A stretch of 58,083 bases of DNA, taken from positions 1 through 58,083 of IMG/VR virus record IMGVR_UViG_3300046355_000105; one strand, given 5' to 3'. The notes beneath the pieces were generated by a model. That model saw only the letters and a program-made list of their open reading frames with translations. It did not search any database and was not told the origin of the DNA. This document shows positions 1 through 58,083 of this stretch, piece after piece (within the stretch, counting starts at the first letter, position 1; each line of letters opens with the position of its first letter). The position numbers were made by a program, and so were the translations under genes. The DNA is from a virus (lineage: Duplodnaviria > Caudoviricetes).

Positions 1-191
1 CCTTATCCGTCGCTCTCATAACAAGGTCAATTTTTTATATCCCCACACGTGGACAACATACTCCCAATTTAAAAATTACCATGGTGGTAAACTGGCCCCG
101 CTGGTCAAGCAGTTGACGCTAATCCCATAGGTTAGAAGGTCGCTGTGGGTTGGGGGTTCCCGGCCGCCAGCATCCATGTTACAGTCCGCGC

Positions 192-788
192 ATGCACAGC
201 TCCATCCATAGCGACCAGCTGCTGCGTGAACTTGCTCTTTCCATAGCCAGAAATCAAGTGGGGGCCATGTTGCCAATCCACTCGGTAGTTGCAGGCGAGG
301 GTCTCACGCAGACTGAGTACGACCAAATAGCAGCAAATCCACAGTTTCAACGCTACGTTGAGATGTACGTCAAGGAACTCAAAGACACTGGGTTCTCGTT
401 TTCGGCCAAAGCGCGAGTTTTGGCTGAGGATTTGTTGCCGACTCTGTACCACATGGCCAAAGACACGGACGTGCCAGCCGCTGTGCGCCGTCAAGCCATC
501 ACAGACATCGTCGAATGGGCTGAATTGAAGCCGAAAACCAACCAAATTGCGCAAACTGGGCCCGGTTTTTCAATCACAATCAACCTCCCGAGCGTCGGAA
601 ATGCACCCCCACAGGCCATAGTTTTGGAGGCAAATGCCACTGAAATTGAGCCAAAAATGGTAGAAAACGACGATTTCGAGGCTTTGACGGGTGATTTCGA
701 GCTGCCAAATGCAGAAAAACTGCAAAAAACGCCTTTATTCTTGGCCGAGCCCGAGAATTACGAATATGCAGGGGATGACTACTCATGA
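192..788 (+). CDS. putative terminase small subunit
   Basis: First gene of the packaging operon, upstream of TerL; helical N-terminal part, C-terminal FSITINL strand then acidic tail. ATG 192 preferred over the ORF-track start at 150. Confidence 0.55.
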   Translation: MHSSIHSDQLLRELALSIARNQVGAMLPIHSVVAGEGLTQTEYDQIAANPQFQRYVEMYVKELKDTGFSFSAKARVLAEDLLPTLYHMAKDTDVPAAVRRQAITDIVEWAELKPKTNQIAQTGPGFSITINLPSVGNAPPQAIVLEANATEIEPKMVENDDFEALTGDFELPNAEKLQKTPLFLAEPENYEYAGDDYS

Positions 789-850
789 GCGCGGCACATG
801 CGCCTATTTTTTGTATTACACTACACACACGTTATATTTCGAGGTGTGTT

Positions 851-1339
851 ATGGGCAAAAAAGAAGATGACCGCGCGTACTACGAGCGAAACCGCGAACG
901 AATCAAGGCACGCGCCAACGCGTACTACCACGACAACAAAGAAAAAGTGTCTGTCGCGCAGAGGCAATATTACGAGGCCAACAAAGACAAAGTGCTGGCG
1001 GGCAACAGGGCTTGGGCAGAAGCGAATCCAGACGCGCGGCGTAGGCACCACAGTGAATATGTAAAGCGCAACCGTGCGCTGTGGTCAGCGCAGACTGCTA
1101 CTTATCGTGCGGCTAAGAAAAAGTCCACGCCTAGTTGGGCTTCACCCGAAGCCATTAAGGTTTTCTACGCTGACGCACGTAAACTAAAAGAGCAAACTGG
1201 CAAAGAGTGGCATGTTGACCACATTGTTCCACTGCAGTCTGAGCTTGTGTGTGGGCTTCATGTGGAGCACAACCTGCAACTTCTACCGGGCCGCGCGAAT
1301 CGCGTGAAGAGCAACAAAAACTGGCCGGAGATGCCATGA
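851..1339 (+). CDS. HNH homing endonuclease
   Basis: WHVDHIVPL...VCGLHVEHNLQLL...N..KSNK HNH motif after a basic YY(E/H)xNK-repeat helix; GAGGTG RBS before ATG 851; stop overlaps the TerL start (ATGA). Confidence 0.85.
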   Translation: MGKKEDDRAYYERNRERIKARANAYYHDNKEKVSVAQRQYYEANKDKVLAGNRAWAEANPDARRRHHSEYVKRNRALWSAQTATYRAAKKKSTPSWASPEAIKVFYADARKLKEQTGKEWHVDHIVPLQSELVCGLHVEHNLQLLPGRANRVKSNKNWPEMP

Positions 1340-2781
1340 GCGTCAATTACACACCTGTTAAGTCCGTCACTCCTTACCTCCTGAGTGACAAATTCCAATC
1401 GTTCATTGTTGGCCCAGTTGGCTCTACTAAGACTACCGCGTCATTGATGAAGATTCCTCTAGAAGCGAAAAAGATTGCGCCGTGCGCCGACGGCATCCGA
1501 CGCTCACGGGTGGCTGTTGTTCGTAACACTCGCCAGATGTTGCTCGACTCAACGATCAAAGACTTCTTAGCATTGTTTCCAGAAGGGCAGGCTGGCACGT
1601 ATTTACGCACCGAACTCCGATATATTTTGAAGTTCGATGATGTCGAAGTAGACGTAATGTTCCGAGGCTTGGATGATGCCAACGACGTGCGTCGCCTGCT
1701 GTCATTGCAGCTCTCGTTTGCCATGGTGGATGAGGTGCGCGAGATTAACTCGGACGTGTTCGACGCGCTGACTGGTCGTCTGGGCCGCTACCCCAACGGG
1801 ATGATGGTGCCGCACCGCAAAGAGTGGGGTGTGGACGACAAGGGCAACCCAGTGCAGGGCTGCGTGGACGACTACGGCCGCCAGATGAAGAAAGTGTGGG
1901 GCGCGACCAACCCGCCCGACATGGACGCACACTGGGAGCAGTACCTCACCAACGCCGACCCAGAGAAAGTCCACGTCACCATCCAGCCTAGCGGTCTCAG
2001 CGAGGAAGCGGACTGGGTGCAGCACTTGCCATCGAACTACTACGAGGACTTGTGCGAGGGCAAGAGCGACGACTGGATTGACGTGTACGTCCACGGCAAG
2101 TGGGGGCGCAGCCTGTCGGGCACTCCGGTGTACCAGCGCACGTTCACCCAAGAGTTCCACGTGGCCCCAGAGAAATTGAAGGCCATCCAGAGCGCGGACT
2201 ACCCCATCACCATCGGCATTGACTTCGGGCGCACGCCCTCGGCGGTGTTCATGCAGCGTGACCCGCGCGGGCGCGTACTGGTGCTTGACGAGATTACGTC
2301 GGAGAACATGGGCATCGAGACGTTCATACAGACCAAGCTCAACCCGTTCATCGGCAACAACTACCAAGGGTTCACGTTCTCATGCGCCCCTGACCCGGCT
2401 GGGTTCATGAAGCAGCAGCTCAATGAGATGACGCTCGTGGACGCGCTCAAGGACGCTGGCTTTAAGTGCATCAAGCCGCCGACCAACGACCCAGAGAAGC
2501 GCATCGCGGCCGTGGAGCGCTTGCTCTCCCAGCAGCTCGAGGGCAAGGCCATGTTCTTGGTGTCACCCAACTGTGGGCACCTCATCAAAGGGTTCCGCTC
2601 GGGCTACAGGTACAAGGTCAAGAAGAACGGCGAGATGGAAGACAAGCCGGACAAGAACGAGTTCTCGCACATCCACGACGCCTTGCAGTACGGCGCGGCG
2701 GTGATCGACATGAATATCCGTGGCTTCGGGCTACAGCAGGGTCGGCGCGACATCCGGAAAGTCAAGTACGCATACACTTGA
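1336..2781 (+). CDS. terL: terminase large subunit
   Basis: Walker A-like GPVGSTKTT, Walker B AMVDE, coupling motif ATNP, nuclease IGIDFG and HIHDALQY; start at ATG 1336. Confidence 0.93.
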   Translation: MSVNYTPVKSVTPYLLSDKFQSFIVGPVGSTKTTASLMKIPLEAKKIAPCADGIRRSRVAVVRNTRQMLLDSTIKDFLALFPEGQAGTYLRTELRYILKFDDVEVDVMFRGLDDANDVRRLLSLQLSFAMVDEVREINSDVFDALTGRLGRYPNGMMVPHRKEWGVDDKGNPVQGCVDDYGRQMKKVWGATNPPDMDAHWEQYLTNADPEKVHVTIQPSGLSEEADWVQHLPSNYYEDLCEGKSDDWIDVYVHGKWGRSLSGTPVYQRTFTQEFHVAPEKLKAIQSADYPITIGIDFGRTPSAVFMQRDPRGRVLVLDEITSENMGIETFIQTKLNPFIGNNYQGFTFSCAPDPAGFMKQQLNEMTLVDALKDAGFKCIKPPTNDPEKRIAAVERLLSQQLEGKAMFLVSPNCGHLIKGFRSGYRYKVKKNGEMEDKPDKNEFSHIHDALQYGAAVIDMNIRGFGLQQGRRDIRKVKYAYT

Positions 2782-2805
2782 CCGCAGGATGATGGGGGGT
2801 ACAAT
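2778..2805 (+). promoter_or_regulatory. possible sigma70 promoter
   Basis: TTGACC-N16-TACAAT at the end of terL. Confidence 0.4.
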
Positions 2806-2829
2806 TCGGGCAACTTTAGAGGTGCCCCC

Positions 2830-3384
2830 ATGAGCCACATGACGACCAACTACGTGAATCCACTGACGGATTCATTCGAGCAGGCGCACGGTATGTTTGG
2901 GCGAATTTTTGTGGACGCTGGCGGTGTCAGCCCCACGGAGAATCGCCAGTATTTCATGTTCCACGAGTTTTCTGCTGCATCGGCCGGAACAGAAGTTGTC
3001 AAGGTCGTCATCACTGACGACACCGTGATGAACTCGTTCTCTATCAAAGTGATGGCTGGCACAGCACGCGTTGAGATTGTGGCTGGTGGCACTGAGGGCG
3101 GCACGTTCAACCAGACCATCACAAAGTTCCCTGTCAATGGCATGTCCACAGCGGCACCGCGCAGTTCTACGACCACAATGACATCGGGTGGAACGCTGAC
3201 TGGCGGCACGACCATGGATTTATTTCTGGTGAACACAGGTGATAATGTCAACCAGTCCTCGGGTATTACGAGCGGAGAAGACTTCGCCATTGGATTCCCT
3301 GCAGGAACGTATTACATTCGCATCACGAACACTGATAACTCAACAACAACAGGCTTGGTCAAGGCGCTGTGGACTGAGTTGTGA
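2830..3384 (+). CDS. hypothetical beta-rich protein, possibly a virion component
   Basis: Thr/Gly-rich 184-aa ORF with GAGGTG RBS, between terL and portal. Confidence 0.6.
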   Translation: MSHMTTNYVNPLTDSFEQAHGMFGRIFVDAGGVSPTENRQYFMFHEFSAASAGTEVVKVVITDDTVMNSFSIKVMAGTARVEIVAGGTEGGTFNQTITKFPVNGMSTAAPRSSTTTMTSGGTLTGGTTMDLFLVNTGDNVNQSSGITSGEDFAIGFPAGTYYIRITNTDNSTTTGLVKALWTEL

Positions 3385-3398
3385 TTTAAGGAAAACAC

Positions 3399-5489
3399 AT
3401 GGCTACTGGCATCGCCCTCATCCCCGTTGCACGCGCATCTGACTTAGAAGCTGAGTCTCGCCGCCGCAACGAAGAAACACAGAACACACCTGTCATTCAG
3501 GGGCTGGCCGCGCATGTGCGCGAGCGCTGGGACAGCGCCCGTGTTGCCAAACGCAAACTCGAAGAGCGCATGCTCCAGTGTCTGCGCCAGCGCAACGGCG
3601 AGTACGACCCAGAGAAAGCCACTGAAATCGCAGAGCAGGGCGGCTCAGACATATTCATCAACTTGACCTCGGTCAAGTGCCGCGCGGCCACTAGCTGGTT
3701 GCGCGATACGCTTTTGGGTTCGGGCGCTGACAAGCCATGGAGCATCCAAGGTACGCCAGAGCCGACAATGCCCCCTGAAATTCTCCAAGAGTTGCAGGCG
3801 ACATTGGCCCAACAGTTGATGACTCACATCGAGCAGGGCGGCATGCCACCTTCGCAAGACGAGTTGCGCCAGATGGCCATGGCCATGAAAGACGAAGCAC
3901 AGCGCTTGCTCAAGGAAGAGTCCGACGAGCGCGTGTCACGCATGGAACGCAAGATGGAAGACCAGTTGGCTGAAGGCGGCTGGCACAAAGCGTTCAACGA
4001 GTTTCTCGACGACATCGTCACGTTCCCCTACGCCGTGTTGAAGGGCCCTATCAAGCGCAAGCGCAAAACACTGCAGTGGCAGAACGGCAAGCTCGTGCCA
4101 GTGGAAACCATCCGCAACGAGTGGGAGCGCGTTGACCCGTTCATGTTGTACTGGGCCGCATGGTCGTGGGACTTAGGTGATGGCTACATCATCGAGCGTC
4201 ACCGCATGACGGCCGACGACTTGCAAGCCCTCATTGGCGTGCCCGGCTACAACGACGATGCCATCCGCACCATCCTCAACGACTTCGGCTCCACAGGCAT
4301 GAAGCAGTGGTTGTGGACAGACGCATCCAAGGCGCAGGCCGAGGGCAAGTACGTGACTGAAGCCATCATCTCTGGTGACTTGGTTGACGCGCTTCAGATG
4401 TGGGACTCGGTCAAAGGCAGCTTGCTAATCGAGTGGGGCCTGACAGAAAAAGAAATTCCTGACCCAGCGTTGAACTACCCATGTGAAGTTTGGTTGATTG
4501 GCAACGTGGTCATCCGCGCTGTGCTCAACTACGACCCACTGGGCCGCAAGCCATACTACTTGACCAGCTACGAAAACCTGCCCGGCTCAGTGGACGGCAA
4601 GGGCGTGACTGACCTGTGCCGCGACGCACAGTCGATGGTGAACGCATCCGCACGCAGCTTGGCCAACAACATGGGCATCAGCTCAGGCCCACAGGTTGGT
4701 GTGAACGTGAGCCGCTTGCCACAAGGCGAGGACATCACGGACATGCACCCATGGAAGATTTGGCAGTTCACTCAGTCTGAAGTGGCTGACAACACAGCGC
4801 CGATCACGTTCTTCCAGCCCCAGAGCAACGCCAACGAGTTGATGGCCGTCTTCGAGAAGTTCAGCGCACGCGCCGATGAAGACACCATGATTCCTCGCTA
4901 CATGTCGGGTGAGAGCAGCGCTGGCGCTGGCCGCACATCGTCTGGCCTGTCCATGCTAATCAGCAACGCTGGCAAGGGCATTAAGCAGGTCATCAGCAAC
5001 ATCGACCACAACGTCATCACTCCGGCCATCGAGCGCCTGTACCAAGACAACTTGCGCTACAGCGACGACCCAGATTTGGTTGGCGACGTGAACATCGTGG
5101 CCACTGGCGCTACCAGCTTGGTCATCAAGGAAGCTGAAGCTGTTCGCCGCAACGAGTTCCTGCAGACTGTGCTCAACAGCCCAGTGGCGCAGCAGATCGT
5201 CGGCATGGACGGCGCGGCCGAGCTGCTCCGCGACCAAGCTCGCAACCTCAGTGGCAACGTGGACCGCATCGTCCCAAGCCGCAAACAGGTGGGCACCATC
5301 CAGCAACAGCAACAGATGATCGCAGAGCTGCAAGGCCAGCTGGCGGGCATCATGGGCACAATGCAGGGCGGCCCACAAGGCCAGCTAGGTATGACCCAAG
5401 GCGCGGCACCTAAAAACATGCTCCCTGACGGCAGCCAAGTCGGCGGCCGCGAGGGCAACATGATGTCACCACGACCAAACGGCGTATGA
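3399..5489 (+). CDS. portal protein
   Basis: 696 aa, follows TerL; podoviral portal-like segments (GKGVTDLCRDAQSMVN, RTSSGLSML, KQVISNID) and a Q-rich C-terminal tail. Confidence 0.88.
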   Translation: MATGIALIPVARASDLEAESRRRNEETQNTPVIQGLAAHVRERWDSARVAKRKLEERMLQCLRQRNGEYDPEKATEIAEQGGSDIFINLTSVKCRAATSWLRDTLLGSGADKPWSIQGTPEPTMPPEILQELQATLAQQLMTHIEQGGMPPSQDELRQMAMAMKDEAQRLLKEESDERVSRMERKMEDQLAEGGWHKAFNEFLDDIVTFPYAVLKGPIKRKRKTLQWQNGKLVPVETIRNEWERVDPFMLYWAAWSWDLGDGYIIERHRMTADDLQALIGVPGYNDDAIRTILNDFGSTGMKQWLWTDASKAQAEGKYVTEAIISGDLVDALQMWDSVKGSLLIEWGLTEKEIPDPALNYPCEVWLIGNVVIRAVLNYDPLGRKPYYLTSYENLPGSVDGKGVTDLCRDAQSMVNASARSLANNMGISSGPQVGVNVSRLPQGEDITDMHPWKIWQFTQSEVADNTAPITFFQPQSNANELMAVFEKFSARADEDTMIPRYMSGESSAGAGRTSSGLSMLISNAGKGIKQVISNIDHNVITPAIERLYQDNLRYSDDPDLVGDVNIVATGATSLVIKEAEAVRRNEFLQTVLNSPVAQQIVGMDGAAELLRDQARNLSGNVDRIVPSRKQVGTIQQQQQMIAELQGQLAGIMGTMQGGPQGQLGMTQGAAPKNMLPDGSQVGGREGNMMSPRPNGV

Positions 5490-5497
5490 AAAATTTC

Positions 5498-5528
5498 TTG
5501 ACACACGTCGGGTAAGTTGGTATAGAAT
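5498..5528 (+). promoter_or_regulatory. possible sigma70 promoter for head genes
   Basis: TTGACA at 5498, followed 17 nt later by TATAGAAT. Confidence 0.45.
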
Positions 5529-5534
5529 CCGCAC

Positions 5535-5780
5535 ATGAAGATTTTCGTAGGCCAGAAGCCAGACCGGAAGCACATACAAGCGTTGTACCGCTGTAAGCTC
5601 CCAGAGAACGAGGCGCTATTGGACCTTTTTAAGACCAAGCTGGACGAGGTGAAAACCTCGCTCGTGCAGGCAGAAGACCCAGTACGCATCCACCGACTCC
5701 AAGGTCGGGCCGAGGCCCTAACAGATTTCCTCGAAGCGGTTGAGAAATCGCAAGAGGTTCTCGCCCGGCTAGGAAACTAG
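5535..5780 (+). CDS. small hypothetical protein between portal and scaffold
   Basis: Helical 81-aa ORF with IHRLQGRAEAL, in a position commonly occupied by such a gene in podoviruses. Confidence 0.7.
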   Translation: MKIFVGQKPDRKHIQALYRCKLPENEALLDLFKTKLDEVKTSLVQAEDPVRIHRLQGRAEALTDFLEAVEKSQEVLARLGN

Positions 5781-5866
5781 CCGGTTTATTGTCCGTAGCA
5801 AACCATTACGCGTAGGCAGACCGAAGTAGGAGCTGAAACGGAGTTGGAGCTTAAAGGAAACCCAAA

Positions 5867-6841
5867 ATGGCATTGCCGAAACAAGTAGAAGCCCAGTTGA
5901 AGGAACTGGAAAAGATTGAGCAGCAGATCGCTGATAGCCAGAAGCCCGCAGACCCTGCGCCTCCTGCCGACCCAGCTCCCGCAGAGCCCACACCTGAACC
6001 AACTCCTGACCCAGCAGAGCCGAAACCTGTTGAGAACAAGCCAGAATCGACAGAACCTGTCGTAGCTGAAGAGACATGGCAGCAGAAGTACAAAACGCTC
6101 AAGGGCATGTACGACGCTGAAGTGCCGCGCTTACACGCAGATTTGCGTGAGCTCAAAGGCCAAGTGGATTCACTCCGCAAAGCCGCTGAAGCCAAGCCCG
6201 CTGAACCTGTCAAGCCAGCCACGCAAGAGAAGTTGGTGACGGATGCCGACGTTGAAGCATTTGGCTCGGACCTCATTGAAGTCCAACGCAAGGTTGCCCG
6301 CGAAGTGGCAGCAGAATTTCGTGGTGAGTTAGACGCCATGAAGGCCGAGAACGAGAAGTTGCGTGAGCAGCTTACCGCTACCGGCACTCAAGTGTCTGAA
6401 GCCTCGTTTGAGCAGCGCCTGCACCGTTTGGTGCCGGATTTTGAAGCAGTCAATGCAGACCCTAAGTGGATTGCTTGGTTGAACGAAGTTGACCCGTTGC
6501 TCCGTGGCCCACGAATGACTGTTGCGCAAGGCGCGTTCAACCGTGGCGACGCTGAAGGTATCGCACACTACGTGAGTTTGTTCAAGGCCACATTGGCCCC
6601 AGCAACTCCCGCAGAGCCAGCACCAAGCAAAGCCGAAGAAATCGCACGTCAAGTCCAGCCGAATCGTTCTGCTAACAGCGCTGCACCTGTATCGCAACAA
6701 GGCAAGGTCTACACAGACTCGGACATCCAGAAGATGTTCCGCCGTTCGATTGAGTTGAGCGCCAAAGGCCAGAATGACGAGGCACGCAAACTTGAAGCTG
6801 AAATTGACTCAGCCTACAAAGAAGGTCGCGTCAAAGCGTAA
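5867..6841 (+). CDS. capsid scaffolding protein
   Basis: Pro/Glu/Ala-rich coiled coil directly upstream of the MCP; AAGGA RBS; C-terminal IDSAYKEGRV. Confidence 0.75.
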   Translation: MALPKQVEAQLKELEKIEQQIADSQKPADPAPPADPAPAEPTPEPTPDPAEPKPVENKPESTEPVVAEETWQQKYKTLKGMYDAEVPRLHADLRELKGQVDSLRKAAEAKPAEPVKPATQEKLVTDADVEAFGSDLIEVQRKVAREVAAEFRGELDAMKAENEKLREQLTATGTQVSEASFEQRLHRLVPDFEAVNADPKWIAWLNEVDPLLRGPRMTVAQGAFNRGDAEGIAHYVSLFKATLAPATPAEPAPSKAEEIARQVQPNRSANSAAPVSQQGKVYTDSDIQKMFRRSIELSAKGQNDEARKLEAEIDSAYKEGRVKA

Positions 6842-6893
6842 TTCTCTGAAGGCAGGTCGAAACCCAACCTGTTTTTTATCTTAGGAGGCCCAA

Positions 6894-7901
6894 ATGGCTG
6901 CTGTTTATCCCGTGACTGGCTCTGGTGCATTTGACACCACCCCTTCTTACTCTGGTGCTTTCATCCCTACCTTGTGGTCGGGCAAGCTCTTGGCTAAGTT
7001 CTACCAAAACACAATCTTGTCTGAAGTCACTAACACTGACTACGAAGGCGAGTTGAAGAACCAAGGCGACACCGTTCGCATCCGCTTGGCTCCTTCCATC
7101 AGCATCTCTGACTACACAGTCGGCCAGAGCTTGTCGTACGAAGTCCCCACTCCTATCTTCCAAGATATGCAAGTGAACAAGGGCAAATACTTCGGCGTGC
7201 AAGTGAACGACGTGTTGGCATATCAGTCTGACATCGCTTTGATGAACATGTTCACCGAAGACGCTGCCAAGCAACTGAAGATCGCCATCGAAAACGAAGT
7301 GTTCTTCAACAGCTTCGTTACCGAAGGCCCTGACGCTGCCAACGAAGGCGCTACAGCTGGCAAAATCTCTGCTGCTTACAACTTGGGCACTGATACTGCT
7401 CCAATCGACCAAGCAACTCCAGAGAACGTGCTCAAGGCTATCTTGCGCATGTCTACTGTGTTGGATGAGCAAAACGTGCCAGAAGACGGCCGCTTCCTCA
7501 TCATCAGCCCATACGACCGCCAGTTGTTGATGCAATCTAGCATTGCTCAAGCCTACTTCACCGGCGACCAAGCTAGCACCATCCGCACTGGCAAGATCGG
7601 CATGTTGGACCGCTTCAGCGTCTACGTGTCTAACTTGTTGCCTCGCGGTGCCGCTGGCAAGGCTTTGGTGGCTGGTTTGTCTGCTACCTCTACTGGTGGC
7701 TCTGTGACCGACGCTAAAGCACGTCGCGTGATGATCGCTGGTACTAAGCACGCTACATCGTTCGCGATGACCGTGAACAAGACCGAGCCATTGCGTAACC
7801 AAACAGACTTCGGCGACATCGTTCGTGGTCTGGCTGTGTACGGCCGCAAGGTTGTCAAGCCACAAGCGTTGGTGGTTGCCCAAGTTGGCTCCGCTAGCTA
7901 A
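6894..7901 (+). CDS. major capsid protein (HK97 fold, P22 coat-like)
   Basis: FIPTLWSGKLL, TDYEGELKNQGDTVRI, LDEQNVPEDGRF, FGDIVRGLAVYGRKVV; AGGAGG RBS; strongly biased codons; followed by a terminator. Confidence 0.92.
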   Translation: MAAVYPVTGSGAFDTTPSYSGAFIPTLWSGKLLAKFYQNTILSEVTNTDYEGELKNQGDTVRIRLAPSISISDYTVGQSLSYEVPTPIFQDMQVNKGKYFGVQVNDVLAYQSDIALMNMFTEDAAKQLKIAIENEVFFNSFVTEGPDAANEGATAGKISAAYNLGTDTAPIDQATPENVLKAILRMSTVLDEQNVPEDGRFLIISPYDRQLLMQSSIAQAYFTGDQASTIRTGKIGMLDRFSVYVSNLLPRGAAGKALVAGLSATSTGGSVTDAKARRVMIAGTKHATSFAMTVNKTEPLRNQTDFGDIVRGLAVYGRKVVKPQALVVAQVGSAS

Positions 7902-7914
7902 TCGGTGGTAAAGT

Positions 7915-7939
7915 AAAAGGGCCCTTCGGGGCCCTTTTT
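7915..7939 (+). terminator. Rho-independent terminator after the MCP gene
   Basis: AAAAGGGCCC-TTCG-GGGCCCTTTTT hairpin with U-tract. Confidence 0.9.
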
Positions 7940-7956
7940 AATTTCTGGAGAACCAA

Positions 7957-8253
7957 ATGGATATTCTTGAGTTGTTGTCCCGCCTCGGCGGTGAAGTCTT
8001 GGCGAACAAAGCCCGTGCCACCATCGACGGCGAAATCGTTATTCTCGGCCGCTTGGTCGGTGAAGAGTGGGAGCTGACTGAAAAAGGTCAAGAGCTGGCC
8101 AATCTGCACTCGAACTTGGTAGTTGACGAAGCCGCAGCTGCCGCCGCAGGCAAGCCTGCTCGCAAAAAGGCAGCTCCTGCTGTAGAATCCGAAACAGCAC
8201 CAGTTGTGGACACACCCGCAGCTGAAACTGAGCAAGCTCCTGCTGCTGAATAA
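7957..8253 (+). CDS. hypothetical protein
   Basis: GGAG RBS; 98 aa with an Ala/Pro/Glu-rich C-terminus. Confidence 0.7.
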   Translation: MDILELLSRLGGEVLANKARATIDGEIVILGRLVGEEWELTEKGQELANLHSNLVVDEAAAAAAGKPARKKAAPAVESETAPVVDTPAAETEQAPAAE

Positions 8254-8262
8254 GGCAAAAAT

Positions 8263-8895
8263 ATGAAACCCCTTAGCGCGTTCTACCCACGAATCCTGCC
8301 ATATCTGCCCGGGTGTCCCGAGCCCATGGTTGACCAAGTGCTGGTGAACTCCGCTATCGAGTTTGCTGAGGCTTCTCTGACTTTGCGTCAGAACCTCGAC
8401 ATGTTTAATACCGTGGTGGGCAAGGTTGAATACGACCTTGACCCCCCTACTAACCAACACGACATCAATCGTGTCATGGGCGTAACGCTCAACGGGCGCG
8501 AGCTACGCCCCGGCTTGTTCGAGGCCATCCGCAACGACCTGCCAACAGCTACAGCAATCCCGCGCGGCTTCTACACTGACCGCACGGACAACACATTCAC
8601 ACTTCGTCTGTCACCTCCACCAGACAAGGTGTACCCCGTCGTTGTGTCGGTTACGCTGCGTCCCGCGCGAAACGCCACACAGCTCGACGATGACCTCTAC
8701 AACATCTGGATTGACCCAATCGTGTCTGGCGCAATCGCACGTGCGATGCAGATTCCAGACCAACAATTCACGAACCCGGGCCGCGCCGAAGAGTTGCTGA
8801 TGTCCGCTGCGAAGCAGACAAACAGCTCGCGCATCGAAGGCAACTACGGCCTCGTCCGTGGCTCAATGCGTGTTCGCCCACGCTCTTTTACTTGA
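8263..8895 (+). CDS. putative head-tail adaptor / tail tubular protein
   Basis: Position after the MCP; LPGCPEP..V...AIEF and LSPPPD motifs typical of podoviral adaptors. Confidence 0.6.
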   Translation: MKPLSAFYPRILPYLPGCPEPMVDQVLVNSAIEFAEASLTLRQNLDMFNTVVGKVEYDLDPPTNQHDINRVMGVTLNGRELRPGLFEAIRNDLPTATAIPRGFYTDRTDNTFTLRLSPPPDKVYPVVVSVTLRPARNATQLDDDLYNIWIDPIVSGAIARAMQIPDQQFTNPGRAEELLMSAAKQTNSSRIEGNYGLVRGSMRVRPRSFT

Positions 8896-8903
8896 GGTAG
8901 CCC

Positions 8904-9563
8904 ATGGCATTTTCCGCCCAAAACGTACTCCAGCGCGTGGTCATCACGCTGCTCGACCCGAACGCCATTCGCTGGCCCACGGCTGAACTTGTGCGCTACC
9001 TCAATGATGGCCAGCGCGACATCGCGCTCGTGCGCCCTGATGCAACCTCGACAACAGCCACCATGGCGCTGGCCGCTGGTGCTCGCCAGTCATTACCTTC
9101 TACTGGCGCAAAACTGCTTGAAGTCATCCGCAACACGAACGGCAACAAACGCGCCATTCGTCTCGTGAGCCGTGTGGTTCTCGACGCGCAGGTGCCCAAC
9201 TGGTACAACCTGACTGGCGTGACTGAGATCAAGCACTACACGTTCGACCCACGCGAGCCTCGTATCTTCTATGTGTACCCTCCAGCAGCTGCAGAGAACG
9301 CGTCTGCGGAGCTGATTTACTCGGCGTACCCTACCGACATCACTGAGCCATCCGCAGGGGCGCTGTACTCTTCTGTGAGTGGCAACATCAGTGTGGCGGA
9401 CATCTACGTCAACGCGTTGGTGAACTACATCCTGTACCGCGCGTATAGCAAGGACTCAGAGAACACCCAGAACGCTTCACTGGCTGCCAGCTTCTACCAG
9501 CTCTACCAAAACCTGTTGGGCGTTGAACTCAGCGGCACAACTGGCGTCGCGCCGAAGGACTAA
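8904..9563 (+). CDS. putative adaptor / tail protein (DUF6682-like)
   Basis: RWPTAELVRYLNDGQR and ALVNYILYRAYSKD motifs of adaptor-like virion proteins. Confidence 0.6.
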   Translation: MAFSAQNVLQRVVITLLDPNAIRWPTAELVRYLNDGQRDIALVRPDATSTTATMALAAGARQSLPSTGAKLLEVIRNTNGNKRAIRLVSRVVLDAQVPNWYNLTGVTEIKHYTFDPREPRIFYVYPPAAAENASAELIYSAYPTDITEPSAGALYSSVSGNISVADIYVNALVNYILYRAYSKDSENTQNASLAASFYQLYQNLLGVELSGTTGVAPKD

Positions 9564-9565
9564 TC

Positions 9566-9895
9566 ATGGCTGAAAAAATCAAACTCGTTCAGAACGATAC
9601 CCGCCCTGCGCTGGTTTGCACAATCACTGATGACATCACTGGCGACCCTGTTGGCTTAACAGGCGCTACGCCTCGTCTGAAGGTTCGTGCAGTTGGTTCT
9701 GACACCCTGCAAGCGACTGTTACTGGCTCTGTGACCGATGGAACAAACGGAGTTGTCGCGTTTTACCCTGCCTCCGCCCCCGAGATGCTTGACACCGCTG
9801 GCGACTTTGAGGGTGAGATCGAGATCACATTCGGCGATGGCCAAATCCAGACGCTGTACGACGTTATCAAGTTCAAAATCCGCGAGGACTTCTAA
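9566..9895 (+). CDS. BppU-N-like small structural protein
   Basis: LVQNDTRPAL...GDFEGEIEITF..G.IQT beta-sandwich pattern. Confidence 0.55.
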   Translation: MAEKIKLVQNDTRPALVCTITDDITGDPVGLTGATPRLKVRAVGSDTLQATVTGSVTDGTNGVVAFYPASAPEMLDTAGDFEGEIEITFGDGQIQTLYDVIKFKIREDF

Positions 9896-10599
9896 TGGCC
9901 ATCAGCGTATCGCTTGTTGTCGCGAAAGGCACGACGACCTACGAACTGCCCGTTGCGGCGGTGGGGTATGTGCTTCTGACAACAACCACGGTGCTTGACA
10001 CCACGGGGCGATACAAGCTGGTCCAAGACGCCTACGCTGTTGCTGACGACGCGGTTATCGCGTTTGGGAAAGTTCTAGCAAGCCAAGCAACTGTCGGTGA
10101 TAACGACCCATCGTTTGCCATAGGCAAAGTGCTTTCTGAGGCTTCCGTGGTGGATGATAGTTTTGCTCGCACCATCGCCTTTGTGCGCAGCTTCGCGGAC
10201 ACCTACGGCGTTACGGATTCCTCAGTCATTGCGTATATCAAGGGGCTGTACGACACGTTTACCGCCACTGACGCGATCACCACCATCACGTTTGCCAAAT
10301 TCTTGGCTGACGGTGTGGCCATGAACGACGCGTTTGATGCTACGGACGGCGCGGAGTGGGCATTTACCAAGGGTGTCAGCAACATTGTTTTCACCGGCGA
10401 TTCGTTCTCCCGAGCGGTGGACTACAACCGAGGTTTCTCGGACGCAACGACCAGCACCGACGACACAAAATTTTTCGACTTCGTCAAGAGTTTGGCGGAT
10501 AATACGGCCACAAGTGATACTGGCAGCTTGCGCTCCCAAGGGTATTGCGATTTCTCATACTTCGCCGAAGACTACGTAGGCGATTCTCGAACCTTCTAA
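9895..10599 (+). CDS. putative fibre/virion protein with Asp-periodic repeats
   Basis: Repeating K.(L/F).D...(V/T).D units; lies in the structural operon. Confidence 0.55.
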   Translation: MAISVSLVVAKGTTTYELPVAAVGYVLLTTTTVLDTTGRYKLVQDAYAVADDAVIAFGKVLASQATVGDNDPSFAIGKVLSEASVVDDSFARTIAFVRSFADTYGVTDSSVIAYIKGLYDTFTATDAITTITFAKFLADGVAMNDAFDATDGAEWAFTKGVSNIVFTGDSFSRAVDYNRGFSDATTSTDDTKFFDFVKSLADNTATSDTGSLRSQGYCDFSYFAEDYVGDSRTF

Positions 10600-10608
10600 G
10601 GAGTTAGC

Positions 10609-11058
10609 ATGATTCACGACCAAATCAAAATGCGCGGCGATGTGTCTATCCAGCTGTTTGACAGCAATGGCAACGTCAAAGACGACCGCAAGATTCACAA
10701 CATGGTTGTGACCGCCGGTAAAGAGTTCATTGCCGCAAGCATGCTCAAGACCACTACAAACTCCCCAGCTGCCATGTCTCACATGGCTATCGGCTCGGAC
10801 AACACTGCTGCGGCGCTTGCCAACACAGCTTTGGGTACTCAGCTGGGCCGCGTGTCGTTGGCTTCTGCTACCGTGTCTGGCGCTGTCGTGACTTACACAG
10901 CCACCTTCCCCGCTGGTACAGGTACTGGAGCTGTTGTTGAAGCTGGTATCTTGAACGCATCTAGCTCTGGCACCCTGTTGTGCCGCACTGTGTTTGACGT
11001 GGTCAACAAGGGCGCTGATGACACCATGAGCATCACTTGGACAATCACTGTCTCCTAA
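10609..11058 (+). CDS. virion structural protein (tail-collar/fibre adaptor-like)
   Basis: HNMVVTAGK...HMAIGS...EAGILNA...LLCRTVF..VNK...ITWTI pattern; AAGGAG RBS. Confidence 0.65.
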   Translation: MIHDQIKMRGDVSIQLFDSNGNVKDDRKIHNMVVTAGKEFIAASMLKTTTNSPAAMSHMAIGSDNTAAALANTALGTQLGRVSLASATVSGAVVTYTATFPAGTGTGAVVEAGILNASSSGTLLCRTVFDVVNKGADDTMSITWTITVS

Positions 11059-11070
11059 TAGGAGGACATC

Positions 11071-11271
11071 ATGTCAACCATCGTAAACCGCGCTACCAAG
11101 GGTACGCCGCTCACTAACACTGAGGTCGATAGCAACTTCTCGAATCTGAACGCAGACAAGATGGAGAAGAGCAACAACCTCAGCGACCTGACCGACGTAC
11201 CTACGGCGCAGACAAACTTGCAGGTAGACCCTGCGGGCACCGCCATTGCGATGGCCATCGCTCTCGGGTAA
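11071..11271 (+). CDS. short tail-fibre anchor peptide
   Basis: KGTPLTNTEVDSNFSNL fibre N-terminal motif, NNLSDLTD..AQTNL repeat, ends AIAMAIALG. Confidence 0.6.
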   Translation: MSTIVNRATKGTPLTNTEVDSNFSNLNADKMEKSNNLSDLTDVPTAQTNLQVDPAGTAIAMAIALG

Positions 11272-11280
11272 GGAAATATC

Positions 11281-11607
11281 ATGGCTTTCAAATCAAAAGT
11301 AACCGCAAACATCGGCACCTCGGGTAGCCCCACGACAGTCACCGCTACGGTTGGCTCGGGCACTACAGCGACGCTGATTGGTTTGTCCTTGGCGAACACC
11401 ACAGCAGCAAACATCACAGTGTCTGCGAAGCTGACTAAGGCGGACGCCTCGACTGGCTTTTTGGTGAAGGATGCCACGGTATTGCCCGGCGGCGCACTCG
11501 TTGTTGTAGGCGGCGACCAGAAGGTCGTTCTCGAAGCTGGTGACGCAATCACAGCCTACGCAAGCGCAGGCACCTCAGCCGACGCAATCGTTTCGTACCT
11601 CGCATAA
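11281..11607 (+). CDS. small structural/fibre adaptor protein
   Basis: 108-aa beta-rich protein (IGLSLAN...KVVLEAGD) in the fibre cluster. Confidence 0.6.
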   Translation: MAFKSKVTANIGTSGSPTTVTATVGSGTTATLIGLSLANTTAANITVSAKLTKADASTGFLVKDATVLPGGALVVVGGDQKVVLEAGDAITAYASAGTSADAIVSYLA

Positions 11608-11617
11608 GGAGTAAACC

Positions 11618-12844
11618 ATGGGAATGATCGGCAATAGCCTAGCCCAAGGTCTCATCAGCGGGGCTAACATCCAAGACGGTACGGTCGATACACCGGACAT
11701 CAAGGACAGCGCCGTCACGGCTGCAAAGATTGCTTCGGGTGTAGTTACACCTGCCAAGATGGATTTCAGCGCTGGCACAGCAAACGGCGTGTTGTACCTC
11801 AACGGCAGCAAGGTCGCATCGAGCGGTTCAGGCTTGGTGTTTGATGGTACGAACTTGGGTATTGGTATTAGTTCTCCTACATACCCGCTTGATGTTGTTG
11901 GCGCTCAGATTCGTGTCGCAAGCGCCTCATCGCTCGGCACTCGTATGACATTCACAAGTACGTCCACAAACGAACGCTCTTACCAAATCGGGTCAAATTT
12001 TTCTATCGGCTCAGGTGAGTTCGCGATTTATGATGTTGCAGCTGCATCTAATCGTTTTGTTATTGATAGCAATGGCAGCGTTGGTATCGGCACAAATTCA
12101 CCGGGGCAAAAGCTTGACATTGCGGGGAACGCGAGGGTTACTAGCAGTCTCAATCCCAACCTTATTTTGAACACGACCGCGTCTGCCAACCACAAGTCAG
12201 AAATTATTTTTACTAAGAGTGGAACTGCAAAATACGCTATTGGTGTAGACATTAACGCAACTGGGGACAACAACTTCTACGTCTACGACGCCCCAAATAA
12301 TGCAGAACGTATGCGTATCGACTCCAGCGGTAATTTGCTTGTTGGCACTCAAACTACTATTAGCGGCAATCGTAACAATTTTGTCGGTAGTAGCCCCGGG
12401 CAACTATTGTTTCGCCATACTGGGCAGTCGTCTGGTCGGCATTGGTACATGGGCGTTGAATCTGGCAATGATGTCTTTATCATTTATCCAGACCTTGCTG
12501 GTGGTGTTTATCTAACTCGTGGTGCTACCGGTTGGACAGGTAATTCTGATGAGCGTATCAAAACAGAGCTGACGCCGTTTGTTGACGCTGCTGCAAAAGT
12601 ATGCTCGCTGCGAGCTGGTACTGGTCGCTTTTTGGTGGATGATGAAAACGTCAGCCGGTCGTTTTTGATTGCGCAAGACGTTCAGGCAGTTTTACCAGAA
12701 GCAGTTGATGTCAAGGATGATGAAATTGGAACCCTTGGTTTGCGCTACACAGATGTTATTCCTCTGCTGACAGCGGCCATCCAAGAACAACAAGCGATAA
12801 TCGACTCCCTGACCACACGCATAACAGCGCTGGAGACCCCATAA
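11618..12844 (+). CDS. tail fibre with C-terminal intramolecular chaperone (peptidase S74)
   Basis: IDSNGSVGIGT / RMRIDSSGNLLVGT repeats; autocleavage site SDERIK; IAQDVQAVLPEAV and L..AIQEQQ coil. Confidence 0.85.
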   Translation: MGMIGNSLAQGLISGANIQDGTVDTPDIKDSAVTAAKIASGVVTPAKMDFSAGTANGVLYLNGSKVASSGSGLVFDGTNLGIGISSPTYPLDVVGAQIRVASASSLGTRMTFTSTSTNERSYQIGSNFSIGSGEFAIYDVAAASNRFVIDSNGSVGIGTNSPGQKLDIAGNARVTSSLNPNLILNTTASANHKSEIIFTKSGTAKYAIGVDINATGDNNFYVYDAPNNAERMRIDSSGNLLVGTQTTISGNRNNFVGSSPGQLLFRHTGQSSGRHWYMGVESGNDVFIIYPDLAGGVYLTRGATGWTGNSDERIKTELTPFVDAAAKVCSLRAGTGRFLVDDENVSRSFLIAQDVQAVLPEAVDVKDDEIGTLGLRYTDVIPLLTAAIQEQQAIIDSLTTRITALETP

Positions 12845-14206
12845 ATGGCATACCTAGGAAACTCCCCCGGCGTCGCGTCGCAGCGTGTTGAGAGCGCGTT
12901 TACGGCGACATCAAGCCAAACAGTTTTCACACCATCGAGCGGCTACACGCTCGGGTACTGCGACGTGTATCAGAACGGTGTCAAGCTCGTCAACGGCGAC
13001 GACTACACAGCAGCAGACGGCGCAACAGTCACGCTCACCACAGGCGCAGCTACAGGCGACTCCATCGTCATCGTGGCATCGTTCCCACGCGGCTTGTCCG
13101 ACGGCTACCTCAAGAGCGAAGCTGATGCGAAGTATGCTCCGATTGCTGCGCCCACATTTACTGGTGTTGCCACATTTTCCAAAGGCTCCAGCAGTGGCGT
13201 CACGATTGGTGATGTAACCACAAACAGCAACTCTGTTCTGCGTATGCAGGGCACAAGCGCGGGCAAGAACTGGCAAATCGCTAACAACTTGAACGTGGCA
13301 GGTATTGAGTTCACGCCTTCAACCGCTGACGGCGGGACAACTTACACAACCCCAACAGTGACATTTTTGTCTAGTGGTAGCGTAGGTATCGGTACAAGTT
13401 CGCCTACAGCAAAGTTGCAAGTTTACGCAACCACTGGTGAATACATACGAGCTGGAGGTAAAAGCAGTGCAGCGGTTTCGTCCGACATAACCATTAGCCG
13501 AACAAGTTCTACGACAGGCATTGTGCAGGCTCCAAACTTGTACTTTGATGATGGCACCACAAACAACACACGCGCCATTCAATGCGGGCAAGGCAACCAA
13601 CAGTTCTGGGCTTACCGTAACGGCTGGATTGAAGATATGCGTATCGACTCCAGCGGTAACTTGCTGGTGGGGACTACAAGTTCAACAGCAAAGTTAACTG
13701 TGAGTAGTGCAGCAAATGCAAACGGCGTAGCGTATTTAGCATCATCTTCAGTATCTGATTTATCAAATCCAGCTTTGATACTTTCAAAATACGATAACAA
13801 CTCAACCACAAGTCAAGTTCTTGTCCGATTCATCATTGCTAACGGAAACACTGCCCAAGGTCAAATCAATGCAAACGGTGCTGCTTCAGCCGCTTTTGGC
13901 GCATGGTCTGACCAGCGATTAAAAGAGAACATTATTGATTTACCTCCACAACTTGATAACATCATGGCACTACGCCCTGTTGAGTTTGATTACATTGAAT
14001 CAGAAGGTGGCGGTCATCAAATTGGTTTTATTGCTCAAGAGGTTCAGAACATTTACCCTGACTTGGTTGGTGAGCGTCAAGATGGTATGTTGACATTAAC
14101 AGACTTGAACAAGAACGATGCTCGTCTAATCAAAGCAATCCAAGAACAACAAGCGATAATCGAACAGCTGCAAGCTGACGTAGCAACATTGAAAGGCACA
14201 CCATGA
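12845..14206 (+). CDS. second tail fibre with C-terminal intramolecular chaperone (peptidase S74)
   Basis: MAYLGNSP start, GSVGIGTSSP repeat, SDQRLKENI site, IGFIAQEVQNIYPDLV, LIKAIQEQQ. Confidence 0.85.
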   Translation: MAYLGNSPGVASQRVESAFTATSSQTVFTPSSGYTLGYCDVYQNGVKLVNGDDYTAADGATVTLTTGAATGDSIVIVASFPRGLSDGYLKSEADAKYAPIAAPTFTGVATFSKGSSSGVTIGDVTTNSNSVLRMQGTSAGKNWQIANNLNVAGIEFTPSTADGGTTYTTPTVTFLSSGSVGIGTSSPTAKLQVYATTGEYIRAGGKSSAAVSSDITISRTSSTTGIVQAPNLYFDDGTTNNTRAIQCGQGNQQFWAYRNGWIEDMRIDSSGNLLVGTTSSTAKLTVSSAANANGVAYLASSSVSDLSNPALILSKYDNNSTTSQVLVRFIIANGNTAQGQINANGAASAAFGAWSDQRLKENIIDLPPQLDNIMALRPVEFDYIESEGGGHQIGFIAQEVQNIYPDLVGERQDGMLTLTDLNKNDARLIKAIQEQQAIIEQLQADVATLKGTP

Positions 14207-15054
14207 GCCGCGCATCAACATTAGTACGACTACCCGTCGGCCTGTCTGGCGACGCATCGGGCAACATTGGTCTTGGTATTACTTCAAACGCTTGGGCGGG
14301 CGGCAACACGGCGCTGCAAATGGCTGGCCCATCAATGTGGGGTGCTTCTGGTGTTTCTCACTGGTCTACCAACACATACTTTGACGGGTCGAACTACAAG
14401 TACATTGCCACTGGCCCTGTAATTGACTACTATCAATACAACGGTGCTCACGTCTTGCGTGCGTCTGACTCTGGCTCGTCTGGTGCTAACGTAACCACTT
14501 TTGCCAACCTGATTAGCGTGGCGAAAGGGCAAACGCTCGCGTTGCAAGGCGCGTCTTCACAATCAGGTACAGGCATCTCGTTTCCAGTGGACCAAAACGC
14601 ATCGGCTGACGCACGCACGCTGGATGATTATGAAGAGGGTACTTGGACGCCGATTATTACTGGTAGCGGCGGCAACCCTACGGTTACATACACAACGCAG
14701 CGTGGTAATTACGTTAAGGTAGGGCGATTAGTTTTTGCTTCATTCTATATTTCAATTTCATCTTTTTCTGGTGGTAGCGGACGGGGTAATGTTGGGGGTC
14801 TTCCATTTGTAGCATCTTCTGTTGGTGCTGGCGCTCCCGATGATAACGGTGGTTCAATTCAAGAGCATAATGCTATGTTGTCTTATCCCGCAGGGCGAAC
14901 ATGGGTAACTATGTATGTTGTAAATGGCGGGACAAATGCACCACTAGCTGCGAATGGTTCAGGTATTGGTGGTGCAGATATGACTATCGGTACAAATCTT
15001 GTTTCCACGTCTGGTGGTTATATTTTGGGCGCTGTCACATACACGTCTGCATAA
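14203..15054 (+). CDS. third fibre/receptor-binding-like protein
   Basis: TLDDYEEGTWTP and YVKVGRLV...GLPF motifs of fibre tip domains. Confidence 0.7.
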   Translation: MSRASTLVRLPVGLSGDASGNIGLGITSNAWAGGNTALQMAGPSMWGASGVSHWSTNTYFDGSNYKYIATGPVIDYYQYNGAHVLRASDSGSSGANVTTFANLISVAKGQTLALQGASSQSGTGISFPVDQNASADARTLDDYEEGTWTPIITGSGGNPTVTYTTQRGNYVKVGRLVFASFYISISSFSGGSGRGNVGGLPFVASSVGAGAPDDNGGSIQEHNAMLSYPAGRTWVTMYVVNGGTNAPLAANGSGIGGADMTIGTNLVSTSGGYILGAVTYTSA

Positions 15055-15063
15055 AGGAAAAAC

Positions 15064-15321
15064 ATGTCACTCTCAGAAACCAAAGTCATCGACCAAATCA
15101 CCGTCACCGAGAACGGCATCGTGTTGTACCGTGAAGCAACTCGCATCCTCAAAGACGGCGAACAAATTGCTCAGACATACCACCGCACATCGTTGACACC
15201 CGGCCAAGACCTCACAGGCCAGCCAGCAAACGTGGCGGCTATCGCTACTGTTGCTTGGACACCCGAAGTCATCGCTGCATACGAAGCACAAATCGCTGCG
15301 CAGCAAGCGTCCATGGAGTAA
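15064..15321 (+). CDS. small fibre-associated protein
   Basis: IDQITV.ENG.V..REAT.I..DG...YHR...WTPEVIAAY pattern, directly after a fibre gene. Confidence 0.6.
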   Translation: MSLSETKVIDQITVTENGIVLYREATRILKDGEQIAQTYHRTSLTPGQDLTGQPANVAAIATVAWTPEVIAAYEAQIAAQQASME

Positions 15322-15324
15322 TCA

Positions 15325-15531
15325 ATGACCGACACGATTTCAGTAACAGCAGCTCGTTTGGACACGCATGAGGCTGTGTGCGCACAGCGCTATGAGACCA
15401 TCACTGACCGTCTCGATAAGGGCGCAGAGCGCATGGACAAGATGCAGTACCTAATCTACGCTGTGCTCGCCGCAGTGTTGCTTGGCCCCGGCGCTGCCGC
15501 AGAGTTCTTCAAGAAGTTAATCGGCCTGTGA
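15325..15531 (+). CDS. small membrane protein (holin/XhlA-like)
   Basis: HEAVCAQRY coiled coil followed by a C-terminal hydrophobic helix. Confidence 0.5.
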   Translation: MTDTISVTAARLDTHEAVCAQRYETITDRLDKGAERMDKMQYLIYAVLAAVLLGPGAAAEFFKKLIGL

Positions 15532-15532
15532 T

Positions 15533-16321
15533 GTGGACCCCATCAGCCTCCTTCTCATGGCCCAAAGTGCGGTCAGCGCTATCAGCGCTGGTTGTCAAAT
15601 GCTGCGAGAAGGTAAGGCTGAAATCGGCAAGTTCAAAAAGCAAATCGAAGGCGGAGTCGCCGACGCCAAAGCCATCTACAAAGAAGTCACCAGCATCTGG
15701 GGATGGATTCAAGGTCTACTCGGAAAGGCTCCGAAACCTGTCGAACGCGCTGTCGTTCAGCCAGCCAAACCCGATGCTACCCTCACTGATGAGGGAACCA
15801 AAAAACAAAAGCGCCGGACAGAACCGGAACCCGAGCTCAGCTACGAAGAGTACCAAGCCCGCTCGGTCCACGAAATTTGCGAAAACCTGAAGGTCTACTT
15901 CGAGGCCATGAGGGCTTTGAAGGCACATTGTCAGGAACTCGAAGAGCAGTCACTGACGACCGACAAGGTTGCTGACAGCGCGATTGACCGCATTGAGATT
16001 CAGTGGCAAATGCACCAGCTCTCCGCGCAACTGAAACAGGCCATGATTTATGGCACGCCGCGTGAACTAGGGCTTGGGGCTATGTACGAGGACTTCCTCG
16101 TCAAGTATGATGAGATTGTTGAGGCGCAGGAGGTTGCTCGTGCAGTCAAGGCTAGGAACGAAAGAGATAAGTCATGGCAACGAGAGCTTCTCAAACATCA
16201 TCGAATCGACCGGGCCCTAACGGGAGTGGCGGTGCTGGTAATGGTGGCATGGATGTGGGGCATAGTGCTATCGCTCGCATGGCTCGTGAGGACACCCGCT
16301 GGTTTATCATCGCTGTTGTGA
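15533..16321 (+). CDS. coiled-coil membrane-anchored protein
   Basis: GTG start, MDPISLL N-terminus, helical body, C-terminal TM segment. Confidence 0.65.
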   Translation: MDPISLLLMAQSAVSAISAGCQMLREGKAEIGKFKKQIEGGVADAKAIYKEVTSIWGWIQGLLGKAPKPVERAVVQPAKPDATLTDEGTKKQKRRTEPEPELSYEEYQARSVHEICENLKVYFEAMRALKAHCQELEEQSLTTDKVADSAIDRIEIQWQMHQLSAQLKQAMIYGTPRELGLGAMYEDFLVKYDEIVEAQEVARAVKARNERDKSWQRELLKHHRIDRALTGVAVLVMVAWMWGIVLSLAWLVRTPAGLSSLL

Positions 16322-16503
16322 TTCTGAGTCTGGTGCTGTTCTTGGCGCTGCCCATGGCACTGCTGGTACTGGTGGACACGGAACGCATGAAATCTGAGGT
16401 TCGCCAAGAGATTCGGCAGCTGAAGAAATTGAAACAAGAGCTGAAGGAGCAAAATGCGAAAACTACTACTTCTAAGTCTGCTTCTAACCCTGATGGGTTG
16501 TGA
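16249..16503 (+). CDS. small membrane protein with coiled coil (start uncertain)
   Basis: WFIIAVVILSLVLFLALPMALLVLV TM helix, then a K/E/Q coil. Confidence 0.5.
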   Translation: MDVGHSAIARMAREDTRWFIIAVVILSLVLFLALPMALLVLVDTERMKSEVRQEIRQLKKLKQELKEQNAKTTTSKSASNPDGL

Positions 16504-16678
16504 AGACAGGTACCGATACGCATGTCAAGACCCCAAGCATTTCACTGAGAAACGCTGCCAACGCCCTGACTGCCTGTTCACACAGGACTGTCCAGATTAC
16601 CTTGTAGCCCCTGTTTTGGAGAAGCAAATTGTTCAACAAGCACAAACACCAGCACCAGCAGCCTCGTCTGACCGCTGA
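16454..16678 (+). CDS. Cys-rich lipoprotein
   Basis: Signal MRKLLLLSLLLTLMG-C lipobox; mature part has 4 more Cys; AAGGAG RBS. Confidence 0.7.
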   Translation: MRKLLLLSLLLTLMGCEDRYRYACQDPKHFTEKRCQRPDCLFTQDCPDYLVAPVLEKQIVQQAQTPAPAASSDR

Positions 16679-17147
16679 AGAATTTGAGACCCGCATCTGG
16701 GGCTTCGTCGTCATCGTTGTCACGCTGATTCTGGCTGGCATCGTGGCGTTCATGCTCTATAGCTTGGCGTTCGTGGTTCAGCCGCTCAAGTCCATGGCTC
16801 CTATGGACCAAGCCTTTGCCAAGATGCTCAATGACATCGTCCTGCTCGTCGTGGGCGGTATTGGTGGTGTGATGAGCCGCAAGGGCGTCCAAGCTGTCGC
16901 AGAGAAGATGGCAGCCTCACAGGTGACTCCACCCCCACAGCCCCAAGCCGTAGCGCCTAGCGTAGCCCCTGCGCCTGCGGCTTCCACTGGGGGCATGTTC
17001 GACTTCAACTTCGGCGGGTTCAAAAACCCTGAGCTCGACGAAGAGTGGCGTGCGCCACCTCCACCCACAACACCACCCAACTTTGTTGACCCTGCCGTCG
17101 AGGACATCGCCCATGAACGAGCAGCAGCAAAACTGGAGGCAGCATGA
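16629..17147 (+). CDS. two-TM membrane protein (holin candidate)
   Basis: Two hydrophobic helices and a Pro-rich C-terminal tail, directly upstream of Rz. Confidence 0.55.
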   Translation: MFNKHKHQHQQPRLTAEEFETRIWGFVVIVVTLILAGIVAFMLYSLAFVVQPLKSMAPMDQAFAKMLNDIVLLVVGGIGGVMSRKGVQAVAEKMAASQVTPPPQPQAVAPSVAPAPAASTGGMFDFNFGGFKNPELDEEWRAPPPPTTPPNFVDPAVEDIAHERAAAKLEAA

Positions 17148-17605
17148 TGCCAAGCCCTTGGATGATTCTGGGGGCCCTAAGTGTTTGCATAACTGCATAC
17201 TTCTACGGCCACCATGCAGGTTTTGTGGAGCGAGACCAAGAGATGCAGGCGGAGATTGCCTCCAAGAACGAGCAGATTCGCCAGACCGAACACAAGCTGA
17301 GTGAACAACTCAGCGCCACCTCAACCGAACTGAAGGACGCAAACGATGCCGTCGCTAAAAAACAGTCTGACCTTGATCGCCTTATCAATGCTGGCCGGGT
17401 GCGCCTCCCCTCCGCAGGTTGCGTACAAGCCGCTGCAGGTTCCACCGCTCCCAGCGGGAATCAACAAGCAGGAAGCGAATCTGACATCGAGACTCTCCGA
17501 CTTATTGCTCAAATCGCAGCCGACGGCGACCGCGCCATCAACCAGCTCAACGCCTGCATTACAGCCTACGAACAAGTAAGGGAGGCCGCCAATGGTCAAC
17601 GCTGA
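17144..17605 (+). CDS. Rz: i-spanin (Rz-like)
   Basis: N-terminal TM, periplasmic coiled coil, ADGDRAINQLNACITAY C-terminus. Confidence 0.8.
   Translation: MMPSPWMILGALSVCITAYFYGHHAGFVERDQEMQAEIASKNEQIRQTEHKLSEQLSATSTELKDANDAVAKKQSDLDRLINAGRVRLPSAGCVQAAAGSTAPSGNQQAGSESDIETLRLIAQIAADGDRAINQLNACITAYEQVREAANGQR
17346..17579 (+). CDS. Rz1: o-spanin (Rz1-like) lipoprotein embedded in Rz
   Basis: +1 frame entirely inside Rz; lipobox LAG-C; Pro-rich mature region; AAGGA upstream. Confidence 0.8.
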   Translation: MPSLKNSLTLIALSMLAGCASPPQVAYKPLQVPPLPAGINKQEANLTSRLSDLLLKSQPTATAPSTSSTPALQPTNK

Positions 17606-18206
17606 ACAACTGCACTCCATGCACATCGACCACAAGTGGGTCGAGCCGCTAAATGAAACCTTTGCTCGTTTCAACATCAACACACCTCGCCAGCAGGCTG
17701 CGTTCATCGCGCAGTGCGGCCATGAGTGCGGCAACTTCCGCATCTTGGAAGAGAACCTGAACTACCGTGCTGAGACTTTGATGAAGCTGTGGCCCAAGCG
17801 CTTCCCCACCATGGAGTTCGCCAAGCAGTTCGAGAAAAACCCGAAGAAAATCGCCAACAGCGTCTACGCTTCCCGCATGGGGAACCGTGATGAAGCGTCG
17901 GGTGACGGCCACCGTTTCCGTGGGCGCGGGTGCATCCAGTTGACTGGGCACAGCTCGTATTACCACGCTGGCCAAGCCCTCGGCGTTGACTTCGTGATGA
18001 ACCCTGACCTCGTGGCCACGCCCAAGTACGCTGTACTGACGGCTGGCTGGTTCTGGAGCATGCACGGCTGCAACGATTTGGCCGAAGCTGGCAACTGGGT
18101 GGGCCTCACCAAACGCATCAACGGTGGCACCATCGGCCTAGATGACCGCGTGAAGCACACAACGCTAGCCCTATCGGTGATTGACACTGGCACAGCACTG
18201 GCCTGA
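17592..18206 (+). CDS. endolysin, glycoside hydrolase family 19
   Basis: AAFIAQCGHEC, FRGRGCIQLTG, TKRINGGTIGLDDR GH19 motifs. Confidence 0.92.
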   Translation: MVNAEQLHSMHIDHKWVEPLNETFARFNINTPRQQAAFIAQCGHECGNFRILEENLNYRAETLMKLWPKRFPTMEFAKQFEKNPKKIANSVYASRMGNRDEASGDGHRFRGRGCIQLTGHSSYYHAGQALGVDFVMNPDLVATPKYAVLTAGWFWSMHGCNDLAEAGNWVGLTKRINGGTIGLDDRVKHTTLALSVIDTGTALA

Positions 18207-18244
18207 AGCTCTACAATTAAGCCAGTAGCTTAAAGGAAGCCCGT

Positions 18245-19864
18245 ATGGCAGTCATTCAACTAAAGTCCTTCGGTGGTATCTCGCCGAAGGTTTCCCCCCG
18301 TCTCTTGGCTGATAATCAGGCGCAGGTGGCGTTGAATTGCGCTGTCTTCTCGGGCACCATCATTCCTCTACCCGGGCTTGGCACGTCTGCTGCCACGCTG
18401 ACCAAAACCGGCACACCCAAGACGATCTATCGGTTCGGCCAAGACATCATCTCAGACGCGAATTACTGGTTCCACTGGACGACCGACGTTGACGTGGCCC
18501 GTAGCCAGATTGCTGGTGACACCTCTGAGTGGACGTTCTACACCGATGGCGTGCTACCCAAGGCCACCTACAACACGCTGGCGCTATCTGGCTCAGATTA
18601 CCCCACGGTGTCACGCCCGCTGGGCTTGCCAGCACCCACTTCTGCTTGCTCGGTGTCCGCCGGTACTGCGCCTGTAGGCTCAACCGCCACGCCTGAGACT
18701 CGCAACTACACCTACACCATGGTGTCTAAAGAATCTGGGTTCGAGTTCGAGTCGGCACCTGCTGCCGCGTCGCTGGATGTCGATGTTGTGCCTGAGCAGC
18801 CTGTGACGGTCGGCTCGTTTGCGTCTGTCCCGTCTGGGTACAACGTCACACACCGCCGCATCTACCGCGCCACCGCAGGCACCTACCTGTTTGTGGCCGA
18901 GATTACTTCTGCGACCTCCAGCTACGTTGACACCAAACTCGCAGAAGACCTAGGCGAAGAACTCCCTAGCCTGACGTGGCTGCAGCCCCCTGCTGAACTC
19001 AAGGGGCTAATCAACTTGCCCGGTGGCATCATGGCTGGCTTTAAGGGTCGTGACGTTTATTTCTGTGACCCGTATCACCCACACGCATGGCCCGCGCAGT
19101 ATCAGCAGTCGCTGGACTACCCTGTCGTTGGCCTTGGCCGCATGGACACAACACTGGCAGTGCTGACTACAGGAAGCCCATACATAATCCAAGGTAGCCA
19201 CCCAGACTCGATGACTGTGGTGAAGTCTGACCTTGAGCAGTCGTGTGTGGCCAAGCGCAGCATCGTCAGCTTCAACGGTGCAGTCATCTACGCCAGCCCA
19301 GACGGCCTCGTGATGTTGTCACCTAGTGGCTCCAAAGTAATCACCGAGCAGTATTTCATCCGCGCACAGTGGCAGGCGCTGTTCAAGCCCGACTCGATTC
19401 ATGCGTATCAGCATGACCTCAAGTACATCGGCTTCTACGACAACGGCGTAACCCAAGGTGGCTTCATCTACGACACAACTTCTGGTGTGTTCACGTTGCA
19501 CGACATCTACGCGACCGCTGGGTACAACGACTTGCAAAACGACAAGCTGTTCGTCACCTCTGCAGACAAGACTGTGAAGCCTTGGCTCGAAGGCACAGCT
19601 AAATCGTTCACGTGGAAGTCGAAGAAATTCACGTTCCCTAAACCACTGAGCATGGCGTGCGCACAGCTGGAGGCCGAGGCGTACCCAGTGACGGTCAAGT
19701 TCTACGTTGACGGCACCCTCGCGTACACGCACACCGCTGCTGACCGCTCACCCTTCCGCCTCGCCGCCGTGACTGGCCGTGACTGGGAAGTGCAGGTCGA
19801 AGGTAACACTGAGGTGTTTGGTTTCGCCATGGCGCAGAACATGATGGAGTTGAGCGATGTCTAA
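18245..19864 (+). CDS. tail nozzle / tubular protein B (stabilisation protein-like)
   Basis: FGGISPKVSPRLL N-terminus, beta-propeller-like body, WKSKKF near the C-terminus. Confidence 0.7.
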   Translation: MAVIQLKSFGGISPKVSPRLLADNQAQVALNCAVFSGTIIPLPGLGTSAATLTKTGTPKTIYRFGQDIISDANYWFHWTTDVDVARSQIAGDTSEWTFYTDGVLPKATYNTLALSGSDYPTVSRPLGLPAPTSACSVSAGTAPVGSTATPETRNYTYTMVSKESGFEFESAPAAASLDVDVVPEQPVTVGSFASVPSGYNVTHRRIYRATAGTYLFVAEITSATSSYVDTKLAEDLGEELPSLTWLQPPAELKGLINLPGGIMAGFKGRDVYFCDPYHPHAWPAQYQQSLDYPVVGLGRMDTTLAVLTTGSPYIIQGSHPDSMTVVKSDLEQSCVAKRSIVSFNGAVIYASPDGLVMLSPSGSKVITEQYFIRAQWQALFKPDSIHAYQHDLKYIGFYDNGVTQGGFIYDTTSGVFTLHDIYATAGYNDLQNDKLFVTSADKTVKPWLEGTAKSFTWKSKKFTFPKPLSMACAQLEAEAYPVTVKFYVDGTLAYTHTAADRSPFRLAAVTGRDWEVQVEGNTEVFGFAMAQNMMELSDV

Positions 19865-20963
19865 GCGGCTACCCTCGATTACGTCTGACATTCCACGTGA
19901 CTTGCGCACGTTCATCGACCGTCTGCGGGAGATGGTGTCTAGCAACGGCAATGACCGATTGTTGAGTGTCAAAGAGCTAAAAGACGCGAACGTAATCGGA
20001 GTTGACGGCAACGGTAATGTGGTGTCAGTCGCTGCCGAAACGGTGGTGTTTAGCACGCCCCCGCCACCTACAGGTGTCGCTGCTTCACCGGCCATTCGCA
20101 ATGTGATAGTAACGTGGGACTTACCTGAGTACCCAAACCACGCCTACGCTGAAGTGTGGGGCGCGAGCACGAACGACATCGGTGCAGCTGTGTTGCTTGG
20201 CCAAACACCCGGCGCTGTTTACACTGACGCGTTGGGCCCATCGGCTACACGGTACTACTGGGTGCGGTTCGTGAACACGCAGTTCACAACGGGCGCGTAC
20301 AACTCTACGTTTGGTACTTCGGCAACGACTGGCCCAGACCTCGCGTACACGATGGATTTGTTGGCTGCTGCTTATGGCGACACGAGCGAAGCTCCGTTCT
20401 TTCAGCTCAACAGCCCCCTTGTAATCGGTGGCGTCACCATCCCTGCTGGCACCTACATGAAGGCGGGCTTCATCTACGACGGTGTCATCACCAACGCCAA
20501 GATCGCCAACGCTGCCATTGACAACGCCAAGATCGCGAGTCTGAGTGCAGACAAGTTGACTGCTGGCACCATAGCGGCCGACCGACTGACTTCCACAGTC
20601 ATCAATGCCAAGGTGACAAACATCGACACCGCTGTGATTCAGAGCGGTTTCATCAACGCTGCCCGCATCAACTCGGCCTCTATTGCCAACGCAGAAATAG
20701 CAGCTGCGAAGATTACGACAGGAACGATTGATAGCGCTCGTATTGGCGACTTAGACGCTTCCAAGATTACGACGGGCACTATGAGTGCAGACCGCATCGA
20801 CGCAGCTACTTTGTCAGCAATCACCGCTGACCTAGGGACAATCACCGCTGGCACGATGACATTTTCGGTTGATGCAAACAACTACCTAAAGATCGACGGC
20901 CCTAACCAGCGCATCGACGTGTATAGCGGCGGTGTCTTACGTGTCCGACTAGGAAAACTGTAA
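19857..20963 (+). CDS. tail spike/fibre-like protein (Fn3 + ITNAKI repeats, DUF1983-like end)
   Basis: Fn3-like YYWVRFVN, IxxAKI pentapeptide repeats, LRVRLGKL C-terminus. Confidence 0.65.
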   Translation: MSKRLPSITSDIPRDLRTFIDRLREMVSSNGNDRLLSVKELKDANVIGVDGNGNVVSVAAETVVFSTPPPPTGVAASPAIRNVIVTWDLPEYPNHAYAEVWGASTNDIGAAVLLGQTPGAVYTDALGPSATRYYWVRFVNTQFTTGAYNSTFGTSATTGPDLAYTMDLLAAAYGDTSEAPFFQLNSPLVIGGVTIPAGTYMKAGFIYDGVITNAKIANAAIDNAKIASLSADKLTAGTIAADRLTSTVINAKVTNIDTAVIQSGFINAARINSASIANAEIAAAKITTGTIDSARIGDLDASKITTGTMSADRIDAATLSAITADLGTITAGTMTFSVDANNYLKIDGPNQRIDVYSGGVLRVRLGKL

Positions 20964-21262
20964 TGGCTTTAGGTCTACAGATTTACAACGCTAGCAATGA
21001 GAGAATCCTCTCAATTACGGACTCACTAACCAAGTTCGTCGGTGTTATATCGTTCGGGGAAAATTCCAACAACGGCTCTCAGGTGTTTGCTGCCCTTGCA
21101 GGTGGGCGGCCGTTTGCTACCGTGTTCAGAACTTCGACAAGCGCTGCTACTTGGATTACCCCGCTCGTAACTTTTTCGGGCACGACCGTTTCTTGGACTT
21201 TTCCTACATACTTCAATGCTTCTAACCGAGCGGCTTGTCAAATTGTTGTGGGGACTTACTAA
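20963..21262 (+). CDS. small tail-associated protein
   Basis: MALGLQIYNASN start typical of accessory proteins following DUF1983-like tails. Confidence 0.55.
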   Translation: MALGLQIYNASNERILSITDSLTKFVGVISFGENSNNGSQVFAALAGGRPFATVFRTSTSAATWITPLVTFSGTTVSWTFPTYFNASNRAACQIVVGTY

Positions 21263-21961
21263 ATGGCTTTTGGATTTGAAGTAAAGAACGCTACTGGCGA
21301 TGTCATCGTTAATGAGTCATACCAGAACTTGTCCCTGCAGCTAAAACAGGACTTCAACGTCGCTGCTGGCGGGACGTTTTCAGTGTCTAAGTCTGGCTGC
21401 GTGTCTCCTATGATGTGCGTCAACTCGACGAACTATGTTGGTTTTTATGGTGCGTCCGTGTCTGGGTCTTCCTACACATGGAACTTAAAAGCTACTAATG
21501 CTGCTTCTGGTTCGGTTTACATCTTTGACAAGCCCCACCCAACGCACACTTCCACCTTTGGGATGAAGCTGATGTCGGTTGACGGGACTACTGAGATTTT
21601 TAACTCCGACAACAAATACTTGCGAGTCGCTGGTATTCTCGACGTACCATGGACAGGCTCTTCTGATTTGGGCAATACGGGCACATATAACGTCTCTGGC
21701 GCTGACGCGTCTAACACAAGTTTGGATTCAGCCAAGTACGCAGTCTGCATGTCAATGCCGAGATGCAAAACGACCCGTGTGAACAATAACGAGTTCGACC
21801 GCGTGTTTGACGGCGTAAAGACTACTGCTACAGGTGTGTATGTTTCTCAAGCCATAGCTATTAGGTTCTTGGCTGGCGGCGGTGGGGCACACCCCGGTAT
21901 TTTCGCTGGCTCGGGTAGTGGCACAGTTCCTGCGCTGATCGTAAACGTCGAGGGTTTCTGA
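21263..21961 (+). CDS. tail-associated protein
   Basis: FGFEVKN / FGMKL..IFNSD duplicated motif. Confidence 0.55.
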   Translation: MAFGFEVKNATGDVIVNESYQNLSLQLKQDFNVAAGGTFSVSKSGCVSPMMCVNSTNYVGFYGASVSGSSYTWNLKATNAASGSVYIFDKPHPTHTSTFGMKLMSVDGTTEIFNSDNKYLRVAGILDVPWTGSSDLGNTGTYNVSGADASNTSLDSAKYAVCMSMPRCKTTRVNNNEFDRVFDGVKTTATGVYVSQAIAIRFLAGGGGAHPGIFAGSGSGTVPALIVNVEGF

Positions 21962-21975
21962 CCCATAATCACCAC

Positions 21976-22392
21976 ATGGACACACTCGTACTTGACCAAA
22001 AAGAAGCTATCGGCGCGTGGGTCGCCGATCAAGTAGGCCAGACCTGTGATTGGGGCAGCTTCTACGCCCTTGGCATCATGCGCGACGGAGAGATCATTGC
22101 CGGTGTGGTGTTCAACAACTACAACAGGGCCAACGCCACAGCCCACATTGCCATAGCCCGCCAGACTCGGATGGTTCACAAGATGATTGAGGCGTCGTTT
22201 GACTACGCGTTTAACTTCTGCAAACTCAAAAGATTAACTGGCATGGTTCCATCAAATGAGCCTAAAATACTGGCATTTGACAAACATATCGGCTTTGAAG
22301 AAGAGTTCGTTATGAAAGACGGCGCACCCGGCGCTGACATGCACGTTTTGGTTATGTGGCCCGACAAGTGTCGATGGCTACGCAAGGAGTAA
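21976..22392 (+). CDS. GNAT-fold N-acyltransferase-like protein
   Basis: FDYAFNFCKLKRLTGMV..N...LAFDKHIGFEEE RimJ/RimL-type motif; position equivalent to P22 gp14 / T7 gp13, before the ejection genes. Confidence 0.8.
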   Translation: MDTLVLDQKEAIGAWVADQVGQTCDWGSFYALGIMRDGEIIAGVVFNNYNRANATAHIAIARQTRMVHKMIEASFDYAFNFCKLKRLTGMVPSNEPKILAFDKHIGFEEEFVMKDGAPGADMHVLVMWPDKCRWLRKE

Positions 22393-22395
22393 TTC

Positions 22396-23184
22396 ATGGG
22401 CGGAAAATCAGCACCAGCACCAGACTATAGCCAGATGGCCGCTGCCAACCAATATGCTGCTCAGGTGTCTGAGCGCCTAGGCAATCGACAAATGGATATG
22501 GCGCAGCAGCAGTACAACGAGATGAAGCCCCTAGCGGAGCGTATCGCTGCCCAACAGATGGCTGCGCAAGAGCAGCAGATGGCGCAAGCGCAAGACTACT
22601 ACGACTACCAGAAGGGCACGTTCCGCCCTGTGGAGCAAGGTCTAGTGCGTGACGCTGAAAATTTCAGCACCGCTGGGTATCGTGAACAACTTGCCCGTGA
22701 CGCTGCTGCTGCCTCTGCGCAAGCGTTTGGCCAAACACAAGCCATGGCTTCCCGCGCAGCCGCCGCACGCGGCATCAACATGAACTCTGGTGCTGGCCTC
22801 GCCATGCAGAATCAGAACATGCTCGGCTTGTCCGCACAACGCGCTCAAGCAATGACAGGCGCACGCACTCAGGCTGAACAAACTGGCTGGGCCCGCCGCA
22901 TGGACGTTACCGGCCTCGGCCGCAACCTTGCTGGCGCTTCTACTGCTGCTTACCAAGGTGCTACTGGCGCTGGCACATCTGGCTTGAACACATCTATGGC
23001 ACCGGGCAACGCTCTCGCGCAGCAGTATGGCCAAGGTGTTGGAACCATGATGACTGGTGCTCAACTCGGCGTACAGGGTGCTGGTACTGCGCTCAACGCG
23101 CAAGTCAGCCAGTCCAACGCTGCTATGAACGCACAGGGCCAGATGTACGGCGCAGTTCTCGGCGCAGGCGCTGTCGCTGTATGA
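22396..23184 (+). CDS. ejection/pilot protein
   Basis: MGGKSAPAPDY start; A/Q/G-rich helical body; Gly-rich hydrophobic C-terminus. Confidence 0.65.
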   Translation: MGGKSAPAPDYSQMAAANQYAAQVSERLGNRQMDMAQQQYNEMKPLAERIAAQQMAAQEQQMAQAQDYYDYQKGTFRPVEQGLVRDAENFSTAGYREQLARDAAAASAQAFGQTQAMASRAAAARGINMNSGAGLAMQNQNMLGLSAQRAQAMTGARTQAEQTGWARRMDVTGLGRNLAGASTAAYQGATGAGTSGLNTSMAPGNALAQQYGQGVGTMMTGAQLGVQGAGTALNAQVSQSNAAMNAQGQMYGAVLGAGAVAV

Positions 23185-23900
23185 CGCAGCTAGACGACTT
23201 CAAAAAAGTCGCTCTTCAGTTCTCCGGCGGTAAAGATTCACTCGCGTGCCTTTACCTGCTGCGTGACCGCCTGCCTGAGATTACCGTCTACTGGCTCAAC
23301 ACTGGTGACGGATGCCCTGAGACCGTAGCCCTCGTGCAGCAGGTGCGCACTATGGTGCCCAACTTTGTTGAGATTACGACCGACGTGAAAGCGTGGCGCG
23401 AAAAGCACGGCCACCCGTCAGACCTAGTCCCAGCAAACTCGCACTACATCGGCAGCTACTACGGCCTCGATGGCCCAAGGCTGACCAATCGCTTTGACTG
23501 TTGCGCTGAGAACCTCATGCGCCCACTGCACGAGAAGATGATTGCTGACGGTGTGGACTGCGTGATTCGCGGCACGAAGAAATGTGACACAGGCACTGTG
23601 CCCGCCGAAGGCGACACTGGGCCATACCATGTGATTCTGCCCATCAAGGACTGGTCACACCAAGACGTATTTGATTTCCTCGCATCCGTAGACGCGCCAT
23701 ATAACCCGCTGTATGATTTCTACAAAGGCATCAGCGCTCCCGAGTGTTTTGGGTGTACCGCGTGGTGGGAAGACGGCAAGAGCGCGTATTTCAAGGCGTT
23801 GCACCCCGAGAAGCTGGGTGAATACCGTGCGAGTTTGGAAGAAATTAAGGCCGCGCTGCAGACGCATCTCGCGGACTTGGAATATGAATTAAGGAGCTGA
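23181..23900 (+). CDS. PAPS/APS-reductase-family PP-loop protein
   Basis: LQFSGGKDS PP-loop, LNTGD, FDCC, PIKDWS..DV, and C-terminal CFGC. Confidence 0.85.
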   Translation: MTQLDDFKKVALQFSGGKDSLACLYLLRDRLPEITVYWLNTGDGCPETVALVQQVRTMVPNFVEITTDVKAWREKHGHPSDLVPANSHYIGSYYGLDGPRLTNRFDCCAENLMRPLHEKMIADGVDCVIRGTKKCDTGTVPAEGDTGPYHVILPIKDWSHQDVFDFLASVDAPYNPLYDFYKGISAPECFGCTAWWEDGKSAYFKALHPEKLGEYRASLEEIKAALQTHLADLEYELRS

Positions 23901-23902
23901 TT

Positions 23903-25426
23903 ATGGGCTGGGCAGAAGGTTTAAACGCAGGTATCAACCTCGGCAATGTCATCAAGCAAGGCATGCTGCAGCAGGACTTGGCTGACGAAGCCAAAAAGTA
24001 TCGTGTGACTGAAGGTGCCTATGGCCCTGAGTTGCAACAGAACATCGAGCAGGTGCGTGCTTTGCAGGCTCAAAACCCTGAGCAAGCCGCGCAGTACGAG
24101 CCAGCAATCGCTGAACTCACACGCCGCCAAGGCTTGACTGCCCCTGACTACTCTTCAAGCAGCGGTGCTCAGAACTTTGGCACCATGCAAGAAGCCCAAC
24201 GCGCAGTAAACACGCAGCGCACAGCTGGCCTAGCCGATGTGTATCGTGGCTATGGCATGGAAGACAAGGCTAGCGAACTGCAATCGCGTGCTATGCAACA
24301 AGAGCTCACTGGTCTGCAGCTGCGCAAAGCTAACCGTGAAGACGACGCTGAGACCCGCTACGCTGGCTTCGGCGAGTTCGCCGCACAGAACCCAGACATG
24401 ACAGCTGCGCAGCTCAAAGAGGCAGCGCAAAAGCAGTTCAAGTTCACGCCTGAGCAGTGGGAAAAGGCTGTTACCACACGCCTTAATATTGACAAGGCCG
24501 ACCTCGACATGTTCAAGACTGGCATTGCTAAGAAGATGCAGGGCAAGAACTTGGCGCAGCTCGGCTCGCTCTACAACACAGACCCAGACTTTGACGACAA
24601 AACCGACTTGGCCATCGTGCCCGGCAAGGGCGGCGCAGTCACGCTCAACTTCGTTGACAAAGCCTCTAAACGCGTTACTGGCTCTCAGACCTTCAACAAC
24701 GAAGCCCTAGCTGTGGAGTATTTGCACACGCAAGCTAAACAACCTGAAGTCATGGGCACTTGGTTGCTCGGCATGCAGACCAAAGAACAGCAAATCGCTG
24801 CCTCGAAAGCCTCCGTCGGCGCAAGCGGCGCTGCGGCTGCTTTGTCCAATGAGCGCCTCGCAGGGCTTAAAGGCGAACGCGAGAACCGTAGTAAGGCTGG
24901 CGACATCGCTGCTGAATACGAAGGCTTGAGTGACATTGAGAAAGCTGGCCCCAAAGGGCTTGGCTTGGTTCGTCAGTTCAACATGGCAAACGCCAAAGCT
25001 GGTGGTCAAATCGCCCTCGGCGCTCAACCACGTGCTGGCCAGACCATGACTGACGTTGAGAAAGAAAACCTCCGCGCGTACCGTGACTGGGAGAAAGACG
25101 ACCGCAATGCACGTCTGCCACAGGCTGAGAAGGACAAGAAGGCCACCAGCATGGGTGTGTATAACTTCGTGAACCCATCGGCGAACGCGGTGCAGTCTGG
25201 TCTAGGTAGTAACCCGTACGCCAACACAGGTGGCAAAGCAGACCAAGGTAGCGGTAAGCAGCAAGGCATCCAAACGGCTGCACCTAAGCTAACTTCTATG
25301 AATACTCGCCTGTTGGGACGCGCTGGAAACATGGGCTATAACGTAGAATTGCCTGATGGCACAACTCGCGTTATGGAAAAGGACGAGCTTGAGGATTTAG
25401 GCTACCGATTCCCCGCCCCACGCTAA
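23903..25426 (+). CDS. internal virion / ejection protein
   Basis: A/Q/K-rich 507 aa between the pilot protein and the giant protein. Confidence 0.6.
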   Translation: MGWAEGLNAGINLGNVIKQGMLQQDLADEAKKYRVTEGAYGPELQQNIEQVRALQAQNPEQAAQYEPAIAELTRRQGLTAPDYSSSSGAQNFGTMQEAQRAVNTQRTAGLADVYRGYGMEDKASELQSRAMQQELTGLQLRKANREDDAETRYAGFGEFAAQNPDMTAAQLKEAAQKQFKFTPEQWEKAVTTRLNIDKADLDMFKTGIAKKMQGKNLAQLGSLYNTDPDFDDKTDLAIVPGKGGAVTLNFVDKASKRVTGSQTFNNEALAVEYLHTQAKQPEVMGTWLLGMQTKEQQIAASKASVGASGAAAALSNERLAGLKGERENRSKAGDIAAEYEGLSDIEKAGPKGLGLVRQFNMANAKAGGQIALGAQPRAGQTMTDVEKENLRAYRDWEKDDRNARLPQAEKDKKATSMGVYNFVNPSANAVQSGLGSNPYANTGGKADQGSGKQQGIQTAAPKLTSMNTRLLGRAGNMGYNVELPDGTTRVMEKDELEDLGYRFPAPR

Positions 25427-25438
25427 TACGGAGCAGCA

Positions 25439-28400
25439 ATGGCTATTTTCTCTTTGAACGAACTCCGCGCGGCAGCGCCCGCTGAGTTACAGGGCTTGTC
25501 CGACGACGCCCTTTTGCGTGACTACAGCCAGCGAGTCGGCAAGAGTTTTGAAGAGACAGCTGATTACTTCGGTTTCAAGCCACGCGGCACACTGGCCGAG
25601 ATGGGCCGCCAAGCAGTTGGTGGTGCTGTTGTTGACCTGCCCAAGATGGTTGGCCAAGGTCTGCAGTACACAGGCGCGGCTCCCGAGCTAGGTAAAGAGA
25701 TGGTTCAGGGCGCTGAACAGCGCTCAGTGGATTACGTGCCTGACATGCGTGGCCGTGGCCTCGTTGGCCAAGCTGGTGTTCTCGGTGCCCGTGGCCTTGC
25801 CCCTGTGGTAGCTACTGGCGCTGCTGCGCTCATCCCCGGTGTTGGTGAAGTGGCTGCACCGCTCGCCGCTGCTACGCTGTTCGGCACATCGTCTGCCCAA
25901 GAAACTTATGAGAAGCTGAAAGAGCAAGGCGCGTCTGAGCAAGATGCCATTGCCGCCGCTCGCCGTGTTGGCTTAATCCAAGGCCCACTAGAAGGTGCTG
26001 CTACTGCAGTTGGCCTTCGCGCAGCTAAGGGTCTCGCTCCGCTGGTTGGCCTAGGCGCTAAGACAACCGCTGGCGTTGCTGGCGAGTTGACTGAAACAGC
26101 AGTTACTAAGCCGTTCCTCAAGGGCATGGCTGTGAACGCGGCTGTCCAGCCCGGCACCGAGGTTGCTCAAGATTTAGGCACCTACGCTGTCGAGCAAGCC
26201 TACGGCGCAAAAGCTGAAGACCCATACGAAATCGCCAAGCAGTCCGCTTTGGGTGGTGCTGGCCTGACTATGCTTCTAGGCCCACTCTCACTGGGTGGCC
26301 ACATCTCACGTGCTCGCAAGGCTGAAGTCCTGCAAGCTGCGTTGAGCGAAGACGCTCCCGCTGACGTGCGTGCCCAAGCTACTAAAGCTGTAATGGCCGA
26401 AGCCCGTCGCCAAGGTGTTCCTGAGTCCGACGTGGGCACATGGTTCAACCAGCAGCTGGCGGTGGAAAAAGAATTCAACGACCGCGTCAAACAAGACGCG
26501 CTCAACCGCACTGTTGACCTCATGGGCAGCCAAGCCCAAGAGCTGCCATTCATGCAGCAGCAGACTTTCTCGTCGCTTGACCAGCAGCGCAACTTTGAGC
26601 AGGGCGTGGCGGATGTAAACCTGCAAACCCCTTTCTCGTCAGTTGACCAGCAACGTGGTATCGAGCAAGACCTCATGGGCATCCGTGACCGCAAAGTCGC
26701 AGAAGTCGGCCAGCAGTATCAAGATTTGGTTGGCCAAAAAGCGTCTGGCCTAATGGCTGCGCAGGACGTTGGCCAAGAGTGGCAACAGCTCCAGTCGAAG
26801 AAAGAAAGCGGCCTAGCCGCTGCTACGCAAGCTGGCGACCAATGGCAAGAGCAACGCGTTGCCCGTATCAAGCAGCAATTCGGCATCGACGACATTGGCC
26901 AAGAGTGGCAAAAACTTGCCGCTGAGTTACCTAAGCCAGTCAGTGCTGGTCTCACCAAGGGTCAACGAACAGCTTTGCTGGGCCCCAATGGTAAGCGTCT
27001 CAAGCAGACATCATCGCCATTCCAAGTCACAGAGCAGCAAGCGCCATCTTCGTCGCTGCTGCCACAAGCACCTGCCTACTCGTCGTCAATCCTCCCGCAA
27101 GAGGCTGCACCGTCGAGCTTGCTGGTAGCACCAACGACCACGCAACAAGTACAAGGAGCCCAAGGTGGCACTCAAACCGCTAAAGCCGTCCAAGCAAAAG
27201 CGCAAGGACAAGAACTCACCCCAGCAGAATCCGCTCAACTGAGCAAGTTGCTCGCTGACGCAGAAGGCGAAACCATTGGTGACGTGCTGCCCGCATCGGT
27301 GAAGTCCGGTGCCAAGGCTGTGCCCGGCCGCACACGCATCGACCAGTCTGGCCTCAAGCGAATCCGTGATGCACTGGTGCTTGGCAAAGAAGTCGCTGAC
27401 GAGAAGACTGGCCAAATCGTTGACTCTCTGCGCAACTTCGCCAACGCATACAAGGTCTACTCTGACCAAGGTGGCCAAGCCCTGTCGCGCCGCAACAAGA
27501 TCGCCAAGGGCAGCAACGCTGCGCAGTTCGCAGACGAGCAGTCGTCCGCCATCGAGATGCAGGCAGCCAACGTGCAAAACGCACTGGCCGAGCTGGGCAC
27601 CGCCGTCGGCGGCAACGCCAAGGACATCGAAGCCGTTGTGCGCCTCGTCAAAGACATGGTGCAGGGCAAGCTGGCCGCCCCCGGCAGCAACAAGAAAGAA
27701 GTCCGCGACGAGTTGAAAAAGCTCGACACCATGCTGTCACAGGCATGGGACGCTGCCAAGCGTGAAGTATTCATGGGCAAAGAGACAGACACTGCCGACA
27801 TTCGCACTAAAGCTATCCGTGGCTCCATTGAGGTCAAGGGCAAAGGCAAGATGCCTACGCTCGTAAAAATTGCCAAAGAGGGCATCTACGCAGGTAAAGA
27901 CCTCGGCATGCTTTACGAACTACCAGCAATCCTGCACTACATGCGCACCAACGGCACCCCCATGGAGCGTGCATTGGCATTGGCTCTGCGGGAGTCAATC
28001 GTTGGCAGCGAAAGCGACATCAAGCTGGAGTTCTCGAAAGACGGCAAACCCCGTTTCGACCCAGCCACCAACACGGTGTACCTGAGCGAAGAGGAATCGC
28101 CAGAAGTCATCTTGCACGAGGCGTTCCACGCCGCGCTGCAATCGTTCGTCTACAAGAACCCCAACCACCCTGCCGTTGTGCAGCTCAAGAAGTCACTCAA
28201 GTCAGTGGTTACTTACAAGGGCGAGCTAACTGGTAAAGCGTTGGAAGTTCAGAACCTGCTCAAAGACCTGATGGCCAAGGGCAACGAACTGGACGCTGTG
28301 CTCGAACTGGTCTCCTACGGCAACACGCTTGCTGAGTTCCGCAAGGCACTCCAAGGCATGAAGTCGGACAAGAACATCCCCAAGACTTTCTTGGAGTCCA

Positions 28401-31303
28401 TCAACAGCGCTTGGGCAGCCATCAAGCAAATCGCATCTCGACTGTTGGGCGGCAAACGCACACTGGCAAACGACGTGCTTGAGTCGTCGCTTGAGCTGCT
28501 TGAAAAAGCCCAGAAGCAAACTGCAGTCACTGGCCAAGGCCAAGTGCTCGAAGCCGCAGTGACAACCACCAAGCCAATCAGCGATGCCAAAGCCGCTGAG
28601 GCACTGGGCGTGAGTGAGCAGGACTTCTCCCGCTGGAACAAGTCCAACGCTGTGCAACTGCAGGCTACCCAACGTGCATTTGAGCTGGTAGGCTGGAGCG
28701 AAGCCAACGCCAAGAAGTTTGTGGGCGCTGCTGGCGAAAAAACTCGTGCGTTCATCAGCAAGAACTTCCCCGGCGCTGAAATCGTCTTGGGGTGGATTAA
28801 CTCACGTTACAACGTGAGCGAGAGCGTGTCCAAGATCATGGACAACTTCAAGCTCAACAAAGGCATTGGCTACCAGTACGCTGAAGACTTGGCCAACGTC
28901 ATCTCTCGCCGCCCAGCAGAAGATGTCAACGCCCTGTTCGCGTACCTTGACGGTGACAAGAAGGCGCTGGACAAGTTGCCTGACGGCATGAAGCTCAAGG
29001 CTGTGGCCGACAAGCTCAAGGGCTGGTTCGACATGTACGTGGCTGAGTTGACCCCAGTTGAGCAGCGCTACTTCAACAGCCGCAAGTTCACTGAGACTTT
29101 GCTATTCCCCGAGCGCACCGAGCAAGTTGCTGGTGCTACGTTCGGCCTCGGCAAAATCAATGAGGTGCTGGGCTTGAAGCGCGAAGGCGAGACTGAGCTC
29201 GACCAGAACTGGTTCCAGAAAGACGACAACGGCGACCTCGTGGTTGACGGCGACGCATACCGTGTGTTCGAGACCAACCGCCTGACTGCTAAGGGCGGCA
29301 TGATGCCTGCTGGCTTTATGTCTGCTGCACGCTTTGCAGAACTCGGTGGCGTGAACCCCATGGGCTTTACAGTGGACACATCACGCAAGTGGTTGTTCGA
29401 GGGTATGAAGGACAACAAATACACCTTCGTGACCAACACCACCGCCAAGGACAAGATCGCCAACGAGAAGGCTGATGACGTAGCCAACGCCCTGCGCAAC
29501 ACCATTGCTGCACTGGCCAACAACTACTCCAGCAAGCACTTCATCAAGTCTATCAACGACATGGGCCGTGGCGACAACTCGCACGCTCAGGTGGCTTTCG
29601 ACAGCCTCGAAGACGTGAACAAGATGCTCAACGACGGCATCACAGACCCCAAGGACAAGGTTGTCATCACCGACAGCATGGTTCTCAAGGCATCGCACGA
29701 GATTTCTCGTTCACCGCAGACCAAGGCCCTGTACCGCCAATCTGGCACATGGGTGCAGCTGCCTGACTCCAACGTGTACGGCGACCTCGCTGGCAAGTTC
29801 ATCCCCGGCCCCGTGTGGAACGCCATGGGTGACATGGCCGACCGTCAGCCAATCGTGAACTGGCGTGCTGCCAACAACACCATGCGTTGGTTTAAGAAGT
29901 CCAAGACCGTGTGGAACTTCGGCACCCACGTGACCAACACTGCATCCAACGTGACCATGGCGATGACCCATGACATCTCGTTTGGCACCATGCGTGACGC
30001 TGCCCAGATTCTGGCCAAGTACGAAGCCAACCCCAAGTCGCTGACCAAGGCAGAGCTTGAGCTGATGATGGCCTTCCGTGACTCCGGTGCCATGCTGGCC
30101 GACTACTCCAGCGCTGAGGTGAAGGAAGCCCTTTACAAAGCCCACGAGGCAAACCTGCGCGGTGGTGAAGACATCTCCGTCATGCGTCGTGTCGCTGGCT
30201 GGCTCGGTGTCGAGAAGGCCAAGGCAGAGTGGTTGCAAGCCCAAGCCAAGAAACTCGGCAAGGGTGTTGACCGCATCGACGACTTGTCGTCACAGATGTA
30301 CGCCGCTGAAGACAACATCTTCCGTATGGCTGCCTTCCTGAAGACGGCCGGTGCCCTGCAACAGCGTGCTGGTCTGCGCACCCCCACGGCTGACATGATG
30401 CGCGAAGCTGGTCTGTTCGCCCGCAAGGCGTTCGGTGACTACGACATCGACTCCAAGGCTGTGAAGGTTGCTCGCCAAACCGTGATGCCGTTCATCTCTT
30501 GGTTCTACGCCATGGCACCTGTGCTCGGTCGTATCGCCGTGTATGAGCCATGGAAGCTGGCCAACGTGATGATGGCCTATATGATTCTGGAAGCTGCCAT
30601 GGGCGGCGCAGCGGGCGGTGACGACGAGGAACTGCGCAAGCAGGGGCCTGAGTCAATCCGTGAGCGCATGTTCGGCTCAGTGGGTCCATACATGAACATC
30701 CGCATCCCGTTCATGGGTGACGAAGAGAATCCCGTGTACTACAAACTCGGTGATTACTTTCCTATGGCATCGTTCACGCGCGGCCTGCCCAACGGCATGA
30801 TGGGCCAGTCGTGGATTCCTGCATCTCTGACACCTAGCGGCCCGTTCGTAAGCGGCATCTTGGGGCTGGTGGGCGGCGTTGACCCATACACCGGCAAGTC
30901 GTTGCACAAGCCCACTGATACCGAGTTGCAGAAGCTGTGGACAAGCACCAAGTTTGCCTACGATACAGCGACAATCCCGCTCATCAACAGCCGCAACATC
31001 AGCAAGGTGGACGACATCATCGAAGGCAAGACTGGCATCACCGGCAAAGAGCCATCCAGCCTGCCGATTGCCCGCGCGTTCGGCATGAAGTTCTACGACT
31101 TCAACGTCACTGAGCAGGCAGCCGTCAACGAAATCGTGGTCAAGCGCATCGGCAAGGACTTCAAGTCAGCAATGACCTCGGCCAAGCGTGACGAGTACCG
31201 CAAAGCATATCCAGACTATGATGCGCTGGACGAGAAGCTCGAAGAGTTGCGCACTCGCATGGAAGCAGAAATCATCAAAGCCCGTGGCGGCGCGGAGGAA
31301 TAA
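25439..31303 (+). CDS. giant internal virion / ejection protein with zincin motif (polyvalent-protein-like)
   Basis: 1954 aa; Gly/Ala hydrophobic N-terminal region; VILHEAFH HExxH motif; C-terminal DPYTGK motif seen in large polyvalent-protein domains. Confidence 0.7.
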   Translation: MAIFSLNELRAAAPAELQGLSDDALLRDYSQRVGKSFEETADYFGFKPRGTLAEMGRQAVGGAVVDLPKMVGQGLQYTGAAPELGKEMVQGAEQRSVDYVPDMRGRGLVGQAGVLGARGLAPVVATGAAALIPGVGEVAAPLAAATLFGTSSAQETYEKLKEQGASEQDAIAAARRVGLIQGPLEGAATAVGLRAAKGLAPLVGLGAKTTAGVAGELTETAVTKPFLKGMAVNAAVQPGTEVAQDLGTYAVEQAYGAKAEDPYEIAKQSALGGAGLTMLLGPLSLGGHISRARKAEVLQAALSEDAPADVRAQATKAVMAEARRQGVPESDVGTWFNQQLAVEKEFNDRVKQDALNRTVDLMGSQAQELPFMQQQTFSSLDQQRNFEQGVADVNLQTPFSSVDQQRGIEQDLMGIRDRKVAEVGQQYQDLVGQKASGLMAAQDVGQEWQQLQSKKESGLAAATQAGDQWQEQRVARIKQQFGIDDIGQEWQKLAAELPKPVSAGLTKGQRTALLGPNGKRLKQTSSPFQVTEQQAPSSSLLPQAPAYSSSILPQEAAPSSLLVAPTTTQQVQGAQGGTQTAKAVQAKAQGQELTPAESAQLSKLLADAEGETIGDVLPASVKSGAKAVPGRTRIDQSGLKRIRDALVLGKEVADEKTGQIVDSLRNFANAYKVYSDQGGQALSRRNKIAKGSNAAQFADEQSSAIEMQAANVQNALAELGTAVGGNAKDIEAVVRLVKDMVQGKLAAPGSNKKEVRDELKKLDTMLSQAWDAAKREVFMGKETDTADIRTKAIRGSIEVKGKGKMPTLVKIAKEGIYAGKDLGMLYELPAILHYMRTNGTPMERALALALRESIVGSESDIKLEFSKDGKPRFDPATNTVYLSEEESPEVILHEAFHAALQSFVYKNPNHPAVVQLKKSLKSVVTYKGELTGKALEVQNLLKDLMAKGNELDAVLELVSYGNTLAEFRKALQGMKSDKNIPKTFLESINSAWAAIKQIASRLLGGKRTLANDVLESSLELLEKAQKQTAVTGQGQVLEAAVTTTKPISDAKAAEALGVSEQDFSRWNKSNAVQLQATQRAFELVGWSEANAKKFVGAAGEKTRAFISKNFPGAEIVLGWINSRYNVSESVSKIMDNFKLNKGIGYQYAEDLANVISRRPAEDVNALFAYLDGDKKALDKLPDGMKLKAVADKLKGWFDMYVAELTPVEQRYFNSRKFTETLLFPERTEQVAGATFGLGKINEVLGLKREGETELDQNWFQKDDNGDLVVDGDAYRVFETNRLTAKGGMMPAGFMSAARFAELGGVNPMGFTVDTSRKWLFEGMKDNKYTFVTNTTAKDKIANEKADDVANALRNTIAALANNYSSKHFIKSINDMGRGDNSHAQVAFDSLEDVNKMLNDGITDPKDKVVITDSMVLKASHEISRSPQTKALYRQSGTWVQLPDSNVYGDLAGKFIPGPVWNAMGDMADRQPIVNWRAANNTMRWFKKSKTVWNFGTHVTNTASNVTMAMTHDISFGTMRDAAQILAKYEANPKSLTKAELELMMAFRDSGAMLADYSSAEVKEALYKAHEANLRGGEDISVMRRVAGWLGVEKAKAEWLQAQAKKLGKGVDRIDDLSSQMYAAEDNIFRMAAFLKTAGALQQRAGLRTPTADMMREAGLFARKAFGDYDIDSKAVKVARQTVMPFISWFYAMAPVLGRIAVYEPWKLANVMMAYMILEAAMGGAAGGDDEELRKQGPESIRERMFGSVGPYMNIRIPFMGDEENPVYYKLGDYFPMASFTRGLPNGMMGQSWIPASLTPSGPFVSGILGLVGGVDPYTGKSLHKPTDTELQKLWTSTKFAYDTATIPLINSRNISKVDDIIEGKTGITGKEPSSLPIARAFGMKFYDFNVTEQAAVNEIVVKRIGKDFKSAMTSAKRDEYRKAYPDYDALDEKLEELRTRMEAEIIKARGGAEE

Positions 31304-31305
31304 GT

Positions 31306-31569
31306 ATGGCAACCAAAGATTCACGACTGGCACGTGCGGGTGTGGCGGGCTTCAACAAGCCCAAGGCCACCCCCAGCCATCCCACCAAGAGCCACGTCGT
31401 CGTGGCCAAGGTAGGCGAACAGGTCAAGACAATTCGTTTTGGCCAGCAAGGTGTTAAGGGCAGCCCTGACGGGTCTGCACGCAACGAGGCGTTTAAAGCT
31501 CGCCATGCGGGCAACATCGCTAAAGGCAAAATGTCAGCCGCCTACTGGGCCGACCGCGTTAAGTGGTGA
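31306..31569 (+). CDS. small basic phage protein
   Basis: KTIRFGQQG...FKARH...SAAYWADRVKW pattern common in phages. Confidence 0.7.
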   Translation: MATKDSRLARAGVAGFNKPKATPSHPTKSHVVVAKVGEQVKTIRFGQQGVKGSPDGSARNEAFKARHAGNIAKGKMSAAYWADRVKW

Positions 31570-31609
31570 ACAATACCAAGTGGTACAATCTACTCTTTTG
31601 GAGTAGTCT

Positions 31610-32059
31610 ATGGCTAATGGTAATTTACGGTACGAAGTGACGTGCCCTGTATGCGGTGAAAAAAGGCTGGCACGTTCTGACGTGATAGCTAAACTAAACG
31701 GCAAACCGCCGATTTGTAAAGGGTGTAATAACCGTGCGCGGTTCGCTGATCGTGACCACCCTAGAAAGGGTACTGGAGTTAAGCATGACCAGAGTATGTT
31801 GTATACACGCAGTAGCTACTACAAAGCCAAGCAACGCTGTAAGCTAGGCGCTGAGCATCATCTATGTTACGAGAAAGTGCAGTTTAACTTTAAATCTCTG
31901 CAACAGTTAGTGTCTTGCATAGGTACTAGACCGCAAGGTACTTCCCTCGATAGAATAGACCCGCTGGGTAACTATGAACCCGGTAACGTCCGTTGGGCGA
32001 CCCCACAACAGCAAGCATCCAATAGGTTGCCGCGTGGGTTTTGGAAAACTGTTACTTAG
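31610..32059 (+). CDS. HNH homing endonuclease
   Basis: CPVCG zinc knuckle, SLDRIDPLGNYEPGNVRWAT..QASN; visibly more AT-rich than its neighbours. Confidence 0.85.
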   Translation: MANGNLRYEVTCPVCGEKRLARSDVIAKLNGKPPICKGCNNRARFADRDHPRKGTGVKHDQSMLYTRSSYYKAKQRCKLGAEHHLCYEKVQFNFKSLQQLVSCIGTRPQGTSLDRIDPLGNYEPGNVRWATPQQQASNRLPRGFWKTVT

Positions 32060-32068
32060 GAGCTCCTC

Positions 32069-32215
32069 ATGGCAACAAAGAAAATGAACCCGTTCGGCAA
32101 AGGCGAATCCAAGAAGATGGAAGCTGCTGAGAAGAAAATGGCTCCAACCAAAAAAGGTTACGCCGCCATGGAAAAGAAGATGGAACCCGGCATGCACAAG
32201 GGTAAAAAGAAATGA
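32069..32215 (+). CDS. small Lys/Met-rich protein (48 aa, not in ORF track)
   Basis: AGGAG RBS; MATKKMNPFGKGESKKMEAAEKK...KGKKK. Confidence 0.65.
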   Translation: MATKKMNPFGKGESKKMEAAEKKMAPTKKGYAAMEKKMEPGMHKGKKK

Positions 32216-32370
32216 AGCCCGGCCTGTACGCGAACATCAACGCGAAGCAGGCCCGTATCAAGGCTGGCTCTGGGGAGAAGATGCGGCCTGTAGGTAGCAA
32301 AGGTGCGCCTACAGCCAAAGACTTCAAAGAGTCGGCGAAGACAGCTAAGCCTGCAAAGAAGGGTAAATGA
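32212..32370 (+). CDS. small basic protein (52 aa, not in ORF track)
   Basis: MKPGLYANINAKQARIKAGSGEKMRPVGSKGAPTAKDFKESAKTAK...; ATGA overlap with the upstream gene. Confidence 0.7.
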   Translation: MKPGLYANINAKQARIKAGSGEKMRPVGSKGAPTAKDFKESAKTAKPAKKGK

Positions 32371-32528
32371 TGCCGTTCAAATCAGCTAAGCAAGCCAACT
32401 TGATGCGTGCTGCGATGCACGACCCAACATTCGCAAAGAAGGTTGGTGTCTCCAAGAAGGTCGCTACGAAGTTCGTTCGTGAAGACCAAAAAGCCAAGGG
32501 CGTGAAGCCCAAGGCCAAAAAGAAGTAA
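32367..32528 (+). CDS. small basic protein (53 aa, not in ORF track)
   Basis: MMPFKSAKQANLMRAAMHDPTFAKKVGVSKKVATKF...KAKKK; ATGA overlap. Confidence 0.7.
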   Translation: MMPFKSAKQANLMRAAMHDPTFAKKVGVSKKVATKFVREDQKAKGVKPKAKKK

Positions 32529-32780
32529 TTACTTCATCCCCGCGCCACGTGTGCGGGCAAAGGAGCGGTTGACGGACTTGGGTACTGCACGCAGATTGCC
32601 CGCTCCGTTACCGCCGCCTTTGGCGATGGGCGTCTTGTGGTCAACGTCCTTGCCGTCACCCTTTGACACCACACCCTTCTTCTCCAGCGTCGCACGTGCA
32701 GCATTGCGCTTTGCACGGTTCGCGATTTGCTCTGGCTTGCCTTGGTAGTTGGCGTATTCTTTTTTGTAGTCACGTGGCAT
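32529..32780 (-). CDS. small HNH endonuclease
   Basis: GDGKDVDHKTPIAKGGGN...NLRAVPKSVNRS. Confidence 0.8.
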   Translation of the reverse strand: MPRDYKKEYANYQGKPEQIANRAKRNAARATLEKKGVVSKGDGKDVDHKTPIAKGGGNGAGNLRAVPKSVNRSFARTRGAGMK

Positions 32781-32789
32781 AGTTAATCC

Positions 32790-33215
32790 TCAGTAGAGGC
32801 CCTCAAGGTTAGGGGCCTTGTAGTTGGGGCCCTTTGCGATTTTACCGTTGTCGTTGAAGATAGGGTTGCCGTTCTCGTCAAACTTGCTCCAGTTGGAGCG
32901 ATTCACCTCGGCGATACCTTCCGCTGTGCGCATGCCCGCGCAGTGCCCCGCACCCACAGCTGTGACCGTCTGGTCAGCCACGGCGTCGAGGAACTCTTTG
33001 CGGTCAATGATAGTAACGACCTCTTCGCCCGTCTTCAGGCGAGATGCCAGCAGCTTCATCTCGTAGCGCAGGTTGGCGTAGCCACCCTCAAACTTGAGTG
33101 CGTCCAGCATCTCGTTAATTTCCTCGAAGTGGCAGCCCAGCTGCACGGCGAAGTTTTCCCTCGTTGGCTCAGGGCGAGCGCGGCGGTGCCACAGCTCGAT
33201 TGAATCAATACTCAT
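32790..33215 (-). CDS. MazG-like NTP pyrophosphohydrolase
   Basis: EEINE, EFLDAVAD, EVNRSNWSK, GKIAKGPNY..P.L motifs. Confidence 0.8.
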   Translation of the reverse strand: MSIDSIELWHRRARPEPTRENFAVQLGCHFEEINEMLDALKFEGGYANLRYEMKLLASRLKTGEEVVTIIDRKEFLDAVADQTVTAVGAGHCAGMRTAEGIAEVNRSNWSKFDENGNPIFNDNGKIAKGPNYKAPNLEGLY

Positions 33216-33412
33216 GCAGTTGCTCCTTCTCGCTTCAAATCGCGGACTAAATTCAGGGCCGCCCGCTTATCGCTGGGGGTGATGGCGGCGAAGACCTTGC
33301 GGCCGTTCGCCAAGATGATGTGAATGTGGCGCTTGTGCTGTTCCACCCTTGAAATCTGCACTGCGGCCTTGGCCGCGCATTGTTGAATCTCACGTAGCCT
33401 AGATGATTGCAT
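33212..33412 (-). CDS. small protein, HicA-like
   Basis: KRHIHI...TPSDKRA..N..RDLKR pattern. Confidence 0.4.
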   Translation of the reverse strand: MQSSRLREIQQCAAKAAVQISRVEQHKRHIHIILANGRKVFAAITPSDKRAALNLVRDLKREGATA

Positions 33413-33421
33413 GGTGCCTCC

Positions 33422-36385
33422 TTACGCTGCTGCGCCTAGAACTGCCAATGTCACTTTGCTCTGTGGGCGTGAGTTGGTGCCCGTTAGGCTCTCAACAAAC
33501 CGTGGGTGGTTCAGGTTCAGCACAACGCACTGCATCTGGCCGGGCGCATGCTTTGGGCAGCCCTTGAACAGTGTGATGCGCTCGCGGCGCTTGAGCAACG
33601 CACCCTCGACATCCAGTGCCCGCTCAATGCGGTCAAGGCCATCGTTCTTGTGCTTGAGCCATGAACGCAGACGCTCTGCACTGATTGACACGCAACTGCC
33701 GGGCATGATGGGTGTTGTCGCGTCGTACACGATTTTTACCCGTGCCACTGCACGCTCTGGTGCTGGCAGGACAACCTGCTCCACACCGCTGCCGTACTTC
33801 TCTTTGCACTCAACTAGCTGGTCGTTGTGCTCTGCCAAGAACTGGCCGATGGTGTCGAACACGTCAACTTTGTTGTCTTCGGCGAGCTGGCGGGTGGCCT
33901 TCACGCGCTCAATCAGGTACTGGATGGTGGCCTTGATGTCGAACGGGAACAGACCCAAGGCTTGGCCAATGCGGCCCATGCCCCATGCAGAGATGATGGC
34001 TGTACGATAGAAGCGCTCTTGCGGCTCGAACAGGAACCCGAAGGTCTTGACGAACGAAGCCTCGGCCAGCTTCCACACATCTTCAGCGCCACCACGTGCA
34101 ATCACCACCTCAACCAACTCAGGGAAAGCCCAGCCGTTGTTCTTGGCCATGATGTCAAAGAAGTCGTAGCCATCGCTCTTGCCGTCTGCACGGGTCTCAA
34201 CGAATGTGCGGTCATGCTGTGGCAGCTCCAAGCAGCGGGCCTTCAGCGGGTCATTGCCAGCCTGTGCGCCCTCGAACTTCTGGTGCAGTGAGATGTTGGT
34301 GGTCACGAGTGTTGGGCCAGCCCATGTCGCGGGCTTACGCAGCTCACGCTCTTTGGTCATGGCGTTCTTCTCACGGCCTTGGCTCAGGATGTAGGCCATG
34401 TCAGCGATGTTGGAGTCGTCTGCAGTGGTCAGCTCGTCAATCGTGCAAGGCAGGTGGTTCAGCACGCCACGAATCTTATACATGGCGTTGGACGTGTCGG
34501 TCTGGCTGAGGAACAGCTCTTTGGGGTTGCCAATCAAACTGTTCGCAGCGATGAGCGCCAGCGTCTTGCCTGTCGTTGTCTCGGGCGAGTAGATAGACAC
34601 CACGCATGTGGCGTTGCCCGCAGCGTTGCCGATGATGCCAGCCGTAGCCAGCAATACCGCAGAGCGCAGCGTGTCAGTGCCGGGACGGTCTAGCATGGCC
34701 ATGCCACGCACCCACTCATCACGGTCGCCATGTGGGGCAATCTTGTCCTTGAAGTCTGCCGCTGGGCCACGCAAGCGCAAGTCAGATACGCCGTGCTCAT
34801 GGCCAAGCACTGAGGCTCCGCACATGAACGAGCCATCTTCTTGCCAGCCGAACGCCACGTAGTCGAGACCCGTGGGGGCTTGCTGTTGCACCATCGTCAA
34901 GTAATCCATCAAGAAGCTCCTAACCTTTTCGTACTGCCCTGTGTGCTTCATGTAAATCTGGCGGTTGAGCAGGAACGTCGTAAATTCCTTGCCCACTGTG
35001 GCCAGCACTGCCATCTCGTGCTCTTCCTCTTTCCAGCCCGTCATCGGGTATTTCACAATCAACTTGAACGCTGACTTGCGGCTCTCTGGGTCGTTATACA
35101 TCCCAGTGATGTGCATCTCGTATGGGCTGACCAAATCGAACTCAGTGACCTCTTGCGCCACGTCGTTGCCGTTGGCATCGGTGGTGGTCACTTCGGTCTT
35201 GATTTCGCGGAACACTTGGTTGTTGTTCACCACGTAGCCCTTGGGCAGCTTGAACTCTTTGGTCTCGCCCGCTGGGGTCTCGACCTTGGTTTCAGTCACC
35301 ACAGACAGCTGTGCTGGGCTGGTAATCTTGCCCTTGTGTGGGCAGCCTTCGCAACCCGATGCACAGAACTGCTCGAAGCGTGCGCATGTTGTTGGGCCTG
35401 TACCGCGCCAGCCGTCAATCTTGGCCAAGTTCGCGTCGAGGTCGAAGTCAGGGTGCCCACCAGCGATCTTGATGACAGCATCTGCCACATCTGTCGCGTG
35501 CTTGGCCAAGCCAAGGGATGCACGCCACAACGGTTCTTCAACTTGGCGGCCAGCTGCGTCGAGCAGACCACCGGATTCGATCAACGCATGCACTTGGTTG
35601 CAGCGCATGGCCACAGCGTCAATGAGCACGTCGTTGGAGTTCATCACTGCGTCCATGATGGACGACTTCTTGCCTGAGCGGGCGAGGTGAGCTGGGCGAG
35701 CCACCTGTGACACTTTGCCAATCCACTGAGACAGGACGGGCACTAGGTCGCGCGGGTTGTAGTCTGGGCAGTCACGCTTGCACTCAACCATCTTCCACGG
35801 CTGTTGCTTCTTGTGGTGTGTGCCCACTGGGCGTAGCACCATGGATGGGTCGTGAATCTTGCTGGTGTCGATCTGCACACCGTGCTCTTCAAGCGCCAGT
35901 CGAAGGGCTGTTGAGAGCTTCACCCAGTCAGCACTCTTGATGGCTGCGGTGAGGGGCCAGTAGCAGTGGATGCCGTTGCCTGATGACACCACCATGGGGG
36001 CTGGCATACCGATTGTCTTGAGCGCAGCTGCCATCACAGTCCAACCCTCTTTCTGGGTTGCGTAGGGCTTGTCTGCACCGATGTCTAGGTCGAGAGCTAG
36101 AGCCTTGAACCATGTGGCCTGCTCTTGCTTTCTAGACCACTTCTGTCGGCCATTGGAATCAGTGAAGGCGTGGCCAGCGAAAGCGCCAACGCCGTAGTAA
36201 ACGGTTGTTGTGGGTTCAGCATCCCACTTTGAGATTGCATTGACAGCGTCGTCGATGTTGGCGAATGAGCCGCGATTCCAGAAAATGCCACGAGGGTTTT
36301 GCCCTGATGTATCTGGCTTGTGCGTGCAGATGACCAATTCGTCGGTCTGGGCAAATATGCGAGTAAGAAAGTTTTTTGTGTCCAA
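33422..36385 (-). CDS. primase-helicase (AEP/RepB-like primase + Cys cluster + DUF927-type helicase)
   Basis: ALDLD, SSGNGIHCYW, VLRPVGT; CARFEQFCASGCEGC; FGWQ, TTTGKT Walker A, IDELT Walker B. Confidence 0.85.
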   Translation of the reverse strand: MDTKNFLTRIFAQTDELVICTHKPDTSGQNPRGIFWNRGSFANIDDAVNAISKWDAEPTTTVYYGVGAFAGHAFTDSNGRQKWSRKQEQATWFKALALDLDIGADKPYATQKEGWTVMAAALKTIGMPAPMVVSSGNGIHCYWPLTAAIKSADWVKLSTALRLALEEHGVQIDTSKIHDPSMVLRPVGTHHKKQQPWKMVECKRDCPDYNPRDLVPVLSQWIGKVSQVARPAHLARSGKKSSIMDAVMNSNDVLIDAVAMRCNQVHALIESGGLLDAAGRQVEEPLWRASLGLAKHATDVADAVIKIAGGHPDFDLDANLAKIDGWRGTGPTTCARFEQFCASGCEGCPHKGKITSPAQLSVVTETKVETPAGETKEFKLPKGYVVNNNQVFREIKTEVTTTDANGNDVAQEVTEFDLVSPYEMHITGMYNDPESRKSAFKLIVKYPMTGWKEEEHEMAVLATVGKEFTTFLLNRQIYMKHTGQYEKVRSFLMDYLTMVQQQAPTGLDYVAFGWQEDGSFMCGASVLGHEHGVSDLRLRGPAADFKDKIAPHGDRDEWVRGMAMLDRPGTDTLRSAVLLATAGIIGNAAGNATCVVSIYSPETTTGKTLALIAANSLIGNPKELFLSQTDTSNAMYKIRGVLNHLPCTIDELTTADDSNIADMAYILSQGREKNAMTKERELRKPATWAGPTLVTTNISLHQKFEGAQAGNDPLKARCLELPQHDRTFVETRADGKSDGYDFFDIMAKNNGWAFPELVEVVIARGGAEDVWKLAEASFVKTFGFLFEPQERFYRTAIISAWGMGRIGQALGLFPFDIKATIQYLIERVKATRQLAEDNKVDVFDTIGQFLAEHNDQLVECKEKYGSGVEQVVLPAPERAVARVKIVYDATTPIMPGSCVSISAERLRSWLKHKNDGLDRIERALDVEGALLKRRERITLFKGCPKHAPGQMQCVVLNLNHPRFVESLTGTNSRPQSKVTLAVLGAAA

Positions 36386-36402
36386 GTCCGTGCCCCTAGA
36401 TG

Positions 36403-36427
36403 AAAAACCCCCGACCGAAGTCGGGGG
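36403..36427 (-). terminator. Rho-independent terminator after the SSB-like gene
   Basis: Minus strand CCCCCGAC-TTCG-GTCGGGGG-TTTTT. Confidence 0.85.
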
Positions 36428-36445
36428 AGCCGTTCCGAGATTCTA

Positions 36446-37363
36446 TTACTCGTCGAACAGTGAGTCGAGCTTCGCGGCCAATTCATCCGATGCTTTTACA
36501 GGGGCAACGGTTGGCTTGGCAGCCACAGCCTTGGGCTGAATCACTTCAGCTTCAGCTGTGGAGTTACCTGCTGTTTCTTCCTCATAGGCATCGTCCACGG
36601 CGGGCTTGGCTGGTGCTGCGATTGCGGCCTTTGCAGCGGGGGCTGCGAGGGCTGGGCCAGCAGACGTAGGTGCGATTTGGCGGGTAGCCACTTTCACTGG
36701 GTCGCTGTCAATCAGAGCGTCAACGCGGGCAATGGCCTTCTCGGGCACATAGCCTTTTTGCTTGAACGTGATCTTAGGGAAGCTGGCTTGGTCGTCGAAA
36801 CCCAACTCAGTCACTGCCTCTTCTGGGCCAATGCCGTAGTTGCCGAGCTCTTTGAAGTATTCACGCAGGGCTTTCATGCCACTGACAGGAACGGTCAAGC
36901 TGTAGACCTTGGTGGGGTCAGCAGCTGCCACAACAGCGAGGTGACGCTGGTCAGCACACATCTTCGACTTTGCGCCGGAGGGCAGAATCTTGGAGCCGAG
37001 CACGTTGTTCGGGCAGTCGGCGCAGCCAGAGTGAACTGGTGCAGTCACAGATGCGTCAGGCTTCAGGCCATCATTCGACCAGCAATCAGGGCGGATGTTT
37101 TCAGCAGATGCGTCGAACGCCTTGGCGTAGAACACCTTGGACACGCGGGGGTTGGCACCAACGATGATGGTGTCGAGGGTGACGCCAACTGTGGTTTCAA
37201 CGCCGTCTTCGTTCAAGCGATAGCGACCAGCACGGATGCTGATGCGCGGGATGCTTGGGCCGTCAGAGACGATGGCCGAGGCGACTGCAGACTTAGTGCC
37301 TGCTTGTTGACGTGCAGCGATACGTGCTGCGATGTGTGCTGGGACGGTTGCGATATTGCTCAT
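36446..37363 (-). CDS. putative single-stranded DNA-binding protein
   Basis: In the replication module; PDCWSNDG, CADCP..GS, flexible Ala/Pro linker, acidic-aromatic tail LDSLFDE; highly biased codons. Confidence 0.6.
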   Translation of the reverse strand: MSNIATVPAHIAARIAARQQAGTKSAVASAIVSDGPSIPRISIRAGRYRLNEDGVETTVGVTLDTIIVGANPRVSKVFYAKAFDASAENIRPDCWSNDGLKPDASVTAPVHSGCADCPNNVLGSKILPSGAKSKMCADQRHLAVVAAADPTKVYSLTVPVSGMKALREYFKELGNYGIGPEEAVTELGFDDQASFPKITFKQKGYVPEKAIARVDALIDSDPVKVATRQIAPTSAGPALAAPAAKAAIAAPAKPAVDDAYEEETAGNSTAEAEVIQPKAVAAKPTVAPVKASDELAAKLDSLFDE

Positions 37364-37366
37364 AGG

Positions 37367-37753
37367 TTACTCCTGTGGTTGAGCTTTGGGGGGACGCATG
37401 GCGTGAACCACTGCGCGGAAAATAAAGTCTTTGGCTTGCTGTTCTTTAGGCAGCAACTCGAACGGGGTGATGCACGGGTGGGTCTTCAGCGCGGGAGATT
37501 TAATCTCGCCATACACCCAGCCTTCAGCGAGCTTTTGCGCCATCCAGTTTTCATGGCTGCGCTCTGGGCCCACGTCGTTAAACAAGTGCAGGTCAACACC
37601 CATGAGGGCACTGCGCTTTTGCCAGTCTTCGGCATCGTCCCATGCAGGTTGGCTGTGGTCGCCTAGGGCTTCACAGTACGCACGGTTCACTTCATGGCAT
37701 ACGCTGGCGATGTGCTCTTTGTACGCCTGAATGAAAGTTTCGTCATCAGTCAT
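37367..37753 (-). CDS. RyR (ryanodine-receptor repeat) domain protein
   Basis: SHENWMAQKLAEGWVYG...KTHPCITPFELLPKEQQAKD. Confidence 0.8.
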   Translation of the reverse strand: MTDDETFIQAYKEHIASVCHEVNRAYCEALGDHSQPAWDDAEDWQKRSALMGVDLHLFNDVGPERSHENWMAQKLAEGWVYGEIKSPALKTHPCITPFELLPKEQQAKDFIFRAVVHAMRPPKAQPQE

Positions 37754-37757
37754 TAAG

Positions 37758-38150
37758 TTAGTCCTTTGCTTGCGCTTTACGCATATTGAATACACGGTTC
37801 GATGAGAAGTTCACCCCGGGTGGAGGTGCGCCGTTTGCCTCGATGTAACTCTTGACGCCGGTCTTAGATGCGCGGGACTCGACCATATCCCAAGCATTGT
37901 GTTCTGCACAGAAGCGGAAGAACTCTTCACGAGAACCCACTGTGGCTGTGTGGTGCGTTGACCAGTAGCCTGTGCCGTATGGTGTCTTGATGGTTTCTAG
38001 GCCATCCTCTTGTGCTTTCGCAGTAATCCAGTTTTCCAGCGCCACCAACTTCTCAGTCAACTTTGCTTTCGATGCCTTGTGCTCGCGCTCCATCTCGTCG
38101 ATTTCTTTGCGCACGTTGAGGTATCGCTCAACTGCAATTTCGTAGTTCAT
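37758..38150 (-). CDS. conserved hypothetical replication-module protein
   Basis: Coiled coil, then KTPYGT and PPGVN motifs; GGAG RBS. Confidence 0.7.
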   Translation of the reverse strand: MNYEIAVERYLNVRKEIDEMEREHKASKAKLTEKLVALENWITAKAQEDGLETIKTPYGTGYWSTHHTATVGSREEFFRFCAEHNAWDMVESRASKTGVKSYIEANGAPPPGVNFSSNRVFNMRKAQAKD

Positions 38151-38161
38151 GCCTAACTCCT

Positions 38162-39715
38162 TTACTCTTCGTCACTGTTGATGCCTTGCACCAAATTCAA
38201 AAACTCCGCAAGTGTGTTTTTCTTCGCGCGGAGCCTGCGGTATAGCTCTGCCTCGAAGCCTGTGGCCCAGATGTGCCAAACAGATGTTTTGCCAGTTGTG
38301 GTCAACCGGCGAATCCTTGCATTGGCTTGCTCGTACATCTCAAGTGAATAAATAGGTGCAAACCAAATGATGTCCTTAGCCCGTGTCAGCGTCAAACCGT
38401 GCGCAGCAACCTTGGGGTGAGCCAACAAAATCTGTGGCCTGTCCGTGTGCTGGAAGTCGTTGAATATCTGATCGCGGTCTTTCTTGCTCGTGTCTCCGTT
38501 CACCATGGCAACGTCGAAACCATCTGCGGTCAGCTTCTGTTGAAGCCAAACTTGCACACCCTTGAGCGGCACGAAGATGATTGCTTTATCACCAATCTCT
38601 GTGAGTAATTCCGTGAGGGTATTGTACCGCTCTGAGGCATCTATGACAAGCGTAGCGTCCTCGCCGTACACGACACCACACGAAATCTGCAGCAGCTTAC
38701 TCAGCATCACGGCAGTGTTCGCAGCAGTGACTTCACCACCAGAGAACACAGTGACCGCTTGGTCTTTCATCTCCTTGAACGCTTTCTCTTGCTGCTTGGT
38801 CAACGTGGTTTTGCGACCAACGAAGTTGGTGTCAGGCAAATCCTTGCACTCATCAAGCGAGAAGCGAATCGAGGGCTGCAGCACACGGCGACATGTCTCC
38901 AACGCATCAGGGCGTGACATCCACTTGAACGTCGTCACCTTCTGCATCACCAAGTCTTTGAATGTGGTGAAACTCTTTGGGCATGTTGGCGAGTCAACGA
39001 GACGTGCCAGTGTCCATGCGTCAGCAGGTGTCTGCGAAATCGGTGTGCCCGTCAACAACCACAGCCATGGCTGATGCTTCTGCATCCACTTGGCGAATAT
39101 CTTGTAGCGTTGAGAGCTCGGTGATTTCAGCGCTGTAGCCTCGTCATAAATCACAACGTCGAAACCATTGAGCTCTGCAGCCATGTTCGAGAAGCCGTCG
39201 TGGTTGATGATGACGTACTGCACGCCCGGTGTCGCCAACAGGTCGATGCGCTTTTGCTTCGTACCAGTGCAGACGACAAACGAACGATGTGGCAAGTGAT
39301 GCTTGAGCTCGCGGCCCCACACCACCTTCACGGTAGATAGCGGAGCGACGATGAGCACCTTGCGTGCAACGCCTTCATCCAGCAAGAAGTCAGCAGCCCA
39401 CAATGAACTGATGGACTTGCCCGTGCCCGGCGCGTTCAAACACAACGCACGTTTGTGCATGGTGAGGAAAGCAGCAGTGCCCTTCTGGTGCTCCATAGGC
39501 GCAAAGCGTCCTGGCCAGCTGTAGTATTCGTTGATGGGTGCTGGCACATTGAACCCGAGGTTCTTCAGCACCATGGCCTCATCCACGCCGTAAGGCATGG
39601 CCAGCATCTCTTCACCGTTGTGGGTGAACTTCTTCGCGTGTGGAATCACTAGAGCAACAGCATCGTTCTCATTGCTGTTGATGATGATCTTGCGCTTATC
39701 AGGAATTACCAGCAT
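38162..39715 (-). CDS. SNF2-family helicase
   Basis: PGTGKS, VIYDEA, LTGTP, HGLTL, YEQANARIRR. Confidence 0.9.
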   Translation of the reverse strand: MLVIPDKRKIIINSNENDAVALVIPHAKKFTHNGEEMLAMPYGVDEAMVLKNLGFNVPAPINEYYSWPGRFAPMEHQKGTAAFLTMHKRALCLNAPGTGKSISSLWAADFLLDEGVARKVLIVAPLSTVKVVWGRELKHHLPHRSFVVCTGTKQKRIDLLATPGVQYVIINHDGFSNMAAELNGFDVVIYDEATALKSPSSQRYKIFAKWMQKHQPWLWLLTGTPISQTPADAWTLARLVDSPTCPKSFTTFKDLVMQKVTTFKWMSRPDALETCRRVLQPSIRFSLDECKDLPDTNFVGRKTTLTKQQEKAFKEMKDQAVTVFSGGEVTAANTAVMLSKLLQISCGVVYGEDATLVIDASERYNTLTELLTEIGDKAIIFVPLKGVQVWLQQKLTADGFDVAMVNGDTSKKDRDQIFNDFQHTDRPQILLAHPKVAAHGLTLTRAKDIIWFAPIYSLEMYEQANARIRRLTTTGKTSVWHIWATGFEAELYRRLRAKKNTLAEFLNLVQGINSDEE

Positions 39716-40010
39716 TTAAGGCCACCCATGCTTTGAACGTCAGAACCCAGTCGTCCACGTTAGTCTCTCGAACAATCCACACTTCACCGCCTGCATGTGA
39801 TGCAGCGTTGATTTCGCGGTTCTGATTAGCAGTAGTCACACCCTTGCCGAACTTGGTCTCGACAGCGAACGGGCAGCCGTTGACCCAGCCCACGAAGTCA
39901 GGAATACCAGCGCGGCCAAAGCCATTGGCTGGCGGCATAAACCACCAGCACTTGTCAGTGTCTTTGAGGACAGCTTTGACAATCTTTTTTACATCGCCTT
40001 CATTCTTCAT
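39699..40010 (-). CDS. VRR-NUC nuclease
   Basis: NEGDVK, GIPDF, AVETK, T..Q motifs. Confidence 0.85.
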   Translation of the reverse strand: MKNEGDVKKIVKAVLKDTDKCWWFMPPANGFGRAGIPDFVGWVNGCPFAVETKFGKGVTTANQNREINAASHAGGEVWIVRETNVDDWVLTFKAWVALNAGNS

Positions 40011-40210
40011 TGCAGTTTCCTTTTGCCTGATTCGTACAACTCACGTTGGTCATGTGCGTTATGCACAAGCACCCTGTCGTCATCTTCGTCTACCTCTGGC
40101 TGACACCAGCATGTGATGTCCAGCTCATGTTCGTAGGTGTCTTCGACTGGCACAACGTGCGCTACACGCTGGCCAGCTTTGTTCTTACCGAAGATGTTCA
40201 ACCAGCTCAT
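40007..40210 (-). CDS. hypothetical His/Cys protein
   Basis: HVVP.D..EH....CWCQP....VHNAHD; ATGA-coupled. Confidence 0.65.
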   Translation of the reverse strand: MSWLNIFGKNKAGQRVAHVVPVEDTYEHELDITCWCQPEVDEDDDRVLVHNAHDQRELYESGKRKLQ

Positions 40211-40926
40211 CGCTTGCCCTTCAACCGCGCGTCAGGGCAGAAGCCTTTCGCTGGGCACCATGGGCACAAGCCGCTTGGCTTGGTCTTGAACACGCCGAGG
40301 TCAATCGTCTCTTGTACGTTATCGAAGCGTGGCTCCAATGCACGCCACAGCGCGTCAAGGTAGCGGCGCTCATACTTGGCGTTTGTCACGTCGTCGAACT
40401 TCAACCAAATGAACGATGTCTTCACAGTGTTGACTTGTGGGTAATGCCACATCACCATGGCTGCAAACAACTGCAGCTGTGTTGGGTTCTCTTTCACTTT
40501 GCCTGTCTTGTAGTCAAGGCAGTACGCAGTGTCACCGTCAATGACCAGCACGTCGGCGATGGAGCGAATCCACACGTCTTTGGCAAACCAGTCAACAGGC
40601 TGCAGCTGGCGGTTTACGGCCATCTGATGCTCGAACAGCTTCTCGCCGTTGCGTGACGTAATCTTCTGAACCAATGGGCCCCAGCGCTCAAGCGACTGCT
40701 TGGCTTCGAGTGTGTCTTCGAGCGCGACAGCTGCGACCACAGCCTCACTGCCAGCAACGATGGCATTGCCATACGCTTCGAGCACTTTGTGGACACGGTC
40801 GCCATACTCTGACGCTTCGTTCATCGTGCTCTGCACGCGCTTGGAAACATAGAGGTAGTCGAACTGCGCAGGGCATTGCTCGAATGTAGATAGTCGGCTG
40901 AACGACAGGGGCATCGGTGTTGTCAT
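40207..40926 (-). CDS. Cas4-like PD-(D/E)XK exonuclease
   Basis: SFSRLSTFEQCP, ADVL, DYKTGK, QLQLFA, CPWCP...CP. Confidence 0.88.
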   Translation of the reverse strand: MTTPMPLSFSRLSTFEQCPAQFDYLYVSKRVQSTMNEASEYGDRVHKVLEAYGNAIVAGSEAVVAAVALEDTLEAKQSLERWGPLVQKITSRNGEKLFEHQMAVNRQLQPVDWFAKDVWIRSIADVLVIDGDTAYCLDYKTGKVKENPTQLQLFAAMVMWHYPQVNTVKTSFIWLKFDDVTNAKYERRYLDALWRALEPRFDNVQETIDLGVFKTKPSGLCPWCPAKGFCPDARLKGKR

Positions 40927-41192
40927 GTTTCTTCCAAAGTTAGTTCTGCAAGTTGTATCGTGATGTTGTGGTGGATGTTCTCAAGTATCTGTCGTCGTGA
41001 TGGTGGTGAGTCTGAGACCCAACCATCGTTGGCTATGTCCAATACCTTTATCCATCCATCACTAGAGCGCACCGCGATACGCATCTTGATGTCGAATGTG
41101 TGATGGTCTCGGCTAGCTTCGACGTGAACCCATTTTTCTTCTGGGTTATTTAGCATCGCCATAGCTTCCTCCAACTCCAGTCTCACACGCAA
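40923..41192 (-). CDS. hypothetical protein (start uncertain)
   Basis: Fills the gap between the polymerase and nuclease genes; ATGA coupling downstream. Confidence 0.5.
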   Translation of the reverse strand: MRVRLELEEAMAMLNNPEEKWVHVEASRDHHTFDIKMRIAVRSSDGWIKVLDIANDGWVSDSPPSRRQILENIHHNITIQLAELTLEET

Positions 41193-42984
41193 CAGGGATG
41201 CTGCGACACCACTTAGGTGTCATCGCAAGGCACTCTTCCATATACGCACGGGCTTCAACAAGTTCATCATCTCGCACTACACAGACAGCCTCGTCATGGA
41301 CGGACAGCTTCACTGGGTAGCGCTGGTTGATACGCGCAGTTTGCCACATAACGATCTGCATTGCGGCATGTTGCGATAAATTTTCTACAACTTTTGCACC
41401 GTGCAGATTTACCCGCATCTTGCCCATGGTGTACGTCCAGTTCTTGCCGTCATGCTCCAGCTCGTTATACATAACGCCCGGCTCGCCGGGGCGGCCAAAG
41501 CCATCCCACTGTGTCACGAACCAACCATTGACATCCACGTTTAGCATGGAGCAGCCGTTGGCGATATCTGGCAGGATTACTTTGTCGCAGCGCTTCCACA
41601 ACTCGACGACCTTGTAATGCACAGAGCGGTATAGGTCAACGATGGCGTATGCACGGTCGAGGTCAATCAGCTCCACGCCGGGGTCAGTGCGCTTGGCGAG
41701 ACGAACCATCTCTTGGAACCGTGCAGCGCCAGCGCCGTACTGCAAACCCAGCATCGCTGTCTTGCCCAAGAAACGCTCGGCCTTGTCTTTCTTCGTAATC
41801 TCACGGCCAAAGAGCTTAGACGCAAAGTCACAGTACAGGTCAACGCCGTTCTTCAACTTCTCGGTCACGTCGTCTTGGCCAGCCAGTGCCATCACTGTGC
41901 GGAGTTCAATGTTGGATGAGTCACCCACGAGAACGGTGTGGCCAGCAGGAGCCAGCAACGCATCGCGCAAGCCCGCTGAGGGGCCACGCGCAGGGATGTT
42001 TTGCCAGTTGATGGAGTTACCCCCAGAGTAGCGGCCAGTGGTCTTAGCGCCCCAGAAATTGAGGTACACGGGCAACGGGCCACGCTGTGCAGTTTCGAGG
42101 AACTTCAGTGCGCGGGTTTCTGCAATGGTCGTCTTGACGCCCAAGCGAGCCGCAACCAACGCCTGTACGTCTGCATCGTCGGACTCCAAGAGGTCGGTGA
42201 AGGCTTTGTCTGATTTGGCAAAAGCATAGGTTTCTTTATCTGGTCGTGCTTTGCTCGTCTTCATGGGCGGTGTGACACCAAGCTCCAGTAAACGGGCAGC
42301 GAATTTGTCGTTGGACATGATGATTTCGCGGGTGACTGTCGCGTCTTGCAACAGCTTCTCTTTGCGCACCAGCTCATCGTCATAGAGTTGTTTCATCTTG
42401 GCTTGGTCGCCCACCAGCATCGGCTCAGTGAACATGCGAATCGTCATGTCGATGAGACGCATAGCCAGTGGCGGTGTGAACGGGTCGAACTTCTTGCCCA
42501 GCTCTTTGCACAGCCATGTGTCGTGCTTGCAGTAGTCAGCGTACTCGGCTAATTCCATGGGATTAAAGTCCTCACGGCGTTTGCCAATCGCCTTTACAAC
42601 AGCAGTGCCCTTGTCGGGGAAAGCGTATTGCTTGGCCAAGTTGGCCAGTGAGTGATACTGCAAGAACGGCAACAGCATGCGGCCTTGGCCGAGGGTGTCC
42701 ATCCACAGCTTGGGCTTGATGCCACAGCGTTGCGTCAGGATGTAGCCGTCGAACAAAGTGTTGTGGCAGCGCACGGCTGAGTTCGCCCAGTCGTATGTGC
42801 CATGCAGCCAGCCAATCGTCTCAAGCTCTGAGCCACTGAACCACACAGCGTCTTCGTCATTCTTGATGACGGACACACCAATGATTTCAAAGCGGTCATC
42901 GTTGATGTACGCATCAGTCTGCATCTTCGACAGGGAGTAGTCCTTGTCGTAGTACGTCTCAAAGTCAACTGTTAGGATGTCCAT
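41146..42984 (-). CDS. polA: DNA polymerase family A with 3'-5' exonuclease
   Basis: VDFETY ExoI, HNTLFD ExoII, YCKHD ExoIII, TTGRYS, DSSNIELR motif A, RFLGKTAMLGLQYG motif B, VHDE motif C. Confidence 0.93.
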   Translation of the reverse strand: MDILTVDFETYYDKDYSLSKMQTDAYINDDRFEIIGVSVIKNDEDAVWFSGSELETIGWLHGTYDWANSAVRCHNTLFDGYILTQRCGIKPKLWMDTLGQGRMLLPFLQYHSLANLAKQYAFPDKGTAVVKAIGKRREDFNPMELAEYADYCKHDTWLCKELGKKFDPFTPPLAMRLIDMTIRMFTEPMLVGDQAKMKQLYDDELVRKEKLLQDATVTREIIMSNDKFAARLLELGVTPPMKTSKARPDKETYAFAKSDKAFTDLLESDDADVQALVAARLGVKTTIAETRALKFLETAQRGPLPVYLNFWGAKTTGRYSGGNSINWQNIPARGPSAGLRDALLAPAGHTVLVGDSSNIELRTVMALAGQDDVTEKLKNGVDLYCDFASKLFGREITKKDKAERFLGKTAMLGLQYGAGAARFQEMVRLAKRTDPGVELIDLDRAYAIVDLYRSVHYKVVELWKRCDKVILPDIANGCSMLNVDVNGWFVTQWDGFGRPGEPGVMYNELEHDGKNWTYTMGKMRVNLHGAKVVENLSQHAAMQIVMWQTARINQRYPVKLSVHDEAVCVVRDDELVEARAYMEECLAMTPKWCRSIPVACETGVGGSYGDAK

Positions 42985-43189
42985 CTTTAACTTTCCGTGT
43001 TTGCATTATTTGTTGCTGCCCGCACTTCGAGCACTTGCGCCCTTGGCAGTACGCGTCCTCTGTCTGCCACACAATCCACTTGTCCCACTTGTGCCAGCAC
43101 TCGCTGATGATTTCAATTCCTTTACCGAATAGGTAAATTAAAAATACCAAAGCTGGCACCAGCAGGAATAGAAAAATATCGTTCATCAT
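42965..43189 (-). CDS. small membrane protein with Cys/His cluster
   Basis: N-terminal TM; CWHKW...C..CSKCG. Confidence 0.55.
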   Translation of the reverse strand: MMNDIFLFLLVPALVFLIYLFGKGIEIISECWHKWDKWIVWQTEDAYCQGRKCSKCGQQQIMQTRKVKDGHPNS

Positions 43190-43599
43190 TCAGTCCTGTC
43201 TAGCATGCGTGATGCCAACTGCGAGGTGATGATGGTGCATACATCTTCAATCGTCATGGCCACGTGCGGCGTGCGACCTGTGTACTGCTCTTCGCCTATG
43301 TTGACTATGAAGCCGTTATCAGCCTGAATGATGCTCAACTCCATACTCACTCGCGGCTTGTTTTCTTTATATGGGTACGATGACTTTGCTTGCGCCAGCT
43401 GCGCTGCGTTCCACGATGCCTGTTGAGCGTTTGAGATTGCACCATTCGCTATGCTGCCGCCCATCAGTGAGTTCTGCGCGTTGCTAATCATCCCTTGGCC
43501 CATGATTGAGTTAAGTCCCATGACCTGCTCCTGTTTTATCTGGTTGTAGAGCTCTGCGGCGTACACCGCAGAGTCCAGAGCATCACTGCTCTCTTCCAT
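43186..43599 (-). CDS. hypothetical protein (start 43599 or 43521)
   Basis: N/Q/S-rich N-terminal part; IIQADNGFIV domain. Confidence 0.6.
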   Translation of the reverse strand: MEESSDALDSAVYAAELYNQIKQEQVMGLNSIMGQGMISNAQNSLMGGSIANGAISNAQQASWNAAQLAQAKSSYPYKENKPRVSMELSIIQADNGFIVNIGEEQYTGRTPHVAMTIEDVCTIITSQLASRMLDRTE

Positions 43600-44117
43600 T
43601 ACTTTGCACCAACGGCACGCAACAACTTGCATGCGTGAAGGGCTTGGTACTTGGCATCGTCAAGCGCGTTGTGCGCCACGCCGACCTTGTCCTGCTTGAT
43701 GTCAGGGCGCAGGTTCTTGAGCGTGCGGTAGCAGCGGTCTTTGGTGAAGTGCCATGGGCGATTGATGCCACTGGCTTTGAACGCGTTGTCCAGAATCACG
43801 TTGTCGAACGTAGCGCCATTGCCCCACAGTGCAGCACCTTGTGGGTACCACGCCTTGAACATGTCGAGCGCCAGCTCAAGCGGCACGCTTGGCTTGTTGA
43901 ACGCAGCACGCGCTTCATCGGACTGCTTCATCCACCACATCACTGTGCTCACGTCCATCTTCAGGCCAGCATCCACGCAGCTCTGTGGTTCCACGTTGAC
44001 GTAGAACTCGCTGGTGATTTGCCCACTCGCAGGGTCGAACGCACATGCACCGATAGAGATGATGGCAGCGTTGCTGCCGTTGCCCAAGGTCTCCAAGTCA
44101 ACCATTACTTCGCTCAT
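43599..44117 (-). CDS. DEDD 3'-5' exonuclease (Rv2179c/ExoVIII-like)
   Basis: MVDLETL, WGNGATFD, DRCYRT, HNALDDA. Confidence 0.88.
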   Translation of the reverse strand: MSEVMVDLETLGNGSNAAIISIGACAFDPASGQITSEFYVNVEPQSCVDAGLKMDVSTVMWWMKQSDEARAAFNKPSVPLELALDMFKAWYPQGAALWGNGATFDNVILDNAFKASGINRPWHFTKDRCYRTLKNLRPDIKQDKVGVAHNALDDAKYQALHACKLLRAVGAK

Positions 44118-44473
44118 GCTTCACCTCGCTCTTTGAGAATTGCCATGCCCAAGTAAACCATCGCGCCGAACACTTCGGTCTCGAACGCTTCACCTGTGCG
44201 CGTCGCTGCAGCCTCTTCCAATTTCTTCGCAGCTTGGCCAGTCAGGAAACCACGACCGTGCATCTTGGCGTAGTGAACCCAAGGCTGGTCGTTGAATGGC
44301 GTGATGTTGCCACCATGGCGTTGACCCTTGCCGAACATTGCTTGCTCAATGGCTGCAATAAATACTGCGTACAGCGGATGGTCTTCAGCCACTGCTTCAT
44401 CTGGCACGTGTGTTGTCGCCTTAAACATCACTGGCGCTTTTTTGCGTACCACGATTTTCTTTTTCGTAACCAT
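44114..44473 (-). CDS. hypothetical protein
   Basis: GKGQRHG...GQAAKKLEEA pattern; GGAG RBS. Confidence 0.7.
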   Translation of the reverse strand: MVTKKKIVVRKKAPVMFKATTHVPDEAVAEDHPLYAVFIAAIEQAMFGKGQRHGGNITPFNDQPWVHYAKMHGRGFLTGQAAKKLEEAAATRTGEAFETEVFGAMVYLGMAILKERGEA

Positions 44474-44482
44474 GTCTAACTC

Positions 44483-44659
44483 CTATTTGAATTTTTCAAT
44501 AATGAATTTGCACTTGTGTGCAGTCTCGCCTTTGCCACGCTCTTCAGCGAGGCGCATTGCCTTTTGCTTCATGCTGGACATCACGTATGCGCCGTGTTCG
44601 TCCCTCACGAAATTACCTTTGAACATCAGCACCCACATCTCGGTGAATACTCGCTTCAT
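44483..44659 (-). CDS. hypothetical protein (58 aa, not in ORF track)
   Basis: MKRVFTEMWVLMFKG...KFK; GGAG RBS; fills the gap. Confidence 0.5.
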   Translation of the reverse strand: MKRVFTEMWVLMFKGNFVRDEHGAYVMSSMKQKAMRLAEERGKGETAHKCKFIIEKFK

Positions 44660-44823
44660 AAATTCTTCTCCGCCCAGAGTTTGAATCGTTCGTTGGTTCG
44701 TTTAATCTTGCTCGGGTCGCGCGGCGGTGGCGGTGCCTTCGGCGCTGGCTGCACCTTCGGTGCTACCACTGCTGTTGGTGGCTTGTGCGGCCACGGCGCG
44801 TTTGGAGCTAACACTGTTTTCAT
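44656..44823 (-). CDS. small Pro-rich protein
   Basis: MKTVLAPNAPWPHK...; overlaps the tail of the upstream ORF. Confidence 0.4.
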   Translation of the reverse strand: MKTVLAPNAPWPHKPPTAVVAPKVQPAPKAPPPPRDPSKIKRTNERFKLWAEKNL

Positions 44824-45295
44824 TGAGTACCTTCTGCACAGAACGCATCTTGTGATGCTTGTATTCCTTGTCGATGATTTCCATGGCCAACTCCATCTCA
44901 CGCACATTGGTCTGGTCTAGTTGTGCATCGTGCAGCTCCATCACCAAGTTCATGGCGACTAGCTCTTGCGCCTTCAGCACAAACCTACCGGACTCAATGC
45001 CACGCGCTGCCACCATCAGCAGTGCGTCTTGGCCAGCCCTAATTTCTTTCACCCAGTCAGCCCCGAGGTCAGGACGCAAAATTGTGTACGCCTCGGTCAT
45101 GTTGAACGCGCCAATCAGCACGTCCATGTCTTCTCTTGTTGCTTCACCACGTCGCAGCGCATCCATCGCTGCATGATTCTTGATGCGTATGTTAATGCTA
45201 GTTGGCACCTCTTTGAAAGGTTTTATTCCAGCTAGCACCCACGTCACTGCATCCAACCGTACACCCTTGGGTTTGTACTTACTTCGTTTCCTCAT
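44702..45295 (-). CDS. hypothetical protein
   Basis: MRKRSKYKPKG start; helical body. Confidence 0.65.
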   Translation of the reverse strand: MRKRSKYKPKGVRLDAVTWVLAGIKPFKEVPTSINIRIKNHAAMDALRRGEATREDMDVLIGAFNMTEAYTILRPDLGADWVKEIRAGQDALLMVAARGIESGRFVLKAQELVAMNLVMELHDAQLDQTNVREMELAMEIIDKEYKHHKMRSVQKVLNENSVSSKRAVAAQATNSSGSTEGAASAEGTATAARPEQD

Positions 45296-45455
45296 GGCTG
45301 TGTTCTTTCGCTTTTGTCTTGTCAGTAAATAAGTCACCACAGTGCTTGCAACGGTAGAGGTAGCCAATCGTCACATACGTCTTGGTCTCAGGAATACCAC
45401 GCCACCCATTTTGGAAGCGCGGAACCCCGCTGTAAGTCTTGATGATTTCAATCAT
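45279..45455 (-). CDS. small zinc-finger-like protein (58 aa, not in ORF track)
   Basis: YRCKHCGDLFTDKTKAKEHSH. Confidence 0.55.
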   Translation of the reverse strand: MIEIIKTYSGVPRFQNGWRGIPETKTYVTIGYLYRCKHCGDLFTDKTKAKEHSHEETK

Positions 45456-45457
45456 CA

Positions 45458-45787
45458 CTATGCTTTCTTTTTGGTATTCGTGGTGTTTGCTGTGCCAGCT
45501 TTGCTGTACGTGAAGAACTCTGTCGGCGCAAGAATCCTGCGCTTCAATTCTTCCATGTCAGTGCGTGATTTTGCCTTCTCAAGAGTACGCTGAACTGACT
45601 GCGTTTTGGGGAACACGTTGATTGTGTTCACTGTCTTGCCGTGTTTGTTCTCACGTGTCGCTTTGGACTTACCACCTGCAATCACACCGTTGGCGTGCTG
45701 TGTTGATTCGAGCTTGATTGATGTGAGAAGTTCTGGGTGATACGTCTTGATGTAGTCGGGGTGGAACGCGTTGATGATCGCAGTCAT
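45458..45787 (-). CDS. hypothetical protein
   Basis: 109-aa ORF in a tightly packed early operon. Confidence 0.6.
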   Translation of the reverse strand: MTAIINAFHPDYIKTYHPELLTSIKLESTQHANGVIAGGKSKATRENKHGKTVNTINVFPKTQSVQRTLEKAKSRTDMEELKRRILAPTEFFTYSKAGTANTTNTKKKA

Positions 45788-45952
45788 AGTGGGCTTTCAG
45801 GAATTTGTTTTCGTTGGAGTTCGTCATACTGTTTCTGCTGCTTAGGCGTCCACGGTACAGGTGGAAATTGGTCAGGGAACGGCCACGTCATTTAGTCAAA
45901 CACCACAGAGTGAAACAAATCCCAATGGTCAGGCAAATCGTTTGTATGTCAG

Positions 45953-46150
45953 TCATGCTTCCCCCTTTGGTAGTTTTGGTAGTGGTGCCCAGTGCGTGTA
46001 GAAAGTCCCCTTGCCGTTGTGCGTGCCGTACATAGCGACACCGCCTTGACCAAGCAGTTGAACCTTCACACCGTTGGGACATGTCTTGATGGGTTGCCAG
46101 AAGTAGTTGTGGTCTACTGCCGCTGCCCCTGTGCTGTCGATGTGTGTCAT
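45953..46150 (-). CDS. DUF551-like small protein
   Basis: WQPIKTCP...THWAPLPKLP motif. Confidence 0.65.
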   Translation of the reverse strand: MTHIDSTGAAAVDHNYFWQPIKTCPNGVKVQLLGQGGVAMYGTHNGKGTFYTHWAPLPKLPKGEA

Positions 46151-46350
46151 GCTTTATCCTTTAGTTGAATCGCGTTTATCACACGAGCTGCTGTTGACTC
46201 AAGCGTGCCAAGAAGCGCAACACGAGCCCTACGTACACACGCCTCACGTTCGTACTCAACGCCCATGTCAAAGGCATTGCACATTGCAGTCACGGTGTTC
46301 TCGTTCACGCCTACGCTGCGTAACACTTGCGCCATATCTTCTTTAGTCAC
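46147..46350 (-). CDS. hypothetical protein
   Basis: GTG start with GGAG RBS; EREAC motif. Confidence 0.55.
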   Translation of the reverse strand: MTKEDMAQVLRSVGVNENTVTAMCNAFDMGVEYEREACVRRARVALLGTLESTAARVINAIQLKDKA

Positions 46351-46443
46351 TTTGAATCTCCATCCAGTAAACAAATCCGGCCAGCAACGCTGCCGTGATA
46401 CCAACACCAAGCGCCATGAGCGCTGCCATGAGCAGTACGTTCT

Positions 46444-46632
46444 CTACCACAGCATGCCTCCGTGAGCTACGCGGCGTTGAAGCGCAAAGCCCCAGACCAA
46501 GCCCCACGTAACCCAGATACAGCGGTGTGCATACGCCCACGTTGCAGGGTCTTTGTCCCAGTTCAATAAACCAATCAGCACGTACACCACGAAAAGCATG
46601 ATTGGGTAAGTAATCAAGTCAATGTATTTCAT
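46444..46632 (-). CDS. small two-TM membrane protein
   Basis: Two hydrophobic segments; GAGGA RBS. Confidence 0.55.
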   Translation of the reverse strand: MKYIDLITYPIMLFVVYVLIGLLNWDKDPATWAYAHRCIWVTWGLVWGFALQRRVAHGGMLW

Positions 46633-46634
46633 TT

Positions 46635-46808
46635 TCAGTCCTCATCATCTTCTGCCATAGCCATGTGGTCACGTATCAAGTCGAACTTGATGACATCCAA
46701 GATACCCAGCACAGTGGGCAACAACACAGCGTGTTCGTACTTGGCAATCACGTCCATGAGATCCTCGGTCATGCCAGCGGCTAATTCCATGGGATTAAGG
46801 TTTTTCAT
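46635..46808 (-). CDS. hypothetical protein (57 aa, not in ORF track)
   Basis: MKNLNPMELAAG...EDDED; contains a copy of the palindromic box. Confidence 0.55.
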   Translation of the reverse strand: MKNLNPMELAAGMTEDLMDVIAKYEHAVLLPTVLGILDVIKFDLIRDHMAMAEDDED

Positions 46809-46809
46809 A

Positions 46810-47004
46810 TCAGCACTTCCACAAGTAAACAGCCACTATGACCCACATGCACACAGCTACCCAGAAGAACAGTTTGTCCTGCCAGCGTTGCTCTGGTGGG
46901 AACCACCACTGCGCGTTCTCGATGTCGTCTTTGAAGGCGTCACGAGTTGTGCGTGGGAAGCAGCGTGTCGTGGGCCAGCCATAATTTTTATGATAGTTCG
47001 TCAT
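46810..47004 (-). CDS. small membrane protein
   Basis: TTRCFPRT..DAF then a C-terminal TM. Confidence 0.6.
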   Translation of the reverse strand: MTNYHKNYGWPTTRCFPRTTRDAFKDDIENAQWWFPPEQRWQDKLFFWVAVCMWVIVAVYLWKC

Positions 47005-47282
47005 GTGATTTTCCTGAACGTGATGGTGCCAATGATGTCACCACGGTGAACGATGTCGTATTCCTTGCCTTCCTTGGTCGCACCTGCACGTGCCATGTCA
47101 CTAAGCAACACAGTCATAGAGCGGCCAAGCGTTGACACGTACACCACAGCGGATTCTTCGTCGAGTGTCAACCACTCGTTGTCCTTGTCGATGTTTACGC
47201 CGAGCTCTTCAAAGCCGCGCACGAGCTTCGACTCGATACGCACAAGGCGGTTCAACAATTCTTTTTCGAGTTTATAAAGCAT
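47001..47282 (-). CDS. hypothetical protein
   Basis: Start MLYKLEKELL at 47282 preferred. Confidence 0.6.
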   Translation of the reverse strand: MLYKLEKELLNRLVRIESKLVRGFEELGVNIDKDNEWLTLDEESAVVYVSTLGRSMTVLLSDMARAGATKEGKEYDIVHRGDIIGTITFRKIT

Positions 47283-47298
47283 GGTTCTCTTTCGATGG

Positions 47299-47374
47299 TG
47301 GGGTACTCGCTTCACTGCGCCGACCTTCTGGACAAAGACATCCAGTGTCATCACGCAGCATCTGCTTTCCCCCA
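47299..47374 (-). ncRNA. candidate structured RNA hairpin with loop-E (bulged-G) motif
   Basis: UGGGG/CCCCA stem, GAA opposite AGUA, then UGCUGCG/CGCAGUG, GAC/GUC and CUGGAUG/UGUCCAG stems. Confidence 0.5.
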
Positions 47375-47379
47375 GAAAC

Positions 47380-48525
47380 TTATAGTGGAACCTCGACACG
47401 TGTGCCGAATGGTTCGCGTGGATGGCTGTAGCCGATGTCAGCCCAGATCATAGGGAATGGTGGCTCTTCACATTCAGAGAGGTTGCCCTCCATGTCGGTG
47501 AAGAAAATCATTCCGCAGTAACGCTCGTCTTGTTTGGCGAAGTGCTCGAACACAGGTTGGAACCGTGTGCCACCGCCACCCTTGGGGCGCAGCTGCAATG
47601 GCTCGTCACGCTCGAAGCGCTCGGTGTGCGTCACAGACCAGTCGCAGTACACCACCTCGACGAACGCAGGGTTGAGGTCGTCAACGATGGCTTGCAGCTC
47701 GGCAGCAATCTGGTTGCACTCGTCGGGCCCCATGGAGCCCGATGTGTCGAAGCCGATGGCCAAGCCACCCAGTGCGTCAGAGCGCAGCGATGGCATGTAG
47801 AGACCAGAGCCAATGAATCGGCGTGATGGGCGCAGGTAGCTGTAGTCAGCGGCAGCGCTCTCAGTCATCATCGAGCGGGTCACGTCTTGCCAACGCACCT
47901 TGGATTCGCCGACATGCTCAAGCACGCGGTCGATGAGCGTGGAACCTTGGCCGCAGTCCTTGGCCATCTTGGCAGCGGCCACGATGGATGCTTCCATGTC
48001 AACACGTGTTGCATCGTCCTGTGCGTCCTCAAGGTCGCCCTTGCCGTCGAAGCCACCACCGTTGGCGTTGTCATCTTCGTCGCCGTCACCAGAGCCACCG
48101 CCACCATTCTGTTGCTGTTGCTGCTGTTGTTCTTTGAGTTTGTTGTAGACCTCTTCGGATGACATCTCTTCACGCACCCAGCTGAGATGCACGCCACCCT
48201 TGGGCAGCTGCCAGCCACGGCTCTTGATGTACGCGTTGATGAGCGCATCGTTGGCCACGTTCCAAATCTTGGGGTCGCGTCCCTCACGACGCCACATGTG
48301 CATCAGCACTACGTGACATGACTCGTGCAGCACGAGGCCGAACAGTTCTTCGTCTGTCAGCTTCTCGCAGAACGCTTCGTTGTATCGCACCCAGTTGCCG
48401 TTGGTGCCAGCAGTAGATACCCTGTCAGAGACCTCGCGCTTGACGCGGGTCATGACTGCGGCGATGAACGCTTCACGCAGTCCGAGCTTGCTGTATGCGA
48501 GGTCTAGCCTATCCATAAGTGCCAT
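47380..48525 (-). CDS. metallopeptidase-VWA protein (DUF2201-like)
   Basis: LHESCH HExxH, WNVAND..IN, DTSGSM MIDAS, GGGGT.F, FTD. Confidence 0.88.
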   Translation of the reverse strand: MALMDRLDLAYSKLGLREAFIAAVMTRVKREVSDRVSTAGTNGNWVRYNEAFCEKLTDEELFGLVLHESCHVVLMHMWRREGRDPKIWNVANDALINAYIKSRGWQLPKGGVHLSWVREEMSSEEVYNKLKEQQQQQQQNGGGGSGDGDEDDNANGGGFDGKGDLEDAQDDATRVDMEASIVAAAKMAKDCGQGSTLIDRVLEHVGESKVRWQDVTRSMMTESAAADYSYLRPSRRFIGSGLYMPSLRSDALGGLAIGFDTSGSMGPDECNQIAAELQAIVDDLNPAFVEVVYCDWSVTHTERFERDEPLQLRPKGGGGTRFQPVFEHFAKQDERYCGMIFFTDMEGNLSECEEPPFPMIWADIGYSHPREPFGTRVEVPL

Positions 48526-48549
48526 GATTTTCTCCAGTAAATAAGTGAA

Positions 48550-48825
48550 TCATTGTTCGAGAGCGTATATCGCCTCGACCCATAGTTTAGCATCGTCAAT
48601 GCTGTCGAGCCAGTGTTTCGTTGCAACAGGATGCCAGCTTATCTCTGCGTAAATTTTGCCGACCTGTCGCGTTAAATACCATGGCTCGATGTTGACGTGA
48701 GCGAAGCGGTAAGTCCGCATCTTCCCACGTGGAGCTGCTGCGTTGGGGTCAGGTAACTCTGCACGAGCTACCCACCCACCATCGCCATGCTCGTGCCACA
48801 CCAGTTGGTAGCCTGCTAATCCCAT
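48550..48825 (-). CDS. hypothetical protein, paralog of 48830-49126
   Basis: ATG lies inside the palindromic box, with GGAG 7 nt upstream. Confidence 0.6.
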   Translation of the reverse strand: MGLAGYQLVWHEHGDGGWVARAELPDPNAAAPRGKMRTYRFAHVNIEPWYLTRQVGKIYAEISWHPVATKHWLDSIDDAKLWVEAIYALEQ

Positions 48826-48829
48826 GGGA

Positions 48830-49126
48830 TTACTCCGCGCCGTGCTCAAGAGCAAACAGCGATGTTACGTACAGCTTGGCCATGTCGATGTCGGGGAACT
48901 CACGAATCTCGTCGAACGAGTTGCGAGTCACCACCCAACCACCATGCTCGTCAAGAAGACCGAGCGCGTTGTAAGCAGGGCGTATGTGTGCAAAGACTGT
49001 GGCCACATCGTAGGCGTGACCCTTGCGATATTTAGCAGTCTTCAGCACACTCGCCACAACCACACCGTTGCCATCGCGCTGCCAGTCGAGACGGGCTTTG
49101 CCTGTGTAGGGGTGTGTGATGGCCAT
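48830..49126 (-). CDS. hypothetical protein
   Basis: 98 aa; stop codon supplied by the palindromic box. Confidence 0.65.
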   Translation of the reverse strand: MAITHPYTGKARLDWQRDGNGVVVASVLKTAKYRKGHAYDVATVFAHIRPAYNALGLLDEHGGWVVTRNSFDEIREFPDIDMAKLYVTSLFALEHGAE

Positions 49127-49129
49127 AGG

Positions 49130-50137
49130 TTACTTCATCGAGAACGCAGCTTGGTTGGCGATTGCCCACTTGCTGAACGCTGGCGACTTAGTGATTGACT
49201 TGTCACGCTTGTGTGCGAGCTTGATGGTCAGGGTCTGCACTTCGCCGGGCATCTTCTCCAAGAACTTCCATGCCTTGTCGAAGTTGGTAGCGTCGAGGCG
49301 TGTGGCCAAGCCCATCGCAACGCAGTAACGCACGTTCATCTCTTTGGGCACGGCTACGTCCTTGCCTTGCAGGATGTCTTCGATGCGTGGCATCGACTCC
49401 CACACACGCAGGTGCGTCTCGAAAATCATGGCAGCTTCTTCACCCACGTCACCCTTGATGAGCTCGACACGGTCTTGCACAGGCAGGTCGATGTCAACCA
49501 CGTGAGACACAGCGAACCATGAACGTGGTGAGGGGAATGGCTTGATGTCACCAGTGGGCTCGAACTTGTGCAACAAGTCAGGGCGGTCTTGCAACAGCGA
49601 CAGAATCTCTGGGCGGATGCCCTTGGTGATGGCGTGCGAAGTGAAGTCGTCAATGGTGGTGCTCACGTCAATGTCACACATGCGGTTCTGCAGTGGGGCA
49701 GCGAGGTTAAACGTCACGCCACGGTCAGTCTTGCGGTTGCCAGCGGCGATCACCATCCATGTGTCAGGGATGCCGAAGTCTTCTGGTGTCAGGCACAGCT
49801 GGTACGCAGCGGCCTGCACTGAGGGTGGTGCTGAGGTAATCTCGTCGAGGAACAAGATGCCAGCGCCATCGGCGGGTAAGAAGTCAGGGCGTGCCCAGTG
49901 TGTGCGGCCTTCGATGACGTGTGGAATACCGCGCAGGTCGGTGGGCTCCATCTGTGCGAGGCGAAGGTCAATGACACCTTTCCAGTTTGCGACGTGCTCC
50001 GACAAGAGCTTTGACGTTTGGAAGACAACCTCGGACTTGCCGATGCCCGATGGGCCACGCAGTAATGTGGTGCGACGACGAGTGTTGTCGTTGAGGTAAC
50101 GCTTGACGAGGATAGGGGTGATGTGTGCGATACGCAT
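49130..50137 (-). CDS. MoxR-type AAA+ ATPase
   Basis: GPSGIGKS Walker A, ILFLDE Walker B, AAGNR, PLQNR, PSPRSW. Confidence 0.9.
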   Translation of the reverse strand: MRIAHITPILVKRYLNDNTRRRTTLLRGPSGIGKSEVVFQTSKLLSEHVANWKGVIDLRLAQMEPTDLRGIPHVIEGRTHWARPDFLPADGAGILFLDEITSAPPSVQAAAYQLCLTPEDFGIPDTWMVIAAGNRKTDRGVTFNLAAPLQNRMCDIDVSTTIDDFTSHAITKGIRPEILSLLQDRPDLLHKFEPTGDIKPFPSPRSWFAVSHVVDIDLPVQDRVELIKGDVGEEAAMIFETHLRVWESMPRIEDILQGKDVAVPKEMNVRYCVAMGLATRLDATNFDKAWKFLEKMPGEVQTLTIKLAHKRDKSITKSPAFSKWAIANQAAFSMK

Positions 50138-50208
50138 GATGATTTCCTTTGGAGTGAATAAGTGAGGTGCCAGTGAGCCGCACTGGCAACGGTGTTAATC
50201 CCGTGGGA

Positions 50209-50427
50209 TTAGGGGAGTGGTGTTGGGTCTTTAGGCTCGACTTCTTTATTAGAGAGGTCTTCAGCTGCGGCAGCAGCTTGTGCAGCTTTCTCTTGCTCTT
50301 GTGCTTGCAACACGATGTCGTCGATGATGGGACGAACCAAGCCGTGAGGGCCAGTGTTTAGCAGATTGAGCAAAGCGTTGACACCATTGAGGTCAAGTTT
50401 GAGGTCAAGTTTGATGTTGAATTCCAT
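50209..50427 (-). CDS. hypothetical protein
   Basis: 72 aa; AGGA RBS; stop lies in the palindromic box. Confidence 0.65.
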   Translation of the reverse strand: MEFNIKLDLKLDLNGVNALLNLLNTGPHGLVRPIIDDIVLQAQEQEKAAQAAAAAEDLSNKEVEPKDPTPLP

Positions 50428-50459
50428 CGTGGTTCCTAGTAGTTAAGTGAAGGGTTATT

Positions 50460-50702
50460 TTACTCGTCAACCGAGTTGAGGGCAAGCGAAGCATAGTCTG
50501 TGACAGAGAAGGTACGCAGTGACACACCACCGTCTCGCGACTGTGGCTTCATACGCTTGTACCCTGACGCTGCCCAGTCGTACTGCACTGGTTCACCGCA
50601 GCGCAACAACTTAAATGCTTCGACGGCTTTGTCTGTGGGCAATATGATTGTTGTGCTGCCGAACTCAAGCAAAGCACGGGGTTCGTACTTTTCTTCGGCC
50701 AT
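50460..50702 (-). CDS. hypothetical protein
   Basis: Start MAEEKYE with GGAG RBS. Confidence 0.6.
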   Translation of the reverse strand: MAEEKYEPRALLEFGSTTIILPTDKAVEAFKLLRCGEPVQYDWAASGYKRMKPQSRDGGVSLRTFSVTDYASLALNSVDE

Positions 50703-50703
50703 G

Positions 50704-51585
50704 TCAGCTCTCCAGCATTGCGTTGATAGATGCCAGCAATGCAGCGGACTGCACGTTGACTTCGCGGCGCTTCTCTGGGTCGTCACGCAACTGTTGAGGG
50801 TGCGGTGTTGTGTCTGCTACGGACTTGGCCATGGCCAGCACGTTGTCGGGAAGAATCTCGGCGAACGCATGAAGCAAACTGATTTCCTCCATGATGTTGT
50901 CCACCACTGAATCGCGGAAGATGGGTGGCTTGACTTCGCTGTTGCCAGTCTTCTTGTTGACGACTTCGCGGTCGGTCTTGCCAGTCACTTCGTTGAGCTT
51001 CTGCACGACATCCTTGAGGCGCTCCAGTGGGGCACGCAGCATGTTGTTCATCGACTCTTTGGTGGCAGCCTCGACTTCGGCACGCAGTGCGTCCATCTCT
51101 TCTGATTGCAACTGCACACGGAAGTCACCAGAGTCAGTGACTGGGCGGTAGTTGACACGGAAGCGGAAGTCGCTCTTGAGGTCAGTCAGGTCAGGGTACG
51201 CGTTGGCATCGAACAGCTCGCCTTGTGAGGCAGCGGCCTGTGTCATCACGTTGCTCCAGTTGTTGAGGAACGCAGTGACGCACTGGTCGAACTCGACTTG
51301 GTATTTGCCGATGCGCTCGGTGAACTCCATGAACTTCGATGTTGGCAGCAGATACTCGCCACGTGTCCACATGTATGTGGTGCTCTCAATGTAGGCACGG
51401 GCACTTGACTCGACTGTGAGGATTGGTTGCACCAGTGACTTGGGGTACAGGTCTTTGCGGAACTGCCCTGCGCCGTGTGCATTGTTTGCGTCCTCGGCGT
51501 CACGTGTGGCCTTGTCGTCTTTCTTGGTCATCTGTGGCTTATTCACGCTAAGTGAAACCAACAGCGCGTGGTTTTTGATACTCAT
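50704..51585 (-). CDS. DUF3150-like helical protein
   Basis: 293-aa helical early protein; AGGAG RBS; family call from recollection of similar proteins found near MoxR/VWA pairs. Confidence 0.55.
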   Translation of the reverse strand: MSIKNHALLVSLSVNKPQMTKKDDKATRDAEDANNAHGAGQFRKDLYPKSLVQPILTVESSARAYIESTTYMWTRGEYLLPTSKFMEFTERIGKYQVEFDQCVTAFLNNWSNVMTQAAASQGELFDANAYPDLTDLKSDFRFRVNYRPVTDSGDFRVQLQSEEMDALRAEVEAATKESMNNMLRAPLERLKDVVQKLNEVTGKTDREVVNKKTGNSEVKPPIFRDSVVDNIMEEISLLHAFAEILPDNVLAMAKSVADTTPHPQQLRDDPEKRREVNVQSAALLASINAMLES

Positions 51586-51608
51586 AATTTGCTCCTAATC
51601 CCGTGGGA

Positions 51609-52106
51609 TTACTTGGTTGATGATGTGGTTGTTGTGCCCTTTGGCCAGCCCAGTTTGCTCAGGTCAGCGACCACGTTGGCCAGTGCTGGCAGGTTTGCGG
51701 CCTTGGCATCTGGCTTGGGGTAATACTTCTCGAACTCTGGCAAGCGTGTCATCAGCTGCTTGTATGTGCTGCACGATTCGATGGCACCCTTGAGTGAACG
51801 GCGTGCGGCCACGACTGCCTCGTCCTCGGCTTTGTACTTCTTGGTCAGCTCGTCAATGACTACCTCTTTCACGTCACCCACGATGATGTTGCGTGAATCC
51901 CAGTTGCCGTCATAGATGACATCACCAAGGTGGTAAGTACGCAGGGCGCTTGGGCAAGACTTGTAGAGCTTGCGTGCTTCGGGTGACATCGCCTTGACGA
52001 CAGCCGCCTGCAATTCCTCCTTGCGTTTCTTTTTGTCTGGGGTGGGCAAATCGTGCATGATGGCTCGGACGATGGCTTCTTTGTCGTATTTGTTGATTCG
52101 TGACAT
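51609..52106 (-). CDS. Nmad5-like (nucleotide-modification-associated) protein
   Basis: M.RINK..KEAIV...SCSTYKQL...LPEFEKYYP...NLPA pattern. Confidence 0.6.
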   Translation of the reverse strand: MSRINKYDKEAIVRAIMHDLPTPDKKKRKEELQAAVVKAMSPEARKLYKSCPSALRTYHLGDVIYDGNWDSRNIIVGDVKEVVIDELTKKYKAEDEAVVAARRSLKGAIESCSTYKQLMTRLPEFEKYYPKPDAKAANLPALANVVADLSKLGWPKGTTTTSSTK

Positions 52107-52132
52107 GGTGGTTCTCCTGAGTGAATAAGTGG

Positions 52133-52531
52133 TTAGATTGATTTGCGCAGCACAGAAATAACTGCGTCTGCAAACTCGTGGTTGTCGGCATCGACTTTGT
52201 TGTCATCGGCGTTGGTCTCTATCTCGTCAATCTTGGTGTCAAGGTCAGACACTTCTGACTCAACTTTGTCCAGCCTGCGAACGATGTCATTGAGCGTGTC
52301 GTCATAGTGGGCTTCGAGGATGCCCTGCACAGCTTCCTGTGTGTTTTTGTCTTCTGTGAGCAGCGAGTGCAGCGGCAGAGACAAGTTGTTGGGGTCTAGG
52401 GCAATCATCCCCATGCCTTCGGCTTGAGTCTGGTGCTTGAGTTCCGCAACAATGAGCGGTACGAGTTGCTTGGCCAAGTCGTGCATGAAAGCGTTGAACA
52501 ATGGCGCGGTCGGTACAGGTGTCTGTTCCAT
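52133..52531 (-). CDS. hypothetical acidic coiled-coil protein
   Basis: GGAG RBS plus start-associated motif. Confidence 0.65.
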   Translation of the reverse strand: MEQTPVPTAPLFNAFMHDLAKQLVPLIVAELKHQTQAEGMGMIALDPNNLSLPLHSLLTEDKNTQEAVQGILEAHYDDTLNDIVRRLDKVESEVSDLDTKIDEIETNADDNKVDADNHEFADAVISVLRKSI

Positions 52532-52627
52532 GATTTCTCCAATAAGTAAACAAGTGGTGGTTAATCCCGTGGGATTAGGGTCATGCGCTGAGTGGTTTTC
52601 TCAGTTCATGGTTAGTATTGTAGCAGA

Positions 52628-52948
52628 TTACTTGCTACGTGTCAAGCCAAGCACTTCATCGACGATGGACTGGTCAAGTTGCTGGCGCAGTTGTTCTGCA
52701 GCAGCGTCGATTTGGGCTTGGTACGAAGGCGAAACGTATTGTGTTGTACGAATCGGCGTTGGCTGTGTCATGTTGTCATACCATCGTTTATTGCGCACCA
52801 GCGCACGCGTTGTTAGGCGGTCAACCTCAAGGTAGTGGTCAGGCATGGGAGCGCCGTCATAGAGCAGAATGAGCTCCGCTCTTAATGATAGTAACTCTTG
52901 CGCTTGACGGGCGCGTCGCGCCCTGATTCGGTTCTGTTTCTTACTCAT
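52628..52948 (-). CDS. hypothetical protein
   Basis: Arg-rich N-terminus; ATGA coupling. Confidence 0.6.
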   Translation of the reverse strand: MSKKQNRIRARRARQAQELLSLRAELILLYDGAPMPDHYLEVDRLTTRALVRNKRWYDNMTQPTPIRTTQYVSPSYQAQIDAAAEQLRQQLDQSIVDEVLGLTRSK

Positions 52949-53547
52949 AGCTCCAGCTCCAGTTGGTTCTTGTGCAGCTCGCGGCGGATGTCGTGCTCAA
53001 CCTGCACAATCTGGTTGTTGATGACTTCATCGCGCCACTTGGTGTTGTCCTCGTCGCTGTCGAGTATCGTGCTCTCATACCCGCCACAGTACGAGCGGAA
53101 GTCCTCGTCGATTTCGTCATCTTCATTCAGCGGGGCCACGCCCACGGTCAGCCAGCACCAGTCGTCGTGGTACCAGCCCGTGATGTAGGCGAAGTCCTTC
53201 TCGACAACCTCCATGCAGCGGTCAGGCTCGACGCCCCACTCAGTACGCGCCTTGTGCAGCGAACCCAGCACGTCGTAGTACAGACCGCTGTCGTAGCGGT
53301 TTGATGGTGGCTGAATCTGGCGCATCATGCGCAGACGTGTCTCTTCTTCGAGCTCAGGCTCGTTGTCCAGCAGGTGTTGCTCCAGCTGTTCCTCGTCGGT
53401 GGGGTTCCAGTCGAGGCGCTCGGTGACACCGTAGCAGTCTGTCTCTTCTAGCGGGCTGCCCATGTCGTGGTCGTAGTACCAGCGCACGTTGTACTTCTTG
53501 CCAGACTTGTGCGTGTAGGTCTCTTCGTGGTGGATGTCGTGACTCAT
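52945..53547 (-). CDS. highly acidic hypothetical protein
   Basis: 200 aa, rich in D/E/W/Y. Confidence 0.7.
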   Translation of the reverse strand: MSHDIHHEETYTHKSGKKYNVRWYYDHDMGSPLEETDCYGVTERLDWNPTDEEQLEQHLLDNEPELEEETRLRMMRQIQPPSNRYDSGLYYDVLGSLHKARTEWGVEPDRCMEVVEKDFAYITGWYHDDWCWLTVGVAPLNEDDEIDEDFRSYCGGYESTILDSDEDNTKWRDEVINNQIVQVEHDIRRELHKNQLELEL

Positions 53548-53732
53548 ATCGTTCTCCCTTGCAATGAACTTACTCGTGCTTTGATGATGACGGCCTGTGT
53601 GTATAGCTTGGTCGCCTGCTTGAACTGTTCCTCGTCGATGTCGCCACGCTCGAACACTGGGTCGAGCAACTCCATCAGGTCAGTCGCTTGCTTGAGCGCC
53701 TTCTGGCGCTGGGCTTCGGTCATTGTTTTCAT
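53544..53732 (-). CDS. hypothetical protein
   Basis: AAGGA RBS immediately after a palindromic box. Confidence 0.6.
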   Translation of the reverse strand: MKTMTEAQRQKALKQATDLMELLDPVFERGDIDEEQFKQATKLYTQAVIIKARVSSLQGRTI

Positions 53733-53755
53733 GGTGGTTCCTTAATCCCGTGGGA

Positions 53756-54052
53756 TTAGCTGTGTTGGTCGAGTAGCCAAGCGATGTGCTTGATCTTGTT
53801 GGCAGGTGTTGCCCGCACGTAGATGGCCTTGTCGCAGTCGGGTATGTCCTCGCAGTTGACGTTGGCGTACCCGAACGGGTTGTGCTGCCCCACGCATCCG
53901 ATGCAGTCTTGCGACACCACTGGCGCGATTGGCACCGCGCGGAATGGCTGCTTACCAGTGTTAGGTATGACAACGCACGGCTGTGCTTTTCCTGTCGAGT
54001 GGACACCAGCGGGCAGGTATTTCAGTCGTAGGCTTTTAGTAATCTTTGGCAT
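53756..54052 (-). CDS. Cys-containing hypothetical protein
   Basis: CIGC...C...C; stop lies in the palindromic box. Confidence 0.55.
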   Translation of the reverse strand: MPKITKSLRLKYLPAGVHSTGKAQPCVVIPNTGKQPFRAVPIAPVVSQDCIGCVGQHNPFGYANVNCEDIPDCDKAIYVRATPANKIKHIAWLLDQHS

Positions 54053-54266
54053 GGTTGATTCCTTCCAATGTCATTTTCGCAAGAGTCGCTGTGTCTACCC
54101 ATAGGTTGCCAGTTCCACATGTGGCGTTGCATCGTGGGTTGAGCGGGTCGTACTCGTGGCAATAGGCGCATATCGGTATGGTTGTGTCCTCGCCTGATTG
54201 CCTACGCCACACACGCACCGCACTAATGCGAACCTTGTGCTGGTCGTGGTGAGTAACTTCCCTCAT
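54036..54266 (-). CDS. Cys-containing hypothetical protein
   Basis: CAYC...C...C. Confidence 0.55.
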   Translation of the reverse strand: MREVTHHDQHKVRISAVRVWRRQSGEDTTIPICAYCHEYDPLNPRCNATCGTGNLWVDTATLAKMTLEGINHAKDY

Positions 54267-54514
54267 CTCTCCATCCTCTCAAGTTGTCGGGCTGCCCACC
54301 ACGCGATGCCGTCATTCTGTGCCTCGGCGAACGTGTCGCGGATGCGGCTGTGGTATTCCTTGAGCCCGTTTTCTGAAAGAGCCACGGCGAATCTCCACTG
54401 AGACCCGCTGGCCGTGTGTCGTTGAATCCAGCAGCTGGCGTACTCACCATCGACGAACATATCGTGGAACTCGCCCTGTCTGTTCATGTTGGCGTTGAAT
54501 TTCCACTCAATCAC
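54263..54514 (-). CDS. hypothetical protein
   Basis: GTG start with GGAGG RBS. Confidence 0.55.
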   Translation of the reverse strand: MIEWKFNANMNRQGEFHDMFVDGEYASCWIQRHTASGSQWRFAVALSENGLKEYHSRIRDTFAEAQNDGIAWWAARQLERMER

Positions 54515-54716
54515 GGTGTGCCTCCAGCTTCTCACGGAACTTGATGAAGCGGTTGTGCGCCTCCACTACCTGAGTGCGTGCGTCTTCGTTGGTGATGAAA
54601 GTCATCAGCATCATCTTGGCCACACGTGCCTCGTCTTTGAATTTAAAGGCTGCACCAGTGGCAATGGCTGCCCAGATGAACAGGATGAACTCGGTGGTTG
54701 TGATATTTAATTCCAT
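54507..54716 (-). CDS. small membrane protein
   Basis: N-terminal hydrophobic helix; ATG lies inside a palindromic box. Confidence 0.55.
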   Translation of the reverse strand: MELNITTTEFILFIWAAIATGAAFKFKDEARVAKMMLMTFITNEDARTQVVEAHNRFIKFREKLEAHRD

Positions 54717-54728
54717 GGGATTAGTCTT

Positions 54729-54959
54729 TCAGTATGTGTTGTCAAGGTATGAATAGTCGTTGGGCTTACGCACCACTGCGACCCATCGTTTCGGCTCGGC
54801 GGTCGGCTGCACCGTCGGCGTTTTGTTGGCCTCATCGACAAGCAGGGTGAACACGAACAGGTCTTCGCGGGATAGCGTGAACAGGTTCTCGGTGGCGGAT
54901 GTCCAGTGCCATAGGCACCAAGCGAAGCGAGGTTTGGCAGGGCCAAGGCGGAATCTCAT
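54729..54959 (-). CDS. hypothetical protein
   Basis: GGAGG RBS; ATGA coupling. Confidence 0.5.
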   Translation of the reverse strand: MRFRLGPAKPRFAWCLWHWTSATENLFTLSREDLFVFTLLVDEANKTPTVQPTAEPKRWVAVVRKPNDYSYLDNTY

Positions 54960-55606
54960 ACTGCCACCTCCATCAAAGCCAAGTGGCCGCGCACTGCTGC
55001 ACGCACCTCGTCGATGTCTGGGTTGGCCAGCGTTGTGGTCAGGAAACCGATGGTGGTCTGCAACTCGTACAGGGCGGGTGCATCTACCGCGTCGAGCGGG
55101 ATGTTGTGGGTGAAGTTGCGCATGGCCACGTTGGCACGGTGCAGGCAGGATGTCAGGGTACCTCGTCGTGTGGCTTCGCGCAGTCTGGGCAAGTTCACGT
55201 CCTTCAAGGTGTGATTGATGAGGCCGATGGTGTTGAGCACGTGGTCGGTGTTGTGGCGGTCGAGGTTGTTGTCAATGCACGGCGTGATGAAGATGTCGTC
55301 GCTGTTGTAGCCGTAGACCTTGCGGAAACCTGACAAGAAATAGCCCTTGTGGCGCTCTGTGCTGTTGGAGTATCGGGCTGGTGTGAGCCACAGCTCGTTG
55401 CGCTTGGTGTGGACATTGCGCATGATGCGAGCAACCACGGTGCGATAGCTGATGCCAGTCTGCACTAGGTAGAAGGATTTGCCTTGGCCAGCATGGTGTG
55501 CATCGTTGTCTGGGTTTTGGACTCTGAGCGTGCTCATACGTGAGCCAGTTGCATTGGTTGCTAGGTTGCCGAAAGCGACGCCAACGTCGTGATGTGATTT
55601 AGCCAT
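54956..55606 (-). CDS. hypothetical early protein
   Basis: First gene after the strong promoter; SYRTVVA and YSNSTERH motifs; GGAG RBS before MAKSHH. Confidence 0.7.
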   Translation of the reverse strand: MAKSHHDVGVAFGNLATNATGSRMSTLRVQNPDNDAHHAGQGKSFYLVQTGISYRTVVARIMRNVHTKRNELWLTPARYSNSTERHKGYFLSGFRKVYGYNSDDIFITPCIDNNLDRHNTDHVLNTIGLINHTLKDVNLPRLREATRRGTLTSCLHRANVAMRNFTHNIPLDAVDAPALYELQTTIGFLTTTLANPDIDEVRAAVRGHLALMEVAV

Positions 55607-55702
55607 GGTGAACTCCAAGAAGTAAATAAGTGAGGGAGAGTGCCTAATCCCGTGGGATTAGGGCTTGGGTCAAAACAAACGGTTCTCTGTCTTGATGGAT
55701 GT

Positions 55703-55731
55703 ATTGTAACGTATTACTCGTAGCTTGTCAA
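55703..55731 (-). promoter_or_regulatory. strong sigma70 early promoter
   Basis: Minus strand TTGACA-N17-TACAAT. Confidence 0.85.
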
Positions 55732-55748
55732 GCGTAGAGGTCTGACTG

Positions 55749-56249
55749 TTATACGTTGAAACCCAGCTTTTCGAGCTGTGCCCGTGCGCGGTCTGCGTTG
55801 ATTTTCTGCTCAGCCAGCGTTGGATTGTCTGGGTCTGCTGGGTTGTACTCAGGCAACTCGTCCAGATTGAGTGACGCGCCCTCAAGTTCAGCGGTCTTTG
55901 CATCATGCAACTTGCTACGCACTACAGCCAACGGCATCCCATACGAATCAGCAATGCTGGTTAGCAACTCGCCACCCTTGTGCCTGTGTAGTATCTCTTC
56001 GCGCCATGCGTTTGGCTCTGTAGGAATAGGTACACGGATTACTTGTGGTTTGTTTGGTTGGGCTTGTGGTGTTTCTTTCTGCACACTTACTCGCAGCTCT
56101 GCTAGTGGGTCAACTGTGATGCCAAGCTCGACTGCTTTGGTCTTGAAATGTGCTCGGATGTACGACGACATAGTGTGACCTGCCGACTCGCAAATGGCCT
56201 GTATTAGTTTGTGTTCGGTCTCATCGACGCGGAAGTTGACTATTTTCAT
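55749..56249 (-). CDS. DNA-binding regulator (RHH + HTH)
   Basis: N-terminal IVNFRVDETEHKLIQAIC...TMSSYIR ribbon-helix-helix; LTSIADSYGMPLAVVRSKL helix-turn-helix. Confidence 0.65.
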   Translation of the reverse strand: MKIVNFRVDETEHKLIQAICESAGHTMSSYIRAHFKTKAVELGITVDPLAELRVSVQKETPQAQPNKPQVIRVPIPTEPNAWREEILHRHKGGELLTSIADSYGMPLAVVRSKLHDAKTAELEGASLNLDELPEYNPADPDNPTLAEQKINADRARAQLEKLGFNV

Positions 56250-56978
56250 GATTTTTCCCTCGAAAAGTGTAAAGCCTAATTATATACCACGTAACGCCTA
56301 AATAAAGTAAATATCTTCTTTAGGCTTTACATTTGCTTTACAAATTTTTTGGTAATTTGCTTAATTTTTGGGCACACCTTGCCGTTTTAGCAGCTAAATC
56401 CCACGGGATTAGTTGGGCTGGCGCTATCTTTAGCAGGGCCGAACCTCTGGGAACCCGCATGGATACTGGGTTTAGCAGATTAGCAGCAAATTTAGGCGAG
56501 AGAGAGGTTTTTATGGGGGAAGGTTTGGCTCGGCCAAACGATAATGAAAGGCTGTGTGTCTCAACTATTTCCTCTCTTATTTTTATCTGCTAAAGCTATT
56601 AATACTATAACCCTTGTTTTTGCTGTGCTGGCCCCCGTAAGTCGTTGATTTTAAAGGCTTTATTATCTCACTACATTACTCGCCATTAAAAGTTATAGCA
56701 GCAAAAAGTGGCCCTAGGTTTTATGCGGAAATCCTTATCTAAAGTCGCGCAAACCCGCATGAATAGGACTTTAGCAGCTCTACTTGGCTCTACAGCTGGG
56801 CTCGCGGGGTGGTTGCATTTTCGTCGCCCTTACGTCTTTCTTACGTCGCTAATCCCGTGGGATTACGTTGCTTTTACATCGGTCACGATTACGTCGCGGG
56901 CATGATAGTAGTGTGTTCTCATGGCGCGGCCATTCGCGCACTGCGCAGCGCATGATAGTAGTCAGGTATTGCGGACGC
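56250..56978. other. long non-coding, partly AT-rich region with iterated motifs; candidate replication origin / control region
   Basis: No credible ORF; TTAGCAG x6, AACCCGCATG x2, TTACGT x4, an IHF consensus site and two palindromic boxes. Confidence 0.5.
56638..56650 (-). promoter_or_regulatory. IHF consensus site
   Basis: Minus strand AATCAACGACTTA matches WATCAANNNNTTR. Confidence 0.55.
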
Positions 56979-57003
56979 AAAAAAGCCCGCTTGCGCGGGC
57001 TTT
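56979..57003 (-). terminator. Rho-independent terminator
   Basis: Minus strand AAAGCCCGC-GCAA-GCGGGCTTTTTT. Confidence 0.85.
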
Positions 57004-57016
57004 GGATGGCTTGGGT

Positions 57017-57643
57017 TTAGGCTGCTGCCTTGCCATGGATGCGTACACCCTTGGCCGCTTTGGTGAGAATGTACCCTTTTTCAATTAGGCGGGCTTCGAT
57101 TTTGGGGCGGTAAACTGCATCCCCCAAGTATTCCGGCAAGTTATCAAGCCACGCCGTGAACGCGTCAATTTCTTGCATGTCTGGCGCGGGTGTCGCTGCT
57201 GGGGCTTTGGCCTTTGGTGTCACTGTCTTAGGTGACACTTTACGCGCCACGCCGTTTGCTTCGCGCACCTGCTTTGCAGCGTCCCGCATTGCGTGCTTTG
57301 GCATTTTCACTGCGTCCGCTGCTTTAATGTGCTTTTCGGTTTTCTTGCCGTCCTTGCCTACTGCATCCACTGTGACGGGCGTTTGTGCTGCTGCGTGCAG
57401 TGTCAGTGCATCCACAAAAAGACTTTTTACATTGTGGCCCGCTGCCTTGAAATCGTCCGCATACAGTGAAACAACTGCAGCGATACGGCCAGAAAATGGG
57501 GTTTCAGGGTTTAATTGTTTTGCAGCTTTGGCCGCTGCGTCCTTGCAGCTTTGCAGCATTGTGCCCGCTGCTTCGCCCGCTTTGCCGATGAGTGCGCCCA
57601 CGGCTGCGTCACGTGAACCGATGATTGTGGATGATTTTGTCAT
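57017..57643 (-). CDS. Ala/Lys-rich early protein, monocistronic
   Basis: Own promoter, AGGA RBS and terminator. Confidence 0.75.
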   Translation of the reverse strand: MTKSSTIIGSRDAAVGALIGKAGEAAGTMLQSCKDAAAKAAKQLNPETPFSGRIAAVVSLYADDFKAAGHNVKSLFVDALTLHAAAQTPVTVDAVGKDGKKTEKHIKAADAVKMPKHAMRDAAKQVREANGVARKVSPKTVTPKAKAPAATPAPDMQEIDAFTAWLDNLPEYLGDAVYRPKIEARLIEKGYILTKAAKGVRIHGKAAA

Positions 57644-57721
57644 TTTGAGAATTCCTAAGTAAACAAGTAACTGATGAACCGATCAGCGCGGATGACTGCG
57701 TTTTCTTGCTGCCATGGGATT

Positions 57722-57751
57722 ATTATATACCATATCTGGCGGGTATGTCCA
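57722..57751 (-). promoter_or_regulatory. sigma70 early promoter flanked by palindromic boxes
   Basis: Minus strand TGGACA-N18-TATAAT. Confidence 0.6.
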
Positions 57752-57861
57752 CAATTTATTAATCCCACGGGATTTTCGCATGATAGTAGTTGAGGCTTGG
57801 CGCAGGCACTCGCGCACTGGGGCCAACCAAGCAGCCATGATAGTAGTGAGGCATGGCCATT

Positions 57862-57881
57862 AAAAAAGCCCCGAAGGGCTT
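57862..57881 (-). terminator. Rho-independent terminator
   Basis: Minus strand AAGCCC-TTCG-GGGCTTTTTT. Confidence 0.85.
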
Positions 57882-57885
57882 GGTG

Positions 57886-57978
57886 TCATGGAACGAGGCA
57901 GTCGAAGTACATGAGCATGAGCGCCAGCATTGGAACCATGAAAACCAACGAGCCGATGAAAGTCTTGAGCTTGTCCAT
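57886..57978 (-). CDS. 30-aa single-TM peptide, monocistronic
   Basis: AGGAG RBS; MDKLKTFIGSLVFMVPMLALMLMYFDCLVP; own promoter and terminator. Confidence 0.65.
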   Translation of the reverse strand: MDKLKTFIGSLVFMVPMLALMLMYFDCLVP

Positions 57979-58009
57979 AAAATCTCCTAGTGAGTAAGTC
58001 AGTGAGATG

Positions 58010-58038
58010 ATTATACACCCGATGGTCTGGATGGTCAG
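58010..58038 (-). promoter_or_regulatory. sigma70 early promoter
   Basis: Minus strand CTGACC-N17-TATAAT. Confidence 0.65.
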
Positions 58039-58083
58039 GCCGCAGGATGATAGTAGTGAAGGGGCACCCACCCCCCACAGGCC

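Follow-up and report, generated by a model that had tools for sequence, protein, structure and literature searches.

The closest described counterparts of the locus analysed here are the cassettes of Bcep22-like (Lessievirus) and GP4-like (Gervaisevirus) phages. In Bcep22, a gene for an acyl-CoA N-acyltransferase (gp69) is followed by genes for a virion structural protein (gp70; VP hereafter for this protein and its counterparts), a PAPS reductase (gp73), gp74 and the DarB-like gp75. The arrangement is not new: the Bcep22 and GP4 annotations already show it, PMC9144972 treats it under morons, and in published accounts both cassette enzymes go by the name of morons or of sulfur metabolism genes (PMC9144972, PMC10269572). 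A VP homologue, JC1 gp64, was found to be virion-associated by mass spectrometry, and the JC1 virion protein list does not include the two enzymes (PMC9144972). Phage 'PAPS reductase / cysH' genes are among the most often reported viral auxiliary metabolic genes, and a 2026 paper still builds ecological conclusions on the cysH reading (PMC13369170). A literature search of limited scope found no prior proposal of a VP-maturation role.

The window, the whole 58,083 nt stretch of DNA that was analysed, is coextensive with IMG/VR virus record IMGVR_UViG_3300046355_000105, which is 97% complete, and its late operon carries this cassette in the same order and on the same strand as the Bcep22/GP4-like phages (Table 1). 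The enzyme is about 40% identical to that of the Bcep22/GP4-like cassette and the GNAT about 31%, and the VPs share an APAPDP motif and a Gly/Ala tail; the Bcep22 VP differs in having a transmembrane-like leader. Unlike its counterpart in those phages, the 1954-aa giant protein of the window has no recognisable DarB-type domains, and neither it nor the 507-aa protein matched any Pfam or PHROG family. Megablast of the cassette region against phage records gave no match either. The virus would be a podophage akin to Bcep22- and GP4-like phages.

Table 1. Features of the cassette and its surroundings (positions are those of the window)
Feature	Position	Strand	Identification
Internal virion protein	18245..19864	+	phrog_511, E 3.4e-151; backbone marker for sample and tree
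GNAT-fold protein, 138 aa	21976..22392	+	phrog_4470 'acyl-CoA N-acyltransferase', AF2 model
VP, virion structural protein, 262 aa, Q/A/G-rich	22396..23184	+	phrog_8003
Segment without counterpart in L063 (nearest enzyme-less relative)	23175..23889	+	blastn junctions 23174 / 23890
PAPS-reductase-family PP-loop enzyme, 239 aa	23181..23900	+	PF01507, phrog_424
Next late-operon protein, 507 aa, MGWAEGLNAG...	23903..25426	+	position of Bcep22 gp74 / GP4 gp69 'virion structural protein'
Giant late protein, 1954 aa	25439..31303	+	position of relatives' DarB-like giant virion protein

The gene layout given in a preliminary description of this DNA was reproduced: the three reading frames of GNAT, VP and enzyme lie where it had placed them, an ATGA overlap joins the VP stop to the enzyme start, and 2 nt separate the enzyme stop from the next ATG, with AAGGAG within the last enzyme codons. 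The GNAT stop and the VP ATG are 3 nt apart, and AAGGAG is present there too. The cassette is also, as had been noted, far from DNA-metabolism genes, the recognisable ones lying from ~31.6 kb on and mostly on the opposite strand.

The window VP begins MGGKSAPAPDY and ends in GAVLGAGAVAV, an uncharged hydrophobic Gly/Ala tail, and has no PF13884 (Peptidase_S74) match. The preliminary description had called it a pilot protein, which it may be. Its sequence is of low complexity and tblastn against phage records gave four weak N-terminal matches only; profile HMMs were used to find VP relatives in place of tblastn. Many of these relatives carry a leader of 25-60 aa, of RWH type or transmembrane, ahead of the GGK motif, and the Gly is consequently not always N-terminal among them.

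The gene ahead of VP, previously described as a GNAT, matches phrog_4470 (2.5e-31), and its AF2 model (pLDDT 90) has the GNAT fold, with Foldseek TM of about 0.7 to SpeG, RimI and others, though the protein has no Pfam match. The acyl-CoA pyrophosphate-binding loop of GNATs has the form R/Q-x-x-G-x-G/A; it is not evident in this divergent family, and the alignment contains two invariant columns only. A VP start of the MG(G/K)K type was scored by rule at 35 of the 43 GNAT-positive loci (38 by eye) and at one of the 14 GNAT-negative loci, and in six phages without the enzyme the GNAT and the N-terminal motif are both retained. The GNAT is distributed independently of the enzyme and tracks the conserved MG(G/K)K...AP.APD(Y/P) start of VP. 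The idea that Gly1 and the conserved Asp close a lasso-like ring was rejected, since the spacing of the two residues ranges from 9 to 13 and the motif goes with the GNAT.

The enzyme matches Pfam PAPS_reduct (PF01507, E 1.1e-14) and phrog_424, and carries SGGKDS at residues 15-20, CC at 107-108, RGTK at 130-133, CxxC at 189-192 and a long C-terminal helix (209-238). The PP-loop, CC pair and CxxC had been picked out in the preliminary description, and S15, G17-K18-D19-S20, C107-C108 and C189/C192 proved invariant in a 26-sequence alignment. Across 142 near-full-length relatives, CxxC was present in all 142, CC in 141 and the PP-loop in 130, with the CC...CxxC spacing of Fe-S APS reductases in 140. 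In those reductases the CC...CxxC cysteines are the cluster ligands, and from sequence the four-cysteine site of the window enzyme probably holds a 4Fe-4S cluster as well. The catalytic cysteine of CysH lies C-terminal in an ECG[IL]H-type motif, and an intact PP-loop is usual in relatives that consume ATP but not in CysH. ECG[ILV]H was found in 0 of the 142 relatives and is absent from the window enzyme too. CysH/PAPS NCBIfam models scored 28-41 bits against cut-offs of 154-254 (NF002537, 41 versus 154; TIGR02057, 29 versus 254; TIGR00434, 28 versus 165), and the APS reductase model TIGR02055 scored 34 bits against 235. A class-I SAM methyltransferase is fused to the enzyme in 24 of the best 150 cluster representatives (N-terminal in 21, C-terminal in three); one of these is in L004, where the enzyme domain shares 89% identity with that of the window. 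The window enzyme itself has no methyltransferase domain, and a search across the window found no separate methyltransferase gene. Because the motif is lacking, the scores lie far under the model cut-offs and methyltransferase fusions occur, the enzyme is, as far as sequence can tell, not CysH and not a sulfonucleotide reductase, which agrees with the earlier suggestion that it does not serve sulfur assimilation.

A neighbourhood survey showed that adjacency of enzyme and VP is conserved. The enzyme is immediately preceded by a VP-like ORF in an enzyme-based set made up of 53 IMG/VR loci, Bcep22, GP4 and the window, and all 37 distinct VPs end in a Gly/Ala tail; at loci in bacterial genomes, a VP-like ORF with such a tail was found upstream in 24 of 25 evaluable cases. 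Adjacency to a tail-bearing VP persists at enzyme identities down to about 35%, with varied leaders and with or without a GNAT. An enzyme-blind sample of 80 loci was then collected by way of the internal virion protein and pooled with the earlier loci, giving 71 rows scored for both traits: 24 with enzyme and tail, 46 with neither, one with a tail and no enzyme (L140) and none with the enzyme and no tail. The uncharged Gly/Ala tail is thus present in 24/24 enzyme-positive versus 1/47 enzyme-negative rows. On the marker tree, enzyme presence switches at least seven times, six of these forced by well-supported branches, and the tail follows the enzyme in 5.9 of 6 independent pairs on average (sign test, p about 0.03). 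Rather than repeated co-evolution, these six 'independent' pairs may record the exchange of two old alleles.

Comparison with the closest relative, L063, located the enzyme within an exchange of alternative VP ends. Homology by blastn extends over 21975-23174 of the window, breaks and resumes at 23890, and the DNA flanking the junctions is 70-79% identical. The enzyme gene directly adjoins the VP 3' end, and a single recombination event can carry both along. In L063 a stretch of 229 nt takes the place of the window segment and codes for a Peptidase_S74 domain as a fusion to VP, the protein running from GAALGAGAVYAK into SDRRLKEDI plus 73 aa, which match PF13884. The predicted S74 cleavage site (before SD.R.K) falls within one or two residues of the stop of the window VP. 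S74 was found in 28 of 48 enzyme-less VPs versus 0 of 38 VPs with the enzyme and, among VPs of phage records, in five of six versus none of three; the remaining 20 of the 48 enzyme-less VPs lack an S74 match. L064, L065, L082 and L090 lack the enzyme, and their VPs carry a Lys-rich cap at the end and no S74. The tail fibre of the window bears a Peptidase_S74 of its own. S74 is a folding chaperone as well as a protease, and its replacement by the enzyme leaves the role of the enzyme unspecified. A Lys ahead of the S74 Ser that would neutralise the new C-terminus was considered and rejected, since the preceding residue is mostly G, F or S, with K/R in 4 of 29.

Because the enzyme gene sits exactly where relatives fuse a self-cleaving S74 to VP, the enzyme most likely matures the VP tail and does not boost host sulfur supply. 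From gene order, motifs, folds, co-distribution and the swap junction we infer VP as the substrate, along with the atom modified and the product. The PP-loop protein would be an ATP-using adenylating enzyme of PAPS-reductase fold that, before assembly, targets the C-terminal tail of VP, which is uncharged and rich in Gly and Ala; the likeliest chemistry would be a first step of adenylation at the terminal carboxylate, or at a carbonyl of the tail, and a second in which sulfur or nitrogen is substituted, and the methyltransferase-fused relatives would add a SAM-dependent methylation. The GNAT would be a separate partner, probably acylating the MG(G/K)K end. That the cassette is a two-enzyme tailoring module for both ends of one virion protein, as the preliminary description had proposed, we give about an even chance on purely comparative evidence: the GNAT tracking the MG(G/K)K start, the enzyme tracking the tail and the S74 exchange speak for it, and the part that fares less well is acylation of an N-terminal Gly, given the leaders on many VP relatives. 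A prediction of the complex of the enzyme with full-length VP scored 0.00 with an uncertain partner fold, and counts neither way. A bolder version, unlikely as a whole, would see two interchangeable ways of activating the carbonyl at the C-terminus of a needle or ejection protein that acts on membranes, in cis through the ester intermediate of S74 or in trans through adenylation by an Fe-S PP-loop enzyme, the latter installing a new C-terminal modification (thiocarboxylate, amide or methylated derivative) or ligating the tail to another molecule while the GNAT acylates the N-terminal Gly. If true, bacterial viruses would have an equivalent of the myristoylated entry peptides found in non-enveloped animal viruses, and many virome 'cysH AMG' calls would be virion-maturation genes.

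The association could also reflect linkage without function, the slot after the VP Gly/Ala segment being a recombination hot spot that takes S74 or unrelated cargo and the tail being inherited with the cassette; the enzyme would then serve the phage or its host in some other way. Sharp junctions in moderately similar DNA are typical of allelic cassette exchange, some VPs (the four Lys-capped ones and that of L140) do without both S74 and enzyme, and the enzyme gene is treated as a moron in the literature (PMC9144972). We nevertheless consider this explanation doubtful: the enzyme stays beside a tail-bearing VP in very divergent lineages, the VP stop coincides with the S74 cleavage position and the two genes are translationally coupled. 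Alternatively, the enzyme could replace the cis-acting S74 as a folding or assembly chaperone acting on VP in trans, with the enzyme fold retained and no catalysis. What it replaces is indeed a chaperone domain, its long C-terminal helix would fit, and the position immediately 3' of a fibre-like protein is a common one for trans-acting chaperones; yet the (near-)invariance of PP-loop, RGTK, CC and CxxC across hundreds of relatives and the recurrent methyltransferase fusions argue for chemistry and make this quite improbable.

Two further explanations place the substrate outside VP. The preliminary description had raised an enzyme acting on packaged DNA, and a late DNA or nucleotide modifier (DndC/SspD-like or other) that marks progeny DNA, perhaps as an anti-restriction block with the giant DarB-like protein, would be in keeping with DndC also combining a PP-loop with Fe-S cysteines, with the DarB-like anti-restriction protein just downstream in relatives and with the methyltransferase fusions. 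This idea gained no support here: the DndC model TIGR03183 scored 18.8 bits against a cut-off of 290.4, no Dnd/Ssp partners were found among 52 window ORFs scanned against PHROGs, and the fused methyltransferases match Methyltransf_11/25/23 and UbiE-type models, with no DNA methylase model listed. Since it also leaves the tie to the VP tail and the S74 swap unexplained, we judge it rather improbable. Phage records and virome papers ordinarily annotate the gene as a CysH-type PAPS/APS reductase, which would boost host sulfate assimilation. This reading has the PF01507 match and the best fold matches on its side, but it is contradicted by the missing catalytic motif, the low model scores and the intact PP-loop, and by the location of the gene in a late structural operon where its presence tracks the tail of a virion protein, and is very improbable. 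For this widespread subfamily (675 cluster representatives at E <= 0.001), sequence and context argue against sulfate reduction and point to virion-protein maturation. To our knowledge, no PAPS-reductase-family PP-loop enzyme is known to act on protein. If confirmed, VP-tail maturation would give the PAPS-reductase branch of PP-loop enzymes a member that acts on protein, to stand beside the recently found Cap9 and QatC, and would reveal a post-translational step in the podophage entry machinery.

Among known systems, APS reductase and CysH (P. aeruginosa 2GOY, M. tuberculosis 7LHR, E. coli 1SUR) share the PAPS_reduct fold and the CC...CxxC spacing with the window enzyme, and PAPS and APS reductases are its top Foldseek matches (E about 1e-7, TM 0.5-0.6); the window enzyme differs in lacking the C-terminal catalytic cysteine motif, in its intact ATP-type PP-loop and in sequence, at 18-20% identity. 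Cap9 of type IV CBASS, the best PDB sequence match of the enzyme-family profile (E 7.7e-6), and QatC of QatABCD are QueC-like enzymes that modify Gly2 of a neighbouring protein, and, as a precedent for the role proposed here, these PP-loop enzymes take the terminus of the neighbour into the active site (bioRxiv 10.1101/2025.04.06.647259; PMC13376578). The likeness lies in a PP-loop ATP pyrophosphatase gene beside a Met-Gly-starting protein with a flexible terminus as the likely second substrate. The differences are that the window enzyme is PAPS_reduct by Pfam, that in the window the Met-Gly start tracks the GNAT and the C-terminal tail tracks the enzyme, and that Cap9 and QatC belong to defence systems whereas this module lies in a phage structural operon. 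Peptidase_S74 (PF13884), the C-terminal intramolecular chaperone known from endosialidases and tail fibres, occupies the same position after the Gly/Ala segment in the VPs of relatives, but is a self-cleaving folding domain acting in cis, whereas the window enzyme is predicted to be ATP-dependent and to act in trans. The [4Fe-4S] sulfur insertases TtuA, NcsA and LarE combine a PP-loop with a cysteine cluster and are among the Foldseek matches of the window enzyme; they are structurally less like it than PAPS reductases are, and are known to act on tRNA or on the precursor of a cofactor. A further likeness is that the active site of TtuA receives the C-terminal tail of TtuB (5GHA).

The genes for the GNAT-fold protein, the virion structural protein (VP, previously called the pilot protein) and the PAPS-reductase-family PP-loop enzyme lie within a single long rightward late operon of the 58,083 bp virus record (estimated completeness 97%). 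This operon also encodes terminase, portal, major head protein, tail fibres, spanin, endolysin and an internal virion protein (phrog_511), and the replication genes are on the opposite strand from ~33 kb. The tight gene coupling claimed in the preliminary description was borne out: the GNAT stop is 3 nt from the VP start, the VP end overlaps the enzyme start in ATGA, and the enzyme stop is separated by 2 nt from the next start, with AAGGAG located within the last enzyme codons. The enzyme gene is followed by genes for a 507-aa protein and then a large protein of 1954 aa, in which no Pfam or PHROG matches and no methylase, helicase or transglycosylase domains were detected. Rather than closing the late operon, the spanin and endolysin genes lie midway through the structural genes, with tail-fibre genes on one side and the internal virion protein gene on the other.

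Features of the window, and of two other loci where named, with their coordinates
Feature	Coordinates	Strand	Remarks
Tail fibre	12845-14206		clear Peptidase_S74 domain, residues 355-408, E 2.8e-17
Rz-like spanin and endolysin	17144-18206		phrog_1327 and phrog_181
Internal virion protein	18245-19864	+	phrog_511
GNAT-like protein, 138 aa	21976-22392	+	within late operon; phrog_4470
VP, 262 aa	22396-23184	+	phrog_8003, 'virion structural protein'
PAPS-reductase-like enzyme, 239 aa	23181-23900	+	Pfam PAPS_reduct (E 1.1e-14), phrog_424
1954-aa protein	25439-31303
HNH endonuclease and MazG-like nucleotide pyrophosphohydrolase	31610-32059 and 32790-33215		HNH (phrog_3377/374) closes late operon; MazG-like on opposite strand
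Distant enzyme homologue, locus L048	5326-6714		methyltransferase-fused
Distant enzyme homologue, locus L056	2104-2889		directly after portal gene

The AF2 model of the enzyme (pLDDT 92) is closest in fold to PAPS reductases, APS reductases and FAD synthase, followed by GMP synthetase, TtuA, LarE and NcsA (TM about 0.45-0.6, identity 14-20%). Every match to an NCBIfam model was far under the curated cut-off (CysH NF002537, 41 bits against 154; TIGR00434, 28 against 165; PAPS reductase TIGR02057, 29 against 254; APS reductase TIGR02055, 34 against 235; DndC TIGR03183, 18.8 against 290). Invariant positions in an alignment of 26 enzyme sequences include the PP-loop residues within SGGKDS, RGTK, C107-C108 and C189/C192. 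The family contains 546 clusters at 90% identity and, at 50% identity, 675 representatives with E ≤ 0.001 and 103 with E ≤ 1e-30. Motifs were counted in 142 of the best 150 of these 675 representatives, being those that cover most of the domain: CxxC is present in all 142, CC in 141 and the S.G[KR]DS loop in 130, and the ECG[ILV]H motif, where sulfonucleotide reductases have their catalytic cysteine, occurs in none. An intact PP-loop is kept by ATP-consuming members of the superfamily and is lost in CysH. Judged from its sequence, the enzyme is not CysH and not DndC, and it is probably not an APS reductase. A class-I SAM methyltransferase domain is carried by 24 of the best 150 representatives (N-terminal in 21, C-terminal in 3), and the enzyme domain of one methyltransferase-fused relative (L004) is 89% identical to the window enzyme; no methyltransferase domain of this kind was found anywhere in the window. 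That the methyltransferase can be fused at either end of the enzyme is an argument for both activities sharing one substrate.

In a survey of 56 loci (53 IMG/VR loci from an enzyme-profile search, the phages Bcep22 and GP4, and the window), the ORF directly upstream of the enzyme is VP-like, and 48 loci have a same-strand GNAT gene upstream. The 37 distinct VPs of the enzyme-profile set all terminate in a hydrophobic, uncharged tail rich in Gly and Ala (L015, L019 and L023 were left out as wrongly picked ORFs, and none came from L030 at this step). In L024, L027 and L047, which lack a GNAT match, the ORF just upstream nonetheless encodes a Q/A/G-rich, tail-bearing protein and belongs to a structural module. 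Among 27 bacterial-genome loci (Comamonadaceae, Rhodospirillales and others), a tail-bearing ORF is right upstream in 24 of the 25 that were evaluable, and GNAT is missing from many. The two distant homologues in L048 and L056 differ; in L048 the upstream genes are on the opposite strand, and downstream lies the gene for a 710-aa protein bearing an endolysin-like domain.

The GNAT-like protein has no Pfam match, and its model showed a confident GNAT fold (pLDDT 90), with SpeG, RimI and many other small N-acetyltransferases retrieved by Foldseek at TM about 0.7. Its family is highly divergent, with 2 invariant columns in an alignment of 24 sequences, in which the usual acyl-CoA loop was not seen. 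The Q/A/G-rich VP starts MGGKSAPAPDY and ends GAVLGAGAVAV, and the conserved motif, G-G-K-(S/G)...[AT]P.(A)PD[PY], directly follows the initiator Met in the window VP and many others. A transmembrane-like leader precedes the GGK motif in the Bcep22, PEp14 and SopranoGao VPs. In the VPs of one clade (L011, L013, L014, L016, L025, L044, L053 and L102), a conserved leader of 25-35 aa (M.RWH.TEFD.LPE.AFRPR..GG) stands before the GGK/TPAPDP motif, and the L027 and L047 VPs, from another clade, have an N-terminal F..L.DPWA.HP..NR.IC followed by poly-Gly. In an enzyme-blind sample of 80 loci, retrieved via the internal virion protein as marker, the MG-type short start was present in 35 of 43 GNAT-positive loci (3 more read MGGK by eye) and in 1 of 14 GNAT-negative loci, and six enzyme-less phages have kept both GNAT and the N-terminal motif. 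These distributions indicate that GNAT tracks the VP N-terminus and the PP-loop enzyme the C-terminus, independently of each other.

The majority of the window's nearest relatives in the marker-based sample are without the enzyme. Scoring was limited to 49 complete VPs with sufficient downstream DNA: 46 loci lack the enzyme and have another VP ending, 2 have both enzyme and Gly/Ala tail, and 1 (L140) has the tail alone. On a maximum-likelihood tree of the marker protein (74 rows, both samples pooled with phage records), enzyme presence changes at least 7 times, 6 of these being forced by well-supported branches, and the window falls in a fully supported four-member clade in which two loci have the enzyme and two do not. 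Both traits were scored in 71 pooled rows, with enzyme and tail both absent in 46, both present in 24, tail without enzyme in 1 and enzyme without tail in 0. Enzyme and tail went together in an average of 5.9 of 6 phylogenetically independent pairs that differ in the enzyme (sign test, median p 0.031). Linkage is the main caveat to the interpretation: the tail codons adjoin the enzyme gene and the two can travel together, so this test may count exchanges of two old alleles.

Comparison with the closest enzyme-less relative (L063; marker protein 84% identical) showed DNA homology over 21975-23174 (79%), beginning at the GNAT start and breaking off 10 nt short of the VP stop, none across the enzyme gene, and homology again from 23890, just before the next gene; the right-hand junction is at the same position in L113. 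The L063 VP extends 73 residues beyond the tail (...GAALGAGAVYAK/SDRRLKEDI...), and this extension, beginning at the Ser, is a Peptidase_S74 domain (S74; Pfam 'chaperone of endosialidase'). S74 acts as an intramolecular chaperone in the folding of trimeric fibres, and once this is done it self-cleaves before that serine. Processing of the enzyme-less VP is thus predicted to leave a Gly/Ala tail of the same kind as its mature C-terminus, and the window VP stop falls within one or two residues of the predicted cleavage site. S74 was found in 28 of 48 enzyme-less IMG/VR VPs and in 5 of 6 from enzyme-less phage records (Skulduggery, PEp14, Itty13, SopranoGao and POI1126, and not RHph_TM3_14A), and in 0 of 38 IMG/VR VPs with the enzyme and 0 of 3 from the window, Bcep22 and GP4. 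Some of the 20 enzyme-less IMG/VR VPs with no S74 match clearly have other C-terminal domains. Short enzyme-less VPs of L064, L065, L082 and L090, also without S74, have Gly-rich tails capped by lysines (e.g. ...GGGFGGAGKKGP), a third way to end the VP. As S74 is present on a window tail fibre and absent from the window VP, this phage uses S74 on the fibre and not on the VP. In enzyme-less phages (L057-L061), Skulduggery gp26, PEp14 gp25, Itty13 gp05 and SopranoGao gp08 occupy the enzyme's position, and their products begin with a Gly/Ala-rich hydrophobic segment (e.g. MAGLGAFLQGAAGGMA), as do the next virion protein in these phages and the window 507-aa protein.

The preferred reading is of an ATP-dependent adenylating enzyme that probably carries an Fe-S cluster and would modify the C-terminal tail of VP before assembly, in many relatives together with a methyltransferase; amidation, thiocarboxylate formation, a methylated derivative and ligation are candidate modifications. 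The preliminary description had proposed a two-enzyme system tailoring both VP termini, or an enzyme acting on packaged DNA; its observation of the cassette was confirmed and its interpretation is supported in part. Rival readings are pure linkage of enzyme gene and tail, DNA modification, a non-catalytic chaperone and a role in sulfur assimilation, the last being the least likely.

By tblastn, the enzyme has matches at ~40% identity in 43 phage records, of which 31 are Ralstonia records, 10 are Burkholderia records and 2 belong to neither. The gene order in Bcep22 and GP4 matches the window cassette (acyl-CoA N-acyltransferase, virion structural protein, PAPS reductase, virion structural protein, DarB-like giant protein), with the window 1954-aa protein in the slot of the relatives' 4,500-aa DarB-like giant proteins. 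In the paper on phage JC1, the acetyltransferase and PAPS reductase are termed 'moron genes' and sulfate reduction is suggested, and the VP homologue gp64, and not the two enzymes, is listed in its virion proteomics (PMC9144972); the CSP3 paper gives much the same account (PMC10269572), and the case for the gene being 'a true AMG' is still made in a virome paper from 2026 (PMC13369170). No proposal of a role for the enzyme in virion-protein maturation was found in the literature searched; the cassette arrangement is already known, and its likely meaning is, as far as that literature goes, not in print. The alternation of enzyme and S74 provides a concrete new handle. Recent precedent for PP-loop enzymes with a neighbour protein's terminus as substrate comes from Cap9, which conjugates a deazaguanine to Gly2 of CdnD (bioRxiv 10.1101/2025.04.06.647259), and from QatC, whose active site holds the Gly2 terminus of QatB (PMC13376578). 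Cap9 is the best PDB sequence match of the enzyme-family profile (E 7.7e-6), whereas the fold search favours PAPS reductases.
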